DNA of 63,936 nucleotides, filler included, from an uncultured bacterium (GTDB lineage: Bacteria > DAOPZR01), in assembly GCA_964637655.1 (NCBI GenBank). It is 6 parts of 6 records of this genome, joined end to end, with 100 filler letters (N's around TTAATTAATTAA, not from the genome) between each part and the next. Parts side by side here need not be neighbours in the genome. Positions count along the whole stretch, not along the records: positions 46,575 to 57,935 come from CAZWUZ010000112.1; 5 more parts are not named here. The stretch is one strand, 5' to 3'. How positions within the stretch are numbered: position 1 is the first letter of the stretch; each line of letters opens with the position of its first letter. Made by a program: the position numbers and the translations under genes. Below, one piece after another: positions 1-63,936 of the stretch. Below the pieces are notes generated by a model. That model made no database searches. It saw nothing but the letters and a program-made list of their open reading frames with translations, and was not told the origin of the DNA.

Positions 1-60
1 ATCTGAAAGTCTGACTTTCAGATTTCAAGGTGGATGAAAATACAGCCGACGACACTTCAT

Positions 61-684
61 TTACCATAGCGGCAAAAACACGCCGACGAAATATATCGCT
101 GCAGGCAGCAGCCAGACCAGCAGCGCCGCCCAAAGCCAGAAACGCACGCGCCGTTTCCGCAGAGCGCAACATACCGCGACCAGCAGCGGGACCAGCGCGG
201 CGAGCGCGCCAAGCACCAGCAACACGGCTGAGGTCATGGCATACTCCCGTTTCCAACCGGCTTGCAGCGGGTAGGCCTGCCAACTGGCCTGACGTGCTGC
301 GGCTGCAGAACAAAGGGGAATACGATCGGCCCCGCAGCGTTTTGACACCAGCGCAAATTCGTCTTCGTTTAGCGGCCCGGTGGTTTCTGCCGTACGCCGG
401 TCGACGATTTCCCAAAATGTCTCCGCGGCATGCCAGCGTTTGTGCAGGACGATATAATCGTCATTCCAGCCGATTTCGCTGATGCGTCCGCCGCTGCCAG
501 TGACACCCATGCCGCCGCCTTCGCCATTCCCTTCGACCAGTTCATCATCGCCGTTGCTGAAATGCAGCACGGCGTACTGTCCGTCAATAGCGAACTCGTT
601 ATGCCAGCCGCCGCGACAAGCGCAGAGCAACACCATAGCAGCAAGCGCCAGAAGGACTGCCGCGATATTGCGCCCGCTATTCAT
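61..684 (-). CDS. Membrane/lipoprotein hypothetical, DUF3997-like
   Basis: Lipobox-like LLCAC, segment IGWNDDYIV...WEIVDRRTAETTGPL resembling DUF3997, two C-terminal TM helices; ATGA overlap with upstream gene. Confidence 0.55.
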   Translation of the reverse strand: MNSGRNIAAVLLALAAMVLLCACRGGWHNEFAIDGQYAVLHFSNGDDELVEGNGEGGGMGVTGSGGRISEIGWNDDYIVLHKRWHAAETFWEIVDRRTAETTGPLNEDEFALVSKRCGADRIPLCSAAAARQASWQAYPLQAGWKREYAMTSAVLLVLGALAALVPLLVAVCCALRKRRVRFWLWAALLVWLLPAAIYFVGVFLPLW

Positions 685-1214
685 CGCAGCATCCGTGCAA
701 GTCGTGTGGCAGGTGGGACGAAAGCGACCGGGTCTGTCACGTACAGCATCAGGCAGAGTACAGCGGCGCCCAGTCCGGCAATGATGCGCGCATACCGGTG
801 AATGCTCCCGTCCCAGCGCGGCGAATACTCTTCTTCCGCTGTCGCTGTGTTCCGCATAATGCGGACAAAACCGGCAAGCGGCAGCACGCTACAACCCGCG
901 GCAGCAATCAACGCGCCCCATGGCATCCACCTGCGGGAAGTCAGGGGGATATGCCACCATCCGTGCCCGTGCTCCAGATTCCAGCCAAGCAGCGGGAGAG
1001 CCAGCAGCATGAGCAGGTTGCCGGTCACAAGTAGCGCGGCAGTGCGCCGCCGGCTGTGACTGGTAAGAGGCATGCGCAGGTAGCAGGTTGCGATGTGCCG
1101 CTGCCACTTGACCGCGCCCCACAACATCGCCAGCAGCAGCACCAGCATGACCACATACGAGACAACGATAGCGGTATCGATCATCGCACCAACCAGCATA
1201 TTTCTTATGAACAT
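681..1214 (-). CDS. Integral membrane protein, hypothetical
   Basis: About four hydrophobic helices; overlaps both neighbours; start uncertain (1214 or 1241). Confidence 0.6.
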   Translation of the reverse strand: MFIRNMLVGAMIDTAIVVSYVVMLVLLLAMLWGAVKWQRHIATCYLRMPLTSHSRRRTAALLVTGNLLMLLALPLLGWNLEHGHGWWHIPLTSRRWMPWGALIAAAGCSVLPLAGFVRIMRNTATAEEEYSPRWDGSIHRYARIIAGLGAAVLCLMLYVTDPVAFVPPATRLARMLR

Positions 1215-2047
1215 CGTGGCTGACCTTCCGGTCGGCAGCATAGCGCGCCGACGACACCGGCAGCCAGCAGCAGCAGGCCGGCAGCCAGTTGCCAGGTGAT
1301 GCCCATGGCCGTATCACGCAGGAACACCAAACTCCATTCGCGCAGCAGGGCAAAGCCGAGCGCCGCCGCGACGAAGCATTGCAGAAACCCGACAACATCG
1401 CGGCACGGGTGGTAGCAGAGCACGATGAGCGCCAGCAGGATGAGCATGCTCCGCTCCACGGGGAAGCCGCCGAGCATCGCCGCGGTCGCGGTCAGCAGCG
1501 TGCTGCGCGACGGCAGGGCGGGCATCAGCGCGGCATCCTGCGCGTAGGTGCGTTCAGGGAGCGGACCCATGATCTCCTGCGTGTCGACCGCCACCCACAT
1601 GTGCACCATGTTGCCGACGAGCATCGCTTCGCGTATCCCGCGCGAGCGCAGGATGCTCACCGCCAGCACCGCCTGGTCCTCGCAGTCGCCGCGCCGGCGC
1701 TCCCACACCGTCGCCGCGTCGGGCGAGTAGTCGAGCACGCCCCAGTTGTCGAGGTCGGACATCCCACGCACCTGCAGGTAGACATATTTCTGCACGCATT
1801 GTGCCTGCAGCGCCGGCGAAGCGTTGGGCGGGAGCACGGCGTCAAGTTCGCGGTTGATCTGCGCCAGCGCGGGAAAATCGGTGCGGATGAACGGCTCCGG
1901 ATCGTACCAGTAGCGCAGTTGGTTCACCAGTCGCAGCGGGTTGGGATAGAACGCCAGCAACACGACTGTGTAGAAGAGCACGGTCTTGAGCGGCGCACGG
2001 TACGCAAACCGCAGCGAAGCCAGCCTGTTCCATAATGCGCTCGTCAT
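1205..2047 (-). CDS. Membrane-anchored transglutaminase-like cysteine protease
   Basis: RGDCED and HMWV motifs plus TM helices; start may be 2080. Confidence 0.7.
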   Translation of the reverse strand: MTSALWNRLASLRFAYRAPLKTVLFYTVVLLAFYPNPLRLVNQLRYWYDPEPFIRTDFPALAQINRELDAVLPPNASPALQAQCVQKYVYLQVRGMSDLDNWGVLDYSPDAATVWERRRGDCEDQAVLAVSILRSRGIREAMLVGNMVHMWVAVDTQEIMGPLPERTYAQDAALMPALPSRSTLLTATAAMLGGFPVERSMLILLALIVLCYHPCRDVVGFLQCFVAAALGFALLREWSLVFLRDTAMGITWQLAAGLLLLAAGVVGALCCRPEGQPRCS

Positions 2048-2101
2048 GTCATCCTGCCGGGCCCGTCGTCGTGCATCCACATACGCCAGAACGATTAGCG
2101 C

Positions 2102-2395
2102 TCAGCGGGCGCTTCCGTCTGCGCCCGCTGCGGCGCGAAGTTCGGTGCTTTTAATTTCATCCTGCAGATTGTCAATCACCTTTAGCAGTTTTTTACAAAT
2201 GCTAGCCTGATTTGCATACATAATTGTAAACAGGGACACCATCGAGAACCAATAGACTGCAAAATGCTCCATAGCAATCAAACCTTTCAGAAGAATAATC
2301 AGCACGACAATGTGCATAAAATATATTGGATAAAGGGTTTGATTTCGACAAAACCATCGGAGATTATTAATCAGCCTTTTGTCGCTTTCTATCAT
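2102..2395 (-). CDS. Small membrane protein, AT-rich
   Basis: 97 aa, two TM segments, GAGGGG RBS; composition differs from flanks. Confidence 0.5.
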   Translation of the reverse strand: MIESDKRLINNLRWFCRNQTLYPIYFMHIVVLIILLKGLIAMEHFAVYWFSMVSLFTIMYANQASICKKLLKVIDNLQDEIKSTELRAAAGADGSAR

Positions 2396-2574
2396 AATAT
2401 ACCCCTCAACTTTCTATTCATTCATGTACCGAACAGTTTTGCTCTGCTCAGTAAATGCGCACCCGCCGGCGGATGCTGCCGCCGCTGCCGAGTCGGTACA
2501 GCCATGCGCCAAGCGACTGCAGCAGGGTGGCGACCAGCATGATGCCGAGCGCGAGACGGCGCAGCATGGTCCGC

Positions 2575-3966
2575 TTACTCCCGCGGCGTTTCCGCGTCAG
2601 CAGTAGGCGCGTACCAGTTGATGTTGCGCGTCAGGTACATGATCAGCGCGAGGATGACAAAGAGCCCGAGCGATCCGCAGAGCAGCGCGTAATCCTGCAG
2701 TTGCAGCAGGACAAAGAGGTAGCCATAGAGCACGCCGGTGATGAGCGCCATGAGCAGGGCGCGCCGGAACGTGCGCAGCACCGCCCAGCAGTAGCCGCTG
2801 ATGAGCAGGACGATGCCGGCGGTCGCCGCCCCGTAGGCGGTGTTGAACCCGACATGCTCCGACAGCGAGAGGAGCAGCAGGTAGAACAGGCAGAGGGCGC
2901 AGCCGACAAGCAGGTACTGGATGAAATGGATGCGCAGTCCCTGCAGCATCTCGAACAGGAAGAACGCGGTGAAGGTCAGCACGATGAACATCATGCCGTA
3001 CTTGATGGCGCGGGTCGCCCGCTGATAATTGTCGACCGGCCGGATGAACTCGACCCCGAACGCGCTGCGCCCCGCCCCGATACCGTCCATCGTCCCCTCT
3101 TCCCACTGCTGCGGGAAGGGACGGCTGAGGTGGAATACCTGCCAGAGCGCGTCGAAGCCGTCGGTACGCACCGTGCGCGTTGCCGGCAGGAAAGCGCCGC
3201 AGAAACTCGGATCGGCCCACGGCGACTGCATGCTGACACGCGTTTCGCGCCCCAGCGGCAGGAAGAGCAGCCGGCGGCTGCCGTTGACCGCAACCGTCGC
3301 CGACAGCATCAGTTTCTCCGCCGGCGGCCCGGCCAGAGCCAGCGGCGCACGCAGCACCGCGGCTGCCGCTTCCTCGCCGTAGCGCTGACGGTACGGCCGC
3401 CACTCCTGCTCCCCGGCCTGCCCGTCGTCAGGTGTGCCGGCCAGCGCGCGCGCAAAGCGCTGCCGCTGCGCCGGCTCAAAGACCGACTCGCCGCCGTCCC
3501 ACTGCACGCGCATATTCTCGCGGATACCGCGGATATCCGTCAGCCCGATGAGCAGTTCCGCCTCGTCCCAGAGCACCTCGTCCGCCTCTTCCGGCATGAC
3601 CGCCGGGAACTGTGCCGCAAGCGTGCAGGTACCGCGGTAGACAATGACCTCATAGATGCTGCGATAGCGCTCCTCGGGCTGCACCGCGGCGGTGATGGTC
3701 AGCGAGTCGGGCAGCACGTAGTGCATGCTGCGCCCGCCATTGACCAGGTAGGGAACCGCGAGCACCGGCCCGGCGACGGTCTGCGGGCCGCCCCAACTGC
3801 TGAACACTTCACGCTCGGCTTCCGCGCGCCGCGTCTGGCGATCATCTACGATCGCGCCGATCATCAGCAGCGGAATGCCGAGGATCACGATGAGTATGGC
3901 GATGAATACCGCCTTGACCATCACCGAGAATTTCACGTTCTGCATCAGTGCCTGTGCTGCTTTCAT
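2575..3966 (-). CDS. creD: Cell envelope integrity inner membrane protein CreD
   Basis: WGGPQTVAGPVL, W.DPSF.G.FLP, HFIQYLLVG, LLSLSEH, YLTRNINWY; GGAGG RBS before ATG 3966. Confidence 0.92.
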   Translation of the reverse strand: MKAAQALMQNVKFSVMVKAVFIAILIVILGIPLLMIGAIVDDRQTRRAEAEREVFSSWGGPQTVAGPVLAVPYLVNGGRSMHYVLPDSLTITAAVQPEERYRSIYEVIVYRGTCTLAAQFPAVMPEEADEVLWDEAELLIGLTDIRGIRENMRVQWDGGESVFEPAQRQRFARALAGTPDDGQAGEQEWRPYRQRYGEEAAAAVLRAPLALAGPPAEKLMLSATVAVNGSRRLLFLPLGRETRVSMQSPWADPSFCGAFLPATRTVRTDGFDALWQVFHLSRPFPQQWEEGTMDGIGAGRSAFGVEFIRPVDNYQRATRAIKYGMMFIVLTFTAFFLFEMLQGLRIHFIQYLLVGCALCLFYLLLLSLSEHVGFNTAYGAATAGIVLLISGYCWAVLRTFRRALLMALITGVLYGYLFVLLQLQDYALLCGSLGLFVILALIMYLTRNINWYAPTADAETPRE

Positions 3967-3988
3967 GGGAGTCCTCCCTGGTGCTGTT

Positions 3989-4369
3989 TCAGGTAGCGGG
4001 ATGCGGACGCAGGCGCGCGGTGGCGTTTTTGGCCGATTGCGCCGCAGCATGGCCGTCGCGCACCACGCGTTCGAGTTCCGCGAGATAGGCGAGGAACGCG
4101 CGCCGCCCCGCGGCGTTCAGCCGCACGAGCGTGTGCGGCTTGCGCCCGACAAACGACTTGTGGATATCGACGAGTTTCGCCTCTTCCAGCACCTGCAGGT
4201 GGCGGCTGAGATTGCCGTCGGTAAGCGCGCAGAGTTCCTTGAGGTCGTTGAAACTGAGCCCCTCGGGATGCGCCGCCAGCGAGGTGAGGATGCCCAGGCG
4301 CGCCTTTTCGTGCAGGACGCGGTCGAGCGCATAGTCGTAGCGCGCGCCGCGTTCAGGCGTGGCGGTCAT
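3989..4369 (-). CDS. Winged-helix transcriptional regulator (ArsR/MarR-like, creD-associated)
   Basis: HEKARLGILTSL...LSFNDLKELCALTDGNLSRHLQVLEEA. Confidence 0.85.
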   Translation of the reverse strand: MTATPERGARYDYALDRVLHEKARLGILTSLAAHPEGLSFNDLKELCALTDGNLSRHLQVLEEAKLVDIHKSFVGRKPHTLVRLNAAGRRAFLAYLAELERVVRDGHAAAQSAKNATARLRPHPAT

Positions 4370-4964
4370 GGTTCCGCTCCAGGCAGCAGTAGAAAAGCAA
4401 TGCGCCGATGAGTTGTCCGCCGCCAAAGGCAATGCCCATCCCCCACGGCGAGAGCGGCAGCGGGGTGTCGGCAAACGCCAACAGCACCGCGCCGGCCGCG
4501 ACGTACCAGGCGCCCGACCAGCCGAGCGCCGGCGGCAGGTACGGAAGTGTGGCAAATACGCCCATGGCGAAGACGAGACACCAGAGTCCCGGCAGCAGGG
4601 CCAGCGCATCGGGGCGGACGAACATGATGGCGAAGGTGATGATTCCACCGGCCAGGAGGGCCGGGCGGGCGGTGGCAAAGACGGTCAGCATCTGCTGTCG
4701 CGCCATGGCGCTGCCGCTCCGCGCATTGGCCGCGAGCACGCCCGCCGCGGCCAACGTGATATTGACCAGCGCCACGGCAAACCAGAGCATGACGAAACGG
4801 GTGCCGCCGTACGGGGCGAGCAGCGGCTGCAGCAGCGCGGCCGCGATACCGGTCAGCGCGGTGAGCAGGACAATACCGGCGCGATAGCCGCGGAAATAGG
4901 CGCCGCGGGCCAGATGCGCCCGCACTTCTTCCAGTCCCGAGAGAGCCCGCTGCAAGTCGTCCAT
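4353..4964 (-). CDS. Membrane protein of the creD operon
   Basis: About six TM helices, overlaps regulator, directly after strong promoter. Confidence 0.75.
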   Translation of the reverse strand: MDDLQRALSGLEEVRAHLARGAYFRGYRAGIVLLTALTGIAAALLQPLLAPYGGTRFVMLWFAVALVNITLAAAGVLAANARSGSAMARQQMLTVFATARPALLAGGIITFAIMFVRPDALALLPGLWCLVFAMGVFATLPYLPPALGWSGAWYVAAGAVLLAFADTPLPLSPWGMGIAFGGGQLIGALLFYCCLERNHDRHA

Positions 4965-4970
4965 GCCTGC

Positions 4971-4999
4971 ATCGTACCACATTCACTTTGCATTGTCAA
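4971..4999 (-). promoter_or_regulatory. Sigma70 promoter of creD operon (likely leaderless)
   Basis: TTGACA-17-TACGAT with extended TG; ATG 4964 follows the -10 after 6 nt. Confidence 0.75.
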
Positions 5000-5048
5000 G
5001 TACTTTTCAGATAATCCCACCTAACCGGTGGAGCGGCAAAGACAACTA

Positions 5049-5840
5049 CTACGACAGGTGTCCGTTCAGGAACAGATCGATAAGGCGGCGGGAGATGCTG
5101 CCCGGCGGCGGGATGGGGGGGAGGTTGTCCGGGGCGAACCAGCCCGCCTCGTGCAGTTCCTCTCCGTCCACGGTGAGTTCGCCGCTATCGTACTCGGCGG
5201 TGAAGCCGACCATCAGCGAATCGGGAAAGGGCCAGGGCTGGCTGCCGACATAACGGATATTTTTCACCGTGATGCCGGCCTCCTCATGCACCTCGCGCTG
5301 CACGCACTGCTCGAAGGTCTCACCCGGCTCGACGAAGCCGGCAAGAACACTGTAGAAGGGACGGCGGAAGTTGCGGTTGCGCGCCAGGAGGAGTTTCCCG
5401 TCGCGCACCACAGCGACAATGACCGCCGGCGAGAGGCGCGGGAATACCGTCAGACCGCAGGACGGGCAGATTTTGGCCCGCTCGGTTGCGTGGTTGCCCA
5501 TGCGTGCGCCACACCTGCCGCAGAAAGCGTTCGTCTTCTCCCAGTGGAGCAGTTGCAGGCCGCGCCCGCAGACCTGGAACAGTTCCTCGCCCAGCAGCGG
5601 CAGCAGGTCGCGCGGATTGATGAAGGTGCCGGGCACATCGGCGACGTCCGCAGACAGTTCCCCGCACAAGTACCGTTTTGCCTCATGCGTGCCAAGCGGC
5701 ATGACGTGCTGCAGCCGGTCGCGCAGCGGAGCGATGTCCGTCTGGCGGACCAGCGCCCCCTCGTTATCCTGCGCCCTGACGAGCACATTGCCAGCACGAA
5801 ACACAAACCAGAGCTCCTGGTTGACTGTCTGCTTGTCCAT
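5049..5840 (-). CDS. nudC: NAD+ diphosphatase (Nudix)
   Basis: CGRCG/CPSC zinc site, Nudix box GFVEPGETFEQCVQREVHEEAG, SQPWPFPDS. Confidence 0.95.
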   Translation of the reverse strand: MDKQTVNQELWFVFRAGNVLVRAQDNEGALVRQTDIAPLRDRLQHVMPLGTHEAKRYLCGELSADVADVPGTFINPRDLLPLLGEELFQVCGRGLQLLHWEKTNAFCGRCGARMGNHATERAKICPSCGLTVFPRLSPAVIVAVVRDGKLLLARNRNFRRPFYSVLAGFVEPGETFEQCVQREVHEEAGITVKNIRYVGSQPWPFPDSLMVGFTAEYDSGELTVDGEELHEAGWFAPDNLPPIPPPGSISRRLIDLFLNGHLS

Positions 5841-5924
5841 TCCGGTCGACACCTGTCTGGCCGCTCACCTGACGCTCTGCGGCTTACACTCCTGTCAATG
5901 TTGAAAACGTGCACCCACTGCATT

Positions 5925-5974
5925 TTTGGACACCTGTCCAATAAAGCCGCGGCAATTTTGGACAGGTGTCCAAA
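5925..5974. repeat. Perfect 17-bp inverted repeat, REP-like
   Basis: TTTGGACACCTGTCCAA (5925-5941) and TTGGACAGGTGTCCAAA (5958-5974), 16-nt loop. Confidence 0.8.
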
Positions 5975-6012
5975 TCTGCCGTGCTGCCTGATTCCCGCTC
6001 CTCCGGTTGCCG

Positions 6013-8334
6013 CTACCCTTCACCGCTGGTGAGTTTGGCGAGGACGTTGAAGTCCTCGAGCGTGGTGGTGTCACCCGTCACTTCGGTGCCTGCGGCGATC
6101 TGCTTGAGCAGGCGGCGCATGATCTTCCCCGAGCGCGTCTTGGGGAGCGCCTGCGCGAACCTGATCTCGTCCGGCTTCGCCACCGGCCCGATCTCCTCCG
6201 CCACGTGCCGGCGCAGCTTTTCGCGCAGCGCGTCATCGTGCGGAATGCCGTCCTTCGCGGTAACGAACGCGACGATGGCTGAGCCCTTGCTGTCGTCGGG
6301 CCGTCCGACCACCGCGGCCTCGGTCACCAGTTTCGAGCCGACCAGCGACGACTCCACCTCGGCAGTGCCGATGCGGTGCCCCGAGACATTGAGCACGTCA
6401 TCGATGCGCCCCATGATGGAGAAATAGCCGTCCGTATCGCAGCGCGCGCCATCCCCGGTGAAATAGCAGCCCTCCACCTCGGTCCAGTACGTCCATTCAT
6501 AACGCTCGTGGTCGCCCCAGACCCCGCGCAGCATCGACGGCCACGGCTGGCGGATGACGAGTTTGCCACCCGTGCCAACGGGAACCTTCTCCCCCTTGTC
6601 GTCGACCACCTCGGGGAGCACGCCGAAGAACGGCTTGCCCGCGCTCCCCGGCTTCATCGCCATCGCCCCGGGCATGGTGGAAATCATGATGGCACCCGTC
6701 TCGGTCTGCCACCAGGTGTCGACCACCGGACAGCGGTCGGCACCGATATGTTTGCGGTACCAGAGCCACGCCTCGGGATTGATCGGCTCACCCACCGTGC
6801 CAAGCAGGCGCAGCGACGAAAGATCGTGCTTTGCCGGCCACTGGTCACCCCACTGCATGAAGGCGCGGATAGCCGTCGGCGCGGTGTAGAGTATTGTCGC
6901 CTTGTGGCGCGCGATAATCGACCAGAAACGGTCGGGTTCAGGCCAGTTGGGCGCGCCCTCGTAGAGCAGGATGGTGGCGCCATTGCTGAGCAGGCCATAG
7001 ACCACGTAGGTATGCCCCGTGATCCAACCGATATCGGCGGTGCAGAAATAGATGTCGTCCGGCTGCAGGTCGAAATAGCAGCGGGCGCTGAGGGTCGCCC
7101 CGAGCAGGTAGCCCGCGGTCGAATGGAATATCCCTTTCGGCTTGCCGGTGGAGCCGCTGGTATAGAGAATGAAGAGCGGCGTCTCGCTCTCCACCGGCAC
7201 CGCCGGGCAGTCATCAGTAACTCGCGCCTCCTCCTCATGCCACCAGAGGTCGCGTCCCGCCTGCATCGGGATTGCCGCCCCGGTGCGGCGCAGGACGATG
7301 ACCTTTTCCACACTGTCGCACAACTGCTCGCCACGCTCATCCTTCAGGGCGAACGCCTCATCCACCGCCGCCTTGAGCGGCACGATTTTACCGCGACGGT
7401 AGCCGCCGTCAGCAGTGACGATGACCGACGCGGCGCAATCGCTGACGCGGTCGGCAATGGCCTGCGCGCTGAACCCGCCGAAAACAACGGAGTGGATGGC
7501 GCCCAGGCGGGCGCAGGCGAGCATCGCGATGGCCGCTTCGGGGACCATCGGCAGGTAGATGAGGACACGGTCCCCCTGTCTGACCCCCTGCGCTTTGAGG
7601 ACATTGGCGAAGCGTGACACCTGCGCATGCAGCTCGCGATAGGTGATGCGGCGCACCTCTTTCCCGTCGCTGTCCGGCTCCCCCTCCCAGATAATGGCGA
7701 CCTTGTCCGCCACCGGCGTAGCGAGGTGGCGGTCGAGGCAGTTGGCCGCGGCATTGAGTGTGCCGCCGCTGAACCAGCGCACGCGCGGCGACTTCCAGTC
7801 GAGCACCTTCGTCCACGGCTGCTGCCACTGCAGGTTTTCCTGCGCCATGCGCGCCCAGAATTGTTCCGGTTGACTGATGGACTCCTCGTACAGCGCGGCA
7901 TATTCCTCAGCACTGATGCGGGCGCGCGCGGCGAATGCCGCCGGCGGAGCGAAGACCGGCTCGGCATGCGCGGCCACCTCGATGGTCGCCGCCTGGTCGA
8001 GGCCGGAGAGTTTGAGCAGGTCGGCGATGGCGGTCGATGCGCCGGTGATGGCGAAGTTTTCGCGTCCCGCGCGCTTGGCAGCGATAACGCAGAGACGCAG
8101 GAAGAGCGACGAGGCATAGGTGAGTGCGGAAAGATCGAAGACGATGCGCAGCGGCTGCGTGTCTGCAGCATGCGCCTGCGCCTGCGCGGCAACGGTGAGC
8201 GCGCCCCCCTGCCCGGTGATTGCCGCCAGCTGCGCAGTGAAGGCCTTGCTCATCGGCCCGACATTGCTCGCGTCGACCCGCGCGGGGAAGACACAGGTCA
8301 GGGTGCGGCTGTCAGCCGCAAAGCGCATCTGCAT
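6013..8334 (-). CDS. acs: Acetate--CoA ligase with N-terminal STAS domain
   Basis: [33 protein letters not shown]-terminal [18 protein letters not shown]...[17 protein letters not shown] before ATG 8334. Confidence 0.93.
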
Positions 8335-8363
8335 CGGGCACCTCGTCGTGGTCGCAGCGCACG

Positions 8364-10604
8364 TCAACCGTGCAGGTACATGAAGACCTTTTCCGGTGTC
8401 AGCGGCAGCGACGGGATGTCGCGGTCATGGCGTACGGCGCGCAAGGAATGCCAAAGGGCGAAGTAGGCGCCCAGTCCGTGAATGAAGGGGGGTTCCCCCA
8501 CCGCCTTCGATTTCGCCACGGCAAACGGATTTTCCGAATCGGGGAGCAGCGTGATGTTGAACTGCCGCGGCACGAACTTGATGTCGGGCACCTTGTAGGC
8601 ATTGACCGCGGTGAGTACCCGCCCGTCAGGCGCATAGCGTATCTGCTCGATGGTCGCCCAGCCGATGCCCTGAATGACCGCCCCCTCCACCTGCCCGCGG
8701 TCGATGGCTTCGCTCAGCGTCTGCCCGACGTCATGCACCACGTCAACTGCTTCGATGGTATAGGTGCCGCGCACGGTATCGAGCAGCACTTCGGTAAGCG
8801 AGGTGCCGTAGGCGTAGTAGGCGAACGGGCGCCCGCGCTCGGTCTTGAGGTCGTGAAAGAGATCGGGCGTGGCATAGAAGGCATGCGACCCGAGGTCAAC
8901 CCGCGCCCACTGCGCCGCCGCGATCAGTTTCTCCCAGTTCAGTTCCGTCGGCACGCCGTTTTCCAGCACGACATTGTCGGCGATGCTCAGGTCCTTCGCC
9001 TCCATCTTCAGGTGCTGCGCGGCAAACTGCACGAGCCGCGTGCGCAGTTCGTCGCAGGCGTACTTCGCCGCCATGCCGTTGAGGTCAGCCCCCGTGCTGG
9101 CCGAGGTGGGCGAAGCGTTGGCGACGCGCATGGTGTTGGTCGTCTCGACCATGACACGGTCCGGGGTCACCCCGAGCGTCTGCGCAGCAATCAACTGGAT
9201 CTTGGTGTTGACCCCCTGCCCCATCTCGACTGCGCCCGTGCTGACCGCGACACTGCCATCGACGTAGATGTTGACCAGTGCCCCCGCCTGATTGAGCGCG
9301 GTCTGGGCAAACGAAATGCCGAAACAGACCGGGACGATGCCGAGCCCGCGCTTCGTCGCGGTGTGGGTGCGATTGTATTCCGCCACCGCCTGCAGGCGCT
9401 GAGCGACATTTGCTTTCTGTTCCAGCGTCTCCCAGCAGCGGACAGCGGTCGGCTTGGGCGGCTGCACTCCGTATGGCAGCGAATCGCCGTCACGCAGCAG
9501 GTTCTGCTTCTTGACCTCGACAATGTCCTTGCCCAGCAATTCCGCCGCGCGGGTCAGCGCCGCTTCGATAGCGAAGGTCCCCTGCGGCACCCCGAACCCG
9601 CGGAAGGCATTGTTGGGCGGAATATTGGTGCGGCAACTCACCGCCGTGATGCGGATATTCGGCACGCGATACGAGCCCGAGGCATGCAGGAAGGAGCGCC
9701 CGAGCACCGCGGTGGAGATATCGGCGCAGGCACCCGCATGCTGATAGAGGGTCACTTCAAAGGCGCGGATATTCCCCTCGGCATCGAGTCCCATCTTGTA
9801 GTCGTACTCGTAGGCATGGCGCTTCCCCGTGGTGAAAATGTCCTCGTTGCGTGAGAGGAATAGTTTCACCGGCTGCTTGAGGATAAACGCCGCCATCGCG
9901 GGCGCCACCACCCAGACCGCCGTCGATTCCTTGCCGCCAAAGCCGCCGCCGAGACGGCGGATTTCGAATTCCACCTTGTGCTGCGGGATGCCGCAGACCT
10001 CGGCAATATGGCGGTGATACGCGCCGGGTGCCTGACTGCTGGCGATGACCTTGATGGTGTCGTGTTCACCGGGGAGCGCTAACGCTCTCTGTGTTTCAAA
10101 GTAAAAGTGCTCCTGCGGGCCGCTGGCCAGTTTTCCCTCGGCGATTACTTTGCACTGCGCGAACGCCGCGGCGATGTCGCCATTGACCAGTTCGCGCTTC
10201 TGCCCGTGGATGAGGCCGCGCTGCGCTGCTTCGCGTGGACTAAAGAGCGGCTCGCGCTTGTCGATTACGGCAGTGATCAGTTTCACCGCACGCTGCGCCG
10301 CACGGCGCGACTTCGCCACGACCAGGGCAATCGGCTGCCCGATGTACTCGAGGGTGTCGATGGCCAGCAGCGGCTGGTCCTTGAAGATATGGCCGACCTC
10401 GTTGAGCCCGGGGACGTCCTTCGCCGTGTAAACCGCCACCACGCCGGGCGCTGACGTCGCCGCGCTGATGTCAACACTGCGCAGCGTGCCGCAGGCAACG
10501 GGTGAGGTGAACAACACCGCGTGCAGGCAGCCCGCGGGGGTCGGGATATCGTCGACAAATTGCGACGTGCCGCGCACGTGCATAAGCATGTCGCCATTCT
10601 TCAT
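8364..10604 (-). CDS. xdhB: Xanthine dehydrogenase molybdopterin-binding subunit
   Basis: [41 protein letters not shown]. Confidence 0.92.
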
Positions 10605-11599
10605 TGCGCCACCTCCTCGGCTGCCGCGAAGTGGGCAAGCACCAGTTGCCGGAGCAGCAGTTTCTTGTAGGCGGCAGAGCCCCGGACGTCGTCGATGGGG
10701 GCAACGACATCCGCCACCGCCTGCGCCAGCGCAGGCGGGTCAGGCGGTTTCCCGAGGAAGCGTTCGAGCCCGGCAACGAGCAGCGGGACAGGGGCCACGC
10801 CACCCGCGCTGAGACGCAGGTCGCTGATCTTCCCGTCCTTGTCCAGCGTCAGGCGCAGCGCGCTGTTGACTGTGGCGATATCGAGGTAGACGCGGTTGGA
10901 AACCTTCTCGAAACTGTAACGGGTGCCGGCCGGCAGCAGCGGCACGGCGACTTCCGTGATGACTTCACCGCAGGCAAGGTCGTACTTTTTGTAGCCCCGA
11001 TAGAACTTGTCAAGCGGAAGTGTGCGGGTTTTCCCGTCCTTTGCCGCGATGGTCAGTTGCGCATCGAGCGCCAGCAGGATGATACTCATGTCGCCAATCG
11101 GCGAGGCATTGACGATATTGCCGGTGATGGTTGCCTTGTTGCGCAGGATGGTCGAGGAATGGAGCAGCAGGTCCTGCCGCAGCGCAGGGAAGTGCTGTGC
11201 GGTTTCCGGCGCAAGGCGCAGCTGCTCGAGCGTGACAGCACCGCCGATGCGCAGCATCCCGCCATCGGTGCGGATATAGTCGAGGTCGCGGCGCTGCGAA
11301 AGGAAGCAGAGGTTCTTTTCCAGCAGTTCCTCGGGTTGCTGCACGAAGAGGTCGGTACCGCCGCCAACGAGGATGCCGTCCGTCGCCGGCGCCTTCTTCT
11401 CCTGCGCCTGTTTGAGCAGTTGCGGCACCTGCGCGAACCACGCAGGGAGCACCATTTGGTCAATGAGTGCGGTGACACGCTGCTGCGGGTCGGGGCTGAT
11501 CCCCTGCAATTGGTCACTCAGCGCGCGCGCGGCATTGCGAATGGCGGCGTAGCCGGTGCAGCGGCAGATATTGCCGTCGAGCGCGTCGATGGCATCGGC
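10601..11599 (-). CDS. xdhA: Xanthine dehydrogenase FeS/FAD subunit, 5'-truncated by contig end
   Basis: In-frame DGNICRCTGY upstream of listed ORF, GGGTDL, RNKATITGNIVNASPIGD, PIDDVRGSAAYK; ATGA overlap with xdhB. Confidence 0.9.
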   Translation of the reverse strand, partial: ADAIDALDGNICRCTGYAAIRNAARALSDQLQGISPDPQQRVTALIDQMVLPAWFAQVPQLLKQAQEKKAPATDGILVGGGTDLFVQQPEELLEKNLCFLSQRRDLDYIRTDGGMLRIGGAVTLEQLRLAPETAQHFPALRQDLLLHSSTILRNKATITGNIVNASPIGDMSIILLALDAQLTIAAKDGKTRTLPLDKFYRGYKKYDLACGEVITEVAVPLLPAGTRYSFEKVSNRVYLDIATVNSALRLTLDKDGKISDLRLSAGGVAPVPLLVAGLERFLGKPPDPPALAQAVADVVAPIDDVRGSAAYKKLLLRQLVLAHFAAAEEVAQ

Positions 11600-11601
11600 A
11601 T

Positions 11602-11701
11602 NNNNNNNNNNNNNNNNNNNNNNNNNNNNNNNNNNNNNNNNNNNNTTAATTAATTAANNNNNNNNNNNNNNNNNNNNNNNNNNNNNNNNNNNNNNNNNNN
11701 N
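11602..11701. other. Artificial contig linker
   Basis: N-run, TTAATTAATTAA (stops in six frames), N-run. Confidence 0.99.
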
Positions 11702-11702
11702 C

Positions 11703-13055
11703 AGGATTTTGCTGGTGGATGATGAACAGGAAATCCGGGAAAAAATGCGGATCAATAAAACCAGACTGCGGAAGGGTGTGGAGGAGAGTGAAACGCCGTC
11801 CGGGGCGCTGAACATCCTGCGCGCGGGGAATATCGACGTGGCGGTGTTCGACATCAATTTGCCGGAAATGGACGGGCTGCAGCTGCTGGAAAAGGCGCGG
11901 GCGGAGTTTCCCCGCCTGGAAGTGATCATGATCACCGGCAAGGGTGAACAGGAAAGCGTGCTGCGGGCCATGCGGCTGGGCGCCTTCGACTTCTTTTACA
12001 AGCCGTTTCGTCTGCATGAAATCCAGAATGCTATTGAACGCACCCGCCGCTATATCGAGGTTGCCGGGCAGTTGCAGGACGAACGGGAACGCAACCAGCT
12101 TCTCTCGGGTGAGCTGCGCACGCAGCTGGGATTTGATATTGTCGGCAGAAGTCCGGCCACGCATGAGATCATCAGACTGATCCGGCGGGCGGCCGACTCA
12201 GCAACCGCGGCGGTATTGATCAGCGGGCCGAGCGGTACCGGCAAGGAACTGGTGGCCCGGGCCATCCACTGCGCGAGCAGCAGAAAAGACGGGTATTTCT
12301 GCCCGCTGAACTGCGCGGCGATTCCGGAAAACCTGATTGAAAGCGAACTGTTCGGCCACCGCAAAGGGGCGTTTACCGGCGCGATCAGCGATCGCAAGGG
12401 GTGCCTGGTGGCCGTGTCCGGCGGCACGCTGTTCCTTGACGAAATCGGGGAGATGCCGCTGGCCAGTCAACCACGGCTCCTGCGGGCGCTGGAAGACGGC
12501 AGCGTGCGCCATCTCGGGGAAGATCGCGAAACGACGGTCGACGTCAGGGTCATTTCCGCCACCAACAGCGACCTGGCGCGGCAGGTGGCGGAAAAAAGGT
12601 TCCGTCTCGATCTGTACCATCGGCTGAATGTGTTTGCGATAGATTTGCCGCCGCTCAAGGAGCGGGCGGAGGATATTCCGCTGCTGCTGGACTATTACCT
12701 CGGGTATTTCGCCCGGCGTCTGCGCAAGCCGGCCGGGGTCATTCCGGACAAGGTGCGCAGCGCCCTCATGGCCTATGATTTTCCGGGCAATGTCCGCGAA
12801 CTCAAAAACATGGTGGAACGGGCGATCATGGTGAGCGACGGGACGGAGCTGACGATGGCGCATTTCAACCTGGCGCCGGGTAGCTGCGTGCCGGCGGCAG
12901 CGGCGCCGGCAGAAACCGACCTCAATCTTGACCGGCGGGAGCAGGCGGCGCTCAGCATGGCCATGCGCCAGTCAGGCAATAATCAAACGCAGGCCGCGCT
13001 GCTGCTCGGCATTTCACGCTACGCGCTGCTCCGGAAATTGAAAAAGCATACGTGA
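11703..13055 (+). CDS. Sigma54-dependent response regulator (NtrC family), 5'-truncated
   Basis: Receiver LVDDE...DINLP, GPSGTGKE, GAFTGA, FLDEIG, Fis-type HTH. Confidence 0.93.
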   Translation, partial: RILLVDDEQEIREKMRINKTRLRKGVEESETPSGALNILRAGNIDVAVFDINLPEMDGLQLLEKARAEFPRLEVIMITGKGEQESVLRAMRLGAFDFFYKPFRLHEIQNAIERTRRYIEVAGQLQDERERNQLLSGELRTQLGFDIVGRSPATHEIIRLIRRAADSATAAVLISGPSGTGKELVARAIHCASSRKDGYFCPLNCAAIPENLIESELFGHRKGAFTGAISDRKGCLVAVSGGTLFLDEIGEMPLASQPRLLRALEDGSVRHLGEDRETTVDVRVISATNSDLARQVAEKRFRLDLYHRLNVFAIDLPPLKERAEDIPLLLDYYLGYFARRLRKPAGVIPDKVRSALMAYDFPGNVRELKNMVERAIMVSDGTELTMAHFNLAPGSCVPAAAAPAETDLNLDRREQAALSMAMRQSGNNQTQAALLLGISRYALLRKLKKHT

Positions 13056-13464
13056 CCAATCAGGCCAGCAGTCGCAGTTCATTCTACCCGCAGGCGTAGC
13101 GGCAGTCCGCTGACCCCGCATACCAGATAACAATCTTACCACAGAGCACACGAGCGTTAGCGCACAATCGGCGGCTGTTGTAGCAGGTGACCGCCAATGA
13201 AAATATTATGCATTCGCGTAAGCACGCGGCGCACCATCTGTGCACCATGGCGGCGTTCCGCCGCGCCGCCAGCGGTATCCGGCCCCACCCTATCCCTGCT
13301 GCTACGCATTTTGTGCCCTCACCGCCGGCAGACGGCGGGTTGACGGGCGGCGATGGCAATGGTACACACAGACAGTGGACAGACTGATCCGGCTGACGGC
13401 CGACATCTGCCGGGGTGCCGCATGACCCCCTGCCCGGTACGGGTGCGCAGGGCGTGAACCGCTG

Positions 13465-15165
13465 ATGATCTACCTCGAACTGCTCTACAATTTCGGTGTG
13501 CTCATTGCGCTCAGCGTCATCTCCGGGTTCGCCGGCTCGCGCTGGCGGGAGGGGCGGGGGGCGGCGCTGCTGCAGGGGCTGCTTTTCGGCTGCGCGGCGG
13601 TGATCGGCATGCTGCGCCCGCTGGTCTGGGAGCCCGGGCTGATCTTCGACGGCCGCTCCGTGATGATCTCGCTGGCGGGGCTGTTCTTCGGGCCGCTGGC
13701 GGCGCTGATGGCGGCGGCGATGGCGGCGGTGGTGCGCGTGGCGCAGGGGGGGATCGGCGCCACCATGGGGGTGCTGGTGATCAGCGCCTCCGCCCTCATC
13801 GGGATCCTCTTTCACCGCCGTCGCCCGCCCGTGATCACGGTGCGCCACCTGCTCGCGCTCGGCTTCAGCGTGCATGTCGCCATGCTGCTGCTCATGTTCA
13901 CCATCCCGGGCGGGAAGAGCCTGGCGGTGCTCGACAGCATCGGCCCGCCCGTCGTCACCATTTACCCGCTGATCACCGTGCTCATCGGCTGGGTGCTGGC
14001 GCGGCAGGAGGAGGAACGCCGTCAGGAGCAGGCGCTGCAGGAGAGCAATGCGCTCTACCGCTCGCTGATCGAGACGACCGACACCGGGTTCGTGGTGCTG
14101 CGCGAGAACGACGGGACGGTGCTCGACGCCAACCAGGTCTACGTGGTGATGAGCGGACACCGGCGGCGCGAAGAGATCATCGGGCGGTCCGTGGTGGAGT
14201 GGACCGCCCCGCACGACCGTGAGCGCAATGCGGTCGAGGTGCAAAAATGCCTGACGACCGGCAAGGTGAGCAACCTGGAAATCGACTATGTTCATGCCGA
14301 CGGCACCATCGTCCCGGTCGAGGTCAATGCCAGCGTGGTCGATACCGGTCGCGGCCGCGTCATCCAGACCCTGTGCCGCGACATCAGCGAGCGCAAGGCG
14401 GCGGAGGCGGAACTGCGCAGCAAGAACGCGACGCTGCAGCGGGTCAACGAGGAACTGCTGTCGCTCGACGAGATGAAAACGCGGTTCCTGGCGAATGTGT
14501 CGCACGAACTGCGCACGCCGCTGGTGGCGGTGCGCGGCTATACCGAAATGCTGCTGGAAAACGGGACCGCGGCGCTGAGCGACCAGCAGCAGGAGCACCT
14601 GCGCATCATCCTGCGCAATATCGACCGGCTCACCGCGCTGTTCGACAACCTGTTCGAATTTGCGCGCGGCGAAGCGGGGAGCAGGGCGCTCGACCGCGGC
14701 ATTTTTCCGCTGGCGCCGTTCCTGCAGGACATCAGCGACACGCTGCAGCCGCGCGCCCGCGCGCGCCGCCTGGCGTTGACGCTGCTGCCAGTGCCGCCAG
14801 GACTGACGGTCTATGCCGACCGGCAGCGACTGGGACAGGTGCTGCTCAACCTTGTCGACAACAGTTTGAAATTCACCCCGGAGGGGGGCACAGTAACCCT
14901 GGCGGCACAGGCGGCGGAGGAAGCGGTGCGCATCACCGTGGCGGACACCGGCATCGGGATCAGTGAGACGGACCAGCAGCGGATTTTTGAGCGCTTTTTT
15001 CAGGCGGATGCAACCGTCACCCGTCCCTACAACGGGGCCGGACTCGGGCTGGCCATCGTGCGCGAAATCATCAACCGGCACGGGGGCACCATCACCGTGC
15101 AAAGCCAGCCGGGCGCCGGCGCGACCTTCATCATCACCCTGCCGCCACCAGCGGCAGTTTCCTGA
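13465..15165 (+). CDS. Sensor histidine kinase: 5TMR-LYT, PAS, HisKA, HATPase
   Basis: GLIFDGRSV..SLAGLFFGP, SHELRTPL, NSLKFT, DTGIGI, GAGLGL. Confidence 0.92.
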   Translation: MIYLELLYNFGVLIALSVISGFAGSRWREGRGAALLQGLLFGCAAVIGMLRPLVWEPGLIFDGRSVMISLAGLFFGPLAALMAAAMAAVVRVAQGGIGATMGVLVISASALIGILFHRRRPPVITVRHLLALGFSVHVAMLLLMFTIPGGKSLAVLDSIGPPVVTIYPLITVLIGWVLARQEEERRQEQALQESNALYRSLIETTDTGFVVLRENDGTVLDANQVYVVMSGHRRREEIIGRSVVEWTAPHDRERNAVEVQKCLTTGKVSNLEIDYVHADGTIVPVEVNASVVDTGRGRVIQTLCRDISERKAAEAELRSKNATLQRVNEELLSLDEMKTRFLANVSHELRTPLVAVRGYTEMLLENGTAALSDQQQEHLRIILRNIDRLTALFDNLFEFARGEAGSRALDRGIFPLAPFLQDISDTLQPRARARRLALTLLPVPPGLTVYADRQRLGQVLLNLVDNSLKFTPEGGTVTLAAQAAEEAVRITVADTGIGISETDQQRIFERFFQADATVTRPYNGAGLGLAIVREIINRHGGTITVQSQPGAGATFIITLPPPAAVS

Positions 15166-15174
15166 TTCGACCCG

Positions 15175-16680
15175 CTACCGTTCAAGCAGTTCGTGCAGGG
15201 CGCGCACCTGGTCCGCGGTGCGGCCGTGCGCACGGGCGCGGCGCGCGGCGGCAACCCGGGCGGGTGACGGGAGGCGTCCGGTCAGCGCCTGTGCCGCCGC
15301 GCTGAGCGGGTCGCGACCGGGCCTGGCGCGCAGCAGCGCCGGTACGGAACAGCGGGCGAGCGTCAGGTCACCCGCGAGGGTGCAGGCGATGTTCGCCTGC
15401 GCGAGGCGTTTGAGCACGGCGGGCGGGCAGCGGTAGCCGTCACCGCGGGCAAGGCGCTGCGCTTCGCGTGCCGCGAGGCGGGCGAGGTCGGCACGCTGCG
15501 GGCGGAACCCGAGCTTGTAATAGAACCAGAATGCGCCGGCAGCGATGGCTTCGGGATTGTGGTAACCGACCTGGTAGCGGTCGAGAACGAAGCAGTGCGA
15601 CCCGCAGTGCTGCCGGAGGAACGCCAGCAGGCGGACGAAGGCGTAGGCGGACTCCCCGGCGCGGAATGACGGGAAGAGATTGAAGGCGACCTCGGCACGC
15701 GCGGCGAGCAGCGAGACATCACCATAGCCGCAGGGGATTCCGTTCTTGAGCAGCAGGTAGCCCGTGTGCGCGCGCAGCGGCAGGCGGTGGGCGGGGAGGA
15801 TGCCGAACCAGGCGAGGTGCAGTCCGCGCCCGAGGTCGGCGAGCCGGACATCGTGCGGATCGGCATAATTGAAACCGTGGATTTCACGGTAGCGGGTGAT
15901 GACCGCCGCCATGGCGGCGTCGTGATAGCGTTGCGCCGCGGCGACCGGGAGACGGCGGACGGGAATGCGGGTGCCGGGGAGTTGCTCCGCGAGGGGCTGC
16001 TTGCAGCGCAGCAGCGGGGTGGTGTGGAAAAAGATGCTCCCGGCCGGGAGGAGCGCGCGGGTGCGCGACGCGCTGCTGTCGCGCAGGTCCCAGCGCACGG
16101 GCACCTGCAGCGTGTCGAACAGCGCGCGCAGCGCGGGTGACGGGTCGCGCAGTGCGGGGTGCTGCACCAGCCAGGCGAGGTCGCCGCGCGCGGGCATCCC
16201 CGCCGCGCGCAGCCAGGCGCGCGGGTCGCCCCCCACCTCGACGCTCTCCTCGACCGCGGCCGGGATGATGAACGGCAGCAGCGGGGAGAGACGGTCGGCG
16301 GTGTCACCGTCCCAGTCGATATGCGCCATGCGCGGGTGGCGCGCGGCAAGCCACTGCGCCGCGGCCAGTGTCACGGGACAGTAGACCGCGGTGCGGGCGA
16401 GCCCTTTCTGGTCGAGTATGTCGGCGAAGTCCTCGTGGTCGCGGAGCAGGTCGACCCGACTGCCGAAGCGATTGAGTTCGCGCCGGACGGCGCGGAGCAG
16501 CGCGGGACGGTCCGGACAGGCGCAGAGGAAGCAGAGCAGTTCGTGATAACGGTACAGCAGGGCGGGCGCGGTAAAGCGGGCGCGCGACAGGCGACGCAGC
16601 AGTTCCTGCCGGCGCGCCGCGGCGGTCGGGGAAAAATCGGTTTTCAGCGCTTCGAGACGCTCAAGGTCCTGCAGGCGCAT
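15175..16680 (-). CDS. Hypothetical protein, possible C-terminal GNAT-like fold
   Basis: GGAGG RBS; FRAGES and AFWFYYKLGFRP resemble acetyltransferase motifs. Confidence 0.6.
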   Translation of the reverse strand: MRLQDLERLEALKTDFSPTAAARRQELLRRLSRARFTAPALLYRYHELLCFLCACPDRPALLRAVRRELNRFGSRVDLLRDHEDFADILDQKGLARTAVYCPVTLAAAQWLAARHPRMAHIDWDGDTADRLSPLLPFIIPAAVEESVEVGGDPRAWLRAAGMPARGDLAWLVQHPALRDPSPALRALFDTLQVPVRWDLRDSSASRTRALLPAGSIFFHTTPLLRCKQPLAEQLPGTRIPVRRLPVAAAQRYHDAAMAAVITRYREIHGFNYADPHDVRLADLGRGLHLAWFGILPAHRLPLRAHTGYLLLKNGIPCGYGDVSLLAARAEVAFNLFPSFRAGESAYAFVRLLAFLRQHCGSHCFVLDRYQVGYHNPEAIAAGAFWFYYKLGFRPQRADLARLAAREAQRLARGDGYRCPPAVLKRLAQANIACTLAGDLTLARCSVPALLRARPGRDPLSAAAQALTGRLPSPARVAAARRARAHGRTADQVRALHELLER

Positions 16681-16820
16681 GGCATCCTCCCGGTACGACT
16701 GGTGTGACGGCGGTGAGTATAGCATATCGTTTACGACCGCAGTGCTCCGCGATTAATCGAGGGGATGTGTTCCATGTTCCCCGTGATAAAATGTGAAATA
16801 TCATTTACAATAGCAACCAA

Positions 16821-16881
16821 TTGACATGAAATGGTTTTTGTGGTATAAATTAAAGGTAAGATAAACTAAACAGTTGTTTAG
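16821..16881 (+). promoter_or_regulatory. Sigma70 promoter and probable TetR operator
   Basis: TTGACA-17-TATAAA; palindrome CTAAACA-GT-TGTTTAG at 16866-16881. Confidence 0.75.
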
Positions 16882-16894
16882 CATGGAGGAGCGC

Positions 16895-17542
16895 ATGGGG
16901 ATGCCGCAGCGGAGACAACGGAAAACCGCGGCGCCTGACACCATCATTGCGGTGGCGGCGCAGGAGTTTGCCGAGAAGGGATTCGCCGGCGCGCGTATCG
17001 AAGAGATAGCCCTGCGCGCGGGGATCAACAAGGCGATGCTCTACTACCATATCGGTGACAAGCAGGAACTGCACAGCGCGGTGGTGCTGGCCGTGGTGCG
17101 CCCCGCCATGGAACTGGTGCAGGGGGTAGCGGCACAACCGCAGCCGCCGGAAGAAAAGTTGCGTGCGGTGGTGGCAGCGCTGGCGCGTTATGCCGCTGCC
17201 CACCCCATCATGCCGCGCATCATGCTGCATGAGATCGCCGCGGGCGGTGTCCACCTGCCGGATGAAGTCATCCGCTGCATCGCCGGCATCTTCGGCGCGG
17301 TGAAGCAGGTGCTGGATGAAGGGACGCAGGCCGGCGTGTTCCGCGCGGCGGACCCGCTCTCCACGCATTTCAGCATTGTCGCGGCCACCATGCTCTATGT
17401 CGCCACGGAGCCGATCCGCCAGCGGGTTGGCACCGTGCTGGGCTATCCCGCCCTGGCGCAGCGCCCCGTGGCGGATAACGCCGGGCATATCGTCGGACTG
17501 ATCCTGCACGGCATCAGCGTCGCGAAGGAGAATGCCTCATGA
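16895..17542 (+). CDS. TetR family regulator
   Basis: FAEKGFAGARIEEIALRAGINKAMLYYH; GGAGG RBS. Confidence 0.93.
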   Translation: MGMPQRRQRKTAAPDTIIAVAAQEFAEKGFAGARIEEIALRAGINKAMLYYHIGDKQELHSAVVLAVVRPAMELVQGVAAQPQPPEEKLRAVVAALARYAAAHPIMPRIMLHEIAAGGVHLPDEVIRCIAGIFGAVKQVLDEGTQAGVFRAADPLSTHFSIVAATMLYVATEPIRQRVGTVLGYPALAQRPVADNAGHIVGLILHGISVAKENAS

Positions 17543-18531
17543 AGAAACGCCTGGTCATCCTGCTGCTGGTCGCGCTCGTCGCCGGCGGTGTCTGGTGGCA
17601 GCGACGGCAGGCGGCGCCGCCCGACGGCAGTATCCGCCTGTCGGGGAACATCGAGGTGACCGAGGTCGATGCCTCGTTCCGCCTCGGCGGGCGCATCCTG
17701 CAGGTGCTGGTGGACGAGGGGGAAACGGTGGCAGCGGGGCAGGTCATCGCCACCCTGGACACGGCCGAACTCGAGCACGACGCGGGCATGCGTGCCGCGG
17801 ACGCGGCGGCGAACGCCGCGCAGGTGGCGGAACTGACGCGCGGCAATCTCCCCGAGGAGATCGCCGCGGGTGAAGCGGCGGTGGCGGCGGCGCACGCGGA
17901 AGTGACGCGCCTGACCAGCGACTACGCGCGGCAGCAGGAACTGCTGGCGCGCGACATCATCTCACCGCGGGAATTCGAGGCGACCGAGGCGGCGTACCGC
18001 GCGGCGACGGCGCGGGAGCGCGAGGCGCAGCAGCGACTGGCGCTGCTGCGGCAGGGGCCGCGGCGGGAACGGGTCGCGGCGGCGCAGGCGCGTCACGCGC
18101 AGGCGGGCGCGGCGCTGGCCCTCGCGCGGACGCGGCTTGACTTTGCCACGCTGCTGTCGCCGCTGTCCGGCGTGGTCCTGGCGAAGAAAGCCGAGGCGGG
18201 CGAAGTCATCGCCGCGGGGGTGCCGGTGGTGTCGCTCGCTGACCTGGCGGAGGTCTGGCTGCGCGCCTTTATCAACGAACCGGACCTCGCGCGCGTGCGT
18301 ATCGGGCAGCAGGCGACCGTCAGGGTTGACGGGCTGCCGGGACGGCACTTCGCGGGACGGCTCGACTTCATCGCGGCGCAGGCGGAATTCACTCCGAAGA
18401 CGGTGCAGACGGAGGCGGAGCGGGTGAAACTGGTCTACCGGGTGAAGATCACCCTCGCCAATCCCGACGGCCTGCTCAAGCCGGGGATGCCGGCCGACGC
18501 GCTGCTGGCGGCGGAACCGCAGCGGAACTGA
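17539..18531 (+). CDS. HlyD-family membrane fusion protein (YbhG-like)
   Basis: N-terminal TM, coiled coil, AEFTPKTVQT, LKPGMPAD. Confidence 0.92.
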   Translation: MKKRLVILLLVALVAGGVWWQRRQAAPPDGSIRLSGNIEVTEVDASFRLGGRILQVLVDEGETVAAGQVIATLDTAELEHDAGMRAADAAANAAQVAELTRGNLPEEIAAGEAAVAAAHAEVTRLTSDYARQQELLARDIISPREFEATEAAYRAATAREREAQQRLALLRQGPRRERVAAAQARHAQAGAALALARTRLDFATLLSPLSGVVLAKKAEAGEVIAAGVPVVSLADLAEVWLRAFINEPDLARVRIGQQATVRVDGLPGRHFAGRLDFIAAQAEFTPKTVQTEAERVKLVYRVKITLANPDGLLKPGMPADALLAAEPQRN

Positions 18532-18532
18532 A

Positions 18533-19453
18533 ATGATGATACGGGCGGAGGGGCTGACGCGGCGCTTCGGCGACACGGTCGCGCTCGACGGGCTGACGCT
18601 GTCGGTGCCGGCGGGTGAACTGTTCGCGCTGGTCGGGCCCGACGGCGCGGGCAAGACGACGACCATGCGCCTGCTGACGGGCATCCTCGACCCGGACGCG
18701 GGCGAGGCGTTTGTCGCGGGGAAGCATACCGTGCGCGCGGCGGCGGCGCTCAAGCATGAGCTTGCCTACATGTCGCAGCGTTTCGGCCTCTATCCCGACC
18801 TCACGGTCGAGGAAAACCTGACCTTCTATGCCGACCTGTACGGCGTGACGCGGCGTGAACGGCAGCAGCGGCTGCCGGAACTGCTCGGGTTCTCCAACCT
18901 GACGCCGTTCCGCGCGCGCCCGGCGGGGAAACTTTCGGGCGGCATGAAGCAGAAACTGGGGCTGGCCTGCGCGCTCATCCACACCCCGAAAGTGCTCTTT
19001 CTCGACGAGCCGACCAACGGGGTCGATCCCGTCTCGCGGCGTGATTTCTGGCGCATTCTCTACCGGCTGCTGGCGGAAGGGGTCACGATCTTCGTCTCCA
19101 CCGCCTACCTCGACGAGGCGGATCGCTGTGCGCGCGTCGGCCTGCTGCACCGCGGGAAACTGCTCGCCTGCGGGACGCCGGATGAAGTGAAGCGCCTGCT
19201 GCGCGGCACGCTGTGGGGCGTGCGGGCGGCGAATCCGCGCGCGGCGGCGGCGGCACTGAAGCCGGCGCTGGCGGGCGAGGCGACGGTCGGCCTGTTCGGG
19301 ACGACGGTGCACGTGGTCACCGCGCGCCCCGACGCGCCGGCGGCGATTGCCGCCGCGCTGGCGGCGGCCGGCCTGGCGGTTGACCGCCTCGCGCGCGAGG
19401 AACCGACGCTGGAGGATGTGTTCGTCTCGGTCATCGGGGAGGCGGCGGCGTGA
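18533..19453 (+). CDS. ABC transporter ATPase (YbhF first-half-like)
   Basis: GPDGAGKTT, LSGGMKQ, LDEPT, STAYLDEA. Confidence 0.93.
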   Translation: MMIRAEGLTRRFGDTVALDGLTLSVPAGELFALVGPDGAGKTTTMRLLTGILDPDAGEAFVAGKHTVRAAAALKHELAYMSQRFGLYPDLTVEENLTFYADLYGVTRRERQQRLPELLGFSNLTPFRARPAGKLSGGMKQKLGLACALIHTPKVLFLDEPTNGVDPVSRRDFWRILYRLLAEGVTIFVSTAYLDEADRCARVGLLHRGKLLACGTPDEVKRLLRGTLWGVRAANPRAAAAALKPALAGEATVGLFGTTVHVVTARPDAPAAIAAALAAAGLAVDRLAREEPTLEDVFVSVIGEAAA

Positions 19454-20394
19454 ACGGGACGGCGGTGACGGTGCGTGAACTGACGCGCACCTTCGGCGAT
19501 TTTGTCGCGGTGGACCGGGTCACGCTCGACGTGGCACGGGGTGAAGTGTTCGGCTTCCTCGGGCCCAACGGGGCGGGCAAGTCGACCACCATCCGCATGC
19601 TCTGCGGACTGCTCACCCCCACTGCCGGCGGCGGCACTGTGGCGGGATTCGACCTGCGCCGCGAAGCGGAGCGCATCAAGGAGCATATCGGCTACATGTC
19701 GCAGAAGTTTTCGCTCTACGAGGACCTGACGGTCGAGGAGAACATCGATTTCTACAGCGGCATCTACCGCGTGGCGCGGGAGCAGAAACCGGCGCGCAAG
19801 GAGTGGGTGCTGGCGATGGCGGGGCTGGAGCAGCTGCGCGGCAGCATCACCGGGACGCTTCCCGCCGGGTGGAAGCAGCGCCTGGCGCTGGGGTGCGCGG
19901 TGCTGCACGAGCCGCCGGTGCTCTTCCTTGACGAGCCGACGTCGGGGGTCGATCCCCTGGCCCGGCGCGCCTTCTGGGAGCTGATCTACGCCCTGGCGGA
20001 GCGCGGCACCACGGTCTTCGTGACGACGCACTACATGGACGAGGCGGAATACTGCGACCGCCTCGCGCTCATCTACCGCGGCGAAATGATCGCGCTCGGC
20101 ACGCCCGCGGCGCTCAAGCAGGAAATGCGTGACAGCATCATTGCGGTGACCGGGGAGCGGCCGCAGCTGCTGCTGGCCGCGGCGGAGGGACTGCCCGGGG
20201 TGCAGGAGGCGGCGCTCTTCGGGCGCGGCATCCACGTGGTGACCGCGGACGCGGCGGCGGTGCTCCCCGCGCTGCGCGCGCGGCTGGCGGAGCGCGGCCT
20301 GCCGGCGGCCGTGGCGGTGGTGGAACCGTCGCTCGAAGATGTCTTTGTCATGCGCATCGAGGCGCACGACCGCGACCGGGGGGCGGCGGCATGA
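19450..20394 (+). CDS. ABC transporter ATPase (YbhF second-half-like)
   Basis: GPNGAGKST, LPAGWKQR, LDEPT, TTHYMDEA. Confidence 0.93.
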   Translation: MNGTAVTVRELTRTFGDFVAVDRVTLDVARGEVFGFLGPNGAGKSTTIRMLCGLLTPTAGGGTVAGFDLRREAERIKEHIGYMSQKFSLYEDLTVEENIDFYSGIYRVAREQKPARKEWVLAMAGLEQLRGSITGTLPAGWKQRLALGCAVLHEPPVLFLDEPTSGVDPLARRAFWELIYALAERGTTVFVTTHYMDEAEYCDRLALIYRGEMIALGTPAALKQEMRDSIIAVTGERPQLLLAAAEGLPGVQEAALFGRGIHVVTADAAAVLPALRARLAERGLPAAVAVVEPSLEDVFVMRIEAHDRDRGAAA

Positions 20395-21500
20395 ACCACC
20401 GTCGCGTGCTGGCTGTGGCGCGCAAGGAGTTTCTGCACGTGTTCCGTGACCCGCGCGCCCTGGCGATGGGGCTGGCCATCCCCCTGCTGCTGCTCGTGCT
20501 CTTCGGCTACGCGCTGACCCTCGACGTGGACAGCGTCCCGCTGGTGATTGCGGATTACGACGGCACGCCCGCCTCGCGCGACCTGATCGCGGGGTTTGCC
20601 GGGTCGCGCTATTTCAACCTGCGGGGCATGGTCTACAGCCCGCGCGACCTCGACCGCGCCCTGACCGCGGGGACGGCGCTGCTGGCGGTGGAGATCCCCG
20701 CCGGCTATGCGCGCGACCTGGCCCGGCGGCGGGCGACGGTGCAGGCGATCGTCGACGGCAGCGACGCCAATACCGCGACCTTCGCGCTCAACTACGCGGA
20801 GAGCGTGGTGCGCGCGGCGGGCGCGGCCGTGACCGGGCCCGGCGCACACCCGCGGCTGGATATCCGCGCGCGGCTGTGGTTCAATCCCGCCCTGTCGACG
20901 CGCACCTTCATCGTGCCCGGCCTGATCGCCATCATCCTCTCGGTTATCGCGGCGCTGCTCACCTCGCTGACAGTGGCGCGCGAGTGGGAGACGGGGACGA
21001 TGGAACAGCTGCTGTCGACCCCGCTGACCCGCACGGAACTGATCCTCGGCAAGTTCGCGCCCTACGTGGTCATCGGCGCGGTCGACGCGCTGTGCAGCGT
21101 GGCGATGGGGGTGGGGCTGTTCGCGGTGCCCCTGCTCGGCAGCTGGCTGTCGCTGGCGGCGGTCATCACCGTCTTTCTCGTCGGGGCGCTCGGCATGGGG
21201 CTGTGGATCAGCGCGGTGGCGCGCACGCAGCTGGTGGCCAACCAGATCGCGCTGCTGGTGACCTTCCTCCCCGCCTTCCTGCTCTCGGGGTTCGCCTTCG
21301 ACATCGCCTCGATGCCCGCCCCGCTGCGCGTGCTGACCCATCTCGTCCCGGCCCGCTATCTCGTGTCGCTGCTGCGCGGCATCTTCCTCAAGGGGGTGGG
21401 CCCGGAACTGCTGGTGCGCGACACGGTGCTGCTGACGGTTTTCGCGGTGCTGATGACCATCCTGGCGGTGCGGGCCTGCCGCACGAAACTGGCGGCCTGA
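20391..21500 (+). CDS. ABC-2 permease (YbhS-like)
   Basis: KEFLHVFRDPR, AREWETGTMEQL, TM helices. Confidence 0.92.
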   Translation: MNHRRVLAVARKEFLHVFRDPRALAMGLAIPLLLLVLFGYALTLDVDSVPLVIADYDGTPASRDLIAGFAGSRYFNLRGMVYSPRDLDRALTAGTALLAVEIPAGYARDLARRRATVQAIVDGSDANTATFALNYAESVVRAAGAAVTGPGAHPRLDIRARLWFNPALSTRTFIVPGLIAIILSVIAALLTSLTVAREWETGTMEQLLSTPLTRTELILGKFAPYVVIGAVDALCSVAMGVGLFAVPLLGSWLSLAAVITVFLVGALGMGLWISAVARTQLVANQIALLVTFLPAFLLSGFAFDIASMPAPLRVLTHLVPARYLVSLLRGIFLKGVGPELLVRDTVLLTVFAVLMTILAVRACRTKLAA

Positions 21501-21501
21501 C

Positions 21502-22602
21502 ATGTTCGAACGCCTGCGCGCCATGCTGGTCAAGGAGTTCATCCAGCTGTTCCGCGACCCGCGCATGACGCGCATTCTCTTTGTGGTGCCCGTGTTCCAG
21601 ACGCTGATGTTCGGCTACGCGGTGACGATGGACATCCGCAACGTCGAACTGGCGGTGCTCGATTACGACAGGACGGAGCTGTCGCGCGACTTCCTCGCGT
21701 CGTTCGGCGGCTCCCCGTACTTCACCGCCATGCGGCATGTGGGCACGGACGCGGCGGCGCAGGCGCTCATCGACGCGGGCGAGGTGCGCCTGGCGCTGGT
21801 CATCCCGGCGGGATTCGCGGACGCCTGGCGCGCGGGCCGGGCCCCGGTGCTGCAGCTCATCGCGGACGGCAGCGACGCCTCGTTTTCGGGCAAGGCGCTG
21901 CAGTACGCCTCAGCCATCGCCACCGGGTGGTGGCGCGCGCGCAGCGGGGCGCCGCCGGACGCGGTGACCCTGGCGGCGCGGGCGTGGTTCAACGCCAATC
22001 TCGACAGCCGGAATTTCTACCTGCCCGGGGTGGTGGTGATGCTGGTGATGATCATCACCCTGCTGCTGTCGTCGATGGCGGTGGTGCGGGAAAAGGAGCA
22101 GGGAACCATCGAGCAGGTGATGGTGACCCCCATCCGCCGGACGGAGTTCATCCTCGGCAAGACGCTCCCGTTCGCGCTGGTCTCGCTGGTGACCGTTACG
22201 CTGGTCATCGTGGTCGCGGTGCTCTGGTTCGACCTGCCGCTGCGCGGCAGCCTCGCGCTGCTGCTGGCGGGGACGCTGCTCTACCTGGCGGCGATGCTCG
22301 GCATCGGCCTGCTCATCTCGACGGTGAGCAGCACGCAGCAGCAGGCGATGATGACGGCGTTCTTTTTCATCTTCCCGGGGATGCTGCTCTCGGGATTTGT
22401 TTTCCCCATCTTCAACATGCCGGAACCGGTGCAGTGGCTGACCTGCGCCAATCCGCTGCGCTATTTCCTGGTCATCGTGCGCAGTATCTTTCTCAAGGGA
22501 GCGGGGTTCGACCTGCTCTGGCCGCAGTTCGCCGGGCTGGCGGTGCTGGGCGCGCTGTTTCTCGGGCTGGCGGTCGCCCGCCTGCAGAAGACGACGGGGT
22601 AG
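21502..22602 (+). CDS. ABC-2 permease (YbhR-like)
   Basis: KEFIQLFRDPR, VREKEQGTIEQ, NPLRYF. Confidence 0.92.
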   Translation: MFERLRAMLVKEFIQLFRDPRMTRILFVVPVFQTLMFGYAVTMDIRNVELAVLDYDRTELSRDFLASFGGSPYFTAMRHVGTDAAAQALIDAGEVRLALVIPAGFADAWRAGRAPVLQLIADGSDASFSGKALQYASAIATGWWRARSGAPPDAVTLAARAWFNANLDSRNFYLPGVVVMLVMIITLLLSSMAVVREKEQGTIEQVMVTPIRRTEFILGKTLPFALVSLVTVTLVIVVAVLWFDLPLRGSLALLLAGTLLYLAAMLGIGLLISTVSSTQQQAMMTAFFFIFPGMLLSGFVFPIFNMPEPVQWLTCANPLRYFLVIVRSIFLKGAGFDLLWPQFAGLAVLGALFLGLAVARLQKTTG

Positions 22603-22612
22603 AGGTGAGCGG

Positions 22613-23293
22613 ATGAAGAACGTGCGGATGGGCGGCTGGGTGGCGGTGCTGCTGCGGGCGGGAGCGACCGCAGCGGCGGCGGCGGCAGTGCCGGAATTTG
22701 TCGCGGACACACCGGTGGCGGATGCCGCCGACACCGGCGCGGTCTGGACGCTGGCGGCCTGCGAGCAGTACGCGCTGGCGCATCATCCGGCGCGGGCGGT
22801 GGCGCAGGCGGGTGCGGCGCAGGCAGCGGCGCAGGCGGGTGCGGCGCGGGCCGGCGACTATCCCGACCTGGCACTGACCGGCGGCTACCGGCGCTGGGAG
22901 AGCCATGCCTTCCTGCCGCCGGCCATGGCACGGACGCTGCCGGGGGGGACCATTGGCCCGTTCGATGACTACCATGCGGGGGTGCGCGGCAGCTGGCTGC
23001 TGTACGATTTCGGGCAGCGCGACAGCGTGCAGGCGGCGGCGGACGCGCGGGCGCGGGCGGCGACGGCGGCCATCGCCGTGACCGAGGCGCAGCTGCTGGC
23101 CGGGGCGCGGCTGGGGTACTATGCGCTGCAGGCGGCGACGGCGGCGCGCGACGCGGCCTGGCAGCGGCTCGGGCGGGCCACCGCCCATGTGCAGCTGGCG
23201 GAGCAGCGCACGGCGGCGGGCGCGGTGCCGCGCGCGGATGTGTTGCGCGCGAAGGTGGCAGCGGCTGATGCGCGCCTCGCGTATGTGCAGCGG
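22613..23293 (+). CDS. TolC family outer membrane efflux protein, 3'-truncated
   Basis: WTLAACEQYALAHHP, YPDL, WLLYDFG, G.VPRADVLRA; last gene of efflux operon. Confidence 0.85.
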
Positions 23294-23393
23294 NNNNNNN
23301 NNNNNNNNNNNNNNNNNNNNNNNNNNNNNNNNNNNNNTTAATTAATTAANNNNNNNNNNNNNNNNNNNNNNNNNNNNNNNNNNNNNNNNNNNN
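23294..23393. other. Artificial contig linker
   Basis: N-run, TTAATTAATTAA, N-run. Confidence 0.99.
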
Positions 23394-24206
23394 ATGACCT
23401 ACCACCGGCAGGGGGGGAACCTGCTCTGCCATTACTGCGGGGCGAGCAGCGCGCCGCTGGTCAAATGCCCGCACTGCGGCAAGGGACTGGAGTATCGCGG
23501 TTCGGGCACGCAGAAGATCGAGGAGGAACTCGTCGCGCTCTTCCCGCGGGCGCATATCCAGCGCATGGACCGCGACCTGATCACCACGACGGGCGCGCTG
23601 GAGGATGTCTTCGCGCGCATGCAGTCGGGCGAAATCGACATCCTGCTCGGCACGCAGATGGTGGCCAAGGGACTCGATTTTCCGAATGTCGCACTGGTCG
23701 GGGTGATCAATGCCGACATCGCCATCCACCTCCCTGATTTCCGCGCCGCGGAGCGCAGTTTCAACCAGCTGCTGCAGGTGGCGGGACGCAGCGGGCGCAA
23801 GGAGACGGGGAGCGTCATCATCCAGACCTTCAACCCCGACCACCCGGCGGTCAGGTTTGCCGCGCAGCACGACTACGCGGGGTTCTACGCGTACGAACTG
23901 GCGCAACGCACCGCCAGCGGCTACCCGCCGCTGACCCGGCTCGTGCTGCTGACGTTCAGCGGCAAAGAGGAAGCGGCTGTGGCGGGGACGGCACGCGCGT
24001 TCGCGCAGCGCGCGCGGCGGCAGGGGGGAGTGACCGTCAAGGGCCCGGCCCCGGCGGCGCTGGCGAAAATCAAGGAGAAGTACCGCTACCAGGTGCTGTT
24101 GCTGGCGGACCGGCAGGCGACGCTGGTGCCGGTGCTGCAGCAGCTGCCGGCGCCCGCCCGCGGGGTCGATTGTCACGTCGATGTTGACCCGCTGAGCACG
24201 CTCTGA
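23394..24206 (+). CDS. priA: Primosomal protein N', 3' part
   Basis: CHYCG/CPHCG, GTQMVAKGLDFP, QVAGRSGR, GPAPA. Confidence 0.95.
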   Translation: MTYHRQGGNLLCHYCGASSAPLVKCPHCGKGLEYRGSGTQKIEEELVALFPRAHIQRMDRDLITTTGALEDVFARMQSGEIDILLGTQMVAKGLDFPNVALVGVINADIAIHLPDFRAAERSFNQLLQVAGRSGRKETGSVIIQTFNPDHPAVRFAAQHDYAGFYAYELAQRTASGYPPLTRLVLLTFSGKEEAAVAGTARAFAQRARRQGGVTVKGPAPAALAKIKEKYRYQVLLLADRQATLVPVLQQLPAPARGVDCHVDVDPLSTL

Positions 24207-25681
24207 TGCGCACCTCCGCGCGACTGCTGCTCTGCCTGCTGGCCGGCGGGCTGCTGCTGCGCCTGACCCCGCTGCTGCTGGCGGAGTCCGGGACACTGGC
24301 GGGGGGGCCTGACGCCTGGTATCACCTGCGGCGCGCGCAGCTGGTGGCAGCCGGGCAGCCGCTGACCTTTGACGCCTGGACAGGATATCCCTTCGGCAAT
24401 ACCTGCCACTGGCCGCAGGGGTACGCGCTGCTGCTTGGCACGGCATACCGCGCCGGTGGTATCGCCGCGGTTGCCGCGGTACCGCTGCTGGCGGGACTGC
24501 TGGCGCTGGCGGCAGCGCTGCTCGTGTTCCGGCAGCGCTTTGGCGGCGGAGCATGGTATCCGCTGCTGCTGCTGGCGCTGGCGCCCGCGCTGCTTTTCCC
24601 GACCGTGTACTCAGCCATCGACCATCATTGCCTGGAAGTGCTGTGCAGCGTGCTGGTGCTGGCCGGGCTGGCAGTGCCCGGATGGCGCGGAGCAGTGCTG
24701 CTCGTTGCGGCGGTACTGCTCGCGTACGGCAGCATTCCGTCATGGCCGCTGATCGCCGCGCTCGCGGTGGCCGGGTATGCGGCGTGCCGGCTGCCGCCAC
24801 GCGTGGCGGTGCTGCTGGTACTGCTCGCCGCGCTGGCGTTGCTGGCCGGGACGTCGGTCTACCTGAGCGACCCGTGGCTCGATACAGTAGCGGAGACCCG
24901 GCCGATGCTTTCGGTTGCCGCGCTCTTCCGCGCGGTGGTGGCGTTGTCGCCCGGCGTGCTGCTGCTGCCGCTGGCAGTGCTCTGGTGGGGGCGCGACATG
25001 CGCGACGGCGTTGCTGCCGGCCTGCTGACCCTGACGCTGCTGGCGCTGCCACTGCAGGTGATCGAAACGCGTTTCGCCTACTTTCTCGTGCTTCCGTCCG
25101 CGGCGGCGGCAATGGAAACGCTGCGCTGGCTGCGGCAGCGCAACGTGCGCCCGGGACCGGTCGTGCTGCTCGGTGTGTTCTGCCTGCTGCCGTCGCTGCG
25201 CGGTCTTGGCGAACTGCCGCAATGGGTCGAGGACATGCCGGCGGTGCGGGCGATTGCGCGGCAGCTGCACACGCTTCTGCCGCCGGCCGGTGACCCGCTG
25301 CAGCCGCAGACGCGCCCGGCATACGGTGTGGCGGCGCGTTGGGACTGGGGCCATCACCTGCTCGCCATCGGCGGTCTCCCGGTGGCGGCCAGCCCGTTTC
25401 ATACCGGCGCCGCCGGACGCGTGCTCGCGCACGACCTCATGTTTGCCGTGCCGGAGACGGCGAACGCGCTGGCGGACGCGCATGGTATCCGGGTGTTGCT
25501 GCTCGACGACATGGTGCAGAGCGGCTATGCCGGTGTTGCCGACAGCGGCATGCGGGCGCCGCTGCCGCAGTCGCTCTGGGCGCGCCTGTATGTGGCAGGT
25601 GACACGACGCTGGGGTGGTGCAGGGTGGCGGAACTCGACGGCGACCGTTCGCGCGTGCAGGTCTGGACGCGCGGATGGTGA
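24206..25681 (+). CDS. STT3/AglB-like oligosaccharyltransferase homologue
   Basis: DAWYHLRR, YPFG...WP, DHH..E, TVAE, RFAY, RWDWGH (WWDxG-like); many TM helices; TGATG coupling to priA. Confidence 0.75.
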   Translation: MRTSARLLLCLLAGGLLLRLTPLLLAESGTLAGGPDAWYHLRRAQLVAAGQPLTFDAWTGYPFGNTCHWPQGYALLLGTAYRAGGIAAVAAVPLLAGLLALAAALLVFRQRFGGGAWYPLLLLALAPALLFPTVYSAIDHHCLEVLCSVLVLAGLAVPGWRGAVLLVAAVLLAYGSIPSWPLIAALAVAGYAACRLPPRVAVLLVLLAALALLAGTSVYLSDPWLDTVAETRPMLSVAALFRAVVALSPGVLLLPLAVLWWGRDMRDGVAAGLLTLTLLALPLQVIETRFAYFLVLPSAAAAMETLRWLRQRNVRPGPVVLLGVFCLLPSLRGLGELPQWVEDMPAVRAIARQLHTLLPPAGDPLQPQTRPAYGVAARWDWGHHLLAIGGLPVAASPFHTGAAGRVLAHDLMFAVPETANALADAHGIRVLLLDDMVQSGYAGVADSGMRAPLPQSLWARLYVAGDTTLGWCRVAELDGDRSRVQVWTRGW

Positions 25682-25696
25682 ACGCCCACACGCGCG

Positions 25697-25725
25697 TTGA
25701 CGCTGTTTCCGGCGGCGTGTATACT
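25697..25725 (+). promoter_or_regulatory. Sigma70 promoter
   Basis: TTGACG-17-TATACT upstream of GGAGG RBS and ATG 25755. Confidence 0.65.
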
Positions 25726-25754
25726 GCGCCCCCGACGGCATAACGGAGGAACGG

Positions 25755-26915
25755 ATGCGCTACGCTAAACTGGCGGCAAAAATCGGGGCGACGGCACTGG
25801 TGACGCTGCTGCTGTTCGTCGCCTGTGGCGAATGGCTGCTGCGCTACCGGGCGGAACAGACCGCCGCGGCGGCCCGGGAAAAGTTCATCAGTGAGCATCC
25901 CGGGTTCAACCAGGAGGAATTGCCGGCCACCGCCCCGGTGGGCCAGCTGGCCTACTACTGGGACTGTTATGTCGGGCTGCGCTATGTGCCGGACCAGCAG
26001 GTGCTCAACAAGCGGATCAACACCTACGGCTACCACGACACGGAGTGGACGCGCGTCAAGGCCCCGGGCACCTACCGTATCGCCCTGTTCGGCGGTTCGG
26101 TGGTCGACGGGAACGCGGACAGCGAAATGATCTCGGGCTATCTGCAGGAGGAGCTGCGGGCGCGGCACCCCGAAGTCGAGGTCATCAACTGCGGCCTGAC
26201 CGGCATGATGAGCACGCAGGAACTGATCCTGCTCTGCACCGAGGTGCTCGATTTTGCGCCGGACATGGTTATCAACTACAACGGCATCAACGAACTCTCG
26301 CCCCTGCGCTACGGGCTGAAGCCCGGGGAACATTTCTACTGGTACTTCGGGCAGTACAATATGTCGGGCGGTCAGTCACCCGGCAGGATGCTGGGCGCGC
26401 TGGCGACGAAACTCCGGCTCATGGTCATGGACAAGAGCCATCTCCTGCGCACGCTGCTCGCGCTGGGGGGAGTCGATACGGTCTATTCGGGAGCCGGGGT
26501 CAGCGACGCGCAACTGGCGGCCGCCGTGGACCGCTACTATCACAACCGCGAACTGATGCAGCAGCTTTGCGCGGCGCGCGGCATCAGTACGCTCTGGTTC
26601 ATGCAGCCGATCATCTTCGAAAAGCGGCACCAGACCGTGTACGAGGCGTATACCGAGCAGATGAACCCGCCGGCCATCATCGATTTCTACCGGCGGGGCT
26701 ACCGGATCTTTCACGAGCGGCGGCAGGCGGAAGGCCTGCCCCTGCGCATGGACGAACTGCTCGACAGCGCCACCACCAACATCTTCTCCGACCCGTATCA
26801 CACGTATCCCGAGGGGGGGCGGATGGTTGCCCGGCGCATGGCGGCGGAAGTGGCAAAGGTGCTGGCGGCCCGCCGCCCGGTGCCCGCGGCGGGGCGGCGT
26901 TCAGCGGGACGGTGA
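25755..26915 (+). CDS. Membrane-anchored SGNH/GDSL hydrolase-like protein
   Basis: RIALFGGS, EVINCG, NGINE, DPYH. Confidence 0.8.
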   Translation: MRYAKLAAKIGATALVTLLLFVACGEWLLRYRAEQTAAAAREKFISEHPGFNQEELPATAPVGQLAYYWDCYVGLRYVPDQQVLNKRINTYGYHDTEWTRVKAPGTYRIALFGGSVVDGNADSEMISGYLQEELRARHPEVEVINCGLTGMMSTQELILLCTEVLDFAPDMVINYNGINELSPLRYGLKPGEHFYWYFGQYNMSGGQSPGRMLGALATKLRLMVMDKSHLLRTLLALGGVDTVYSGAGVSDAQLAAAVDRYYHNRELMQQLCAARGISTLWFMQPIIFEKRHQTVYEAYTEQMNPPAIIDFYRRGYRIFHERRQAEGLPLRMDELLDSATTNIFSDPYHTYPEGGRMVARRMAAEVAKVLAARRPVPAAGRRSAGR

Positions 26916-27923
26916 CGGCGTGGAGCCGGTATCCGTCTGCAGCAGCGGCAGGATGACCGGTACATCCTTCTGCACGATGAGGGCGAGTGCCTTCTCGTTG
27001 TAGTGCGTGTCGAGGTTTGATACCCAGAGCAGTTTCTCGTCCTGTCCGATAAACGCATCCAGTGTGTCGACCACCGTGACACCCAGCGGTTGCAGTTCCC
27101 GCGCGGCCTGCTCGTGCATGGCCCGGTACGGGTACTGTTCGATGGCGAGCGTGTTGATCACCGGCAGGATATTGACGATGACGGGAGAACCGTGCCGGCG
27201 CATGGCACTCACCATCCGCCCGAAGGCCTGCCAGGCCGCCCGGTAGGCGGGCGCGTTCGTGTCGTACAGCGACTGGTAATAATTCGCGTATTCCTGCTGA
27301 TACCCCAGCTGGCGCACCAGCGTCTGATAGCGTGACCAGACAAACACCGACAGCATGGAATTTTCGAGGAGCAGGTTGCCCTCCGCGACCGGCGTCGGCT
27401 CCACGTCATTGAGGAAATAGTTGATCACGTAGAGGTCGGCGTCGTAGCTGTCACCCTCGCGGGCGAAAAGGGCGGACTGCTGCACCGCGTTGTAGTTGCC
27501 GCTGCCGAGGTTGACGGCTTCCCAGCGCGTGCCGCTGTCGGCGGCGGTGAGCGCCTGCGCCAGCTGCTCCGGGCAGGTGCCGGCGAACGGCACGCCCCAG
27601 CCGAAGGTCATGCAGTCGCCGACGACGACGACCCGCTTCGTTCCCGGCGTGCGCGCGTAGGCGACGTCCGGACCGCGCAACCCGCGGGCGTTGATGCTGA
27701 CGTCGACCCCGTACAGTTTCGCCTGTGTGCCGGGGCGGTGGACGAAGACGAGGTCCGGGTCGTCGACCCGCTGCTTCATGCGCTGCGAGTACTTCCACAT
27801 CTCGATGTCGAGGTTGTCGCGCAGCGAGAAGAAAACGCGGGTGAACCCCTCACAGACGAGCAGCGTGACGAGCAGCATGATGAGCGAAAAGGCGAGCTTC
27901 TTGGTCAGGGACAGGGTGGGCAT
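26901..27923 (-). CDS. Membrane-anchored SGNH-fold protein (DltD/AlgJ-role candidate), GDC in place of GDS
   Basis: INARGLRG, VVGDCMTFGWGV, YFLND, DTHYN. Confidence 0.8.
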   Translation of the reverse strand: MPTLSLTKKLAFSLIMLLVTLLVCEGFTRVFFSLRDNLDIEMWKYSQRMKQRVDDPDLVFVHRPGTQAKLYGVDVSINARGLRGPDVAYARTPGTKRVVVVGDCMTFGWGVPFAGTCPEQLAQALTAADSGTRWEAVNLGSGNYNAVQQSALFAREGDSYDADLYVINYFLNDVEPTPVAEGNLLLENSMLSVFVWSRYQTLVRQLGYQQEYANYYQSLYDTNAPAYRAAWQAFGRMVSAMRRHGSPVIVNILPVINTLAIEQYPYRAMHEQAARELQPLGVTVVDTLDAFIGQDEKLLWVSNLDTHYNEKALALIVQKDVPVILPLLQTDTGSTPSPSR

Positions 27924-27926
27924 CGT

Positions 27927-28091
27927 TCAGAAATCCATGTAGGTAAAGACCATGGGCGGGCTCTCCATGAGCAGAAAGAGTTGCGTCAGCACGAGCAACA
28001 GCGCCGCCAGCGCGAGCGCGAAGCCGCGCGCCGCCCCGCACCACCCTGCCGCGGTCATGAGCCAGTTCGTGACCCGCTGATAGCCGTCCAT
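27927..28091 (-). CDS. DltX-like small membrane peptide (54 aa, not in ORF track)
   Basis: MDGYQRVTNWLMTAAGWCGAARGFALALAALLLVLTQLFLLMESPPMVFTYMDF*; single TM, C-terminal FxYxxF; fills MBOAT-SGNH gap with 3-nt spacers. Confidence 0.85.
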   Translation of the reverse strand: MDGYQRVTNWLMTAAGWCGAARGFALALAALLLVLTQLFLLMESPPMVFTYMDF

Positions 28092-28094
28092 CGT

Positions 28095-29237
28095 CTATGC
28101 CAGTCCGGTGATGACGCGCGCCACGCGCGCGGCGGTGGCAAGGTCACAGGCGAAGAGCAGCCAGCCCGCGGTGACAAAGTGGAATGTCACGACTCCGCTG
28201 ATGACCGCCAGCGTCCTGCTCCGGCGCAACCGCAGGCGGAGTGTAGCATACCGGGTGAGCAGGGTATAGTCGAGCGCCTTGACAGCGAAGAGGCCGAGCC
28301 CGTGGTAGGCGCCCCAGAGCAGGAAATGCGCGGTCAGCCCGTGCCACAGCCCGATGAGCATCATGGTCGCCATCATCGCGATGAAGGACATGAGCAGGAC
28401 ATGCTTTGCCGGGGTGCGGAACCCGCGGTACAGCACCTTGCCCAGCGGGATGAAGATGTAGTAGCGGATCCACAGGGTCAGCGACATGTGCCAGTTGTTC
28501 CAGAACTCCTGCAGGTTGCGCCGGAAATACGGGTGGCAGAAATTCTCGCACAGTTTCACGCCGAACAGCCGCCCGAGCCCGATGGCGATGTCGGTATAGG
28601 CGGAAAAGTCGAGATAGAGGAAGAGGGCGTAGGCGTAGAGCGCGAGGATGAGCTCCGCGCGCGTGCCGGTTCCGGCAGTGAGCGGGGCGGCGTACGGGGC
28701 GAGCGCCCCGACGATGACGATCTTCTTGACCAGCCCGGCAGTGAGCCGCAGCAGACCGTACAACTGCCCCGCGGGTTCCAGTCGCTGGTTTTCCGGGACG
28801 AAGTCCTCAAGGCGCGACAGCGGCCCGGAGAAGAATTTCGGGAGGAAGAGCAGGTAGCTGAGGTAGGTGCCCAGCGGCATGCCGGTGGCCCGCGGGTTCT
28901 TCGCCCGGTACTCCGCCAGGAAGTGCATGGCATTGAAAGCCAGATAGGAAAACCCGACGAGGCGGAGCGGGATACCGTCCGCCTTCTGCGCCAGCAGGAC
29001 GGCGAGTATGGTGACGATGAGCAGACCCGGGGAAACGCAGCGCGCGCCCAGCCAGGAGAGCGCGGCCACGGTCACCACCGCCACCAGCGCCCAGGGGAGT
29101 TCCCAGGCGAGCAGCAGCGCGGTGGCGCCCGTGAGAAACGGGAAGCGGAACCGCACCGGCAGCAGCCAGTAGACGACCCACAGCAGGTAGGCCCAGCCGA
29201 GGAAGGAGATGAGCGACGGCTGGCCGGCGGCGGGCAT
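28095..29237 (-). CDS. MBOAT family O-acyltransferase (DltB/AlgI-like)
   Basis: GFSY, DFSAYTDIA, ENF..PY, FWNNWHMSL, GLWHG. Confidence 0.93.
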   Translation of the reverse strand: MPAAGQPSLISFLGWAYLLWVVYWLLPVRFRFPFLTGATALLLAWELPWALVAVVTVAALSWLGARCVSPGLLIVTILAVLLAQKADGIPLRLVGFSYLAFNAMHFLAEYRAKNPRATGMPLGTYLSYLLFLPKFFSGPLSRLEDFVPENQRLEPAGQLYGLLRLTAGLVKKIVIVGALAPYAAPLTAGTGTRAELILALYAYALFLYLDFSAYTDIAIGLGRLFGVKLCENFCHPYFRRNLQEFWNNWHMSLTLWIRYYIFIPLGKVLYRGFRTPAKHVLLMSFIAMMATMMLIGLWHGLTAHFLLWGAYHGLGLFAVKALDYTLLTRYATLRLRLRRSRTLAVISGVVTFHFVTAGWLLFACDLATAARVARVITGLA

Positions 29238-29243
29238 GGCGGG

Positions 29244-30911
29244 TTACGCGAATTCGCCGCGCAGGAAACACTCGCGGATGGCGGCGCGGGCCAGCTTGCC
29301 GCTGGTCGATTTCTGCAGGGTGCCGGGCGCGGCCAGGGCGACGCGCGTCACCCGCGCGCCGACCGTGGCGGCGACCTCCTGCTTGATGGCGCGGATGAGC
29401 TCCCGGCAGCGTGCGGTGTCCGCCGCCTCGCGCAGTTCGGCGACCACGGCCAGTTCCTCGGTATCGAGGATGGTGTTGGTGCTGCCGATGCAGGCGACGC
29501 GGCCGGGCCTGATTCCCGCAAGATGCCCGACGACCGTCTCGATGTCGTGCGGATGATAGTTCTGCCCGCCGACGATGATGATGTCCTTGGTGCGCCCGGC
29601 GACGAACAGTTCGCCGTCGCGCAGGAAGCCCGTGTCGCCGGTATGATACCAGCCGTGGCGGATGGCTTTGGCGCTGGCGTCAGGCCGCCGGAAATACTCC
29701 TTGAGCAGGCAGGGTGAGCGGATGATGATCTCACCCACGCCGCCGTCGGGCAGGATGCGCCCGTGCGGCCCGGCGATGCGCACTTCGCAGCCGGCCAGCG
29801 CGCGCCCGGAACTGACGCAGTGCCGGGCGGGGGCGCCCGGTGCCGCCGGCACGGCCTCACCCGCGGCATACGCCTGCGGATCAACCGCGATGACGTGCGG
29901 GTACTGACCCGGCGGGGTCTGCGTGACCGCGAAGGTGTTTTCCGCCATGGCGTAGCAGGCGGACGCGGCCTCGCGGCGGAACCCGTGCGCGGCGAACCGC
30001 GCGGTGAACCGGGCCAGCGTCGCCTCGCTCACCGGTTCCGAACAGCTGATTGCCGCGCGCAGCGTGGCGAAGGCCTGCGCGGGCAGGTCCTCGTCGCGGA
30101 TCGTGCGGGTCATGACGTCATAGGCGAAATTGGGCAGCCAGCAGAGGGTGGCGCGGTAGCGCGCCACCATGCGCGGCAGCTCCACCGGGCGGCTGATCCA
30201 TTCGAAGGGTGACATCATGGAGAACGGGGTGCCGGTCATCAGCGGCAGCACACAGCAGGCGATGAGTCCCATGTCGTGGTAGAGCGGCAGCCAGCTGGCA
30301 ATGACGTCATGCTCGTCGAGGGCGATGGCCTCCGCATAGGCGCTGAGCTGCGCGAACATGGCGCGATGGGTCAACGCCACTCCCTTCTGCAGGCCCGTGG
30401 TGCCCGACGAATGCTGCAGCAGCACGATGTCGTCGGGACTCAGTGCGAGCGACGGGTCGGGCGCGGGTGACGGGTCGGGCGCCATGCTGTCGCTGGTGAG
30501 GATCGGGAAACTGACCGTGACCCCGTTCAGTCCCCCCGGCCCCGTGACAATGAGCGCGGGCGCGATGACCTTGGTCAGGTTGTCGATGACGTAGGTGTAG
30601 TATTCGGCGGTGATCTTCGCGCTGGGGATGGGGAGGATGGACGGGATGGCCCCGGCGAGGATGGCGCCCGCGAACGCATAGAGCAGCTCCGGGCCGTGGT
30701 CATGGATGATGAGGACGATGTCGCCCGCTCTGACCCCGGCTGCGCGGTAGGCGGCGCGGAACCCCGCGGCGTGGCGGAAGAAGCGGTGATAGGAAATCTC
30801 CGCGTAGTCGCCGTCGACGGCCTTGCAGTACAGGCAGCAGCCGTCCGGCTCCGCGTAGCGCTCCCACAGCCGTGCGGCGACCGTGGGGGGGAAATTACTT
30901 CGGCGCAGCAA
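29244..30911 (-). CDS. AMP-dependent ligase, fatty acyl-AMP ligase (FAAL)-like
   Basis: QHSSGTTGLQKGV, SWLPLYHDMGLI, YAMAE, TGDTG, KSTSGK; start must be TTG (30911 or 30932) overlapping ACP. Confidence 0.85.
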   Translation of the reverse strand: MLRRSNFPPTVAARLWERYAEPDGCCLYCKAVDGDYAEISYHRFFRHAAGFRAAYRAAGVRAGDIVLIIHDHGPELLYAFAGAILAGAIPSILPIPSAKITAEYYTYVIDNLTKVIAPALIVTGPGGLNGVTVSFPILTSDSMAPDPSPAPDPSLALSPDDIVLLQHSSGTTGLQKGVALTHRAMFAQLSAYAEAIALDEHDVIASWLPLYHDMGLIACCVLPLMTGTPFSMMSPFEWISRPVELPRMVARYRATLCWLPNFAYDVMTRTIRDEDLPAQAFATLRAAISCSEPVSEATLARFTARFAAHGFRREAASACYAMAENTFAVTQTPPGQYPHVIAVDPQAYAAGEAVPAAPGAPARHCVSSGRALAGCEVRIAGPHGRILPDGGVGEIIIRSPCLLKEYFRRPDASAKAIRHGWYHTGDTGFLRDGELFVAGRTKDIIIVGGQNYHPHDIETVVGHLAGIRPGRVACIGSTNTILDTEELAVVAELREAADTARCRELIRAIKQEVAATVGARVTRVALAAPGTLQKSTSGKLARAAIRECFLRGEFA

Positions 30912-31146
30912 GTTTCTGCACCAGTCCCGCAACGATGCGGCGGGGCGAACTGAACGACTCGACCGTGATGTCCGCGGACTGCAGTTTCACCTTGAAGCGG
31001 TCCTCGATCCACGCGACGAGCATGACCAGCGCCATGGAATCGACCAGCCCGCTGCCGAACAGGTCCTCGTCCGGGTCGAGTCCGGTCAGACTGTAATGCT
31101 CCGCAAAAAAGCGGTGTACTTCGCCGGTCAGCGCGGCTTCGTCCAT
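30895..31146 (-). CDS. Acyl carrier protein (DltC-like)
   Basis: LFGSGLVDSMALVMLVAWIEDRFKV phosphopantetheine site. Confidence 0.9.
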   Translation of the reverse strand: MDEAALTGEVHRFFAEHYSLTGLDPDEDLFGSGLVDSMALVMLVAWIEDRFKVKLQSADITVESFSSPRRIVAGLVQKLAAPK

Positions 31147-31252
31147 GGTTGTCCCCCGTGCGCACACCGGTAACACAGCGTGTGCACCACAATCAACGGG
31201 GATACTAACTTACTTCGCACGCGGTCGCAAGCGGCCGCGGCGACGGGCAGTG

Positions 31253-31281
31253 TTGACGGGGGACAGGCAGGGTGCTACGAT
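31253..31281 (+). promoter_or_regulatory. Sigma70 promoter
   Basis: TTGACG-17-TACGAT with extended TG. Confidence 0.55.
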
Positions 31282-31326
31282 GCAGTCGGGTACATGCTGC
31301 GGTATAGGGACGGGGGAGCGAACGGT

Positions 31327-32115
31327 GTGACGGACCATGGTCTGCGCAGATATCTCCGCATCACCGGAAAAGCGGCAGTCAACATGGCGGCAGTTGCCCT
31401 CTGCGTGCCGGCGGCGGCTTATGCACTACTGCTTCTCTGGATGGCCCTGTTTGACTACGATGAGTCACCGTACTGGTCACTGTCAATAGGGTTTACGGTT
31501 CTTGCTGCGGGCTATGTTGTCTTCAGGGGATTGTGCCGGCTGTGGGGTCTTGGCGACAGTCGGGGAACAGATGCGGCTGATTACCGAACGCCGACACCGG
31601 GGTCCTGCCGTACCGGCAAGGGAATTGTGCTGCACGGCACGGGGACAGTGCTCAGCGTGGCTACCGTAGTGTTCAGCTGTACGTTGGCGTTCAGAATCTT
31701 GTCGGAATGGTCCTTTACCCATGCGAATGATGATTGGGAAAGGATAAACGTCCTGGCGGTATTGCTGACGCAGCTGGTGGTGGCCGGCTATTGCGCTTAC
31801 GTTGTTTACGCCGGGTGGCGCACAGAGGAGTGCCGGAAGGCGAAGCGCCGGTATCTGTTTGTTGGTGCGGCCTTCATTCCGCTCCTGCTGTGTGAAATCA
31901 CGCCGTACGGCGATGGCTTTTTCTGCCCTGATCCGCAATTGTTCTATGCTTTGCCGCAACCACTTACCCTGATGCTTGGAACACTCGCGTTTATTCCCTG
32001 TTATCCGTTGCTGAACATTCCGTATCTGATCGCGACGTGGGTACTGCTCAAACGGATGTTTGCATTGACGCAAGGGAAGCCGGCGGAGCGTATGACAGGA
32101 GCAGTGACGAACTGA
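31327..32115 (+). CDS. Integral membrane protein, hypothetical
   Basis: About six TM helices; GTG start chosen downstream of promoter, start uncertain. Confidence 0.6.
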   Translation: MTDHGLRRYLRITGKAAVNMAAVALCVPAAAYALLLLWMALFDYDESPYWSLSIGFTVLAAGYVVFRGLCRLWGLGDSRGTDAADYRTPTPGSCRTGKGIVLHGTGTVLSVATVVFSCTLAFRILSEWSFTHANDDWERINVLAVLLTQLVVAGYCAYVVYAGWRTEECRKAKRRYLFVGAAFIPLLLCEITPYGDGFFCPDPQLFYALPQPLTLMLGTLAFIPCYPLLNIPYLIATWVLLKRMFALTQGKPAERMTGAVTN

Positions 32116-32168
32116 TGCCGGCGCAGCGGCGCACGGCTGGATGGTGAATAACATCGAGGAGGAGAACG

Positions 32169-33782
32169 ATGCGACAAGTACTGCTGGCGGTGATGCTGGT
32201 GCTGGGGGTGACGATGGTGGCGGCGGCGCAGGCGGCGGATGAGCTGATTGCCCAGCCGCAGGTGCGTGAGGTGTCGCTGTTCAAAAACGGGCTGGGATGG
32301 TTTGTGCAGCAGGGCACGCTGCGCGGCGACGGGGTGCTCAATATCACTGACGTGCCGGCGGCGGTGCACGGCAGTATCTGGCTCGGCTATGACCCGGCGC
32401 GGCTGACGGTGCGCGCGCTGACCGCGCGGCGGGCGACCTACGCCCGGACGCGGCCCGCGGTGACCATCCCCGAGATGCTGCGCGCCAATATCGGCAGAAC
32501 CGTGGAGATCTTCTTTGACGATACCAGCCGGCGCGGCGTGATCACCGCCATCCCGGAGGGTGAGCAACCGGTGGTGCAGCCGCAGTACCAGCGCGAATTC
32601 GGCTCGCGCATCATTCCGCCGTCAGGCGACATCATGCTCTTTACCGCGGACGGGCGCACTGAAGCGATTCGCCTGAACGAGGTGCAGCGCGTGGCGGGTG
32701 ATGCCACGCTGGTTACGTCACTGCCGTACGACGAGGAAAAACCGGTGCTGGAAGTGAGTTTCGCGGCGCGGCAGGCGGAAGCGTATACCCTGGCGTATCT
32801 CGCGCGCGGGGTGGCGTGGGCGCCCGCCTACCGCATCGACATCAGCAACGCCGACAAGGCAACGCTGCGCCTGCAGGGGACGTTCATCAACGAGGCGCAG
32901 GATCTGACCGATGTGACGGTCAACTTCATCAGCGGGTTTCCCAACCTGACGCAGACGGGGGTGATTTCACCGCTGGCGAATATAGAATCGCTCGACGCGT
33001 TCCTCAATTCGCTGGGCGGGGGGAGCGGCTACCGGCGGAATGAAAACCGGATGATGGCGCAGTCGGCAGTGTTCGCGAACGCCCCCGGTTTCTACGGCGG
33101 CGATGCCGTGCTCCCCGTGGCGGGCGACGGCGACTATGCCGGCGACCTGTTCTATTACCGCGTCCCGCATGTCACGCTGCAGAAGAACGAGCGCGCGGCA
33201 TTCGACCTGCTTTCCGACCGGGTCCCGTATGAGCACATCTACACCTGGCAGATTGCGCCGGGCGGGGCGCCGCAGGGGCGCTACCAGCGCAGCGAGACGA
33301 CGGAAAACGAGACGGTCTGGCACGAGATAAAGTTCACCAACACGTTCAGCCAGCCGCTGACGACGGGCCCGGCACTGGTGGTCGAGGGCGGGCGCATCCT
33401 CGGGCAGGATGTGCTCAACTACTGCGCGGCCGGCGGCGAGGGGCGGGTGAAGATCACCAAGGCGCTGGACATTCGCGCGGAGCAGGTGGAGACCGAACAG
33501 GCGCGGCAGCATGACGCGCGCACGTTCAACGGCAACCGCCACGACAAGGTGACGGTGGAGGGAACGCTGTCATTGCGCAATTTCAAGCGCGAGGCGGTGA
33601 CGGTCGAGATCAGCCGCACGGTGAGCGGCGAGTTTATCAGCAGCAGCACAACCTGCGCGGCGGTGAAGCGCGCGGAGGCGGTGCGCGCAGTCAATCCGAC
33701 CACCGACCTGAAATGGACGGTCACCATCCCGGCCGGAGGGAAACTCGACATTACCTACAGTTATGTCGTGTACGTGCGGTAA
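32169..33782 (+). CDS. Exported DUF4139/DUF4140-type protein
   Basis: Signal peptide, VSLFKNG, LAYLARGVAWAPAY, DLFYY, PLTTGPA. Confidence 0.75.
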   Translation: MRQVLLAVMLVLGVTMVAAAQAADELIAQPQVREVSLFKNGLGWFVQQGTLRGDGVLNITDVPAAVHGSIWLGYDPARLTVRALTARRATYARTRPAVTIPEMLRANIGRTVEIFFDDTSRRGVITAIPEGEQPVVQPQYQREFGSRIIPPSGDIMLFTADGRTEAIRLNEVQRVAGDATLVTSLPYDEEKPVLEVSFAARQAEAYTLAYLARGVAWAPAYRIDISNADKATLRLQGTFINEAQDLTDVTVNFISGFPNLTQTGVISPLANIESLDAFLNSLGGGSGYRRNENRMMAQSAVFANAPGFYGGDAVLPVAGDGDYAGDLFYYRVPHVTLQKNERAAFDLLSDRVPYEHIYTWQIAPGGAPQGRYQRSETTENETVWHEIKFTNTFSQPLTTGPALVVEGGRILGQDVLNYCAAGGEGRVKITKALDIRAEQVETEQARQHDARTFNGNRHDKVTVEGTLSLRNFKREAVTVEISRTVSGEFISSSTTCAAVKRAEAVRAVNPTTDLKWTVTIPAGGKLDITYSYVVYVR

Positions 33783-33791
33783 GCGGCGCTG

Positions 33792-34973
33792 ATGCCGACC
33801 CCGGCCGCGCATCTGCTCGGCGGCCTGCTGGCCGCACTGCAATTTCTCGCGGTGACGGGGCTCGGGGCGCTGCTGCTGCGCCGCTGCGACATAGCCGGGC
33901 GGCCGCTGCGTGTGCTCCTCTGGTCGGCGCTGTGCGGCACGGTGTTGCTTGGTCTGCTGGTGCTGGCCCTGGCGGCACTGCACCTGCTGACCCCGCTGTG
34001 GCTCGCGCTGCTCTGGCTGGCACTGCTGCCACTGGTGCCGGCGGGCTGGCGCACGGTACGGGCGGGACTGCGCCCGCGCGGTTTCGACTGGCTGGCGGTG
34101 CCCTGCCTGCTGCTGCTGGCGCTGCTGCTGGTTGCGGCGCTGACCCCGCCGGCGCAGTACGACAATCTCGTCTATCATCTGGCGGTGCCGGCATGGTACC
34201 TGCAGCAGGGGGGGCTGGCCCCGCTGCGCGACGCGCTGTACGGGCATTTTCCGCTGCTCGGCTCCTTTACCGCGCTGCCGCTCATCGCGCTGGCACCGGC
34301 AGCCGGCATCACCTTCTGGTTCTGCCTGCTCGGGCTGCTGTTCCCGCTGTCGCTGGAACTGCTGCTGGCCGGCAGCATGCCGCAGTGCTGGCGCTGGCTG
34401 CTGCGCTGGCTGCTGCTGACGGTCCCGCTGCTCCTCTACCTCCTGACCAATGTAGTGTACGACCTCGTACTGGCGGCCATGCTGCTGGCTGCTGTCGACC
34501 TGTGGCGGCGTCATGGCGGGCGCCGCGCGGTGCTCCCCTGCGGACTGCTTATCGGCGGGGCGCTGTCGCTGAAGTACACGTCGGCGCTCTACCTGCTGCC
34601 GCTCATCCCGCTGCTGCCCGGCACGCGGCCGCGCGCGTGGCGGTCGCTTGGTGCGGTGCTGCTGCTGGCGGGACTCGTGCTCTCACCGTGGCTGCTGCGC
34701 AACTGGCGTGACACCGGCTATCCGCTGGCACCGTTCGGCATGCCGCTGACCGCGGGCCTGCGCGGCTTCTACGCGGAGGTCAATCACCCGCGCGCCCTGC
34801 CTGAACTGCCCCGCTGGTGGCTGGAACTGTCGGCACTGCGGGCCGACCCGCTGACCGGATTCCTGCCGGCGGCGGCGCTGCTGCTGCTGCCGCTGGCGGC
34901 GGTGCGCGCGGCTCGACGGCGGCGCGCCGGTTGCGGCGCCAGGGTACGGCGCGCGAGTGGACTGCCCGCAGCA
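33792..34973 (+). CDS. GT-C-type membrane glycosyltransferase candidate, 3'-truncated
   Basis: YDNLVYHLAVP, G.ALSLKYT, SPWLLRNW..TGYPL.PF; polytopic. Confidence 0.65.
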
Positions 34974-35073
34974 NNNNNNNNNNNNNNNNNNNNNNNNNNN
35001 NNNNNNNNNNNNNNNNNTTAATTAATTAANNNNNNNNNNNNNNNNNNNNNNNNNNNNNNNNNNNNNNNNNNNN
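34974..35073. other. Artificial contig linker
   Basis: N-run, TTAATTAATTAA, N-run. Confidence 0.99.
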
Positions 35074-35100
35074 GGCGTTGAACGGTAGCAGGAGCGCATG

Positions 35101-35133
35101 AAAAGAGCGCGGCAGGGAAAAACCCTGCCGCGC
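35101..35133 (-). terminator. Intrinsic terminator
   Basis: 11-bp stem GCGCGGCAGGG/CCCTGCCGCGC followed by TCTTTT on minus strand, 14 nt after stop. Confidence 0.8.
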
Positions 35134-35147
35134 GATGGTGAACGGTA

Positions 35148-36611
35148 TTACTTGAGCAGGCCGGTGCGCTTGTTGAACTCGGTGATGGCCTCGTCGAGTT
35201 CATCCGTATGGGCGAACTTGTCGTCCCAGAACTCCGGATGCCAGAGCTCGTTGATTTCGTCGAACGTTTTGCCCTGCTGCTCGACCCACGTGTAATACTT
35301 CAGGTGGTGGAGCGCCTTGCGGTCGTAGAAGGAGAGTTCCTTCATGTAGTCCAGCCCGGCCCCGAGGATGTACTGCGCGTAGTCGGCGGCCGCCTGCGCG
35401 CGGCTGTACTTGCCGCTCTCTTTCGTCAGTTCCTTGAGCCGTGACTGATAAAGTTCGGCGGAATCGGTGAAGATGGTGAAGACAATATCGTTCTCGTCCA
35501 TCTCGTAGTACTTCGCCATTTTGATCGCCATGAGCAGGTTGGCGATGCTCGAGATGCCGAGCAGCGGCAGCTGACTGATGACCGATGCCGACACCTTGCG
35601 GCCGGCGAGAAACTTCTGCCCGTCCGGCTCGTTGAACAGGCGCAGCAGCGACATGGTGTGCTCATCGTCGATGGCGATGACCATGTCGGTATTGCGGACG
35701 TTGTGGATCCACGGCACATGCTTGTCGCCGATTCCCTCGATGCGGTGGCCGCCGAAGCCGTTGTTGCGCAGCGTCGGGCACTGCACGGCCTCACCCGCGG
35801 CGACCTTGACGGCCGGGGCGAGCGTGCGCAGGTAATCGCCGGCGGCGATGGTGCCGGCGGAACCGGTGGTTGAGCAGTAGCCGGCGATGCGTCCGCGCTT
35901 GCCGCCCACCTGCTCGAACACCTCGCGGATGGCGTTGCCGGTGACATGGTAGTGCCAGTTGGCGTTGCCGAATTCCGCGAACTGGTTGAAGATGACGATT
36001 TTGTCGCCGCGCGTGCGCGTCAGTTCATGGCACTTGTCGTAGATTTCCTTGACATTGCTCTCGCAGCCCGGGGTGGCGATGATCTCGCTGGTCTTGATGC
36101 TCTTGAGCCAGGTGAAGCGTTCCTTGCTCATCTCCTCGGGGAGGATGGCGATGGCGTCGCAGCCGAGCAGCGCGCAGTCGAACGCGCCGCCGCGGCAGTA
36201 GTTGCCGGTCGACGGCCAGACCGCTTTCTGCTGGCTCGGGTCGAACTGCCCCGTCACGAGGCGCGGGACGAGGCAGCCGAAGGCCGCGCCCACCTTGTGC
36301 GCCCCCGTCGGGAAATACTTACCGACGATACCGATGACGCGGGCGCGCACCCCGGTGATCTCGCGCGGGATCTCGACGAAATTGACCCCGCCGTAGGAAC
36401 CGCCCCTTGCGCGCGGTTCGTTTTTCCAGGTGATGCGGAACAGGTTGGTCGGGTTGATGTCCCACAGCCCGATCTTCGACAGGCGGGCGCGGATTTCCGC
36501 GGAGATGTTGCGCGGATCCATCTGCTGGGCGAACGTCGGGATGATGATGCCGCGTTCCCTGCAGCGCTGCACCGTCTTTGCCAGCACCTTCTCGTTGATC
36601 TTCAGAGCCAT
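35148..36611 (-). CDS. PLP-dependent enzyme, fold type II (Cys synthase/Trp synthase beta superfamily)
   Basis: FPTGAHKVGA (PLP lysine), PSTGNY, TGSAGT, HRIEGIG. Confidence 0.85.
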   Translation of the reverse strand: MALKINEKVLAKTVQRCRERGIIIPTFAQQMDPRNISAEIRARLSKIGLWDINPTNLFRITWKNEPRARGGSYGGVNFVEIPREITGVRARVIGIVGKYFPTGAHKVGAAFGCLVPRLVTGQFDPSQQKAVWPSTGNYCRGGAFDCALLGCDAIAILPEEMSKERFTWLKSIKTSEIIATPGCESNVKEIYDKCHELTRTRGDKIVIFNQFAEFGNANWHYHVTGNAIREVFEQVGGKRGRIAGYCSTTGSAGTIAAGDYLRTLAPAVKVAAGEAVQCPTLRNNGFGGHRIEGIGDKHVPWIHNVRNTDMVIAIDDEHTMSLLRLFNEPDGQKFLAGRKVSASVISQLPLLGISSIANLLMAIKMAKYYEMDENDIVFTIFTDSAELYQSRLKELTKESGKYSRAQAAADYAQYILGAGLDYMKELSFYDRKALHHLKYYTWVEQQGKTFDEINELWHPEFWDDKFAHTDELDEAITEFNKRTGLLK

Positions 36612-36671
36612 GACCGGCTTGCCTCCAGTGGCGTTATGCCGCGACGAGTGTATCCTGCCGCACCGAAATTG

Positions 36672-37811
36672 TCAATCGTCAATATGATTGATGAACTGCC
36701 GCAGCAGCGGGTTGATTGTGGGGTATTCCACCAGGAACGAATCGTGCCCCGAAGGGGTGTCGACATTGTGCCAAACCACGTCCTTGTAGAGCGCCTGCAG
36801 CACGCTATGCATGCGTCCTGAATGCGCCGGGGGGAAGAGCCAGTCACTGGTGAACGACATGAGCAGCACCTTCGCGCGGATGCGGGCAAAAGCGTTGGCC
36901 AGCGTCCCCCAGTCCTCCTCGAGGTCGTAGAGGTCCATGGCCCGCGTCAGGTAGAGATAGGAGTTGGCGTCGAAGCGGCGGATGAACTTGTCCCCCTGGT
37001 ACTGCAGGTAGTTTTCCACCTGAAACTTGCTCTTGAGGTGCAGTCGGGCGCCGTACTGGTCGACCATGCGCCGCCCGAATTTCTGCTGCATCTTTTCCTC
37101 GGAGAGATAGGTGATGTGGCCGATCATCCGCGCCAGCGCGAGCCCGTCACCCGGCCATTCCGCGTTCGGGTAGTAGTTGCCGTCGCAGAAGCAGGGGTCG
37201 TTGACGATGGCCGTGCGCCCGATTTCGTTGAAGGCAATCGCCTGCGGAGAGAGCCGCCAGGTCGTGGCAATGGGCATGATGCTGCGGCAGAGATACGGGT
37301 AGCGGATGGCCCATTCGAGCACCTGCATGCCGCCGAGCGAACCGCCCGCGATGCAGGCGAGCGAACGCACTCCGAGATGGCGCACCAGTGCCGCCTGCAC
37401 CTTGACCATATCGTGCACGGTGATGACCGGGAAGGCGAGCCCGTAGGGCTGCCCGGTCGCCGGGTTGAGCGAGGCGGGCCCGGTCGTCCCCATGCAGCCG
37501 CCAAGGCAGTTGCTGCAGATGACAAAGAAGCGGTCGGTGTCGAAGACCCGGCCCGGACCGATGGCCGGGTCCCACCAGCCGGGATTCTTGTCGCGCTCGC
37601 GGTGCCTGCCGGCGGCATGCGCGTCCCCCGTCAGCGCGTGGATGATGAGGATGGCATTGTCGCCCGCGGCATTGAGCGTTCCGTAGGTTTCATAGGCGAC
37701 GGTGACCGGGCCGAACGATCGCCCGCAACCCAACATGACTTCGTCAGGTGCCTGCGCGAATGTCCAGTAGTGCGTGCGCACCATTCCGACCGAACCGCCA
37801 GCTTCCGACAT
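36672..37811 (-). CDS. metX: Homoserine O-acetyltransferase family
   Basis: HALTGDAH, GGSLGG, RFDANSY, DWLFP, GHDSFL. Confidence 0.92.
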   Translation of the reverse strand: MSEAGGSVGMVRTHYWTFAQAPDEVMLGCGRSFGPVTVAYETYGTLNAAGDNAILIIHALTGDAHAAGRHRERDKNPGWWDPAIGPGRVFDTDRFFVICSNCLGGCMGTTGPASLNPATGQPYGLAFPVITVHDMVKVQAALVRHLGVRSLACIAGGSLGGMQVLEWAIRYPYLCRSIMPIATTWRLSPQAIAFNEIGRTAIVNDPCFCDGNYYPNAEWPGDGLALARMIGHITYLSEEKMQQKFGRRMVDQYGARLHLKSKFQVENYLQYQGDKFIRRFDANSYLYLTRAMDLYDLEEDWGTLANAFARIRAKVLLMSFTSDWLFPPAHSGRMHSVLQALYKDVVWHNVDTPSGHDSFLVEYPTINPLLRQFINHIDD

Positions 37812-37847
37812 GCGTCTCCCTTTCCGCCGCAAGGCCTGCAACGCGCA

Positions 37848-37875
37848 AGTATACACTATCCCCTGCCGCTGTCAA
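37848..37875 (-). promoter_or_regulatory. Sigma70 promoter of metX
   Basis: TTGACA-16-TATACT. Confidence 0.6.
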
Positions 37876-37925
37876 CGCTTACCCAGCGGTTGGTCGCATC
37901 CTCTGCCCTCCGTGGCGGATGCGAC

Positions 37926-39359
37926 ATGCACCGCCTGTGCACAGGAAGTGCACGTGCTGCCGCTGCCATGGATGGATTGGCGGCTGCCTCCTGCGGTTGC
38001 CGCCGACAGGCCGCGCGTGCTACACTCGGCACCCTGACCGGTGTTCCTGCAGTACGTTACGAACTGATTGATGCCGGCGGCGACCGTGCCAGCGTGCGCA
38101 GCACGCTGCCCGACGGGCGCAGCGTTATGCTGCATTCCACCCGCGACCCGCGCGCCGAAGGGGCGCGGCTTGCCGCCACCGTGCCCGCGACCGCGACCGT
38201 GCTCGTCGCCGGGCTCGGGCTCGGCTGGCATGTCGCCGCGCTGCAGGCGCAGCAGCCGCAGGCACACCTGTACGTTGTCGAACCGGACGCGGAACTGCTG
38301 GCGCTGGCGCGGCAGCATGGCCCGGCGCTCGCCGCTGACCGGCTGGCCCTGGTGACCGGCAGCGAGGAGGAGATTCTCGCGCGGCTGCAGCAGCTGACGC
38401 CGGTGCTGCTGGGCGGCGCACTGCTCCTGCACAATCCATCACTGCAGTTGTGGCGTACCCGCCTGCCGCGCCTGACCGGTCTGCTGGCGGCACAGCAGGT
38501 GCAACGCCAGACCGCCGCCCGCCTTGACACGGTCATGCCGGAAAACCTGCGGCACAACCGGGCCGGCGCGGTGCGCGACCCCGACTATACCGTGCTGCGC
38601 GACGTGCTGGCGGGCGGTGTGCCCGCGCTGGTGGCGGCGGGCCCGTCGCTCGACCGCGCGCGAGCGCTGCTGCATGCCTGCCGCGACCGCCTGCGTCTGG
38701 TGGCGGTCGATACCGCGCTCGCGGCGCTGGTCGACGACGGGCTTGAACCCGACCTGACCGTAGCTATCGACCCGTTTCCCGCCAATGCCCGGCACTTTAC
38801 CGCCATCGGCACGCGCGGGCTGCTGGCCTATGCCCCGACCGTGCACCATGCCATCCCGCCGCTCTTCCCCGCCCGCCGCCGCGCGGCCTTTGCCGCGGCA
38901 TCCCATCTCCGTGCCTACCCGGAACTCGCCGCGTGGTGGGGCGCGCGCCCGGTTATCGACGGGGGAAGCACTGTCGCGGTCGTGGCGCTCGAACTCATCC
39001 AGCGGCTCGCACCGCCCGGACCGCTACTGCTGATCGGCAGCGATTTCGGGTTTCCCGGCGGCAGCGTCTACGCGCGCGGCACGCGTTTCCAGCGCGAGGC
39101 GGCGCAACAGGCGGGACGCTTCGCCACGGTGGAAACCGCCAACCTGCACGCCATCCGCCGTCACGAAGTCATCACCGGCACTGACCTCGCCGGCGGCACG
39201 GTGCTGACCCATGCGAATTACTTTTCCTTCCGGCAGGAATGCGAGGCGCGGCTTGCCCGCGCCCCGCACTTCCGCTATATTCAGCTGGCGGGGGGCGGAC
39301 TGGCGATGCAGGGGACCGAACCGATGACTGACGCGCAGCTGCGCGCGCTGCTGCTGTGA
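37926..39359 (+). CDS. Maf/DUF115 (MptE-like) glycosyltransferase family protein
   Basis: LHSTRDPRAE, GLGLGWH, AAGPSL, AVDTAL, GGSTVA, LIGSDFGF; start uncertain. Confidence 0.8.
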   Translation: MHRLCTGSARAAAAMDGLAAASCGCRRQAARATLGTLTGVPAVRYELIDAGGDRASVRSTLPDGRSVMLHSTRDPRAEGARLAATVPATATVLVAGLGLGWHVAALQAQQPQAHLYVVEPDAELLALARQHGPALAADRLALVTGSEEEILARLQQLTPVLLGGALLLHNPSLQLWRTRLPRLTGLLAAQQVQRQTAARLDTVMPENLRHNRAGAVRDPDYTVLRDVLAGGVPALVAAGPSLDRARALLHACRDRLRLVAVDTALAALVDDGLEPDLTVAIDPFPANARHFTAIGTRGLLAYAPTVHHAIPPLFPARRRAAFAAASHLRAYPELAAWWGARPVIDGGSTVAVVALELIQRLAPPGPLLLIGSDFGFPGGSVYARGTRFQREAAQQAGRFATVETANLHAIRRHEVITGTDLAGGTVLTHANYFSFRQECEARLARAPHFRYIQLAGGGLAMQGTEPMTDAQLRALLL

Positions 39360-40942
39360 ACTGGAGCGTTGCCGACGGCACTGTGCCGGTCCCCGTCTAC
39401 CGCGACGGCACCGCGTATCATTCGCGCTACAATCCGCAGCGCGAGGCGGAGCGCTGGGTGCAGCAGGAACAGGCGAAGCGCCTGCACCCCGCCGCGGTAG
39501 CCATCGTCATCGGCACCGGCTTTGGCTATCACCTGGCGGAACTGCGCGCCGCCTGTCCGGACCTGCCGCTCTTCGCGCTCGAACCTGACGCGGAACTCGC
39601 CGCGCTGGCGCGGACACAGCGCGGGTCGGAACTGCTGCCGCCGGGCACGCGTTTGTTTGCCGGCGACGACTGTCGCGGCACCGGACTGGCCAATACCATC
39701 GTGCAGGCGGCCGGCGGCCTGCAGGGGGTCTGGACGCTGGTGCATCCTGTGGCGCTGCGCTATTATCCCGACGCGGTGAAGGAAATCCTCGCGCAGTTGC
39801 AGCTGGGGATGGCGTTCGACCTGACCTCGCTCTGCACCGAGCAGCATTTCGCCCTGCTCTGGCTGCGCAATGCGCTCGCCAACCTGCCGCATACGCTGCG
39901 TGCCTGTGCGGCGAACACGCTGCGCGTGCTGCCGGCGCGCGTCCCCGCGGTCATCATCGGGGCCAGTCCGCATCTCGACGCGCATCTCGACACGCTGCGC
40001 GACCTCGCCGGGCGGGTGCTGCTCGTCGCCTGCGACACCGCGCTCACCCCGCTGACGGAAGCCGGCATCAAGCCGCATCTGGTAGTCTGTGCCGACCCGC
40101 AGCAGGCAAATACCGAACATTTCACGGGGCAGGACCGCAGCATTCCGCTGGTCTTCGACACGGCTGTCTACCCGGATATCTGGGAGCGGCACGACGCTGA
40201 ACTGCTCTTTGCCGGCGATGTCGGCACCCCGCTGGCCCGGTTCCTCGCCGCGCGCGGCGGCGCCATTTCCGACTGGCTCGCCGGCGGGTCGGTGGCGTCC
40301 ATCGCGCTGCAGGCGGCCTGGCAGGCGGGCGCAGGGGAATGCCGTTTCGTCGGCATCGACTATGCCTACCCCGCGGGGCGGGTCTACGCGCGTGGTACGC
40401 GGTCGCACCGGCTGCTGCTGGAAAAGGCGGAGCGTTTTGTCCCGCCCGATACCGGCGAGCGTCTCTCGCTGCTGGCGCGTCACGCGGACGGCACGCCGCT
40501 CTCCGACCCGATGCTCCGGCAGTACGCCGACTGGATGAACGATTACGCCGCGCGCTGCGGCTGCCCCTGCTATCGCAGCGACGAGGAATCGCTGCTGACA
40601 CTGCCGCGGCGCGACCTGCGCGAACTCTGCGCCCGCCCGCCTGCCGACATTGTCCTGCAGGGAAAACCGCTCCCCTGGTCGCCGGCGCTGGTGCGCGCGG
40701 CGCTGGAGGAGCTGCAGGCGGAGCTGCAGGCCTGGGAACAGGGAAACGTGACGGTCTGGCGTGCGCGGGGCACGACGGCAGCGGGCGCGTTTGTCATCGC
40801 GCTGCTGCCGGTGGCATGGCGCGCTGTCTGCGGAGAGGCCCCCGAGGCCGCGGCTGCCATGCACCGCGAAATGGCGGCGGTTTTCCCGGAAGCGCGGCGG
40901 CTGCTGGCGGCGGCGGTTGACATTGTCCCGGACGTCAAGTAG
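39356..40942 (+). CDS. Second Maf/DUF115 family protein
   Basis: YHSRYNPQREA, GTGFGYH, GASPHL, ACDTAL, GGSVA, FVGIDYAY; GTGA overlap. Confidence 0.8.
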   Translation: MNWSVADGTVPVPVYRDGTAYHSRYNPQREAERWVQQEQAKRLHPAAVAIVIGTGFGYHLAELRAACPDLPLFALEPDAELAALARTQRGSELLPPGTRLFAGDDCRGTGLANTIVQAAGGLQGVWTLVHPVALRYYPDAVKEILAQLQLGMAFDLTSLCTEQHFALLWLRNALANLPHTLRACAANTLRVLPARVPAVIIGASPHLDAHLDTLRDLAGRVLLVACDTALTPLTEAGIKPHLVVCADPQQANTEHFTGQDRSIPLVFDTAVYPDIWERHDAELLFAGDVGTPLARFLAARGGAISDWLAGGSVASIALQAAWQAGAGECRFVGIDYAYPAGRVYARGTRSHRLLLEKAERFVPPDTGERLSLLARHADGTPLSDPMLRQYADWMNDYAARCGCPCYRSDEESLLTLPRRDLRELCARPPADIVLQGKPLPWSPALVRAALEELQAELQAWEQGNVTVWRARGTTAAGAFVIALLPVAWRAVCGEAPEAAAAMHREMAAVFPEARRLLAAAVDIVPDVK

Positions 40943-40976
40943 AAATATCTCAACTACTCTCACGCGGAGGCGGACG

Positions 40977-42185
40977 ATGCAGCAGTTGACCGGCAGGGCA
41001 GTGGTGGCACAGGGGGGCGGTCCGACCGCCGTCATCAATCAGAGCATGGTGGGGGTCGCGCTGACCGCGCGCCGCTACCCGCAGATTACGCAGGTCTACG
41101 GCGCGTTGCACGGGGTCAACGGGGTCATCAACGAGAACTTCGTCGACCTGTCGATGGCGCCCGCAGCCAACCTCGAAGCAGTGGCCGGCACCGTCTCCGC
41201 CGGGCTGTTCTCGACCCGCGACAAGCCGGATGTCGAGTACTGCAAGAAGATGTTCACCGTACTGCAGGCGCACGGGGTGCGCTACTTTTTCTACTGCGGC
41301 GGCAACGATTCCGCCGATACCTGCCGCATCGTCAGCGAGGAGTCGCAGCAGCAGGGCTACGACCTCAACGTCATCCATGTCCCCAAGACCATCGATAACG
41401 ACCTGCGCGTGACCGACCATTGCCCGGGCTTCGGTTCCGCGGCGAAATTCGTCGCCTCGGCCTTCGCCGGCGCCTCGCTCGACAATGCCGCCATCCCGGG
41501 CGTCTACATCGGTATCGTCATGGGCCGGCACGCGGGTTTCCTTACCGCCGCCGCCGCGCTCGCGCGCCGCTACGAGGGGGATGGGCCGCACCTCATCTAC
41601 CTGCCCGAGCGTCCGTTCAGCAGCGACAAATTCTGTGCTGACGTCGACGCCATGATGAAAAAACACGGGCGCTGCGTGATTGCCGTCTCCGAAGGAATCA
41701 GCGACGACAAGGGCGAGGCCATTGCCGCCAAACTGCTGGGCGGGGAGAAGGACGCGCACGGCAACGTGCAGCTGTCGGGAAGCGGGGCGCTGGGCGACCT
41801 GCTGGCGAAGGAACTCAAGGAGAAGCTGAAGATCAAGCGCGTGCGTGCCGACACCTACGGCTACCTGCAGCGCTGTTTCCCCGGGGTGGTCAGCGAGGTG
41901 GATGCCCGCGAAGCACGCGCGGTCGGCGAAATGGCGGTGATGTTTGCCGCCGCCGGGCAGTCCGGGTCGGTCGCCATCCGCCGCATCGGCGATTACGCGG
42001 TTGACTATATGCTCACCCCGCTGCATACGGTGGCGCGGGAAACCAAGCATGTCCCGGACGAGTTCATCTGTACCGCGGGCAACGACGTCACGCCGGCGTT
42101 CATCGCCTATGCCCGCCCGCTTATCGGCGTCATGCCGCTGTGCGAGCGCATTGCCGCGCCGGCGGTGCCGAAACTGAAAAAGTAG
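40977..42185 (+). CDS. Phosphofructokinase, probably PPi-dependent
   Basis: QGGGPTAVIN, GGNDS, PKTIDND, MGRHAG; GGAGG RBS. Confidence 0.9.
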   Translation: MQQLTGRAVVAQGGGPTAVINQSMVGVALTARRYPQITQVYGALHGVNGVINENFVDLSMAPAANLEAVAGTVSAGLFSTRDKPDVEYCKKMFTVLQAHGVRYFFYCGGNDSADTCRIVSEESQQQGYDLNVIHVPKTIDNDLRVTDHCPGFGSAAKFVASAFAGASLDNAAIPGVYIGIVMGRHAGFLTAAAALARRYEGDGPHLIYLPERPFSSDKFCADVDAMMKKHGRCVIAVSEGISDDKGEAIAAKLLGGEKDAHGNVQLSGSGALGDLLAKELKEKLKIKRVRADTYGYLQRCFPGVVSEVDAREARAVGEMAVMFAAAGQSGSVAIRRIGDYAVDYMLTPLHTVARETKHVPDEFICTAGNDVTPAFIAYARPLIGVMPLCERIAAPAVPKLKK

Positions 42186-42268
42186 CACGACCGGGGGCGG
42201 CGCCATCACGAGTGCAGCCCCCGATTTGACAGCATGCGGCTGTCCATGATATAGAGCAGCGTCAACAT

Positions 42269-42344
42269 GCCCGCGTAGCTCAGTCGGCAGAGCATTGCCA
42301 TGGTAAGGCAAAGGTCGTCGGTTCGATTCCGACCGCGGGCTCCA
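42269..42344 (+). tRNA. tRNA-Thr(GGT)
   Basis: Acceptor GCCCGCG/CGCGGGC, anticodon stem TTGCC/GGCAA with loop ATGGTAA, TTCGATT T-loop, encoded CCA. Confidence 0.97.
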
Positions 42345-42376
42345 TTTCATTCGCGCTCCGGGCGCGGAGGTTTTCC

Positions 42377-44095
42377 ATGAACAGGAATGTCATCATCGGC
42401 ATCGTGCTCGCCATCGTCGCGCTGGGCGGCGGCGGCTACCTCTACTGGGACGACATCGTCAACGTTATCCCCGAGGACTATCGTTCGTATATCCCGGGCT
42501 ACGTCGCCCCCGCCCCGCCGGTGGTGCAGGCAACCGATACGGCTGCGGCAGCCGGGCCCACAGTCGAGGAATATCGCGAGAAGGTCGCAGCCATCTTCGA
42601 TGCGGTGGCACAACACGAGGGACTTTGGCTGTACGGGGACACCGCCTGGGGTTACAGCACGACGTTGAAAACGCTTGCGATTACTTACCCGGAGAATTCT
42701 GGACAGAAAAACATCAACGTGTCGGGGAAGATGATCTGGACGCGTATTGATGACTGGAGCATGTGGAACTGGCGGGTCGATCTCGAGGGGAATCCGTATG
42801 GCGAAGTGAATGCTACCAATAGTGAGGGCACGCAGTTGCGCGATGTCGGCGGCAGCAAAAACTACGAGGGGAGTCCGGTCTGTGAACGGCTCTGGTACGA
42901 ACTCAGCAATCCGCTCTGGTTATTGCCTGTCACGAACTTTGATCTGCCGCTGTCGTTGGTTGAAGAGGGAGAAGAAGGTACCGTGCGCCTTGTTTTTGCC
43001 AATGATGAGGCTCCGGGACAGGGTTTCTACGCTGTGCGCAGCATGACCATGGAAGTCCGAAGTGAAGAAGATAACTATGAACTGGTTAGCTATACATTGA
43101 AACTGTTCGTTGACGGCAAGATTCGGACGCACAGCATTCGTTGGGAAAAGGCTGGCGATAATTATATTCTGACTACCGACCAAGGCAGGATGGAAGTCGA
43201 GTCGCGCACGTCTGAAGGAATGGTGCTTGCTTGCGCCGGAACCAACCCGACACGATACACGTTTGCCTATGGCGAACACGGGTTTGCCGGTGTGTCGATT
43301 GCACTAACCCGCGAAGATGTCACGTATGAGGCGGAATTGAGTGACGTGGAACCATTGATTGATCCGCCCGGCGAAAAGTTCCTGCTCGGCGCCGAATACA
43401 AAGAACCGGACGAAGCTAGTGTCTGGGCGCAGGAAAAAATGGGCTGGCGGAATCCGGGCGACGTTGCGGCTCCGACTGAAGATTCCGAGGATGAAAACGA
43501 CACAGGCACCGCCTCACCTACGGAAGTAAGTAGTTCAGAAACTGAGGACGGGACAGACGCAGGGAGAACGGCACAAGCAGTTAACGCTCAAGAAGAAGGT
43601 GATGAGGAAGAACAGCCGGCGGAAACCGCGCAGGCTGCGCGCCCGGCACCGGCTCCCGCCTCGGCGGAAGCAGAGGAAGAAGAGGAAGAGGAGGAAGCGC
43701 CTGCACCGGCCCCTGCTCCCCGTCCGGCTCCGCAGCCCGCGCCGCGCCCGCAACCCGCAGCGCAACCCGCGCGTCAGGCGACGACTGCCACCGCGGCCGC
43801 TCCGGCCACCGGCGGCACAGCTGTCGCCCGCCCCGCCGCGCCCGCACCATACACACAGGCGGTCACGGCATACCGTGGCGGCAACCTGCGCCTCGCTGAA
43901 CAGAAACTGCAGCAGACCCTGCGCCAGTCGCCGAACCATGCGGGTGCGAATTACCTGCTCGGCTACATCTACTACACGCGTGGCAATTACAGCGCCGCGC
44001 ACACGTACCTGTCGCGCACCTGGCGCCAGACGCGCGACCGCCAGTTGGCCGCGCAGGCCCAGCAGCTGCTGCACCGCATGGGCTATCCGTACTGA
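42377..44095 (+). CDS. Membrane-anchored protein with acidic/Pro-rich linker and C-terminal TPR
   Basis: N-terminal TM, poly-Glu and PAP repeats, ANYLLGYIYYTRGNYSAA TPR. Confidence 0.8.
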   Translation: MNRNVIIGIVLAIVALGGGGYLYWDDIVNVIPEDYRSYIPGYVAPAPPVVQATDTAAAAGPTVEEYREKVAAIFDAVAQHEGLWLYGDTAWGYSTTLKTLAITYPENSGQKNINVSGKMIWTRIDDWSMWNWRVDLEGNPYGEVNATNSEGTQLRDVGGSKNYEGSPVCERLWYELSNPLWLLPVTNFDLPLSLVEEGEEGTVRLVFANDEAPGQGFYAVRSMTMEVRSEEDNYELVSYTLKLFVDGKIRTHSIRWEKAGDNYILTTDQGRMEVESRTSEGMVLACAGTNPTRYTFAYGEHGFAGVSIALTREDVTYEAELSDVEPLIDPPGEKFLLGAEYKEPDEASVWAQEKMGWRNPGDVAAPTEDSEDENDTGTASPTEVSSSETEDGTDAGRTAQAVNAQEEGDEEEQPAETAQAARPAPAPASAEAEEEEEEEEAPAPAPAPRPAPQPAPRPQPAAQPARQATTATAAAPATGGTAVARPAAPAPYTQAVTAYRGGNLRLAEQKLQQTLRQSPNHAGANYLLGYIYYTRGNYSAAHTYLSRTWRQTRDRQLAAQAQQLLHRMGYPY

Positions 44096-44126
44096 GCAGG
44101 TTTTACGCAACACCATTCATAACACG

Positions 44127-44166
44127 AAAAAGCCTAACCACATAGCATAACGGTGGTTAGGCCTTT
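44127..44166. terminator. Hairpin, possible bidirectional terminator
   Basis: GCCTAACCAC/GTGGTTAGGC stem flanked by A-run and CTTT. Confidence 0.55.
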
Positions 44167-44328
44167 CTGCCATCAGTGTCGCAGTACCTTGCTGACCGCT
44201 GGAAAACCTGTTTTTACAAGTTTTTCTTGACGAATCCTTGACGTAGAATTTGTGCGGTACCGCAGATGCTGCCATTGACGGGCACACAGTGGTCGTGCTA
44301 CGTTCGCAGCATTATCGAGGAGGCTGTT

Positions 44329-45132
44329 ATGGGACTGCTGCGCGTGGCAACAGAGAAATGCACGAAATGCGGGGCGTGCGCGGAGGTCTGCCCGGCCTTC
44401 GTCATCGGCATGGGTGAGGACGGACCACGGCAGCTGCATCCCGGCTGCTTTGCCTGCGGGCATTGCGTGGCGGTCTGCCCGACGGCGGCCCTCGACAACC
44501 GCCGCGCACCGCTGGCGGAGCAGGCGGCACTCGGCGCGTTCCCGGTCATCGACCCGGATACCGCGGAACGTTTTCTGCGCTCGCGGCGCGCCATCCGCAC
44601 CTACCTCGATAAGCCGGTGCCGCGCGAAATGATCGTCCGGCTGCTCAATGTGGCACGCCACGCGCCAACGGGCGCCAATACGCAGGGCGTCGGTTTTCTT
44701 GTGGTGCAGCAGCAGGAAATGCTGCGCGCGGTTATCGAGACGACCGTCGGGTTTCTCGAAGAGCAGGGAAAAACACCGGCGGGCAAGTTCTATGGTGACT
44801 ACGCGCGCCTGTACCGGTCAACCGGTAAGGACATCATCCTGCGCGGTGCGCCCTGCCTGGTCGTCACGCACGGCGCTGCAGGCAATCCGATGCTCGCGGA
44901 GAGTACGTACGATTTCATCGCCTATGCGGAACTTTTCGCCACAACACTTGGACTGGGGACCTGCTGGGCAGGTTTTGTCGGCATGGCGGCGGCGGCGAAC
45001 TGGCAGCCGCTGCTCGACGTGCTGGCGCTTCCGGCCGGACGCGCGGCCACGGGCGGTTTTATGCTCGGCTATCCGCGCTACCGCTACCACCGGCTCGTGG
45101 CCCGACAGCCGCTGCAGGCAGACTGGCGCTGA
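44329..45132 (+). CDS. Nitroreductase with N-terminal 4Fe-4S ferredoxin domain
   Basis: CTKCGACAEVCP, CFACGHCVAVCP, RRAIR, APTGAN.Q, GLGTCW. Confidence 0.92.
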   Translation: MGLLRVATEKCTKCGACAEVCPAFVIGMGEDGPRQLHPGCFACGHCVAVCPTAALDNRRAPLAEQAALGAFPVIDPDTAERFLRSRRAIRTYLDKPVPREMIVRLLNVARHAPTGANTQGVGFLVVQQQEMLRAVIETTVGFLEEQGKTPAGKFYGDYARLYRSTGKDIILRGAPCLVVTHGAAGNPMLAESTYDFIAYAELFATTLGLGTCWAGFVGMAAAANWQPLLDVLALPAGRAATGGFMLGYPRYRYHRLVARQPLQADWR

Positions 45133-45157
45133 ACTGCCGTAATGCCACTACGGGATC

Positions 45158-45357
45158 CAAGGGGGCCATACTAGCACATTGACACATTCAGATGCGGGGG
45201 CGGCATAGCGCATTGACGCATTGTATCGGGCCCGGCTTGCGCTGACCCTGCCTGCTGTTGCGTGCGTAGCGAATATCTATAAAACCCTGTTTGCCAATGG
45301 GATAACGGCGTGTTGTTGTTGGAAACGAATGTGTCAATGTGTCAGTATGGCCCCTTG
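45158..45357. mobile_element. MITE/REP-like element with about 31-bp terminal inverted repeats
   Basis: CAAGGGGGCCATACTAGCACATTGACACATTC (45158-45189) versus GAATGTGTCAATGTGTCAGTATGGCCCCTTG (45327-45357). Confidence 0.65.
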
Positions 45358-45358
45358 T

Positions 45359-46303
45359 TTATGAGGCTCCCATCTCGCGGAGGCGTTCCCACTCGGCGGT
45401 GAATTCCGGGGGAGGCGGCACGGTGAATGACACGCGCTCGCCCGTGGCGGGATGGGTGAATTCCAGTTTCTCGGCATGCAGCAGCAGGCGCGCGGCATCG
45501 TCGCCGCGGCTGCTGCGTTTGGTTGCCCTGCCGCCGTACCTCGGGTCGCCGGCGATGGGGTTCCCCAGATAATTCATGTGCACGCGCAGCTGGTGGGTGC
45601 GCCCCGTGCGCGGGTGCAGCGCCACCAGGGTGAAGGCCCCGGCGCGTTCGACCACTTCCAGGTCGGTAACCGCTTCGCGCGCCCCCTCGCGGCGCACGCT
45701 CATCTTTGTCGGGTCGGTGGTACTGCGCGCGATGGGCAGATCGAGCGTGAGGCGGTCGGCGCGCACGGCGCCGCGGCAGACGGCAAGGTAGCGCTTGCTC
45801 ACGGTACGCGCGGCAAACTGCGCGATCAGCGACTGGTAGGCCGCGGCGGTGCGGGCGATGACGAGCACGCCGCTGGTGTCGCGGTCGAGGCGGTGGACGA
45901 TGCCCGGGCGTCCGGGGCCGCCCACCCCCGCGAGTTCGGGGTACTGGAAAAGAAGCGCGGCGGCCAGCGTCCCGGTACGCCGCCCGTGCCCGGGATGCAC
46001 GACCAGTCCGTGCGGCTTGTTGACGACGATAATCTCGGCGTCGGCATGCACAAGGTCGAGGCCCAGCGGTTCCGGCTCGAGCCCGGCGGCTTTCGCTTGC
46101 GGATCCGGCCAGGCAACGGTGTCCCCCGCCTGCAGGCGGAAACTCGACTTGCGCGGCACGCCGTTGACGGTGACCACTCCCCCGCCGATGAGGTGCTGCG
46201 CCTCGCCGCGCGAAGTGCCCAGCTGCGCGGTGAGGAAACGGTCGAGCCGCTCGTCTGCGACTGTTGCGGTTCCCTGATGTGCAGGCGGAGAGGAACCGTT
46301 CAA
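45359..46303 (-). CDS. rluD: RluA-family pseudouridine synthase with S4 domain
   Basis: RLDRFL, NKPHGLVVHP, HRLDRDTSG, TGRTHQLRVH. Confidence 0.88.
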   Translation of the reverse strand: MNGSSPPAHQGTATVADERLDRFLTAQLGTSRGEAQHLIGGGVVTVNGVPRKSSFRLQAGDTVAWPDPQAKAAGLEPEPLGLDLVHADAEIIVVNKPHGLVVHPGHGRRTGTLAAALLFQYPELAGVGGPGRPGIVHRLDRDTSGVLVIARTAAAYQSLIAQFAARTVSKRYLAVCRGAVRADRLTLDLPIARSTTDPTKMSVRREGAREAVTDLEVVERAGAFTLVALHPRTGRTHQLRVHMNYLGNPIAGDPRYGGRATKRSSRGDDAARLLLHAEKLEFTHPATGERVSFTVPPPPEFTAEWERLREMGAS

Positions 46304-46473
46304 ACGGCAACCGCCATGACTTCTGCCGTGGCGGTTGCGACGGGAACAGGCTGGCCGTCTTCGATCATGCCCTTGATGTGCAAAGCGATTGCTTCGTGCA
46401 TGAGGCGCTCAGTTTCCTCACGCGTTGCCCCGGCAGCCACACAGCCGGGCAGATCCGGACAGTATGCGGAGAA
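46300..46473 (-). CDS. hicB: HicB-family antitoxin, 5'-truncated (not in ORF track)
   Basis: FSAYCPDLPGCVAAGATREETERLMHEAIALHIKGMIEDGQPVP...*. Confidence 0.85.
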   Translation of the reverse strand, partial: FSAYCPDLPGCVAAGATREETERLMHEAIALHIKGMIEDGQPVPVATATAEVMAVAV

Positions 46474-46474
46474 A

Positions 46475-46574
46475 NNNNNNNNNNNNNNNNNNNNNNNNNN
46501 NNNNNNNNNNNNNNNNNNTTAATTAATTAANNNNNNNNNNNNNNNNNNNNNNNNNNNNNNNNNNNNNNNNNNNN
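46475..46574. other. Artificial contig linker
   Basis: N-run, TTAATTAATTAA, N-run. Confidence 0.99.
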
Positions 46575-46706
46575 AGCATCCGGAGGGAAAGCGCGGCGCC
46601 AGTCGGCATGATCCTGCGTCAGGTAAGTCAGCAGTTCACGCAGCAGCGGATAATTCTCCCCCTTGGGCCCGAGGAACAGGGCATTGATGTCAAGCGGTTC
46701 TGTCAT
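46575..46706 (-). CDS. N-terminus of probable group II PLP-dependent (tyrosine-type) decarboxylase, truncated
   Basis: ALFLGPKGEN...DHADWRR resembles TyrDC-family N-termini; only 44 aa visible. Confidence 0.6.
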
Positions 46707-46721
46707 CGCACACACCTCCGT

Positions 46722-47690
46722 TCACAGCAACACCGTATCAGCACGGTCGAGCACCGCGGGCGGCAGCATCAGGCCGCACCCCGCAGCCGCCCTGCGGTTG
46801 ACGATCAGCAGCGAGCGGCTGTTACGCGCCACCGGCAGGTCACGCGGCTGCCCGCCGCGCAGGATGCGCGCCGCGAGCTCTGCCGCCATCCGTCCCGCAT
46901 CGACGCAGTCGCGCGAATAGGTCAGCACCGCTCCCTGCGCCGCCTGGTCGGAGGCGAAGGCAAAAAGCGGGAGGCGCGCCGCCCGCGCCGCCGCCGCTAC
47001 CGCCGGAAACGCCGTGGCGCTGGCATTGTCAGCAAGCTGGCAGATGAGGTCGGGGCGTTCCATCACCAGCGCGCGCGCCGCCTCAGGCACTTCGAGCGCG
47101 GTTGGCGCCGGCTGCGCCAGCAGTTCCATGCCCTGCACTGCCAGCGCCGCGGCGAACTGCTCACGGCAGAGCACGGAGTTATCCTCCGCCGGGGAAAAGA
47201 CCGTACCGACCCGCCGGGTTGACGGCATGATTTCGCGGATCAGCGCGGCCATGCCGGCACAGTCACCGATGAGCGCCACCCCGGTGAAGTTCGGCAAATG
47301 GTCGGTATCACTCCGCCCCATCCCCGCGCCGCACGGGTCGGCATTGATTGCCACCACCGGGATGTCGCGGATATGGCTGATCGCCGCCTGCATCGCCGGG
47401 GTCGACGAGGTAACGATGACGTCGGGGCGCGCGTCGCGCGCTCCCGCCAGCAGCGTGTTGAGCGCGCCGATATCCCCCTGCGCGCTTTTGCAGGTCAGTA
47501 CGTAGTCGGTGCCTGCGCGCAGCCCGGTGGCCGGCAGCCCGGCCACGAAACCGGCGCGGCATTCCTCGGCGATGGGCACATCAAAGAACTGCACCCAGAG
47601 AATCTGCTTCGCCGCGGACGCGGCCGGCTGTTCCCCGCACCCGGCACAGAGCAACAGGCCGCACAGCAGTGCGGCCCGGAAGGTGGTCAC
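46722..47690 (-). CDS. ABC transporter substrate-binding lipoprotein
   Basis: Lipobox CAGC, SAQGD, STPAMQA, NFTGV, VFSPAEDNS. Confidence 0.85.
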   Translation of the reverse strand: MTTFRAALLCGLLLCAGCGEQPAASAAKQILWVQFFDVPIAEECRAGFVAGLPATGLRAGTDYVLTCKSAQGDIGALNTLLAGARDARPDVIVTSSTPAMQAAISHIRDIPVVAINADPCGAGMGRSDTDHLPNFTGVALIGDCAGMAALIREIMPSTRRVGTVFSPAEDNSVLCREQFAAALAVQGMELLAQPAPTALEVPEAARALVMERPDLICQLADNASATAFPAVAAAARAARLPLFAFASDQAAQGAVLTYSRDCVDAGRMAAELAARILRGGQPRDLPVARNSRSLLIVNRRAAAGCGLMLPPAVLDRADTVLL

Positions 47691-48883
47691 TGCCGCACGC
47701 GCATCCCCTGCAGCAGCTGCGGCAGGTACCAGACCTGTGCTTCGATTGCTTCCTCGCCGTCAGCGAGGAACGGGGTGCCGTCACGGAAATTGAGCGGGCC
47801 GCGGAACGGCACGATACGGCGGGCGTCAAGTTCGGCAGCGTAGCGGTCGAGCGCCGCCGTCATGGCCGGTGTCAGCGCCGCCCCGCGCACAAAGCCGATG
47901 CTGGGGTCGTTGCGCGACGGCCAGTGCGCGCCGGGCAGCATGAACTGCTGCCGCCAGTATCCCCCCTCCGCCATCTGTGCCAGTTCCAGGTAGGCCGGCC
48001 CCCAGTTGAAATAGGGGATGCCGAGTGACACCTCCGCCGCCGCACGGTCAGCACGATGGTAATCATAGGGCACGGCCAGTACCGGGTTCCCCGCGGCATG
48101 CAGTTTGCCCGCCTCGACCAGCACCTCGCTGGTGTTGATCCCCGAGATAACCACATCGCAACCATCCGCGGCAAAATCGCGCGTCAGAACTGCCGGGTCG
48201 AGTGTCTGCCCCGGGATGTGGAACCAGTAGCCGATCCACGCGACCGTAAACTCCAGGTCCGCCGCGTCGCGCTGCCGTTCGTACACCCAGGCATGGCGCG
48301 CCCCGAGGTAGGTGGCGGCAGCGAGGCGGCGCGCCTCGGCGTTGTCCATCGGCCCGACGTAACCGAGTTTACCCGTCTGTGTCGCCATACCCGCGGCAAA
48401 ACCAGCGAGGTTCTTGCCGTATTCCATGCGCCCCATGACATTGCTGACATTTGCCGGCGCCCGGAAATTTCTGCCGTCAGCCCACGCCTCATCACTGCCG
48501 ACAGAGACAAAGTAGAGGTCGGGACGCGCCTGCGCCGCGGCGAGTACCCCGTCGGCGAAATCCGCCGACGCGGCGATGATCAGTTTCGCCCCCTGCGCCG
48601 CGAGCGAGTCGGCCGCCATGGCCACGGTCATCCCCGGCCGGGCGGCGCGATTGAGATTGTCGAGCACCAGCAGACGCATGTCCGGTCGGTTCCGCTCGAC
48701 ATAGCGCCCGCCGGCACAATGCGCCGCCCCCCAGCCGTCATCGTCCGCCGCGCCCGGCAGAATGATGCCGAAGGTAAACGTGTCCGTCTGCACCGGCGCT
48801 GCCGGCGGTACCGGCTCACGCCCGCACGCGCAGAGCAGCATAACCAGCAGCACCGGCAGCGACCATCGCCACATCATGTTCAT
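47687..48883 (-). CDS. BMP-family substrate-binding lipoprotein
   Basis: Lipobox LCAC, DDGWGAAH, WIGYWF, PYFNWGP, WYLPQLLQG. Confidence 0.85.
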   Translation of the reverse strand: MNMMWRWSLPVLLVMLLCACGREPVPPAAPVQTDTFTFGIILPGAADDDGWGAAHCAGGRYVERNRPDMRLLVLDNLNRAARPGMTVAMAADSLAAQGAKLIIAASADFADGVLAAAQARPDLYFVSVGSDEAWADGRNFRAPANVSNVMGRMEYGKNLAGFAAGMATQTGKLGYVGPMDNAEARRLAAATYLGARHAWVYERQRDAADLEFTVAWIGYWFHIPGQTLDPAVLTRDFAADGCDVVISGINTSEVLVEAGKLHAAGNPVLAVPYDYHRADRAAAEVSLGIPYFNWGPAYLELAQMAEGGYWRQQFMLPGAHWPSRNDPSIGFVRGAALTPAMTAALDRYAAELDARRIVPFRGPLNFRDGTPFLADGEEAIEAQVWYLPQLLQGMRVRQ

Positions 48884-48960
48884 TTCCCGTCTTTCCTTTC
48901 CGGCATGCTGAGGTCACACCCGACACAGACAGTCGCCGGTTGTGCTCTCCGCTACCGGGT

Positions 48961-49455
48961 TCAGTCGCGCTGCGGCCAGAGTCCCTCTGTTGCGATGCAA
49001 TACGTCATGGCCACGCAGGGCGAGCGGTTGCTGACCGTCCTGCTGATGTCACCCGGCAGGGCGACGCGCAGCACCGCGGTATCACCGTCACGCGCCGCAC
49101 ACACCGTCACGTCTTTCGGCTGGAAGGCCTGATACGTCAGTTTGCTGCGCCCGCCGTCCTGCCCGACACGGTTCATCCCTGCCACCGTCGGCGACGGCAT
49201 CACCGGGGTGCGTCCGCGCAGATCAGGCAACGCGAAGTTCACCCGGCCGTCACCGCCGTACATCGTTCCCAGCAACGCGAACAGTGCCTGGTACTCGACG
49301 ATGGGGACCAGCCGCCCGTCGCAAGGCAGCCATCCGTAGGGCACGAAGGTTCCCGCGAACAGCATGATTTCACCGTAGTACGGGTTTTCCGCCGCCGCCG
49401 CCGGCAGTGCCGCGGCCAGCACCAGCGCCATGCTCAGCATCATAATCCTGTTCAT
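48961..49455 (-). CDS. Tail-collar domain protein (MdpB-like) with signal peptide, copy 3
   Basis: GEIMLFAGTFVPYGWLPCDG...FALPDLRGR; CIATEGLWP; N-terminal signal peptide. Confidence 0.9.
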   Translation of the reverse strand: MNRIMMLSMALVLAAALPAAAAENPYYGEIMLFAGTFVPYGWLPCDGRLVPIVEYQALFALLGTMYGGDGRVNFALPDLRGRTPVMPSPTVAGMNRVGQDGGRSKLTYQAFQPKDVTVCAARDGDTAVLRVALPGDISRTVSNRSPCVAMTYCIATEGLWPQRD

Positions 49456-49492
49456 ATCATTCTCCTGTCAGGTTGAGTGTCGTGCGCACCAT

Positions 49493-49996
49493 TTACTGGC
49501 GCATCGGGTATATCCCTTCAAGCGCGATAAAATAGCCGATACACTGGTACGGGGCGTGGTTGTTCACCGCCTTGTTCTGGTCGGCAGGCAGCGGCAGGCG
49601 CACCAGTTCAGTGTCAGCGCCGGCATCCATGCGCACCGCCTGCTCCGTCAGCCCGAATTCCTTGAACGCCACCGCCGTGCTCCCCGCCTTCTGTCCCGGG
49701 ACAAAATATTCGCCATCCCGCATCGCGCCGGTACCCACCGGCACCCGCCCGCGCAGGTCGGGCAGCGCAAAATTCGACCGTCCATCGCCGCCATAGGTGG
49801 TCCCGAGCAGCGAGAAGAGTGCGGTGTTTCTCGCAATCGGCAGCAGGCGCCCGTCACAGCGCGCCCAGCCGCGCGGTTCATAATCGCCGCTGAACAGCAT
49901 GATTTCGCCGAGGGTCGGCTCCGCCGCCCCCTGCGCCTGCGTCATCGTTCCCGCCGCCACTGCCAGCAGCAGTGTCAGCATCAGTATTCTGTGCAT
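49493..49996 (-). CDS. Tail-collar domain protein with signal peptide, copy 2
   Basis: GEIMLFSGDYEPRGWARCDG...FALPDLRGR; FIALEGIYP; AAGGA RBS before ATG 49996. Confidence 0.9.
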   Translation of the reverse strand: MHRILMLTLLLAVAAGTMTQAQGAAEPTLGEIMLFSGDYEPRGWARCDGRLLPIARNTALFSLLGTTYGGDGRSNFALPDLRGRVPVGTGAMRDGEYFVPGQKAGSTAVAFKEFGLTEQAVRMDAGADTELVRLPLPADQNKAVNNHAPYQCIGYFIALEGIYPMRQ

Positions 49997-50015
49997 GATG
50001 GTTTCCTTTCTCCGT

Positions 50016-50522
50016 TCAGTTGCGCGACGGGTAGATACCGGCAGTCGCGATGTAGTAGCCGATACACAGGTACGGCGAAAGATTGTCCGCGGGCACCGGC
50101 GCCTGCGCGTCCGGCACCGGCAGGTGCACGACCGCGGTGTCCGACGTGGTGGCCGCGCGCACCGCGACCGGAGCCACGCCGAAGTCGGTGTAACGGATGG
50201 TCGCACTGCCGCCCGTCTGTGCCAGCTGATACTCGCCGCCGTCAGCGGCGCGCCCGGAACCGACCGCCTCCCGGCCGCGCAGGTCGGGCAGCGCAAAGTT
50301 CGTCTGCCCGTTGCCGCCGAAGCGCGTGCCGATGATCGAGTAAAGTGCCTGATTCTGATTGATCGGCAGCAGGCGCCCGTCGCAGGGGAGCCACCCCTTC
50401 GGCGCATAGTTGCCGGCAAAGATCATCACTTCCCCCAGCAGCGGTTCATCAGCTGCCGTTGCCGCCGTCGCCCAGACGGCAAGCAGTGCCGCCAGTGAAC
50501 ACAACATCAGCCATCGTTGCAT
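50016..50522 (-). CDS. Tail-collar domain protein with signal peptide, copy 1
   Basis: GEVMIFAGNYAPKGWLPCDG...FALPDLRGR; YIATAGIYPSRN; GGAGG RBS. Confidence 0.9.
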   Translation of the reverse strand: MQRWLMLCSLAALLAVWATAATAADEPLLGEVMIFAGNYAPKGWLPCDGRLLPINQNQALYSIIGTRFGGNGQTNFALPDLRGREAVGSGRAADGGEYQLAQTGGSATIRYTDFGVAPVAVRAATTSDTAVVHLPVPDAQAPVPADNLSPYLCIGYYIATAGIYPSRN

Positions 50523-50576
50523 ATCGTTCCTCCTCAGTACATGATCACCGGCCGCTGCGGGCCGGCGTCTGTCTCA

Positions 50577-51836
50577 CTATTCCGTGACGGCAAGCACCAC
50601 GCCGACACCGACCGTGCGCCCGCCATCGCGCACGCTGAAGTGCAGGCCCGGCGCCAGAACCACCGGCGTGGTGAGCGCAACCGCGACTTCCCCGTAGTCG
50701 CCCGGCAGCAGCATTGCCGTCCCCTCCGGCAGGGTGCAGACGCCGGTGTCCGTCGCCGTGCGGATGATAAACTGCGGACGATAGCCGCTCACCACCGGCG
50801 TGCGGCGCCCCCCCTCCTCGCGCGCCAGCCAGTAGATGTCCGCGATGAACCGCGTCGCAGTATGTACTGAGCCGGGCGCCGCGCACACCATGCCCGGCTG
50901 CAGCGCCGCTCCGGCAAGGTCGGCCAGCGTCAACGTCACCAGGTCGCCGGCCTCCCCGTGCGCCATGGCCCGACCGAACAGCTCGATGCGGGTGACGGTC
51001 GCGATGCACCCGCCCGCCCCCCCCGCCAGCACCACCGTGTCGCCGCAGCGCACCGTGCCGCGCTCGATGCGCCCGATAACGTCAACGCCGTCCCCGGACG
51101 CGGTTACCCGTTCGAGCGGCAGCAGCAGCGGTTGGTCGCGCTGCCGCGGGGCGGGCGCAAAGTCGCGGTCCATCGCCGCCAGCAGTTCCGCAATACAGCG
51201 GGTCGCCGCGGCATCCTGCGGCTGCCGCAGCGCGCGCAACGCGCTGCCGCGAATGACCGCCACCCGCTCACCGGGATAGCCGTACTGCGACAGCAGTTCC
51301 CGTACTTCCAGCTCGACCAGGTCGAGCAGTTCCGGGTCGTCGACCAGATCGACCTTGTTGAGAAACACGACGATGGCGGGAATACCCGCCTCGCGCGCGA
51401 GGATGATCTGCGCGCGGGTCTGCGGCATCGGCCCGTCGGCCGCGCTGACCACGAGTATGGCGCCATCCGCCTCGCCGCTGCCGCCAATAAATGCCTTGAC
51501 ATAATCATCATGGTGCGGGCGATCGGCGTGGGCATAGTGCCGCTCCGCCGTCTCGTATTCGACCGTCATGGTGGAGACAATCAGGCCACGTTCCCGTTCT
51601 TCGGGCGCGTGTACCAGCGCCTCATAGGGGAAGGCCATTGCCAGTCCCTGCGTTTCGAGATATGCGAGCAGGGCCGCCGTCAGCGTGGTCTTGCCATGGT
51701 CAATATGCCCGATGGTGCAGACCCGCACGTGCGGTTTGTTGCGGTCGAACCGGCCGGCACCGGCCGGCACCGGCAGTCCAGCCAGCAGTACCACACTCAG
51801 CACCGCCACCCCTGCCCGCAGGTTATGCCTGAGCAT
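50577..51836 (-). CDS. Divergent EF-Tu paralogue with predicted signal peptide and degenerate switch motifs
   Basis: KPHV..TIGHIDHGKTT, DGPMPQT, FLNKVD, GSAL, EGGR.TP, YRPQF, GGRTVG; AGGAGG RBS; 27-aa hydrophobic leader. Confidence 0.88.
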   Translation of the reverse strand: MLRHNLRAGVAVLSVVLLAGLPVPAGAGRFDRNKPHVRVCTIGHIDHGKTTLTAALLAYLETQGLAMAFPYEALVHAPEERERGLIVSTMTVEYETAERHYAHADRPHHDDYVKAFIGGSGEADGAILVVSAADGPMPQTRAQIILAREAGIPAIVVFLNKVDLVDDPELLDLVELEVRELLSQYGYPGERVAVIRGSALRALRQPQDAAATRCIAELLAAMDRDFAPAPRQRDQPLLLPLERVTASGDGVDVIGRIERGTVRCGDTVVLAGGAGGCIATVTRIELFGRAMAHGEAGDLVTLTLADLAGAALQPGMVCAAPGSVHTATRFIADIYWLAREEGGRRTPVVSGYRPQFIIRTATDTGVCTLPEGTAMLLPGDYGEVAVALTTPVVLAPGLHFSVRDGGRTVGVGVVLAVTE

Positions 51837-52653
51837 CCGCGTCCCCTCCTGATACTGTTTCTGCCCAGACGGCCGGTTCGGGCTGCGCGACGCTGCCAAG
51901 CTGCTGCTGCACGAAGGTGCGGAAACAATCGTGGGTACCGCTGACGATGAAACGCGTCGTCCCCTGCGCCTGCCGGTTCAGCAGGTTGCGCAGTTGCAGT
52001 TGCTGGCGGATATGGCGTACCGTCGGGATGCCCGGGTCGATGACCGTCATCCCCGCCGCCGGCTCGATGAGCGGACGCAAAAACGGGTAATGCGTGCAGC
52101 CGAGAATAACCGCTTCACAGCGCGCCGCCTGCAGCGGGGCGAGGTACTCCGCCACCGCCGCGCGCGCCGCGTCACCGGCGCAGGCGCACGACTCGATCAG
52201 CGGCACGAATTTCGGGCAGGGGACCGCGGCGAGCGCCACCCCGGGATGATGCCGTTGCAACGCGCGCGCGTACGCGCCGCTGTTGACCGTGCCCGTCGTC
52301 GCCAGCAGCCCGATACGTCCCGACGGTGCCGCCGCGAGGATGTCGCCGACGCTCTCGTGATTGATCAGCCCGTAAACCGGGACGTGGTACGTTTCCTGCG
52401 CCGCGGTCAGCGCCACCGCGGTCGAGACATTGCAGGCGATGACCATGGTCTTGACCTGTTGCGTGACCAGCCAGTCCATAATCTGAAAGGCGAACTGCTT
52501 GATCTGCGGCAGCGGGCGGTCACCGTACGGCACGCGCGCGGTATCAGCAACGTAGAGGTAGTCCTCGCCGGGGAGCACGCGCCACAGTTCGCGCAGCACG
52601 GAGAGTCCCCCGACGCCGGAATCGAACACCCCGATGGGTTTGCGGGTCTCCAC
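51823..52653 (-). CDS. murI: Glutamate racemase
   Basis: FDSGVGGLSV, PYG, IACN, LGCTHYP. Confidence 0.95.
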   Translation of the reverse strand: METRKPIGVFDSGVGGLSVLRELWRVLPGEDYLYVADTARVPYGDRPLPQIKQFAFQIMDWLVTQQVKTMVIACNVSTAVALTAAQETYHVPVYGLINHESVGDILAAAPSGRIGLLATTGTVNSGAYARALQRHHPGVALAAVPCPKFVPLIESCACAGDAARAAVAEYLAPLQAARCEAVILGCTHYPFLRPLIEPAAGMTVIDPGIPTVRHIRQQLQLRNLLNRQAQGTTRFIVSGTHDCFRTFVQQQLGSVAQPEPAVWAETVSGGDADAQA

Positions 52654-52669
52654 GCGTGCCGCGCCCGGC

Positions 52670-53050
52670 TCAGATGATACCGTCAGGTGACGACGGGCGC
52701 GACGCCGCGCGACGCGGTACCGGCATCGCGCCTGCCGCCGCCTGTCCGGACACTGTCGGGGGCGCGGTCAGCCAGAGTTCCGCGAGCCGCTGCAGCGCGG
52801 TGTTCTCCTCATCGCTGAGCGCCACGTTGCGCCGCGTTTTGAGGATCACCAGGATCATGCGCGACGTCACCAGTTGCGTCGCCACCAGGTCGCGGATGAG
52901 GCAGAGTTCCGCCACGGTCTCCGGCGGGAAGGTGGTGTTGCGCCCCTCTTTCCCGGTCACCAGCGCGTACTGCGCCATGTAGAACTTGACGTTGCGCTCG
53001 CTGATCCCCGTGTCAGCGACTACCTCAGGGAAGTAAAGTGCCCGTGCCAT
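52670..53050 (-). CDS. Small protein, possible MerR-like HTH
   Basis: EVVADTGISERNVKFY pattern; GGAGG RBS. Confidence 0.55.
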   Translation of the reverse strand: MARALYFPEVVADTGISERNVKFYMAQYALVTGKEGRNTTFPPETVAELCLIRDLVATQLVTSRMILVILKTRRNVALSDEENTALQRLAELWLTAPPTVSGQAAAGAMPVPRRAASRPSSPDGII

Positions 53051-53699
53051 GCGCGTCTCCTCCCGTGCGCGGGGAATAGTGCCGGCTCCCCGCCGTGCAT
53101 TCCGCGATGACTGCCAGCAGCGCGTCGACTTCCTCCGGCTGCCGGGCAAAATCGACCGCCGCGGTGTTGACCGTCAGCAGCGGGGTCGCGGTATAGTGAA
53201 AAAAGTAGTGGTTGTAGGCGTCGACCAGCAGGTCGACATAGTCGCCCGGCAGCCGCTGCTGGGCCGGGTCGGCGCTCCCCTGCAGCCGCCGGCGTATCGT
53301 CGCCGCGTCCGCCTGCAGATGGATGACCAGATCGGGGGGCGGCACCTGCGGCCGCAGCAGCGCGTAGAGATTCTCGTAGAGCGCCAGTTCCGCCTCCGCC
53401 AGCGTCAGCAGCGCGAAGATGCGGTCCTTGCCGAAGTGATAGTCGCTGAGCACCACGCGCCCGAACAGGTCGGGCTGCTGCAGCTGCTCCTGCTGCCGGT
53501 AGCGCGAGAGCAGGAAGAACAGCTGCGTCTGAAACGCATGTTCCTTCATGCTGCTGTAGAATTTGCCGAGAAACGGGTTTTCCGCGCTCTCTTCGCAGAC
53601 CAGCGTCGCGTCGAGCCGCTCCTGCAGCAGGCGCAGCAGCGTCGACTTGCCCGCCCCCGGCACCCCGTCAATAGCGATATAGCGTTGCGATAGCCGCAT
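53025..53699 (-). CDS. Deoxynucleoside kinase
   Basis: IAIDGVPGAGKST, NPFL..FY, FQTQLFFLLSR, PDLVIHL; TGATG coupling to folK. Confidence 0.9.
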   Translation of the reverse strand: MRLSQRYIAIDGVPGAGKSTLLRLLQERLDATLVCEESAENPFLGKFYSSMKEHAFQTQLFFLLSRYRQQEQLQQPDLFGRVVLSDYHFGKDRIFALLTLAEAELALYENLYALLRPQVPPPDLVIHLQADAATIRRRLQGSADPAQQRLPGDYVDLLVDAYNHYFFHYTATPLLTVNTAAVDFARQPEEVDALLAVIAECTAGSRHYSPRTGGDAHGTGTLLP

Positions 53700-54181
53700 C
53701 AGTTTTCTCCCGTTGCCCATTCCGGTCCTGCCACCATGCCGGTAAGCTGCCGTACCGTGCACTGCGCCGCGCGTGCCGCCGCGTCAGGCAGCAGTTCCGC
53801 CAGCGGCACCATCACGAAATCGCGCTCCTGCCAGCGCGGGTGCGGCAGCGTCAGTGCCGGTGTCGCCAGACGCGTGTCACCCCACCTGATGATATCCAGG
53901 TCAAGCGGGCGCGGGCCGTTGCGTACACCGTCTGTCCGTCCCGCCGCGCGCTCCAGCGCCTGCGTCACCTGCAACAGGGTGTGCGGGTCATCCGCCCCGC
54001 GCAACTGCACCACCGCGTTCAGGTAGTCGGGCTGGTCAGGCGGTCCCCACGGCGCGCTGCGGTAGAGCGAAGAAACCCGCACCACCATGTAGCCCGCCTG
54101 CCGCAATCCCGCCAGTGCCGCGACGAAGTGCGCGCGCACGTCACCGAGATTCCCCCCCAGCGCCACATATCCTTCAGTCAC
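53699..54181 (-). CDS. folK: HPPK (6-hydroxymethyl-7,8-dihydropterin pyrophosphokinase)
   Basis: ALGGNLGD, QPDYLNAV, GPRPLDLDI, LPHPR..ERDFV. Confidence 0.95.
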   Translation of the reverse strand: MTEGYVALGGNLGDVRAHFVAALAGLRQAGYMVVRVSSLYRSAPWGPPDQPDYLNAVVQLRGADDPHTLLQVTQALERAAGRTDGVRNGPRPLDLDIIRWGDTRLATPALTLPHPRWQERDFVMVPLAELLPDAAARAAQCTVRQLTGMVAGPEWATGEN

Positions 54182-54190
54182 GGTCTCTGC

Positions 54191-55363
54191 TTACCACTGC
54201 ACCTTGCGCATCCGTTCGAGCGCGACCGCGATGCGCTCCTCGGGCACGGTGATGGTCATGCGGATGTACCCTTCGCCGTGCTTGCCGAACCCGATGCCCG
54301 GCGTGACCACAATACCCGCCTCTTCGAGCAGGCGCGACGCCACTTCCGTCGACGGGAGCCCGCCCGGGGTCGGCAGCCAGAGGTAGAACGTCGCCCTGGG
54401 CACCGGCACCTGCCAGCCCAGTTCGCGCAATCCCGCCGCCAGCAGGTCGCGCCGCTTCTGCAGGATGGCATTGTTCTCCGCCACGCAGTCCTGCTTCCCC
54501 GTCAGCGCGGTGATGCCCGCCTCCTGCACCGCCTGGAACACCCCTGAATCGATGTTGGTCTTGATGCAGCCGAGTCCGGCAATCGCCTCCGCGTTGCCCG
54601 CGGCGAACCCGATACGCCACCCCGTCATGTTGTAGGTTTTCGACAGCGAGTGGAACTCGATGCCCACCTCGCGCGCCCCCTCGTACTCGAGGAAACTCGG
54701 GCAGCGGTAGCCGTCATACGACACCTCGGTATAGGCGGCATCGTGGCAGACGATGAGGTCGTACGTGCGCGCGAACTCGATGGTGCGCTTGAAGAATTCC
54801 GGCGGCGCGATGGCCGCCGTCGGGTTGTTCGGGTAATTGATCCAGAGCAGTTTCGCCTTGCGCGCCACCGCCGGCGGGATGGCATCGTAGTCAGGGAGGA
54901 AACCGTTTTCCGCCGTCAGCGGCATCAGGTACGACTGTCCGTTGGCAAACAGCGTGCCGATGCCGTACACCGGGTAGCCCGGGGTCGGCACCAGCACCAC
55001 GTCGCCGGGGTTGACATAGACCAGCGGCATGTGGGCGATGCCTTCCTTGCTGCCGATCAGCGAGACGATCTCCGTCTTCGGGTCGAGCGTCACCCCGAAG
55101 CGCGTCTGGTACCAGTGGCCCACCGCCTCGCGGAACGCGGGCATCCCCTCGTAGGACGGGTACTGGTGGTTGGCCGGTTTCTCCGCCGCGTGCTTGAGCG
55201 CGCGCACGATATGCGCGGGCGTCGGCAGGTCGGGGTCGCCGATACCGAAGCTGATGATGTCCACCCCGCGCGCCGCCACCGCCTGCTTCTTCTTGTCAAT
55301 TTCCGCGAACAGGTAGGGCGGCAGTTCCCGCACCCGCTCCGCCCGCTCAAACCTCGTACTCAT
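54191..55363 (-). CDS. dapL: LL-diaminopimelate aminotransferase
   Basis: [38 protein letters not shown]; clustered with dapB. Confidence 0.85.
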
Positions 55364-56144
55364 CGCCTGTATCTCCTTCCTGTACCACCGGATTTTCCAG
55401 CGTGCCGATCTGCGCGATCGTGATCCGTACCGTGTTCCCCGCCCGCAACGCCCCGACCCCGACGGGCGTTCCTGTCGCGATGACGTCACCCGCCTGCAGC
55501 GCGATGACCGCGCTGACATGCGCGATGACCGCCGCGACGGAAAAGACCAGGTGGTCGGTGCGCGCGTGCTGCTTCACCTGCCCGTCCACCGCCAGTTCCA
55601 CCGTCAGCGCCGCCGGGTCGATGCCGCCCACCACCCACGGTCCGACGGGACAGAAGGTCGGGTACGACTTGCAGCAGGTCCACTGCCCGTCGCGTTTCTG
55701 CAGGTCGCGCGCGGTCACATCGTTCAAACAGGTGTAGCCGAGCACGTGCGCCAGCGCGTCCGCTTCCGGGATGCGCCAGCCGCCCGTGCCGATAACCGCC
55801 GCCAGTTCCGCCTCGTAATCGACCCGCCCGATCCCGTGCGGGATGATGATCTTCTCCCCCGGTCCGATGACCGCGCTTGGCGACTTCCAGAAGATCACCG
55901 GCGCCGCGGGCCGCTCCATGCCCAGTTCGTCCGCATGGTCGGTGTAGTTCAGACCGACCCCGAAAATACGCGGCGGGTCGACCGGGGCCGCCAGCATCAC
56001 CTCCGCCAGCGGCAGCCGCGTCCCCGTGCGCAGGTCGTCAGTATAGTCATGGAACGGGTCGCGCCGCAGCGGCACCACCTCGTCGCCGGAAAGCAGCCCC
56101 CAGCGGGGCGCCGCGCCGCGGTAGCGGAACCGGACGTATTTCAC
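55347..56144 (-). CDS. Fumarylacetoacetate hydrolase family protein
   Basis: [27 protein letters not shown]. Confidence 0.9.
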
Positions 56145-56917
56145 CGCAGCCCGAGCACCGCCTGCATGTCGTACAGGCCGCGCTTCGCCCGCTTCGCCCA
56201 GACCGCCGCCCGCACCGCGCCGCGCGCGAACGCGTCGCGGCTGTGCGCGCGATGGGTCAGTTCGAGGCGCTCGTTCTCGCCGCAGAACATCACGGGATGC
56301 TCGCCGATGATGTCACCCGCGCGCACCGCAAAAACGCCGATTTCGCCCTCCGTGCGCGCGCCGACCATGCCGTCGCGCCCCGTGCGCCGCGCCTTCGCCG
56401 GGTCGAGTTTCCGCCCGCGCGCCGCCGCGTTGAGCAGCCCGATGGCCGTCCCCGACGGGGCATCCTTCTTCAGCCGGTGATGCGCCTCGACAATTTCGAT
56501 ATCATAGCCCGCGCCCAGCGCCTGCGCCACCTTTTCCGTCAGGTTGAACAGCAAGTTGACGCCCAGACTCATGTTCGGCGCCTCGACCACGGGAATCTTC
56601 GCCGCCGCCTTCTTCAGCGCCGCCTTCTCCTTCGCCCCCAGCCCGGTTGTGCCGACCACCAGCGGCAGACCCAGTTTCGCGCAGGCCGCCGCATTCGCAG
56701 CAGCAGCAGCAGCAGCCGAGAAATCGATCACCGCGTCAGGTTTGAGCACCGCGCATGCCGCCAGCGAGCCACGCACCGGCACCCCGTCGAGTTCCCTGCC
56801 GCACAACGGGTGTGCGGGCGACTCGACTCCGCCCACCACCGCGTGGTTCGCCGCGCGTGCGCAGGCCACCAGCCGCTGCCCCATTTTGCCGGCAATCCCG
56901 CAGATAATCAGTCGCAT
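56141..56917 (-). CDS. dapB: 4-hydroxy-tetrahydrodipicolinate reductase
   Basis: GIAGKMG, GTTG, EAHHRLKKDAPSGTA, R.GDIIGEH. Confidence 0.96.
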   Translation of the reverse strand: MRLIICGIAGKMGQRLVACARAANHAVVGGVESPAHPLCGRELDGVPVRGSLAACAVLKPDAVIDFSAAAAAAANAAACAKLGLPLVVGTTGLGAKEKAALKKAAAKIPVVEAPNMSLGVNLLFNLTEKVAQALGAGYDIEIVEAHHRLKKDAPSGTAIGLLNAAARGRKLDPAKARRTGRDGMVGARTEGEIGVFAVRAGDIIGEHPVMFCGENERLELTHRAHSRDAFARGAVRAAVWAKRAKRGLYDMQAVLGLR

Positions 56918-56973
56918 GGTGAGTGTGCCCCCTCCCCGAATGATGGCCAATCCGTAACTGTTCAGCCAGTACG

Positions 56974-57083
56974 TTTCCTCTCCCCGGGGGAGAGGGCGAC
57001 GCGCAGCGTCGGGAGGGGCCGCGTCCATCCATGCCATCCCTCACTTGCCGCTGCGCGGCTTCCTCGCCCGGCGGGAGAGGAAA
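56974..57083. repeat. REP-like inverted repeat pair (CCTCTCCC/GGGAGAGG type) in dapB leader
   Basis: TTTCCTCTCCC (56974-56984) and GGGAGAGGAAA (57073-57083) with internal GC hairpins. Confidence 0.7.
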
Positions 57084-57111
57084 ACAGGTAATCGGCTGAA
57101 AAGTTGCGCCA

Positions 57112-57141
57112 ATCCTAACAGAATAACTGTTTGTTTGTCAA
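57112..57141 (-). promoter_or_regulatory. Sigma70 promoter of dapB operon
   Basis: TTGACA-18-TAGGAT with extended TG. Confidence 0.6.
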
Positions 57142-57143
57142 TA

Positions 57144-57935
57144 TCACTGCTCTGTCAGCAGACCCTGTGCCTGCAACCAGAGCAACCGCCAGCCCAGCAC
57201 CGGTTCATACAGTTCCTCCGTGCCACCGCTGCCGATCTGCCAGATACCGTACACATCAAAATACGGCACGAAGTAGTACGCGGCATTGCACAGCAGGGCG
57301 ATGAGCGTCAGCACCAGCGCCACCCTGTGTATCCGCACCGTCAGTAGTGCCGGTGCTGCCAGCAGCAACGCTGGTACCAGCTGGCGCAGGTAGCCGCTGT
57401 CCCAGCCCCACCAGCAGGAATACAGCACCCAGGCGGCCAGTGCCGCCAGCAGGTAATGGCGGGCATGGCGCCACGTGTACCGGTTGCACAGCAGCAGCAG
57501 CCACGGGTTGAGGAGCAGCGGGTTCTCATTCGGCTCAACCAGCCAGCGCCACAGTCCATCGGTTGTCCAGCGCAATGTCCCGTGCCCGTTATTCCCCCAC
57601 AGTCCCGTGTTGAAAAAATTGAACAGCAGGTTCGCCCCGCCACCGGTCGCCAGCGCCAGGGCGAGCGCCACCGCGGCGGCGCTGCCGCGACCTTGCCCGC
57701 GCCACTGCCACGTCAGGGTTGCCAGCGGCACACAGACGACAATGATGATCTCCTGACGCGCGATAAGCACTGCGGTCAAGGCTGCTGCGGCCAGCAGCAG
57801 AAACGTGCGACGGCCGGTCAGACCGTACCGGTCATACGCATAGATCAGCAGGAGCAGCAGGGCCCCGGTCAGCACATAGGGGAAATACGTGAACCAGTGC
57901 GCAGCCGCCGCAGCGCCGAAGGTCAGGAGCAGCAC
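57144..57935 (-). CDS. Polytopic membrane protein, 5'-truncated, possibly GT-C-like
   Basis: Multiple TM helices, Trp-rich loops. Confidence 0.55.
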   Translation of the reverse strand: MLLLTFGAAAAAHWFTYFPYVLTGALLLLLIYAYDRYGLTGRRTFLLLAAAALTAVLIARQEIIIVVCVPLATLTWQWRGQGRGSAAAVALALALATGGGANLLFNFFNTGLWGNNGHGTLRWTTDGLWRWLVEPNENPLLLNPWLLLLCNRYTWRHARHYLLAALAAWVLYSCWWGWDSGYLRQLVPALLLAAPALLTVRIHRVALVLTLIALLCNAAYYFVPYFDVYGIWQIGSGGTEELYEPVLGWRLLWLQAQGLLTEQ

Positions 57936-58035
57936 NNNNNNNNNNNNNNNNNNNNNNNNNNNNNNNNNNNNNNNNNNNNTTAATTAATTAANNNNNNNNN
58001 NNNNNNNNNNNNNNNNNNNNNNNNNNNNNNNNNNN
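57936..58035. other. Artificial contig linker
   Basis: N-run, TTAATTAATTAA, N-run. Confidence 0.99.
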
Positions 58036-59035
58036 CGCAGGAAAGAACGCGGAAAAGGAGTTTCAGCGTGGCAGGCAGCGCATGGGCGGTGCCCGCGGCG
58101 CGGGTAACCGGCGTGAGGCCAAGGATGAGCAGACGATCGGCACAGGCGGCAAAAGCTGCCGCGTCGGGCGCCGGCGCGGCGGGCATGGCGGCGGAGCGGC
58201 GGATAAGCTGCATCAGTTCGCTCATGCCGTGCGCAAGCCGGGCGCGCACCTCGCGCGGAGTCAGGTCGAAGGTGCGTGCCATGCGGGCGGTGGAAGCGCC
58301 TTCAAAGAGATACTCGCGGCAGACGGCGCGCAGCGAGTCGTCGGCAAGGCGCTCGAGGTCCGCATGGCGCACGCGGAACGCCTCGGGATCGTCGGCGAGC
58401 AGGTCGAGCGCGGCGGGATCGAAACCGTGGCGGACCAGCGCGGCCCGGACATCGTCAACCGCGCGCATGAAATCGCTGCGCAGCGTCGCCACCTTGCGCC
58501 CGGTGGTGTCGCTGATCTCGGTATATTCCTTCCCGGCACAGAGACGGTCGAAAAAGAGGGCGCAGACATCGGGCTCCATCTCGCGCAGCGCATCGTAGAT
58601 GGTGTTGCAGACGGCGCTGATCATCTGCTGCGCTTCCTGCGTCGGCGGCAGCGCGGCATGATCGAAGGTGTCGTCGTCGGCGCAGAGGAGCTCGGGACTG
58701 TCGACCGGGGGCGGAGTGTCGGTTGCGTCAGTCTGCCGCGTCCCCTTGCCGGCGAAATAGTCAACGCGCATCTTGCGCGCCTTCCAGCCCAGCCAGGTGA
58801 GCAGTCCCGCGCGCGTGCGGTCGTACTGATGCCCGTTGCGGTGCAGATGGATATGCAGCTCCTGCAGCATGTCCTCGCGGTCATGCTCATGGGTGATCCC
58901 CAGCTTGTAGAGCAGGGCGTTGAGCTTGCCGATGAACGGATGGTCGGTAAGCAGAACGTGCAGGGCGCGTTCGTCCTTGTGGTGGCGGTAGCGGTCGAAG
59001 AGGTCTTCGGCGCTCAGTGCGGCATATTCTGACAT
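58036..59035 (-). CDS. ECF-type sigma70 factor with C-terminal extension, 3'-truncated
   Basis: Region 2 EDMLQE...TWL...ARKMRVDYF; region 4 GKEYTEISDTTGRKVATLRS..MRA; second HTH EGASTARMARTFDLTPREVRARL; AAGGAGG RBS. Confidence 0.85.
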
Positions 59036-59056
59036 GCGTCCCCTCCTTTACCCCGT

Positions 59057-59085
59057 TATACCGCACGAATCGGCTGCGCGTTGCA
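59057..59085 (-). promoter_or_regulatory. Candidate ECF promoter, copy 1 (autoregulatory)
   Basis: TGCAACG-N17-GTATA, 21 nt upstream of sigma ATG. Confidence 0.7.
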
Positions 59086-59162
59086 CGGCGCCATTATACA
59101 CCATCTGCCGCAGCGGCGACAGCACGTCCTATCAGTATATATCGCAACGGGTAATGACGCAT

Positions 59163-59191
59163 TGCAACGTCGGGCGGCGGCGGCGGGTATA
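59163..59191 (+). promoter_or_regulatory. Candidate ECF promoter, copy 2
   Basis: TGCAACG-N17-GTATA, 30 nt upstream of AAA ATPase ATG. Confidence 0.7.
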
Positions 59192-59221
59192 TCAGATTGC
59201 CAGCGATACAGGAGGGGAAGC

Positions 59222-60640
59222 ATGGAAACTCAGCAGGTTGTTCGGGAAGCGGGCACATTCTTCGAGGCGTATTTCGCGCTGTGTGCCGACTACACGCGGC
59301 GGCATCGGCTGCTGGAGCGGGAAACGCGCGGGCGCAACGATGAGAAGGAAGGCGCGGCGGCGGCGGAGTTGCAGCGTTCGCTGCTGGCCCGTGAAGCGGC
59401 GTTCTGGCAGGAGTATGGCGACAGCGAGGGAGGACAGCGTTTTGCCGCCTATGCCGCGCATTTCGGGCTGGATCGTTTTGCGCAGCGGGTCGTGCTCTAT
59501 CTGCTCTATCACGAGATCGCCAACGGCGACCGACTGGAAATGTCACCGCGGCAACTGGCGGAACTGTTCGCCGATTCGGCCCGCCTGGTCGATCGCATCG
59601 CGCTGGTGCGGCGCTTCGCGCGTGACGGCATGCTGGTGCAGCGCGGTATCCTGCGTCGCGACGAGGAGTGCGACATGCGCCCGGCGCGTATCGCCAGCCG
59701 CAGCGACATGACGCTGCGATCGCAGCACAGCAGCATCCTGACGCAACTGGCGGCAGGCGAGACGGTGCACTTTGCCGAACTCCCCGCGGCGGTGACGCTG
59801 GAACAGGAACTGACCGGGGGCACTGCCGATCGGGTCGGGTCGGTGCTGCAGCCGGCAACGACGTTTGACGATGTGGTGCTGACGCCGGTTGCGCGCGAGC
59901 GGCTGGAACTCTTCCTCGGGCAGTTCCGGGACCGGACGCTGGAAAAATTCGGGGTGGCACAGCATATCCGCCACAGCACGGGGCTGACGCTGCTCTTCTA
60001 CGGACCGCCGGGCACGGGCAAGTCGATGCTGGCGGAGGCGGTGGGGAGCTATCTCGGACGCGACGTGCTGCAGGTGGAGATCCCCAAGATCATCAACCGC
60101 TGGGTGGGGGAGACGGACAAGCAGATCGACCGAGCCTTCGCCGCAGCCAAGGCAAGCAACGCGGTGCTGCTGTTTGACGAGGCGGATTCGCTGCTGCTGC
60201 GGCGCGATTCGCTCGCCCAGGATTTTGAGATCCGGTTCGTCAACGACATGCTGGCGGCACTCGAGAAGCACGACGGTGTGGTGGTGCTGACGACGAATAT
60301 GGACACGCTGCTCGATCCGGCGGTGGAGCGGCGCCTCGACATGAAGCTCAGGTTCGAACCGCCGCCGGCGGAGTTGCGCGCGGCAATCTGGCGCAAGACG
60401 GTGCCGCCGTCGGTCGCGGCGGCTGACGATATCGACTACCTGCGTCTGGCGCGCGAGTATGTGTACAGCGGCGGGTATATCCGCAATGCGGTGCTGACCG
60501 CTCTCCGGCATATGGCGGGTGACAGGCGCGAGGTGCTGACCATGGCGGATATGCTGTTCGGCGCGGAATTCGAACGCGACGGACTGTTTGTCAAGGAAAA
60601 TCGCGCGGTGCAGGTGGCGGGATTTACCGCGCAATGCTGA
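59222..60640 (+). CDS. AAA+ ATPase with N-terminal helical/wHTH-like region
   Basis: GPPGTGKS, WVGET, LLFDEAD, LTTN, LDPAVERR; GGAGG RBS. Confidence 0.9.
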   Translation: METQQVVREAGTFFEAYFALCADYTRRHRLLERETRGRNDEKEGAAAAELQRSLLAREAAFWQEYGDSEGGQRFAAYAAHFGLDRFAQRVVLYLLYHEIANGDRLEMSPRQLAELFADSARLVDRIALVRRFARDGMLVQRGILRRDEECDMRPARIASRSDMTLRSQHSSILTQLAAGETVHFAELPAAVTLEQELTGGTADRVGSVLQPATTFDDVVLTPVARERLELFLGQFRDRTLEKFGVAQHIRHSTGLTLLFYGPPGTGKSMLAEAVGSYLGRDVLQVEIPKIINRWVGETDKQIDRAFAAAKASNAVLLFDEADSLLLRRDSLAQDFEIRFVNDMLAALEKHDGVVVLTTNMDTLLDPAVERRLDMKLRFEPPPAELRAAIWRKTVPPSVAAADDIDYLRLAREYVYSGGYIRNAVLTALRHMAGDRREVLTMADMLFGAEFERDGLFVKENRAVQVAGFTAQC

Positions 60641-60653
60641 ACAGGAGGAGAAC

Positions 60654-61286
60654 ATGCGGATACTGAAAGTGCAGGGAAACGGCACGGCGAGCGCCGAGCC
60701 GGACCTGGTGACGCTGCGGTTCAGCGTCGATCACACCGACCGGGAATACGCGCAGGCGGTGGCGGGCCTGAACCGGAAAACGGCGGCGCTGCGCGACGGC
60801 CTGGAAGAAGTCGGGCTCGGGCGGGAGGCGGTGCGAACGGAGAATTTCTCGGTTGACAGCGTGACCGAGCGCGTGCAGGAGCGGTATGTCTTTGCCGGCT
60901 ATCGTGCCGCGCACGCGCTGCAGATCGAGGTGCCAATGGATACGCAGCTGCTCAACCGCGTGCTGCGCAGCGTGGCGAGCGGACGCAGCGGAGCGAATAT
61001 CAGCCTGCACTTCTCCGTGCAGGATCGCGCGGCGCTGCGGCGGCGGGCGCTGGCGGCGGCGGTCAGTGCGGCGCAGGAAAACGCGACGGTGCTGGCCGCG
61101 GCGGCGGGTATCAGGCTGGGCGACGTGCAGCAGATCGACTACGGCTGGAGCGAAGTGCGCTTTCGGGAAGATGATATCCGCATTGCCTGCTGCAAGGAGA
61201 CGGAGGAAATGCGCGGTCCCGACATTATGCCGGGCGAGGTGAGCGCACAGGAAAGCGTTACGCTGGTCTACGCGCTTACTGCCTGA
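60654..61286 (+). CDS. SIMPL (DUF541) domain protein, no signal peptide
   Basis: LKVQGNG...EPD, AV..A..NA..LA.AAG..LG, V.LVY. Confidence 0.85.
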   Translation: MRILKVQGNGTASAEPDLVTLRFSVDHTDREYAQAVAGLNRKTAALRDGLEEVGLGREAVRTENFSVDSVTERVQERYVFAGYRAAHALQIEVPMDTQLLNRVLRSVASGRSGANISLHFSVQDRAALRRRALAAAVSAAQENATVLAAAAGIRLGDVQQIDYGWSEVRFREDDIRIACCKETEEMRGPDIMPGEVSAQESVTLVYALTA

Positions 61287-61341
61287 GGCGCACTTGACGG
61301 CGGCGGGCGGGAGAGGGATACTTGCCGCGGGACGGGGGAAT

Positions 61342-62241
61342 ATGAAGATTTTTCTCGACAGCGAACGCGACGCACCCGAGGGGTGGATGGCGGTGCGATG
61401 GCCCGAGGAGGTCATCCTGCTGCTCGCCACCGGAGAAGTGACAGATCTTTCTTTCGGGCACGAGTTCGGACGCGGTTTGCGCGGCACACCGGAACAGGTG
61501 CTCGACTGGCTGGCAGAAGCCGTCACGAAACGCGGCTTCACTCTGCCGACACTGGCGGTGCACACGACCAATTCAACAGCGAAAGCGAAACTCGAGGCGC
61601 GTTGCGCGCAGGTGCGGCAGCTGACCCCGGGCGCGCCGCTGCCTGCAGCAGAAAAAAAGGAAGGGGCCGCGAAGAAGCCGCGCCCGATGCCGCCCCCCAC
61701 CGGCCTGTCGATGATCGTGCCGCACCCGGAAACAGTGTGCGAGTCGTTTCGTGCCCATGCGGAGGAACGCATCGCCAAGTTCCCGCTCGACGAGCAGCAG
61801 CTCGCCGCCTACCGCGAGGCGGTGGCGTGGAGCGAGGAGATGTTCCGCAAGTACTGGTTCTATCGCCTCGGCACCAACTACGGGTCAGAGGCGCCGAGCC
61901 GGATGAATGACGGGTTCATGATCGGGCGCGGCTGGCGGGTTATTGTCGAGCAGCTGTCGCAGCGTTTGCAGCAGCAGCTGGGCGAGCCGCAGCAGGCGGC
62001 GGTGCTGCTCGAGGTGGTTTCGGTGCGCGAGAAGGCGGGACGTCTCCTGTTTTTCTACCGTCTCTACAACCGCTTTGCTGATGCGGATGCCTATGACCGC
62101 GTGGCGCTGACCGTGCGCGCGCTGGTTGATGCCGCAGTCGATGCCTCGACGAAGTTCTGCGAGCAGTGCGGCCAGCGCGGTGCATCCATCGAGCAGAACG
62201 GCACTGTCGCCACGCTCTGTCCCGTCTGCACTACCAGATAA
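61342..62241 (+). CDS. Cyclic-phosphate-processing receiver-like domain fused to Zn-ribbon-containing domain
   Basis: MKIFLDSERDAPEGW..VRWPEE; C-terminal GW...VREKAGRL.FFY...CEQCG...LCPVC; TTGACG-17-GATACT upstream. Confidence 0.7.
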   Translation: MKIFLDSERDAPEGWMAVRWPEEVILLLATGEVTDLSFGHEFGRGLRGTPEQVLDWLAEAVTKRGFTLPTLAVHTTNSTAKAKLEARCAQVRQLTPGAPLPAAEKKEGAAKKPRPMPPPTGLSMIVPHPETVCESFRAHAEERIAKFPLDEQQLAAYREAVAWSEEMFRKYWFYRLGTNYGSEAPSRMNDGFMIGRGWRVIVEQLSQRLQQQLGEPQQAAVLLEVVSVREKAGRLLFFYRLYNRFADADAYDRVALTVRALVDAAVDASTKFCEQCGQRGASIEQNGTVATLCPVCTTR

Positions 62242-62264
62242 TCAGGGGAAAATCGTCAGATTTA

Positions 62265-62462
62265 TCAGCGTCGGGAAAGCAGTGAATTGATCCGCTTGCG
62301 GCCTGCCACGCGGCTGCGGGAGCCTTCCTTTACGGCATTTGCCAGCGCGGTATCCTCGATTGCTTCGCAGAGCAGGAAAGAAACCACGTCCTTTCTCCGC
62401 GCGAATGTTTCGCGGACGACGTTCTCAACCAGTGAACGCAATTTCCTTGATCTTTTAGCCAT
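62265..62462 (-). CDS. Small protein, antitoxin-like
   Basis: EAIED.AL..AVKEG pattern; GGAGG RBS. Confidence 0.5.
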   Translation of the reverse strand: MAKRSRKLRSLVENVVRETFARRKDVVSFLLCEAIEDTALANAVKEGSRSRVAGRKRINSLLSRR

Positions 62463-62503
62463 GCCTGCCTCCCTGAGGTCATTTATATACCATACAATGA
62501 CTG

Positions 62504-62542
62504 TTGACGCGGGGTGTGGAGCGTGCTATACTATGCATAGTA
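62504..62542 (+). promoter_or_regulatory. TA promoter with operator palindrome
   Basis: TTGACG-17-TATACT; perfect palindrome TACTATGCATAGTA at 62529-62542. Confidence 0.75.
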
Positions 62543-62566
62543 GGAGTATACATATAGGAGGTTACG

Positions 62567-62803
62567 GTGAAGGCCAGTGTGGTTGATTTGCGTTATCGGA
62601 TGCGTGATGTACTCAAGGCATTGGCGCGCAATGAGCCGGTGAGTGTGCTCTGCCACGGAAAAGTGGCGGGCGTCATTATGCCCGCGGGAAACGGGACAAA
62701 GGCACGCGTGACCGACCACCCGTTTTTCGGCAGTCGCAAGGGGGGGGCGTCTCCTGCTGCGATTGTGGCCAGACTGCGCGGGGGGCGCTACCGTGCTGTT
62801 TGA
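62567..62803 (+). CDS. Phd/YefM-family antitoxin
   Basis: DLR..M.DVLKAL..NEPV.V..HGK..GVI.P; overlaps PIN toxin. Confidence 0.85.
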   Translation: MKASVVDLRYRMRDVLKALARNEPVSVLCHGKVAGVIMPAGNGTKARVTDHPFFGSRKGGASPAAIVARLRGGRYRAV

Positions 62804-63173
62804 TACAGATATCCTCATATGGGTACAGCGTGGGAATGCCGCCGCCGCCCGCCTGATTGAAAATGATGAACAGAGGATGCTCTCGCTGCAATCCTACCTG
62901 GAATTGTTGCAGTGCGCGGAAAACCGCCGGCAGCTTCTGCATACCCGGCAATTCATCAAGGACTATGCGTTTCAGGTCCTGCCGCTGACGGAAAACATCG
63001 GACATCGGGCAGCAGTATACGTCGAGGAATATACTGTGTCGCATGGCTTGCGGGCCGGCGATGCTATTGTGGCGGCGACGGCGGCAGAACACGGACTAGT
63101 GTTGTGTACCTCAAACTACCGTCATTTCCGCGCCATCAGGGAATTGACCATCCGGGCATTCAAACCACAGTAG
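62793..63173 (+). CDS. vapC: VapC PIN-domain toxin
   Basis: LFDTDILI, ELL, DAIVAATA, TSNYRHF. Confidence 0.92.
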   Translation: MLFDTDILIWVQRGNAAAARLIENDEQRMLSLQSYLELLQCAENRRQLLHTRQFIKDYAFQVLPLTENIGHRAAVYVEEYTVSHGLRAGDAIVAATAAEHGLVLCTSNYRHFRAIRELTIRAFKPQ

Positions 63174-63248
63174 CACGCGTATTGGCGGGCAAACGGTCAA
63201 CCGGGATGGGGCACTAGTTGACGGAGCACCACGTAAAAACGGGAAAAG

Positions 63249-63611
63249 GTGCTCTTCCATCTGCAGGCCTGCGGCGAGGGGGATGCCAGCGGCATGGCGG
63301 CGGTGTTAGGGGGGCGGCTGACGGGCATCCAGCAGCAGCTGCGCCGGCTGGAAGAGGGCGGCATCGTGGTCAGTCGTCTGGTCGGCAGGACACGCCTCTA
63401 CCAGTTCAATCCGCGCTGTCATTACCTGGCGGAACTGCAGCAACTGCTGGAGCGCGCGCTGCAGGCGCTGCCGAAGGCGGAGTTTGAGCGCTATTACCGC
63501 CGCCGTACCGCTCCCGCGAGGCGCGGGAAAGCCGTGAAGCGCGACAACGACCGGCGTCAGCTGACGCTGGCGGAACCAGCCGGGCGTATCAGTTTCCGCG
63601 TGGCGCCATAG
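63249..63611 (+). CDS. Winged-helix DNA-binding protein, N-terminus possibly decayed
   Basis: IQQQLRRLEEGGIVVSRLVGRTRLYQFNPR; weak start. Confidence 0.6.
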   Translation: MLFHLQACGEGDASGMAAVLGGRLTGIQQQLRRLEEGGIVVSRLVGRTRLYQFNPRCHYLAELQQLLERALQALPKAEFERYYRRRTAPARRGKAVKRDNDRRQLTLAEPAGRISFRVAP

Positions 63612-63735
63612 TCCAGTACGAACCCACTACTGTCCCAACGTTGTTGACCTGCCTTTGTATAACACCTTAGTATCTTAGCGAAAGCAACGAATAACAGATT
63701 CTTTGATTGGAAATCAATGCTACTTCACTATGTAC

Positions 63736-63764
63736 TGCAACGTCATTCACGATACCTGCGTATA
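63736..63764 (+). promoter_or_regulatory. Candidate ECF promoter, copy 3
   Basis: TGCAACG-N17-GTATA upstream of ORF at 63879. Confidence 0.65.
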
Positions 63765-63878
63765 TACCAGCAGTGCGGGGAACCGCACTTCTTCCCATCG
63801 CCGGACGGGCGGGCGTTGCCCGTCTGTCCGGCACCTTAGGGATCCCCCTGCGCGGGCGGGAGGGGCATGGAGGCAGCA

Positions 63879-63936
63879 ATGGCGAAACTGAAATTCAAGG
63901 CGATCAAACTGCCGCAGAACGTGAAGGGGAAACTCT
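63879..63936 (+). CDS. 5' end of unknown gene (MAKLKFKAIKLPQNVKGKL...)
   Basis: GGAGG RBS, ATG, open to window end. Confidence 0.55.
   Translation, partial: MAKLKFKAIKLPQNVKGKL

What the first reader, a model, noticed from the sequence alone, without database searches (positions are those of the whole stretch)
51750..51851. EF-Tu homologue with an N-terminal signal peptide
Seen: AGGAGG-9nt-ATG gives MLRHNLRAGVAVLSVVLLAGLPVPAGA-GRFDRNKPHV, a basic/hydrophobic/AxA leader joined exactly where EF-Tu normally begins. There is no ATG at the usual start; the only alternative is a GTG at 51770 with a weak SD. Known: EF-Tu is cytoplasmic, and surface moonlighting copies lack signal peptides. Inference: a dedicated exported EF-Tu-like protein. 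I know of no characterised example.
Basis: partly seen in the sequence, partly recalled or inferred. Interest (0 to 1): 0.85.

Follow-up and report, generated by a model that had tools for sequence, protein, structure and literature searches.

The report
EF-Tu paralogue with an export signal
An uncultured bacterium carries an extra, altered copy of the protein-synthesis factor EF-Tu that starts with a secretion signal and has lost key GTPase residues, and a few similar copies occur in other uncultured bacteria, which suggests an undescribed role for this protein fold outside the cytoplasm.

Summary
On the minus strand, AGGAGG lies 8 nt before ATG 51836 and opens a 419-aa ORF (stop 50577). A 27-residue leader (basic start, hydrophobic core, Ala-x-Ala end) joins directly to the normal EF-Tu N-terminus. 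This ATG is by far the best start. The leader is as hydrophobic as the neighbouring genes' signal peptides and unlike the sequence upstream of 30 canonical tuf genes.

The protein is not a working EF-Tu. It scores below the EF-Tu equivalog cutoff and changes 59 of 187 columns that are invariant in 113 canonical EF-Tus, including the switch I Thr and the switch II Gly.

It has no close orthologue. However, at least 9 of 150 EF-Tu-like cluster representatives also carry Sec- or Tat-type leaders at the same junction, and all score below the EF-Tu equivalog cutoff.

Best reading (0.6): a Sec-exported EF-Tu-derived pseudoGTPase, probably co-transcribed with three secreted tail-collar proteins; its function in the envelope is unknown.

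Not tested: export itself, expression, and whether the same genome has a canonical tuf. Six literature searches found no description.

The parts
51845..51850 (-). Shine-Dalgarno AGGAGG, 8 nt upstream of the ATG
   Evidence: anti-SD duplex -10.8 kcal/mol, within the best 1.4% of window positions
51756..51836 (-). Codons 1-27: Sec-type signal peptide. Basic start (Arg3, His4, Arg7), 12-residue hydrophobic core followed by prolines, then Ala-Gly-Ala. Predicted cleavage after Ala25 or Ala27.
   Evidence: modelled as unstructured with pLDDT under 50
51165..51737 (-). GTP_EFTU G domain (residues 34-224). P-loop, NKxD and SAL motifs are kept.
   Evidence: Pfam PF00009, E 2.5e-44; motif table
51579..51581 (-). 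Codon 86, ATT (Ile), at the place of the invariant switch I Thr (E. coli Thr61)
   Evidence: numbering offset of 25 taken
51513..51515 (-). Codon 108, CAC (His), at the place of the invariant switch II Gly of DxxG (E. coli Gly83)
50886..51080 (-). EF-Tu domain 2 (residues 253-317), strongly diverged
   Evidence: Pfam PF03144, 25.3 bits, below the 30.3 cutoff; several invariant columns changed
50586..50870 (-). EF-Tu domain 3 (residues 323-417)
   Evidence: Pfam PF03143, E 3.5e-23
50577..50579 (-). TAG stop codon of the EF-Tu-like gene
51823..52653 (-). Glutamate racemase (murI) directly upstream. Its stop lies 11 nt inside the EF-Tu-like ORF, a 14-nt overlap, so the two are probably co-transcribed and translationally coupled (inference).
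50016..50522 (-). Collar A: 168-aa Phage Tail Collar domain protein with a signal peptide; 54 nt downstream of the EF-Tu-like stop
   Evidence: Pfam PF07484, E 2.1e-28; leader features; SD
49493..49996 (-). Collar B: 167-aa Phage Tail Collar domain protein with a signal peptide
48961..49455 (-). Collar C: 164-aa Phage Tail Collar domain protein with a signal peptide
46722..48883 (-). Two ABC-transporter substrate-binding proteins on the same strand, with hydrophobic leaders ending in Cys (lipoprotein-like by eye)
   Evidence: Pfam Bmp and ABC_sub_bind; N-termini

Best explanation
The gene encodes a paralogue derived from EF-Tu that is made with a cleavable Sec-type signal peptide and works outside the cytoplasm, not in translation.

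Proposed mechanism:
1. Translation starts at ATG 51836, probably coupled to the end of murI (inferred from the SD and the overlap).
2. The very hydrophobic leader takes the chain to SecYEG, perhaps co-translationally (inferred).
3. Signal peptidase I cuts after Ala25 or Ala27 and releases a protein whose N-terminus lies within three residues of the normal EF-Tu N-terminus (inferred).
4. The mature three-domain protein keeps the EF-Tu fold and the nucleotide-pocket motifs G1, G4 and G5. It lacks the switch I Thr and the switch II Gly, and its aminoacyl-tRNA pocket is remodelled. It therefore cannot run a GTP-driven switch or carry tRNA (shown at sequence level; the consequence follows from textbook knowledge of GTPases).
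5. It acts as a nucleotide-independent binding or scaffold protein of the cell envelope, expressed together with three secreted tail-collar (receptor-binding-like) proteins (the weakest step; inferred from gene order only).

It is one instance of a rare, recurrent design: EF-Tu-like proteins with Sec or Tat leaders and decayed GTPase motifs.
For: Start codon: the SD duplex is -10.8 kcal/mol for ATG 51836 and -3.3 for GTG 51770; only 1.4% of window positions reach -9.0 or lower. All four cassette genes start at ATG preceded by an SD.

Leader:
- Hydrophobicity is 2.87, against 2.53-2.86 for the collar signal peptides and 1.37-1.49 for cytoplasmic neighbours.
- Upstream of 30 canonical tuf genes the maximum is 1.38, and 24 of 30 have a stop.
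- The hydrophobic core is only 12 residues and is followed by Pro-Val-Pro. This suits a signal peptide rather than a membrane helix (interpretation recalled).

Not a translation factor:
- TIGR00485 gives 447.7 bits against a cutoff of 522.4.
- 59 of 187 columns invariant in 113 canonical EF-Tus are changed; each canonical row changes at most 4, mean 0.26.
- The changes include T61I, G83H and H66T in E. coli numbering.
- The fold is kept: AF2 mean pLDDT 81.1, with low confidence only at residues 1-27, 79-88 and 119-121.

The gene is under constraint: a 207-nt contig 90% identical to the window has 10 codons with silent changes and 5 with replacements, and it keeps residues specific to this paralogue.

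Recurrence:
- Among the best 150 of 24,280 representative hits, 9 carry signal-like leaders fused at the canonical N-terminus: P0168, P0173, P0177, P0193, P0204, P0209, P0211, P0238 and P0246.
- All 9 score below the EF-Tu equivalog cutoff, at 321-511 bits.
- The 8 of them that were aligned, plus a near-identical relative of P0168 and P0001 itself, each have at least one decayed G motif, whereas 37 canonical rows are intact.
- The leader of P0168 passes the curated Tat-signal model, 21.0 bits against 16.7.
- Its relative in locus L106 has GGGAGGAG 5 nt before the ATG and in-frame stops upstream, and I saw no ATG, GTG or TTG codon between the twin arginines and the P-loop.
- The two variants differ at 38 of 434 residues, with 3 of those in residues 1-38 and 0 in residues 1-16.

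Neighbourhood: three secreted collar genes follow at gaps of 54, 19 and 37 nt, then two lipoprotein-like binding proteins.
Against: - No experiment and no trained predictor supports export; no SignalP was available.
- The first 15 mature residues have net charge +3, against -2 to -3 for the collar proteins. From memory, basic residues just after the cleavage site hinder Sec export in E. coli. The Sec-type relatives share this basic start.
- No orthologue of this protein was found, so conservation of its own leader could not be tested. Searches: 5.8 billion clustered proteins, 1.84 billion representatives, and samples of 201, 401, 401, 14, 351 and 351 genomes (two of these samples come from one phylum).
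- A canonical tuf in the same organism is unverified. The window holds only this one EF-Tu-like locus.
- Whether the leader-bearing proteins form one family is unresolved. A quick tree of 79 rows joined six of them, including this one (SH-aLRT 95). A quick tree of 42 rows did not.
- The link to the collar proteins is not general. The relative in L106 lies between an adenylosuccinate lyase gene and a short-chain dehydrogenase gene, with no collar gene on its 3.5-kb contig.
- All relatives are singletons or pairs from metagenomes.
Confidence: 0.6

Rival explanations
1. Cytoplasmic divergent EF-Tu paralogue. Translation starts at an internal GTG (51770 or another), the upstream hydrophobic stretch is not made, and the protein has some specialised or regulatory role in the cytoplasm.
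For: Four in-frame GTG codons lie inside the leader. A start at GTG 51770 would give a protein only 2 residues longer than canonical EF-Tu. The basic early mature region is unfavourable for Sec export (rule recalled). P-loop, NKxD and SAL motifs are intact, so nucleotide binding is possible.
Against: The internal GTGs have weak or no SD (-2.5 to -7.0 kcal/mol; -3.3 for 51770) against -10.8 for the ATG. This reading leaves unexplained an open, stop-free, signal-peptide-like stretch of a kind not seen upstream of 30 canonical tuf genes. The same leader-plus-EF-Tu design recurs elsewhere, and in L106 no later start codon was seen.
Confidence: 0.12
2. Membrane-tethered protein. The leader is made but not cleaved and acts as a signal anchor that holds the EF-Tu-like body at the membrane, on either face.
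For: Positive charges flank both sides of the hydrophobic segment: Arg3, His4 and Arg7 before it and a net +3 after it, so topology and cleavage are ambiguous. The hydrophobicity is high, at 2.87.
Against: The uninterrupted hydrophobic core is only 12 residues and is followed by Pro-Val-Pro-Ala-Gly-Ala, a typical cleavage region. Four Sec-type relatives (P0204, P0209, P0211, P0238) likewise end in small residues just before the canonical N-terminus. The Tat-type relatives argue for full translocation of the body.
Confidence: 0.13
3. Decaying duplicate. A tuf copy that picked up an upstream hydrophobic extension by accident and is drifting without function; the other examples are similar accidents.
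For: The lost motifs differ from protein to protein. All examples are rare singletons or pairs. No orthologue of this one was found. Monophyly is unresolved.
Against: The 419-codon frame is intact with no frameshift, and the alignment to EF-Tu is full length. The fold is confidently modelled. A 90%-identical variant shows 10 silent and 5 replacement codons. The P0168 pair keeps its leader as well as its body. A strong SD and an Ala-x-Ala junction at the exact N-terminus in several independent proteins are not expected from drift.
Confidence: 0.08

Closest known systems
Canonical bacterial EF-Tu (tuf; NCBIfam TIGR00485)
   Same: Same three domains in the same order, alignable end to end at 52-57% identity. 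P-loop, NKxD and SAL motifs are kept.
   Different: It has an N-terminal signal peptide and no Met at the canonical start. Its score is below the equivalog cutoff. 59 of 187 invariant columns are changed, including the switch I Thr, the switch II Gly and the His that (from memory) contacts the aminoacyl group. It lies next to murI and secreted-protein genes, with no other EF-Tu-like or translation gene found in the window.
Surface-exposed 'moonlighting' EF-Tu of many bacteria
   Same: An EF-Tu fold located outside the cytoplasmic membrane.
   Different: Moonlighting EF-Tu is the ordinary translation factor. A review describes it as a conventionally cytosolic protein that lacks a signal sequence and whose secretion route is debated (PMC6822514, passages read). 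Here a separate gene has a classical leader and a body unfit for translation.
Organellar EF-Tu precursors with N-terminal targeting peptides
   Same: EF-Tu with a cleavable N-terminal targeting extension. Solved mitochondrial chains of 452-455 aa align with the query from residue 15, and six of the 150 representatives carry leaders that look like transit peptides by eye.
   Different: Those are working translation factors imported into an organelle, with non-hydrophobic leaders (12-residue hydrophobicity 0.94-1.37). Here the gene context is bacterial, the leader has a hydrophobic core, and the GTPase switches are lost.
Divergent cytoplasmic EF-Tu paralogues such as Streptomyces EF-Tu3 (tuf3), recalled from memory
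   Same: An extra, divergent tuf-derived gene beside the housekeeping copy or copies.
   Different: As far as I recall, EF-Tu3 has no signal peptide and is an active elongation factor. I did not check this here; only listed papers that mention tuf3.
PseudoGTPases (general concept)
   Same: A GTPase fold kept while catalytic or switch motifs are lost.
   Different: In none of the searches below did I find an exported, EF-Tu-derived example.

Membership tests
EF-Tu (TIGR00485 equivalog) | Three domains: GTP_EFTU, domain 2, domain 3 | tested here: met
   Pfam PF00009 at 151.5 bits and PF03143 at 82.4 bits. PF03144 reaches only 25.3 bits, below its 30.3 cutoff. The AF2 model shows the full fold.
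EF-Tu (TIGR00485 equivalog) | Score at or above the curated equivalog cutoff | tested here: not met
   447.7 bits against 522.4. Two looser subfamily models are passed by under 1 bit: 452.7 against 452 and 449.4 against 449.
EF-Tu (TIGR00485 equivalog) | Intact G1-G5 motifs, including the switch I Thr and the switch II DxxG | tested here: not met
   G1, G4 and G5 are kept. Thr is replaced by Ile at codon 86 and Gly by His at codon 108. All 37 canonical rows in the same alignment are intact.
EF-Tu (TIGR00485 equivalog) | Conserved aminoacyl-tRNA pocket in domains 1 and 2 | tested here: not met
   Changes at columns invariant in 113 canonical sequences, including H66T, a deleted Phe and several charge changes in the first strand of domain 2. 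The functional role of these residues is recalled.
EF-Tu (TIGR00485 equivalog) | Acts in translation; usually in or near the str/S10 operon or next to tRNA genes | not testable with these tools
   The context is murI upstream and secreted collar genes downstream. Activity needs an assay.
Type I (Sec, signal peptidase I) signal peptide | Positively charged n-region | tested here: met
   Two Arg, one His and no acidic residue before the core.
Type I (Sec, signal peptidase I) signal peptide | Hydrophobic core of about 7-15 residues | tested here: met
   12-residue window with mean 2.87, equal to the secreted neighbours. Controls reach at most 1.38.
Type I (Sec, signal peptidase I) signal peptide | Small residues at -3 and -1, with a helix breaker before them | tested here: met
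   Pro-Val-Pro-Ala-Gly-Ala, then Gly. Two sites fit, after Ala25 or after Ala27.
Type I (Sec, signal peptidase I) signal peptide | Neutral or acidic early mature region | tested here: not met
   Net +3 over the first 15 mature residues, against -2 to -3 for the collar proteins.
Type I (Sec, signal peptidase I) signal peptide | Positive call by a trained predictor, or shown export | not testable with these tools
Tat (twin-arginine) signal | Twin-arginine motif before the hydrophobic core | tested here: not met
   No Arg-Arg in the window's leader. Relative P0168 does pass TIGR01409, at 21.0 bits against 16.7. P0246 reaches 14.8, and P0173 and P0193 have no hit.
Lipoprotein (signal peptidase II) signal | Lipobox Cys at the end of the leader | tested here: not met
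   No Cys in residues 1-39.
Known anti-phage defence proteins (PADLOC) | Match to any PADLOC model | tested here: not met
   0 families for P0001, the three collar proteins, P0168 and P0204.

The most novel reading that the evidence does not exclude
This protein and the other leader-bearing EF-Tu-likes form an undescribed, phylogenetically scattered class of Sec- or Tat-exported EF-Tu-derived pseudoGTPases, kept by selection for a nucleotide-independent job in the cell envelope. That job could be a hard-wired version of 'moonlighting' surface EF-Tu (a dedicated adhesin or binding module). It could also be a periplasmic decoy that captures agents which normally target cytoplasmic EF-Tu, such as interbacterial toxins, elfamycin-type antibiotics or phage proteins. 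The varied decay of the GTPase motifs would follow from life in a compartment without GTP.
Probability: 0.4. Interest if true: 0.85.

Novelty: new variant of a known kind. Interest (0 to 1): 0.68.

Why it matters
EF-Tu is one of the most conserved and most studied proteins, and it is regarded as strictly cytoplasmic. Its frequent appearance on cell surfaces is explained by 'non-classical' secretion or lysis, and that explanation is still debated (PMC6822514, passages read).

A separate gene that gives the EF-Tu fold a classical export signal while the GTPase and tRNA-binding determinants decay would show that evolution has, more than once, put this fold to work outside the cell membrane. That would provide a clean system for asking what the EF-Tu fold does there. 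It would be free of the essential translation role that makes the housekeeping protein hard to study genetically.

There is also a practical point. Annotation pipelines name these proteins 'elongation factor Tu' or 'GTP-binding protein'. That inflates tuf copy counts and can mislead marker-gene analyses.

Tried and rejected
- Whole genome of the window: none is held, so a canonical tuf in the same organism could not be sought.
- Complex prediction of the mature EF-Tu-like protein with the three mature collar proteins: score 0.00, verdict 'no answer'. This is not evidence either way.
- Sequencing runs: no RNA holder was listed, so there is no evidence on expression. The DNA contigs laid were low-depth and, apart from one 207-nt piece, identical to the window, so they gave no variation in the leader.
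- Profile search with six leader-bearing proteins: swamped by canonical EF-Tu, with no new member. P0275, P0285 and P0321 were inspected and are canonical.
- ESM Atlas: only ordinary EF-Tu clusters.
- Metagenome scan with P0168: 25 loci. One is a true relative (L106). I inspected 17 of the other 24, and all were canonical by their N-termini.
- Viral contig scans with P0001, P0204, P0209, P0193 and P0211: only canonical tuf or nothing.
- Plasmid tblastn: 86 records, all under 60% identity; those listed are ordinary tuf or unannotated.
- Genome surveys for an orthologue of P0001:
  - 74 of 201 genomes matched at E <= 1e-60. The full-length matches were at the canonical level, 48-52% identity. 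This tally includes the unpublished genomes G106 and G157.
  - 0 of 401, 0 of 401, 0 of 14, 0 of 351 and 0 of 351 genomes matched at E <= 1e-133. Searches sampled the same phylum.
  - These are 'not found in those searched', not 'absent'.
- Taxonomy of the window: the DapL scan gave at most 65% identity, spread over several phyla. Four-gene synteny with two Methylomirabilota MAGs was not backed by closer EF-Tu similarity. The closest relatives of collar A are distant. The phylum is left open.
- Careful tree: not finished after 479 s on one CPU; no AU test was run.
- Promoter and terminator scan: counts no higher than in shuffles.
- PADLOC: no match.
- Pfam TAT_signal on P0168 was below its cutoff, at 18.8 bits against 22.7. 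The NCBIfam Tat model passed.
- Literature searches: searches found no paper on exported EF-Tu paralogues. The Omnitrophota preprint was read at its EF-Tu passages and is unrelated. Supplementary files were not consulted.
Full report
WHAT IS THERE

The finding's coordinates cover the 5' end of a minus-strand gene. On that strand the sequence reads AGGAGG (51850-51845), an 8-nt spacer, then ATG (51836), followed by a 419-codon frame ending at TAG 50579-50577. NCBIfam EF-Tu models then align from residue 28/29 to model position 4/5 and run to the C-terminus. Pfam finds the three EF-Tu domains.

Three small corrections apply. The gene is on the minus strand. The spacer is 8 nt, not 9. GTG 51770 is one of several in-frame alternatives: GTG also at 51809, 51803, 51794 and 51728, and TTG at 51899. 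Codon 25, which aligns with the canonical initiator Met, is GCC.

IS THE LEADER TRANSLATED, AND IS IT MORE THAN CHANCE?

I scored pairing of the 17 bases upstream of each candidate start with a generic anti-SD (a motif recalled from memory). ATG 51836 gives -10.8 kcal/mol, GTG 51770 gives -3.3, and the others range from +0.4 to -7.0. Of 8858 sampled positions in the window, 1.4% reach -9.0 or lower.

The stop of the upstream glutamate racemase gene (51823-52653; Pfam Asp_Glu_race) lies inside the first codons of the ORF. This arrangement is typical of translational coupling (inference).

The best 12-residue hydrophobicity of the leader is 2.87. The three genes downstream have obvious signal peptides scoring 2.53-2.86, and cytoplasmic MurI, DapL and FolK score 1.37-1.49. 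The highest value was 1.38, the mean was 0.05, and 24 of 30 contained a stop.

The uninterrupted hydrophobic core is 12 residues long. It is followed by Pro-Val-Pro-Ala-Gly-Ala, which offers two sites that fit the -3/-1 rule, after Ala25 or Ala27. There is no twin arginine and no Cys, so it is neither a Tat signal nor a lipoprotein signal.

One feature does not fit. The first 15 mature residues carry net charge +3, whereas the collar proteins have -2 to -3. From memory, such charges hinder Sec export in E. coli.

The junction is not an assembly artefact. Short contigs from three public DNA runs span it without a difference. They belong to one study that may be the window's source.

IT IS NOT A WORKING EF-Tu

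- The equivalog model TIGR00485 gives 447.7 bits against a cutoff of 522.4.
- In the 5.8-billion-cluster protein search, the 119 other listed hits were 46-58% identical. The ones I inspected were ordinary EF-Tus, and the three longest were assembly duplications.
- I aligned P0001 with 113 of these hits. Six rows were dropped: three with duplications and three longer than 400 aa. P0001 changes 59 of the 187 columns invariant among the 113. Each canonical row, tested against the others, changes at most 4, with a mean of 0.26.
- Solved E. coli chains give the numbering 'P0001 position minus 25'. On that numbering the changes include Thr61 to Ile, Gly83 to His and His66 to Thr, plus a deleted Phe and charge reversals in the first strand of domain 2.
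- By textbook knowledge of GTPases, the switch I Thr and the switch II Gly are the two residues that sense the gamma-phosphate. Without them there is no GTP-driven switch.
- The P-loop, NKxD and SAL motifs are intact, so binding of a nucleotide remains possible.
- AlphaFold2 on a 54-row alignment models the full fold: mean pLDDT 81.1 and pTM 0.73. Confidence is low only for the leader (1-27), switch I (79-88) and residues 119-121.
- A 207-nt contig from run X3 is 90% identical to codons 142-210. Of the 17 differences listed (out of 20), 10 codons change silently and 5 change the residue, and residues specific to this paralogue are kept. This is a small sample from one low-depth contig, but it suggests purifying selection rather than decay.

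NO ORTHOLOGUE, BUT A RECURRENT DESIGN

No protein closer than canonical EF-Tu was found in any of these searches:
- the clustered protein database;
- the exhaustive search of 1.84 billion representatives;
- genome samples of several phyla (74 of 201 genomes matched, and the full-length matches were at the canonical level; 0 of 401, 401, 14, 351 and 351 at E <= 1e-133, with two samples from one phylum);
- viral contigs and plasmids.

The representative search collapses ordinary EF-Tus, and so it exposed divergent relatives. Among the best 150 of 24,280 hits, a script flagged 18 with 12-80 extra N-terminal residues.

- Eight of these have a hydrophobic, signal-like leader: P0173, P0177, P0193, P0204, P0209, P0211, P0238 and P0246. 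The script missed a ninth, P0168, which I saw by eye.
- The other ten either have non-hydrophobic extensions (six look like transit peptides by eye) or are ambiguous (P0266).
- In P0204, P0209, P0211 and P0238 the leader ends in small residues directly before the canonical Ala/Gln-Lys-Glu-Lys-Phe type N-terminus, and no Met stands at the canonical start.
- P0168, P0173, P0193 and P0246 have Arg-Arg motifs. The curated Tat model TIGR01409 is passed by P0168 (21.0 bits against 16.7), nearly by P0246 (14.8), and not matched by the other two. Pfam's Tat model was below its cutoff for P0168.
- All 9 score below the EF-Tu equivalog cutoff, at 321-511 bits.
- In an alignment, all ten leader-bearing rows (P0001, eight of the nine, and P0271) have at least one decayed G motif, and the motifs lost differ from protein to protein. 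The 37 canonical rows are intact.

For P0168 a metagenome scan returned locus L106, whose product is identical to cluster member P0271. There GGGAGGAG stands 5 nt before the ATG and in-frame stops lie just upstream. I saw no ATG, GTG or TTG codon between the twin arginines and the P-loop, so the leader must be part of the protein. The two variants differ at 38 of 434 residues: 3 within residues 1-38 and none within residues 1-16. The leader is therefore conserved as well as the body.

Whether these proteins share one origin is open. A quick tree of 79 rows joined six of them, including P0001, with SH-aLRT 95. A quick tree of 42 rows did not, and the careful search did not finish. All are singletons or pairs at 90% identity, and all come from metagenomes.

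NEIGHBOURHOOD

Upstream on the same strand are dapB, an FAH-family gene, dapL, folK, a deoxynucleoside kinase, a MerR-like ORF and murI.

Downstream, at gaps of 54, 19 and 37 nt, are three paralogous 164-168-aa Phage Tail Collar domain proteins. Each has an ATG, an SD and a signal peptide. PHROGs matches them to tail and tail-fibre families. Two substrate-binding proteins with lipoprotein-like leaders follow. This looks like a cassette of envelope proteins placed after murI.

The link is not general. L106 has an adenylosuccinate lyase gene and a short-chain dehydrogenase gene as neighbours, and no collar gene on its 3.5-kb contig. A complex prediction of the mature protein with the three collar proteins gave no answer, and I do not count it either way. 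No PADLOC defence model matches.

HOW IT MOST LIKELY WORKS

Shown at sequence level:
- a favoured start that includes a signal-peptide-like leader;
- an intact EF-Tu fold;
- loss of the switch residues and of tRNA-pocket residues;
- a hint of constraint on the coding sequence;
- recurrence of the design with both Sec- and Tat-type leaders.

Inferred:
- Sec-dependent export, possibly co-translational given the very hydrophobic core;
- cleavage at Ala25 or Ala27;
- a nucleotide-independent binding or scaffold role in the envelope, possibly together with the collar proteins.

The varied decay of GTPase motifs across the class is what one would expect after a move to a compartment without GTP (inference). 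I put 0.6 on export of a soluble pseudoGTPase, 0.13 on an uncleaved membrane anchor, 0.12 on a cytoplasmic protein started at an internal GTG, and 0.08 on a drifting duplicate.

COMPARISON WITH WHAT IS KNOWN

The protein belongs to the EF-Tu superfamily by fold and sequence. It fails the equivalog test and two defining motif tests, so I do not file it as EF-Tu.

Surface 'moonlighting' EF-Tu is the housekeeping protein, and a review describes it as lacking a signal sequence (PMC6822514, passages read). Organellar EF-Tu precursors have targeting peptides but are active factors.

Full-text searches for EF-Tu paralogues or homologues together with signal peptide, periplasm, twin-arginine or pseudoGTPase found no description of an exported paralogue. 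A search on tail collar domain proteins gave no link to EF-Tu. These searches cover open-access papers and bioRxiv only, and supplements were closed.

VERDICT

The case is a new variant of a known kind. Its interest rests on the recurrence of the design and on how unexpected an export signal is on this protein. It is limited by the lack of any experimental evidence, by the rarity of the examples, and by the unknown function.

Noticed in passing
window 48961-50522, minus strand: Three tandem paralogous Phage Tail Collar domain genes of 164-168 aa, 43-50% identical to one another. Each has its own signal peptide and SD, and there is no other phage gene nearby. Homologues are abundant in metagenomes and are often named 'microcystin-dependent protein', but none is close: at most 64% identity over about a third of the protein.
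   Followed up: partly
window 46722-48883, minus strand: Two ABC substrate-binding proteins whose leaders end in Cys-containing, lipobox-like stretches. If they are lipoproteins, this may say something about the cell envelope type of the unidentified host.
   Followed up: no
proteins P0121-P0270: The 50%-identity representative library holds many divergent EF-Tu-like proteins without leaders, for example P0203, P0136, P0164 and P0142, which have altered P-loops or switch motifs. It also holds very long proteins with an EF-Tu-like part (P0135 at 2376 aa, P0147 at 1816 aa). None was examined further.
   Followed up: no
window 54191-57037 versus loci L001 and L004: The gene order dapB, FAH-family gene, dapL, folK is shared with two Methylomirabilota MAGs at 33-64% protein identity. 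No sampled genome is a close relative of the window's organism, and DapL reaches at most 65% identity to any species representative found.
   Followed up: partly
window 6013-8367, minus strand: The longest ORF for acetyl-CoA synthetase is 784 aa, but the family model matches only from residue 132. The true start is probably downstream of the first in-frame start codon.
   Followed up: no
proteins P0002, P0003, P0004, P0275: Database 'EF-Tu' entries of 425-502 aa contain internally duplicated segments. They are most likely assembly artefacts at the two near-identical tuf copies of one genome.
   Followed up: partly
viral contig loci L103-L105 and L131-L180: Dozens of IMG/VR contigs carry ordinary tuf genes, often at a contig end. 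This is consistent with host DNA at prophage borders rather than phage-encoded EF-Tu.
   Followed up: partly
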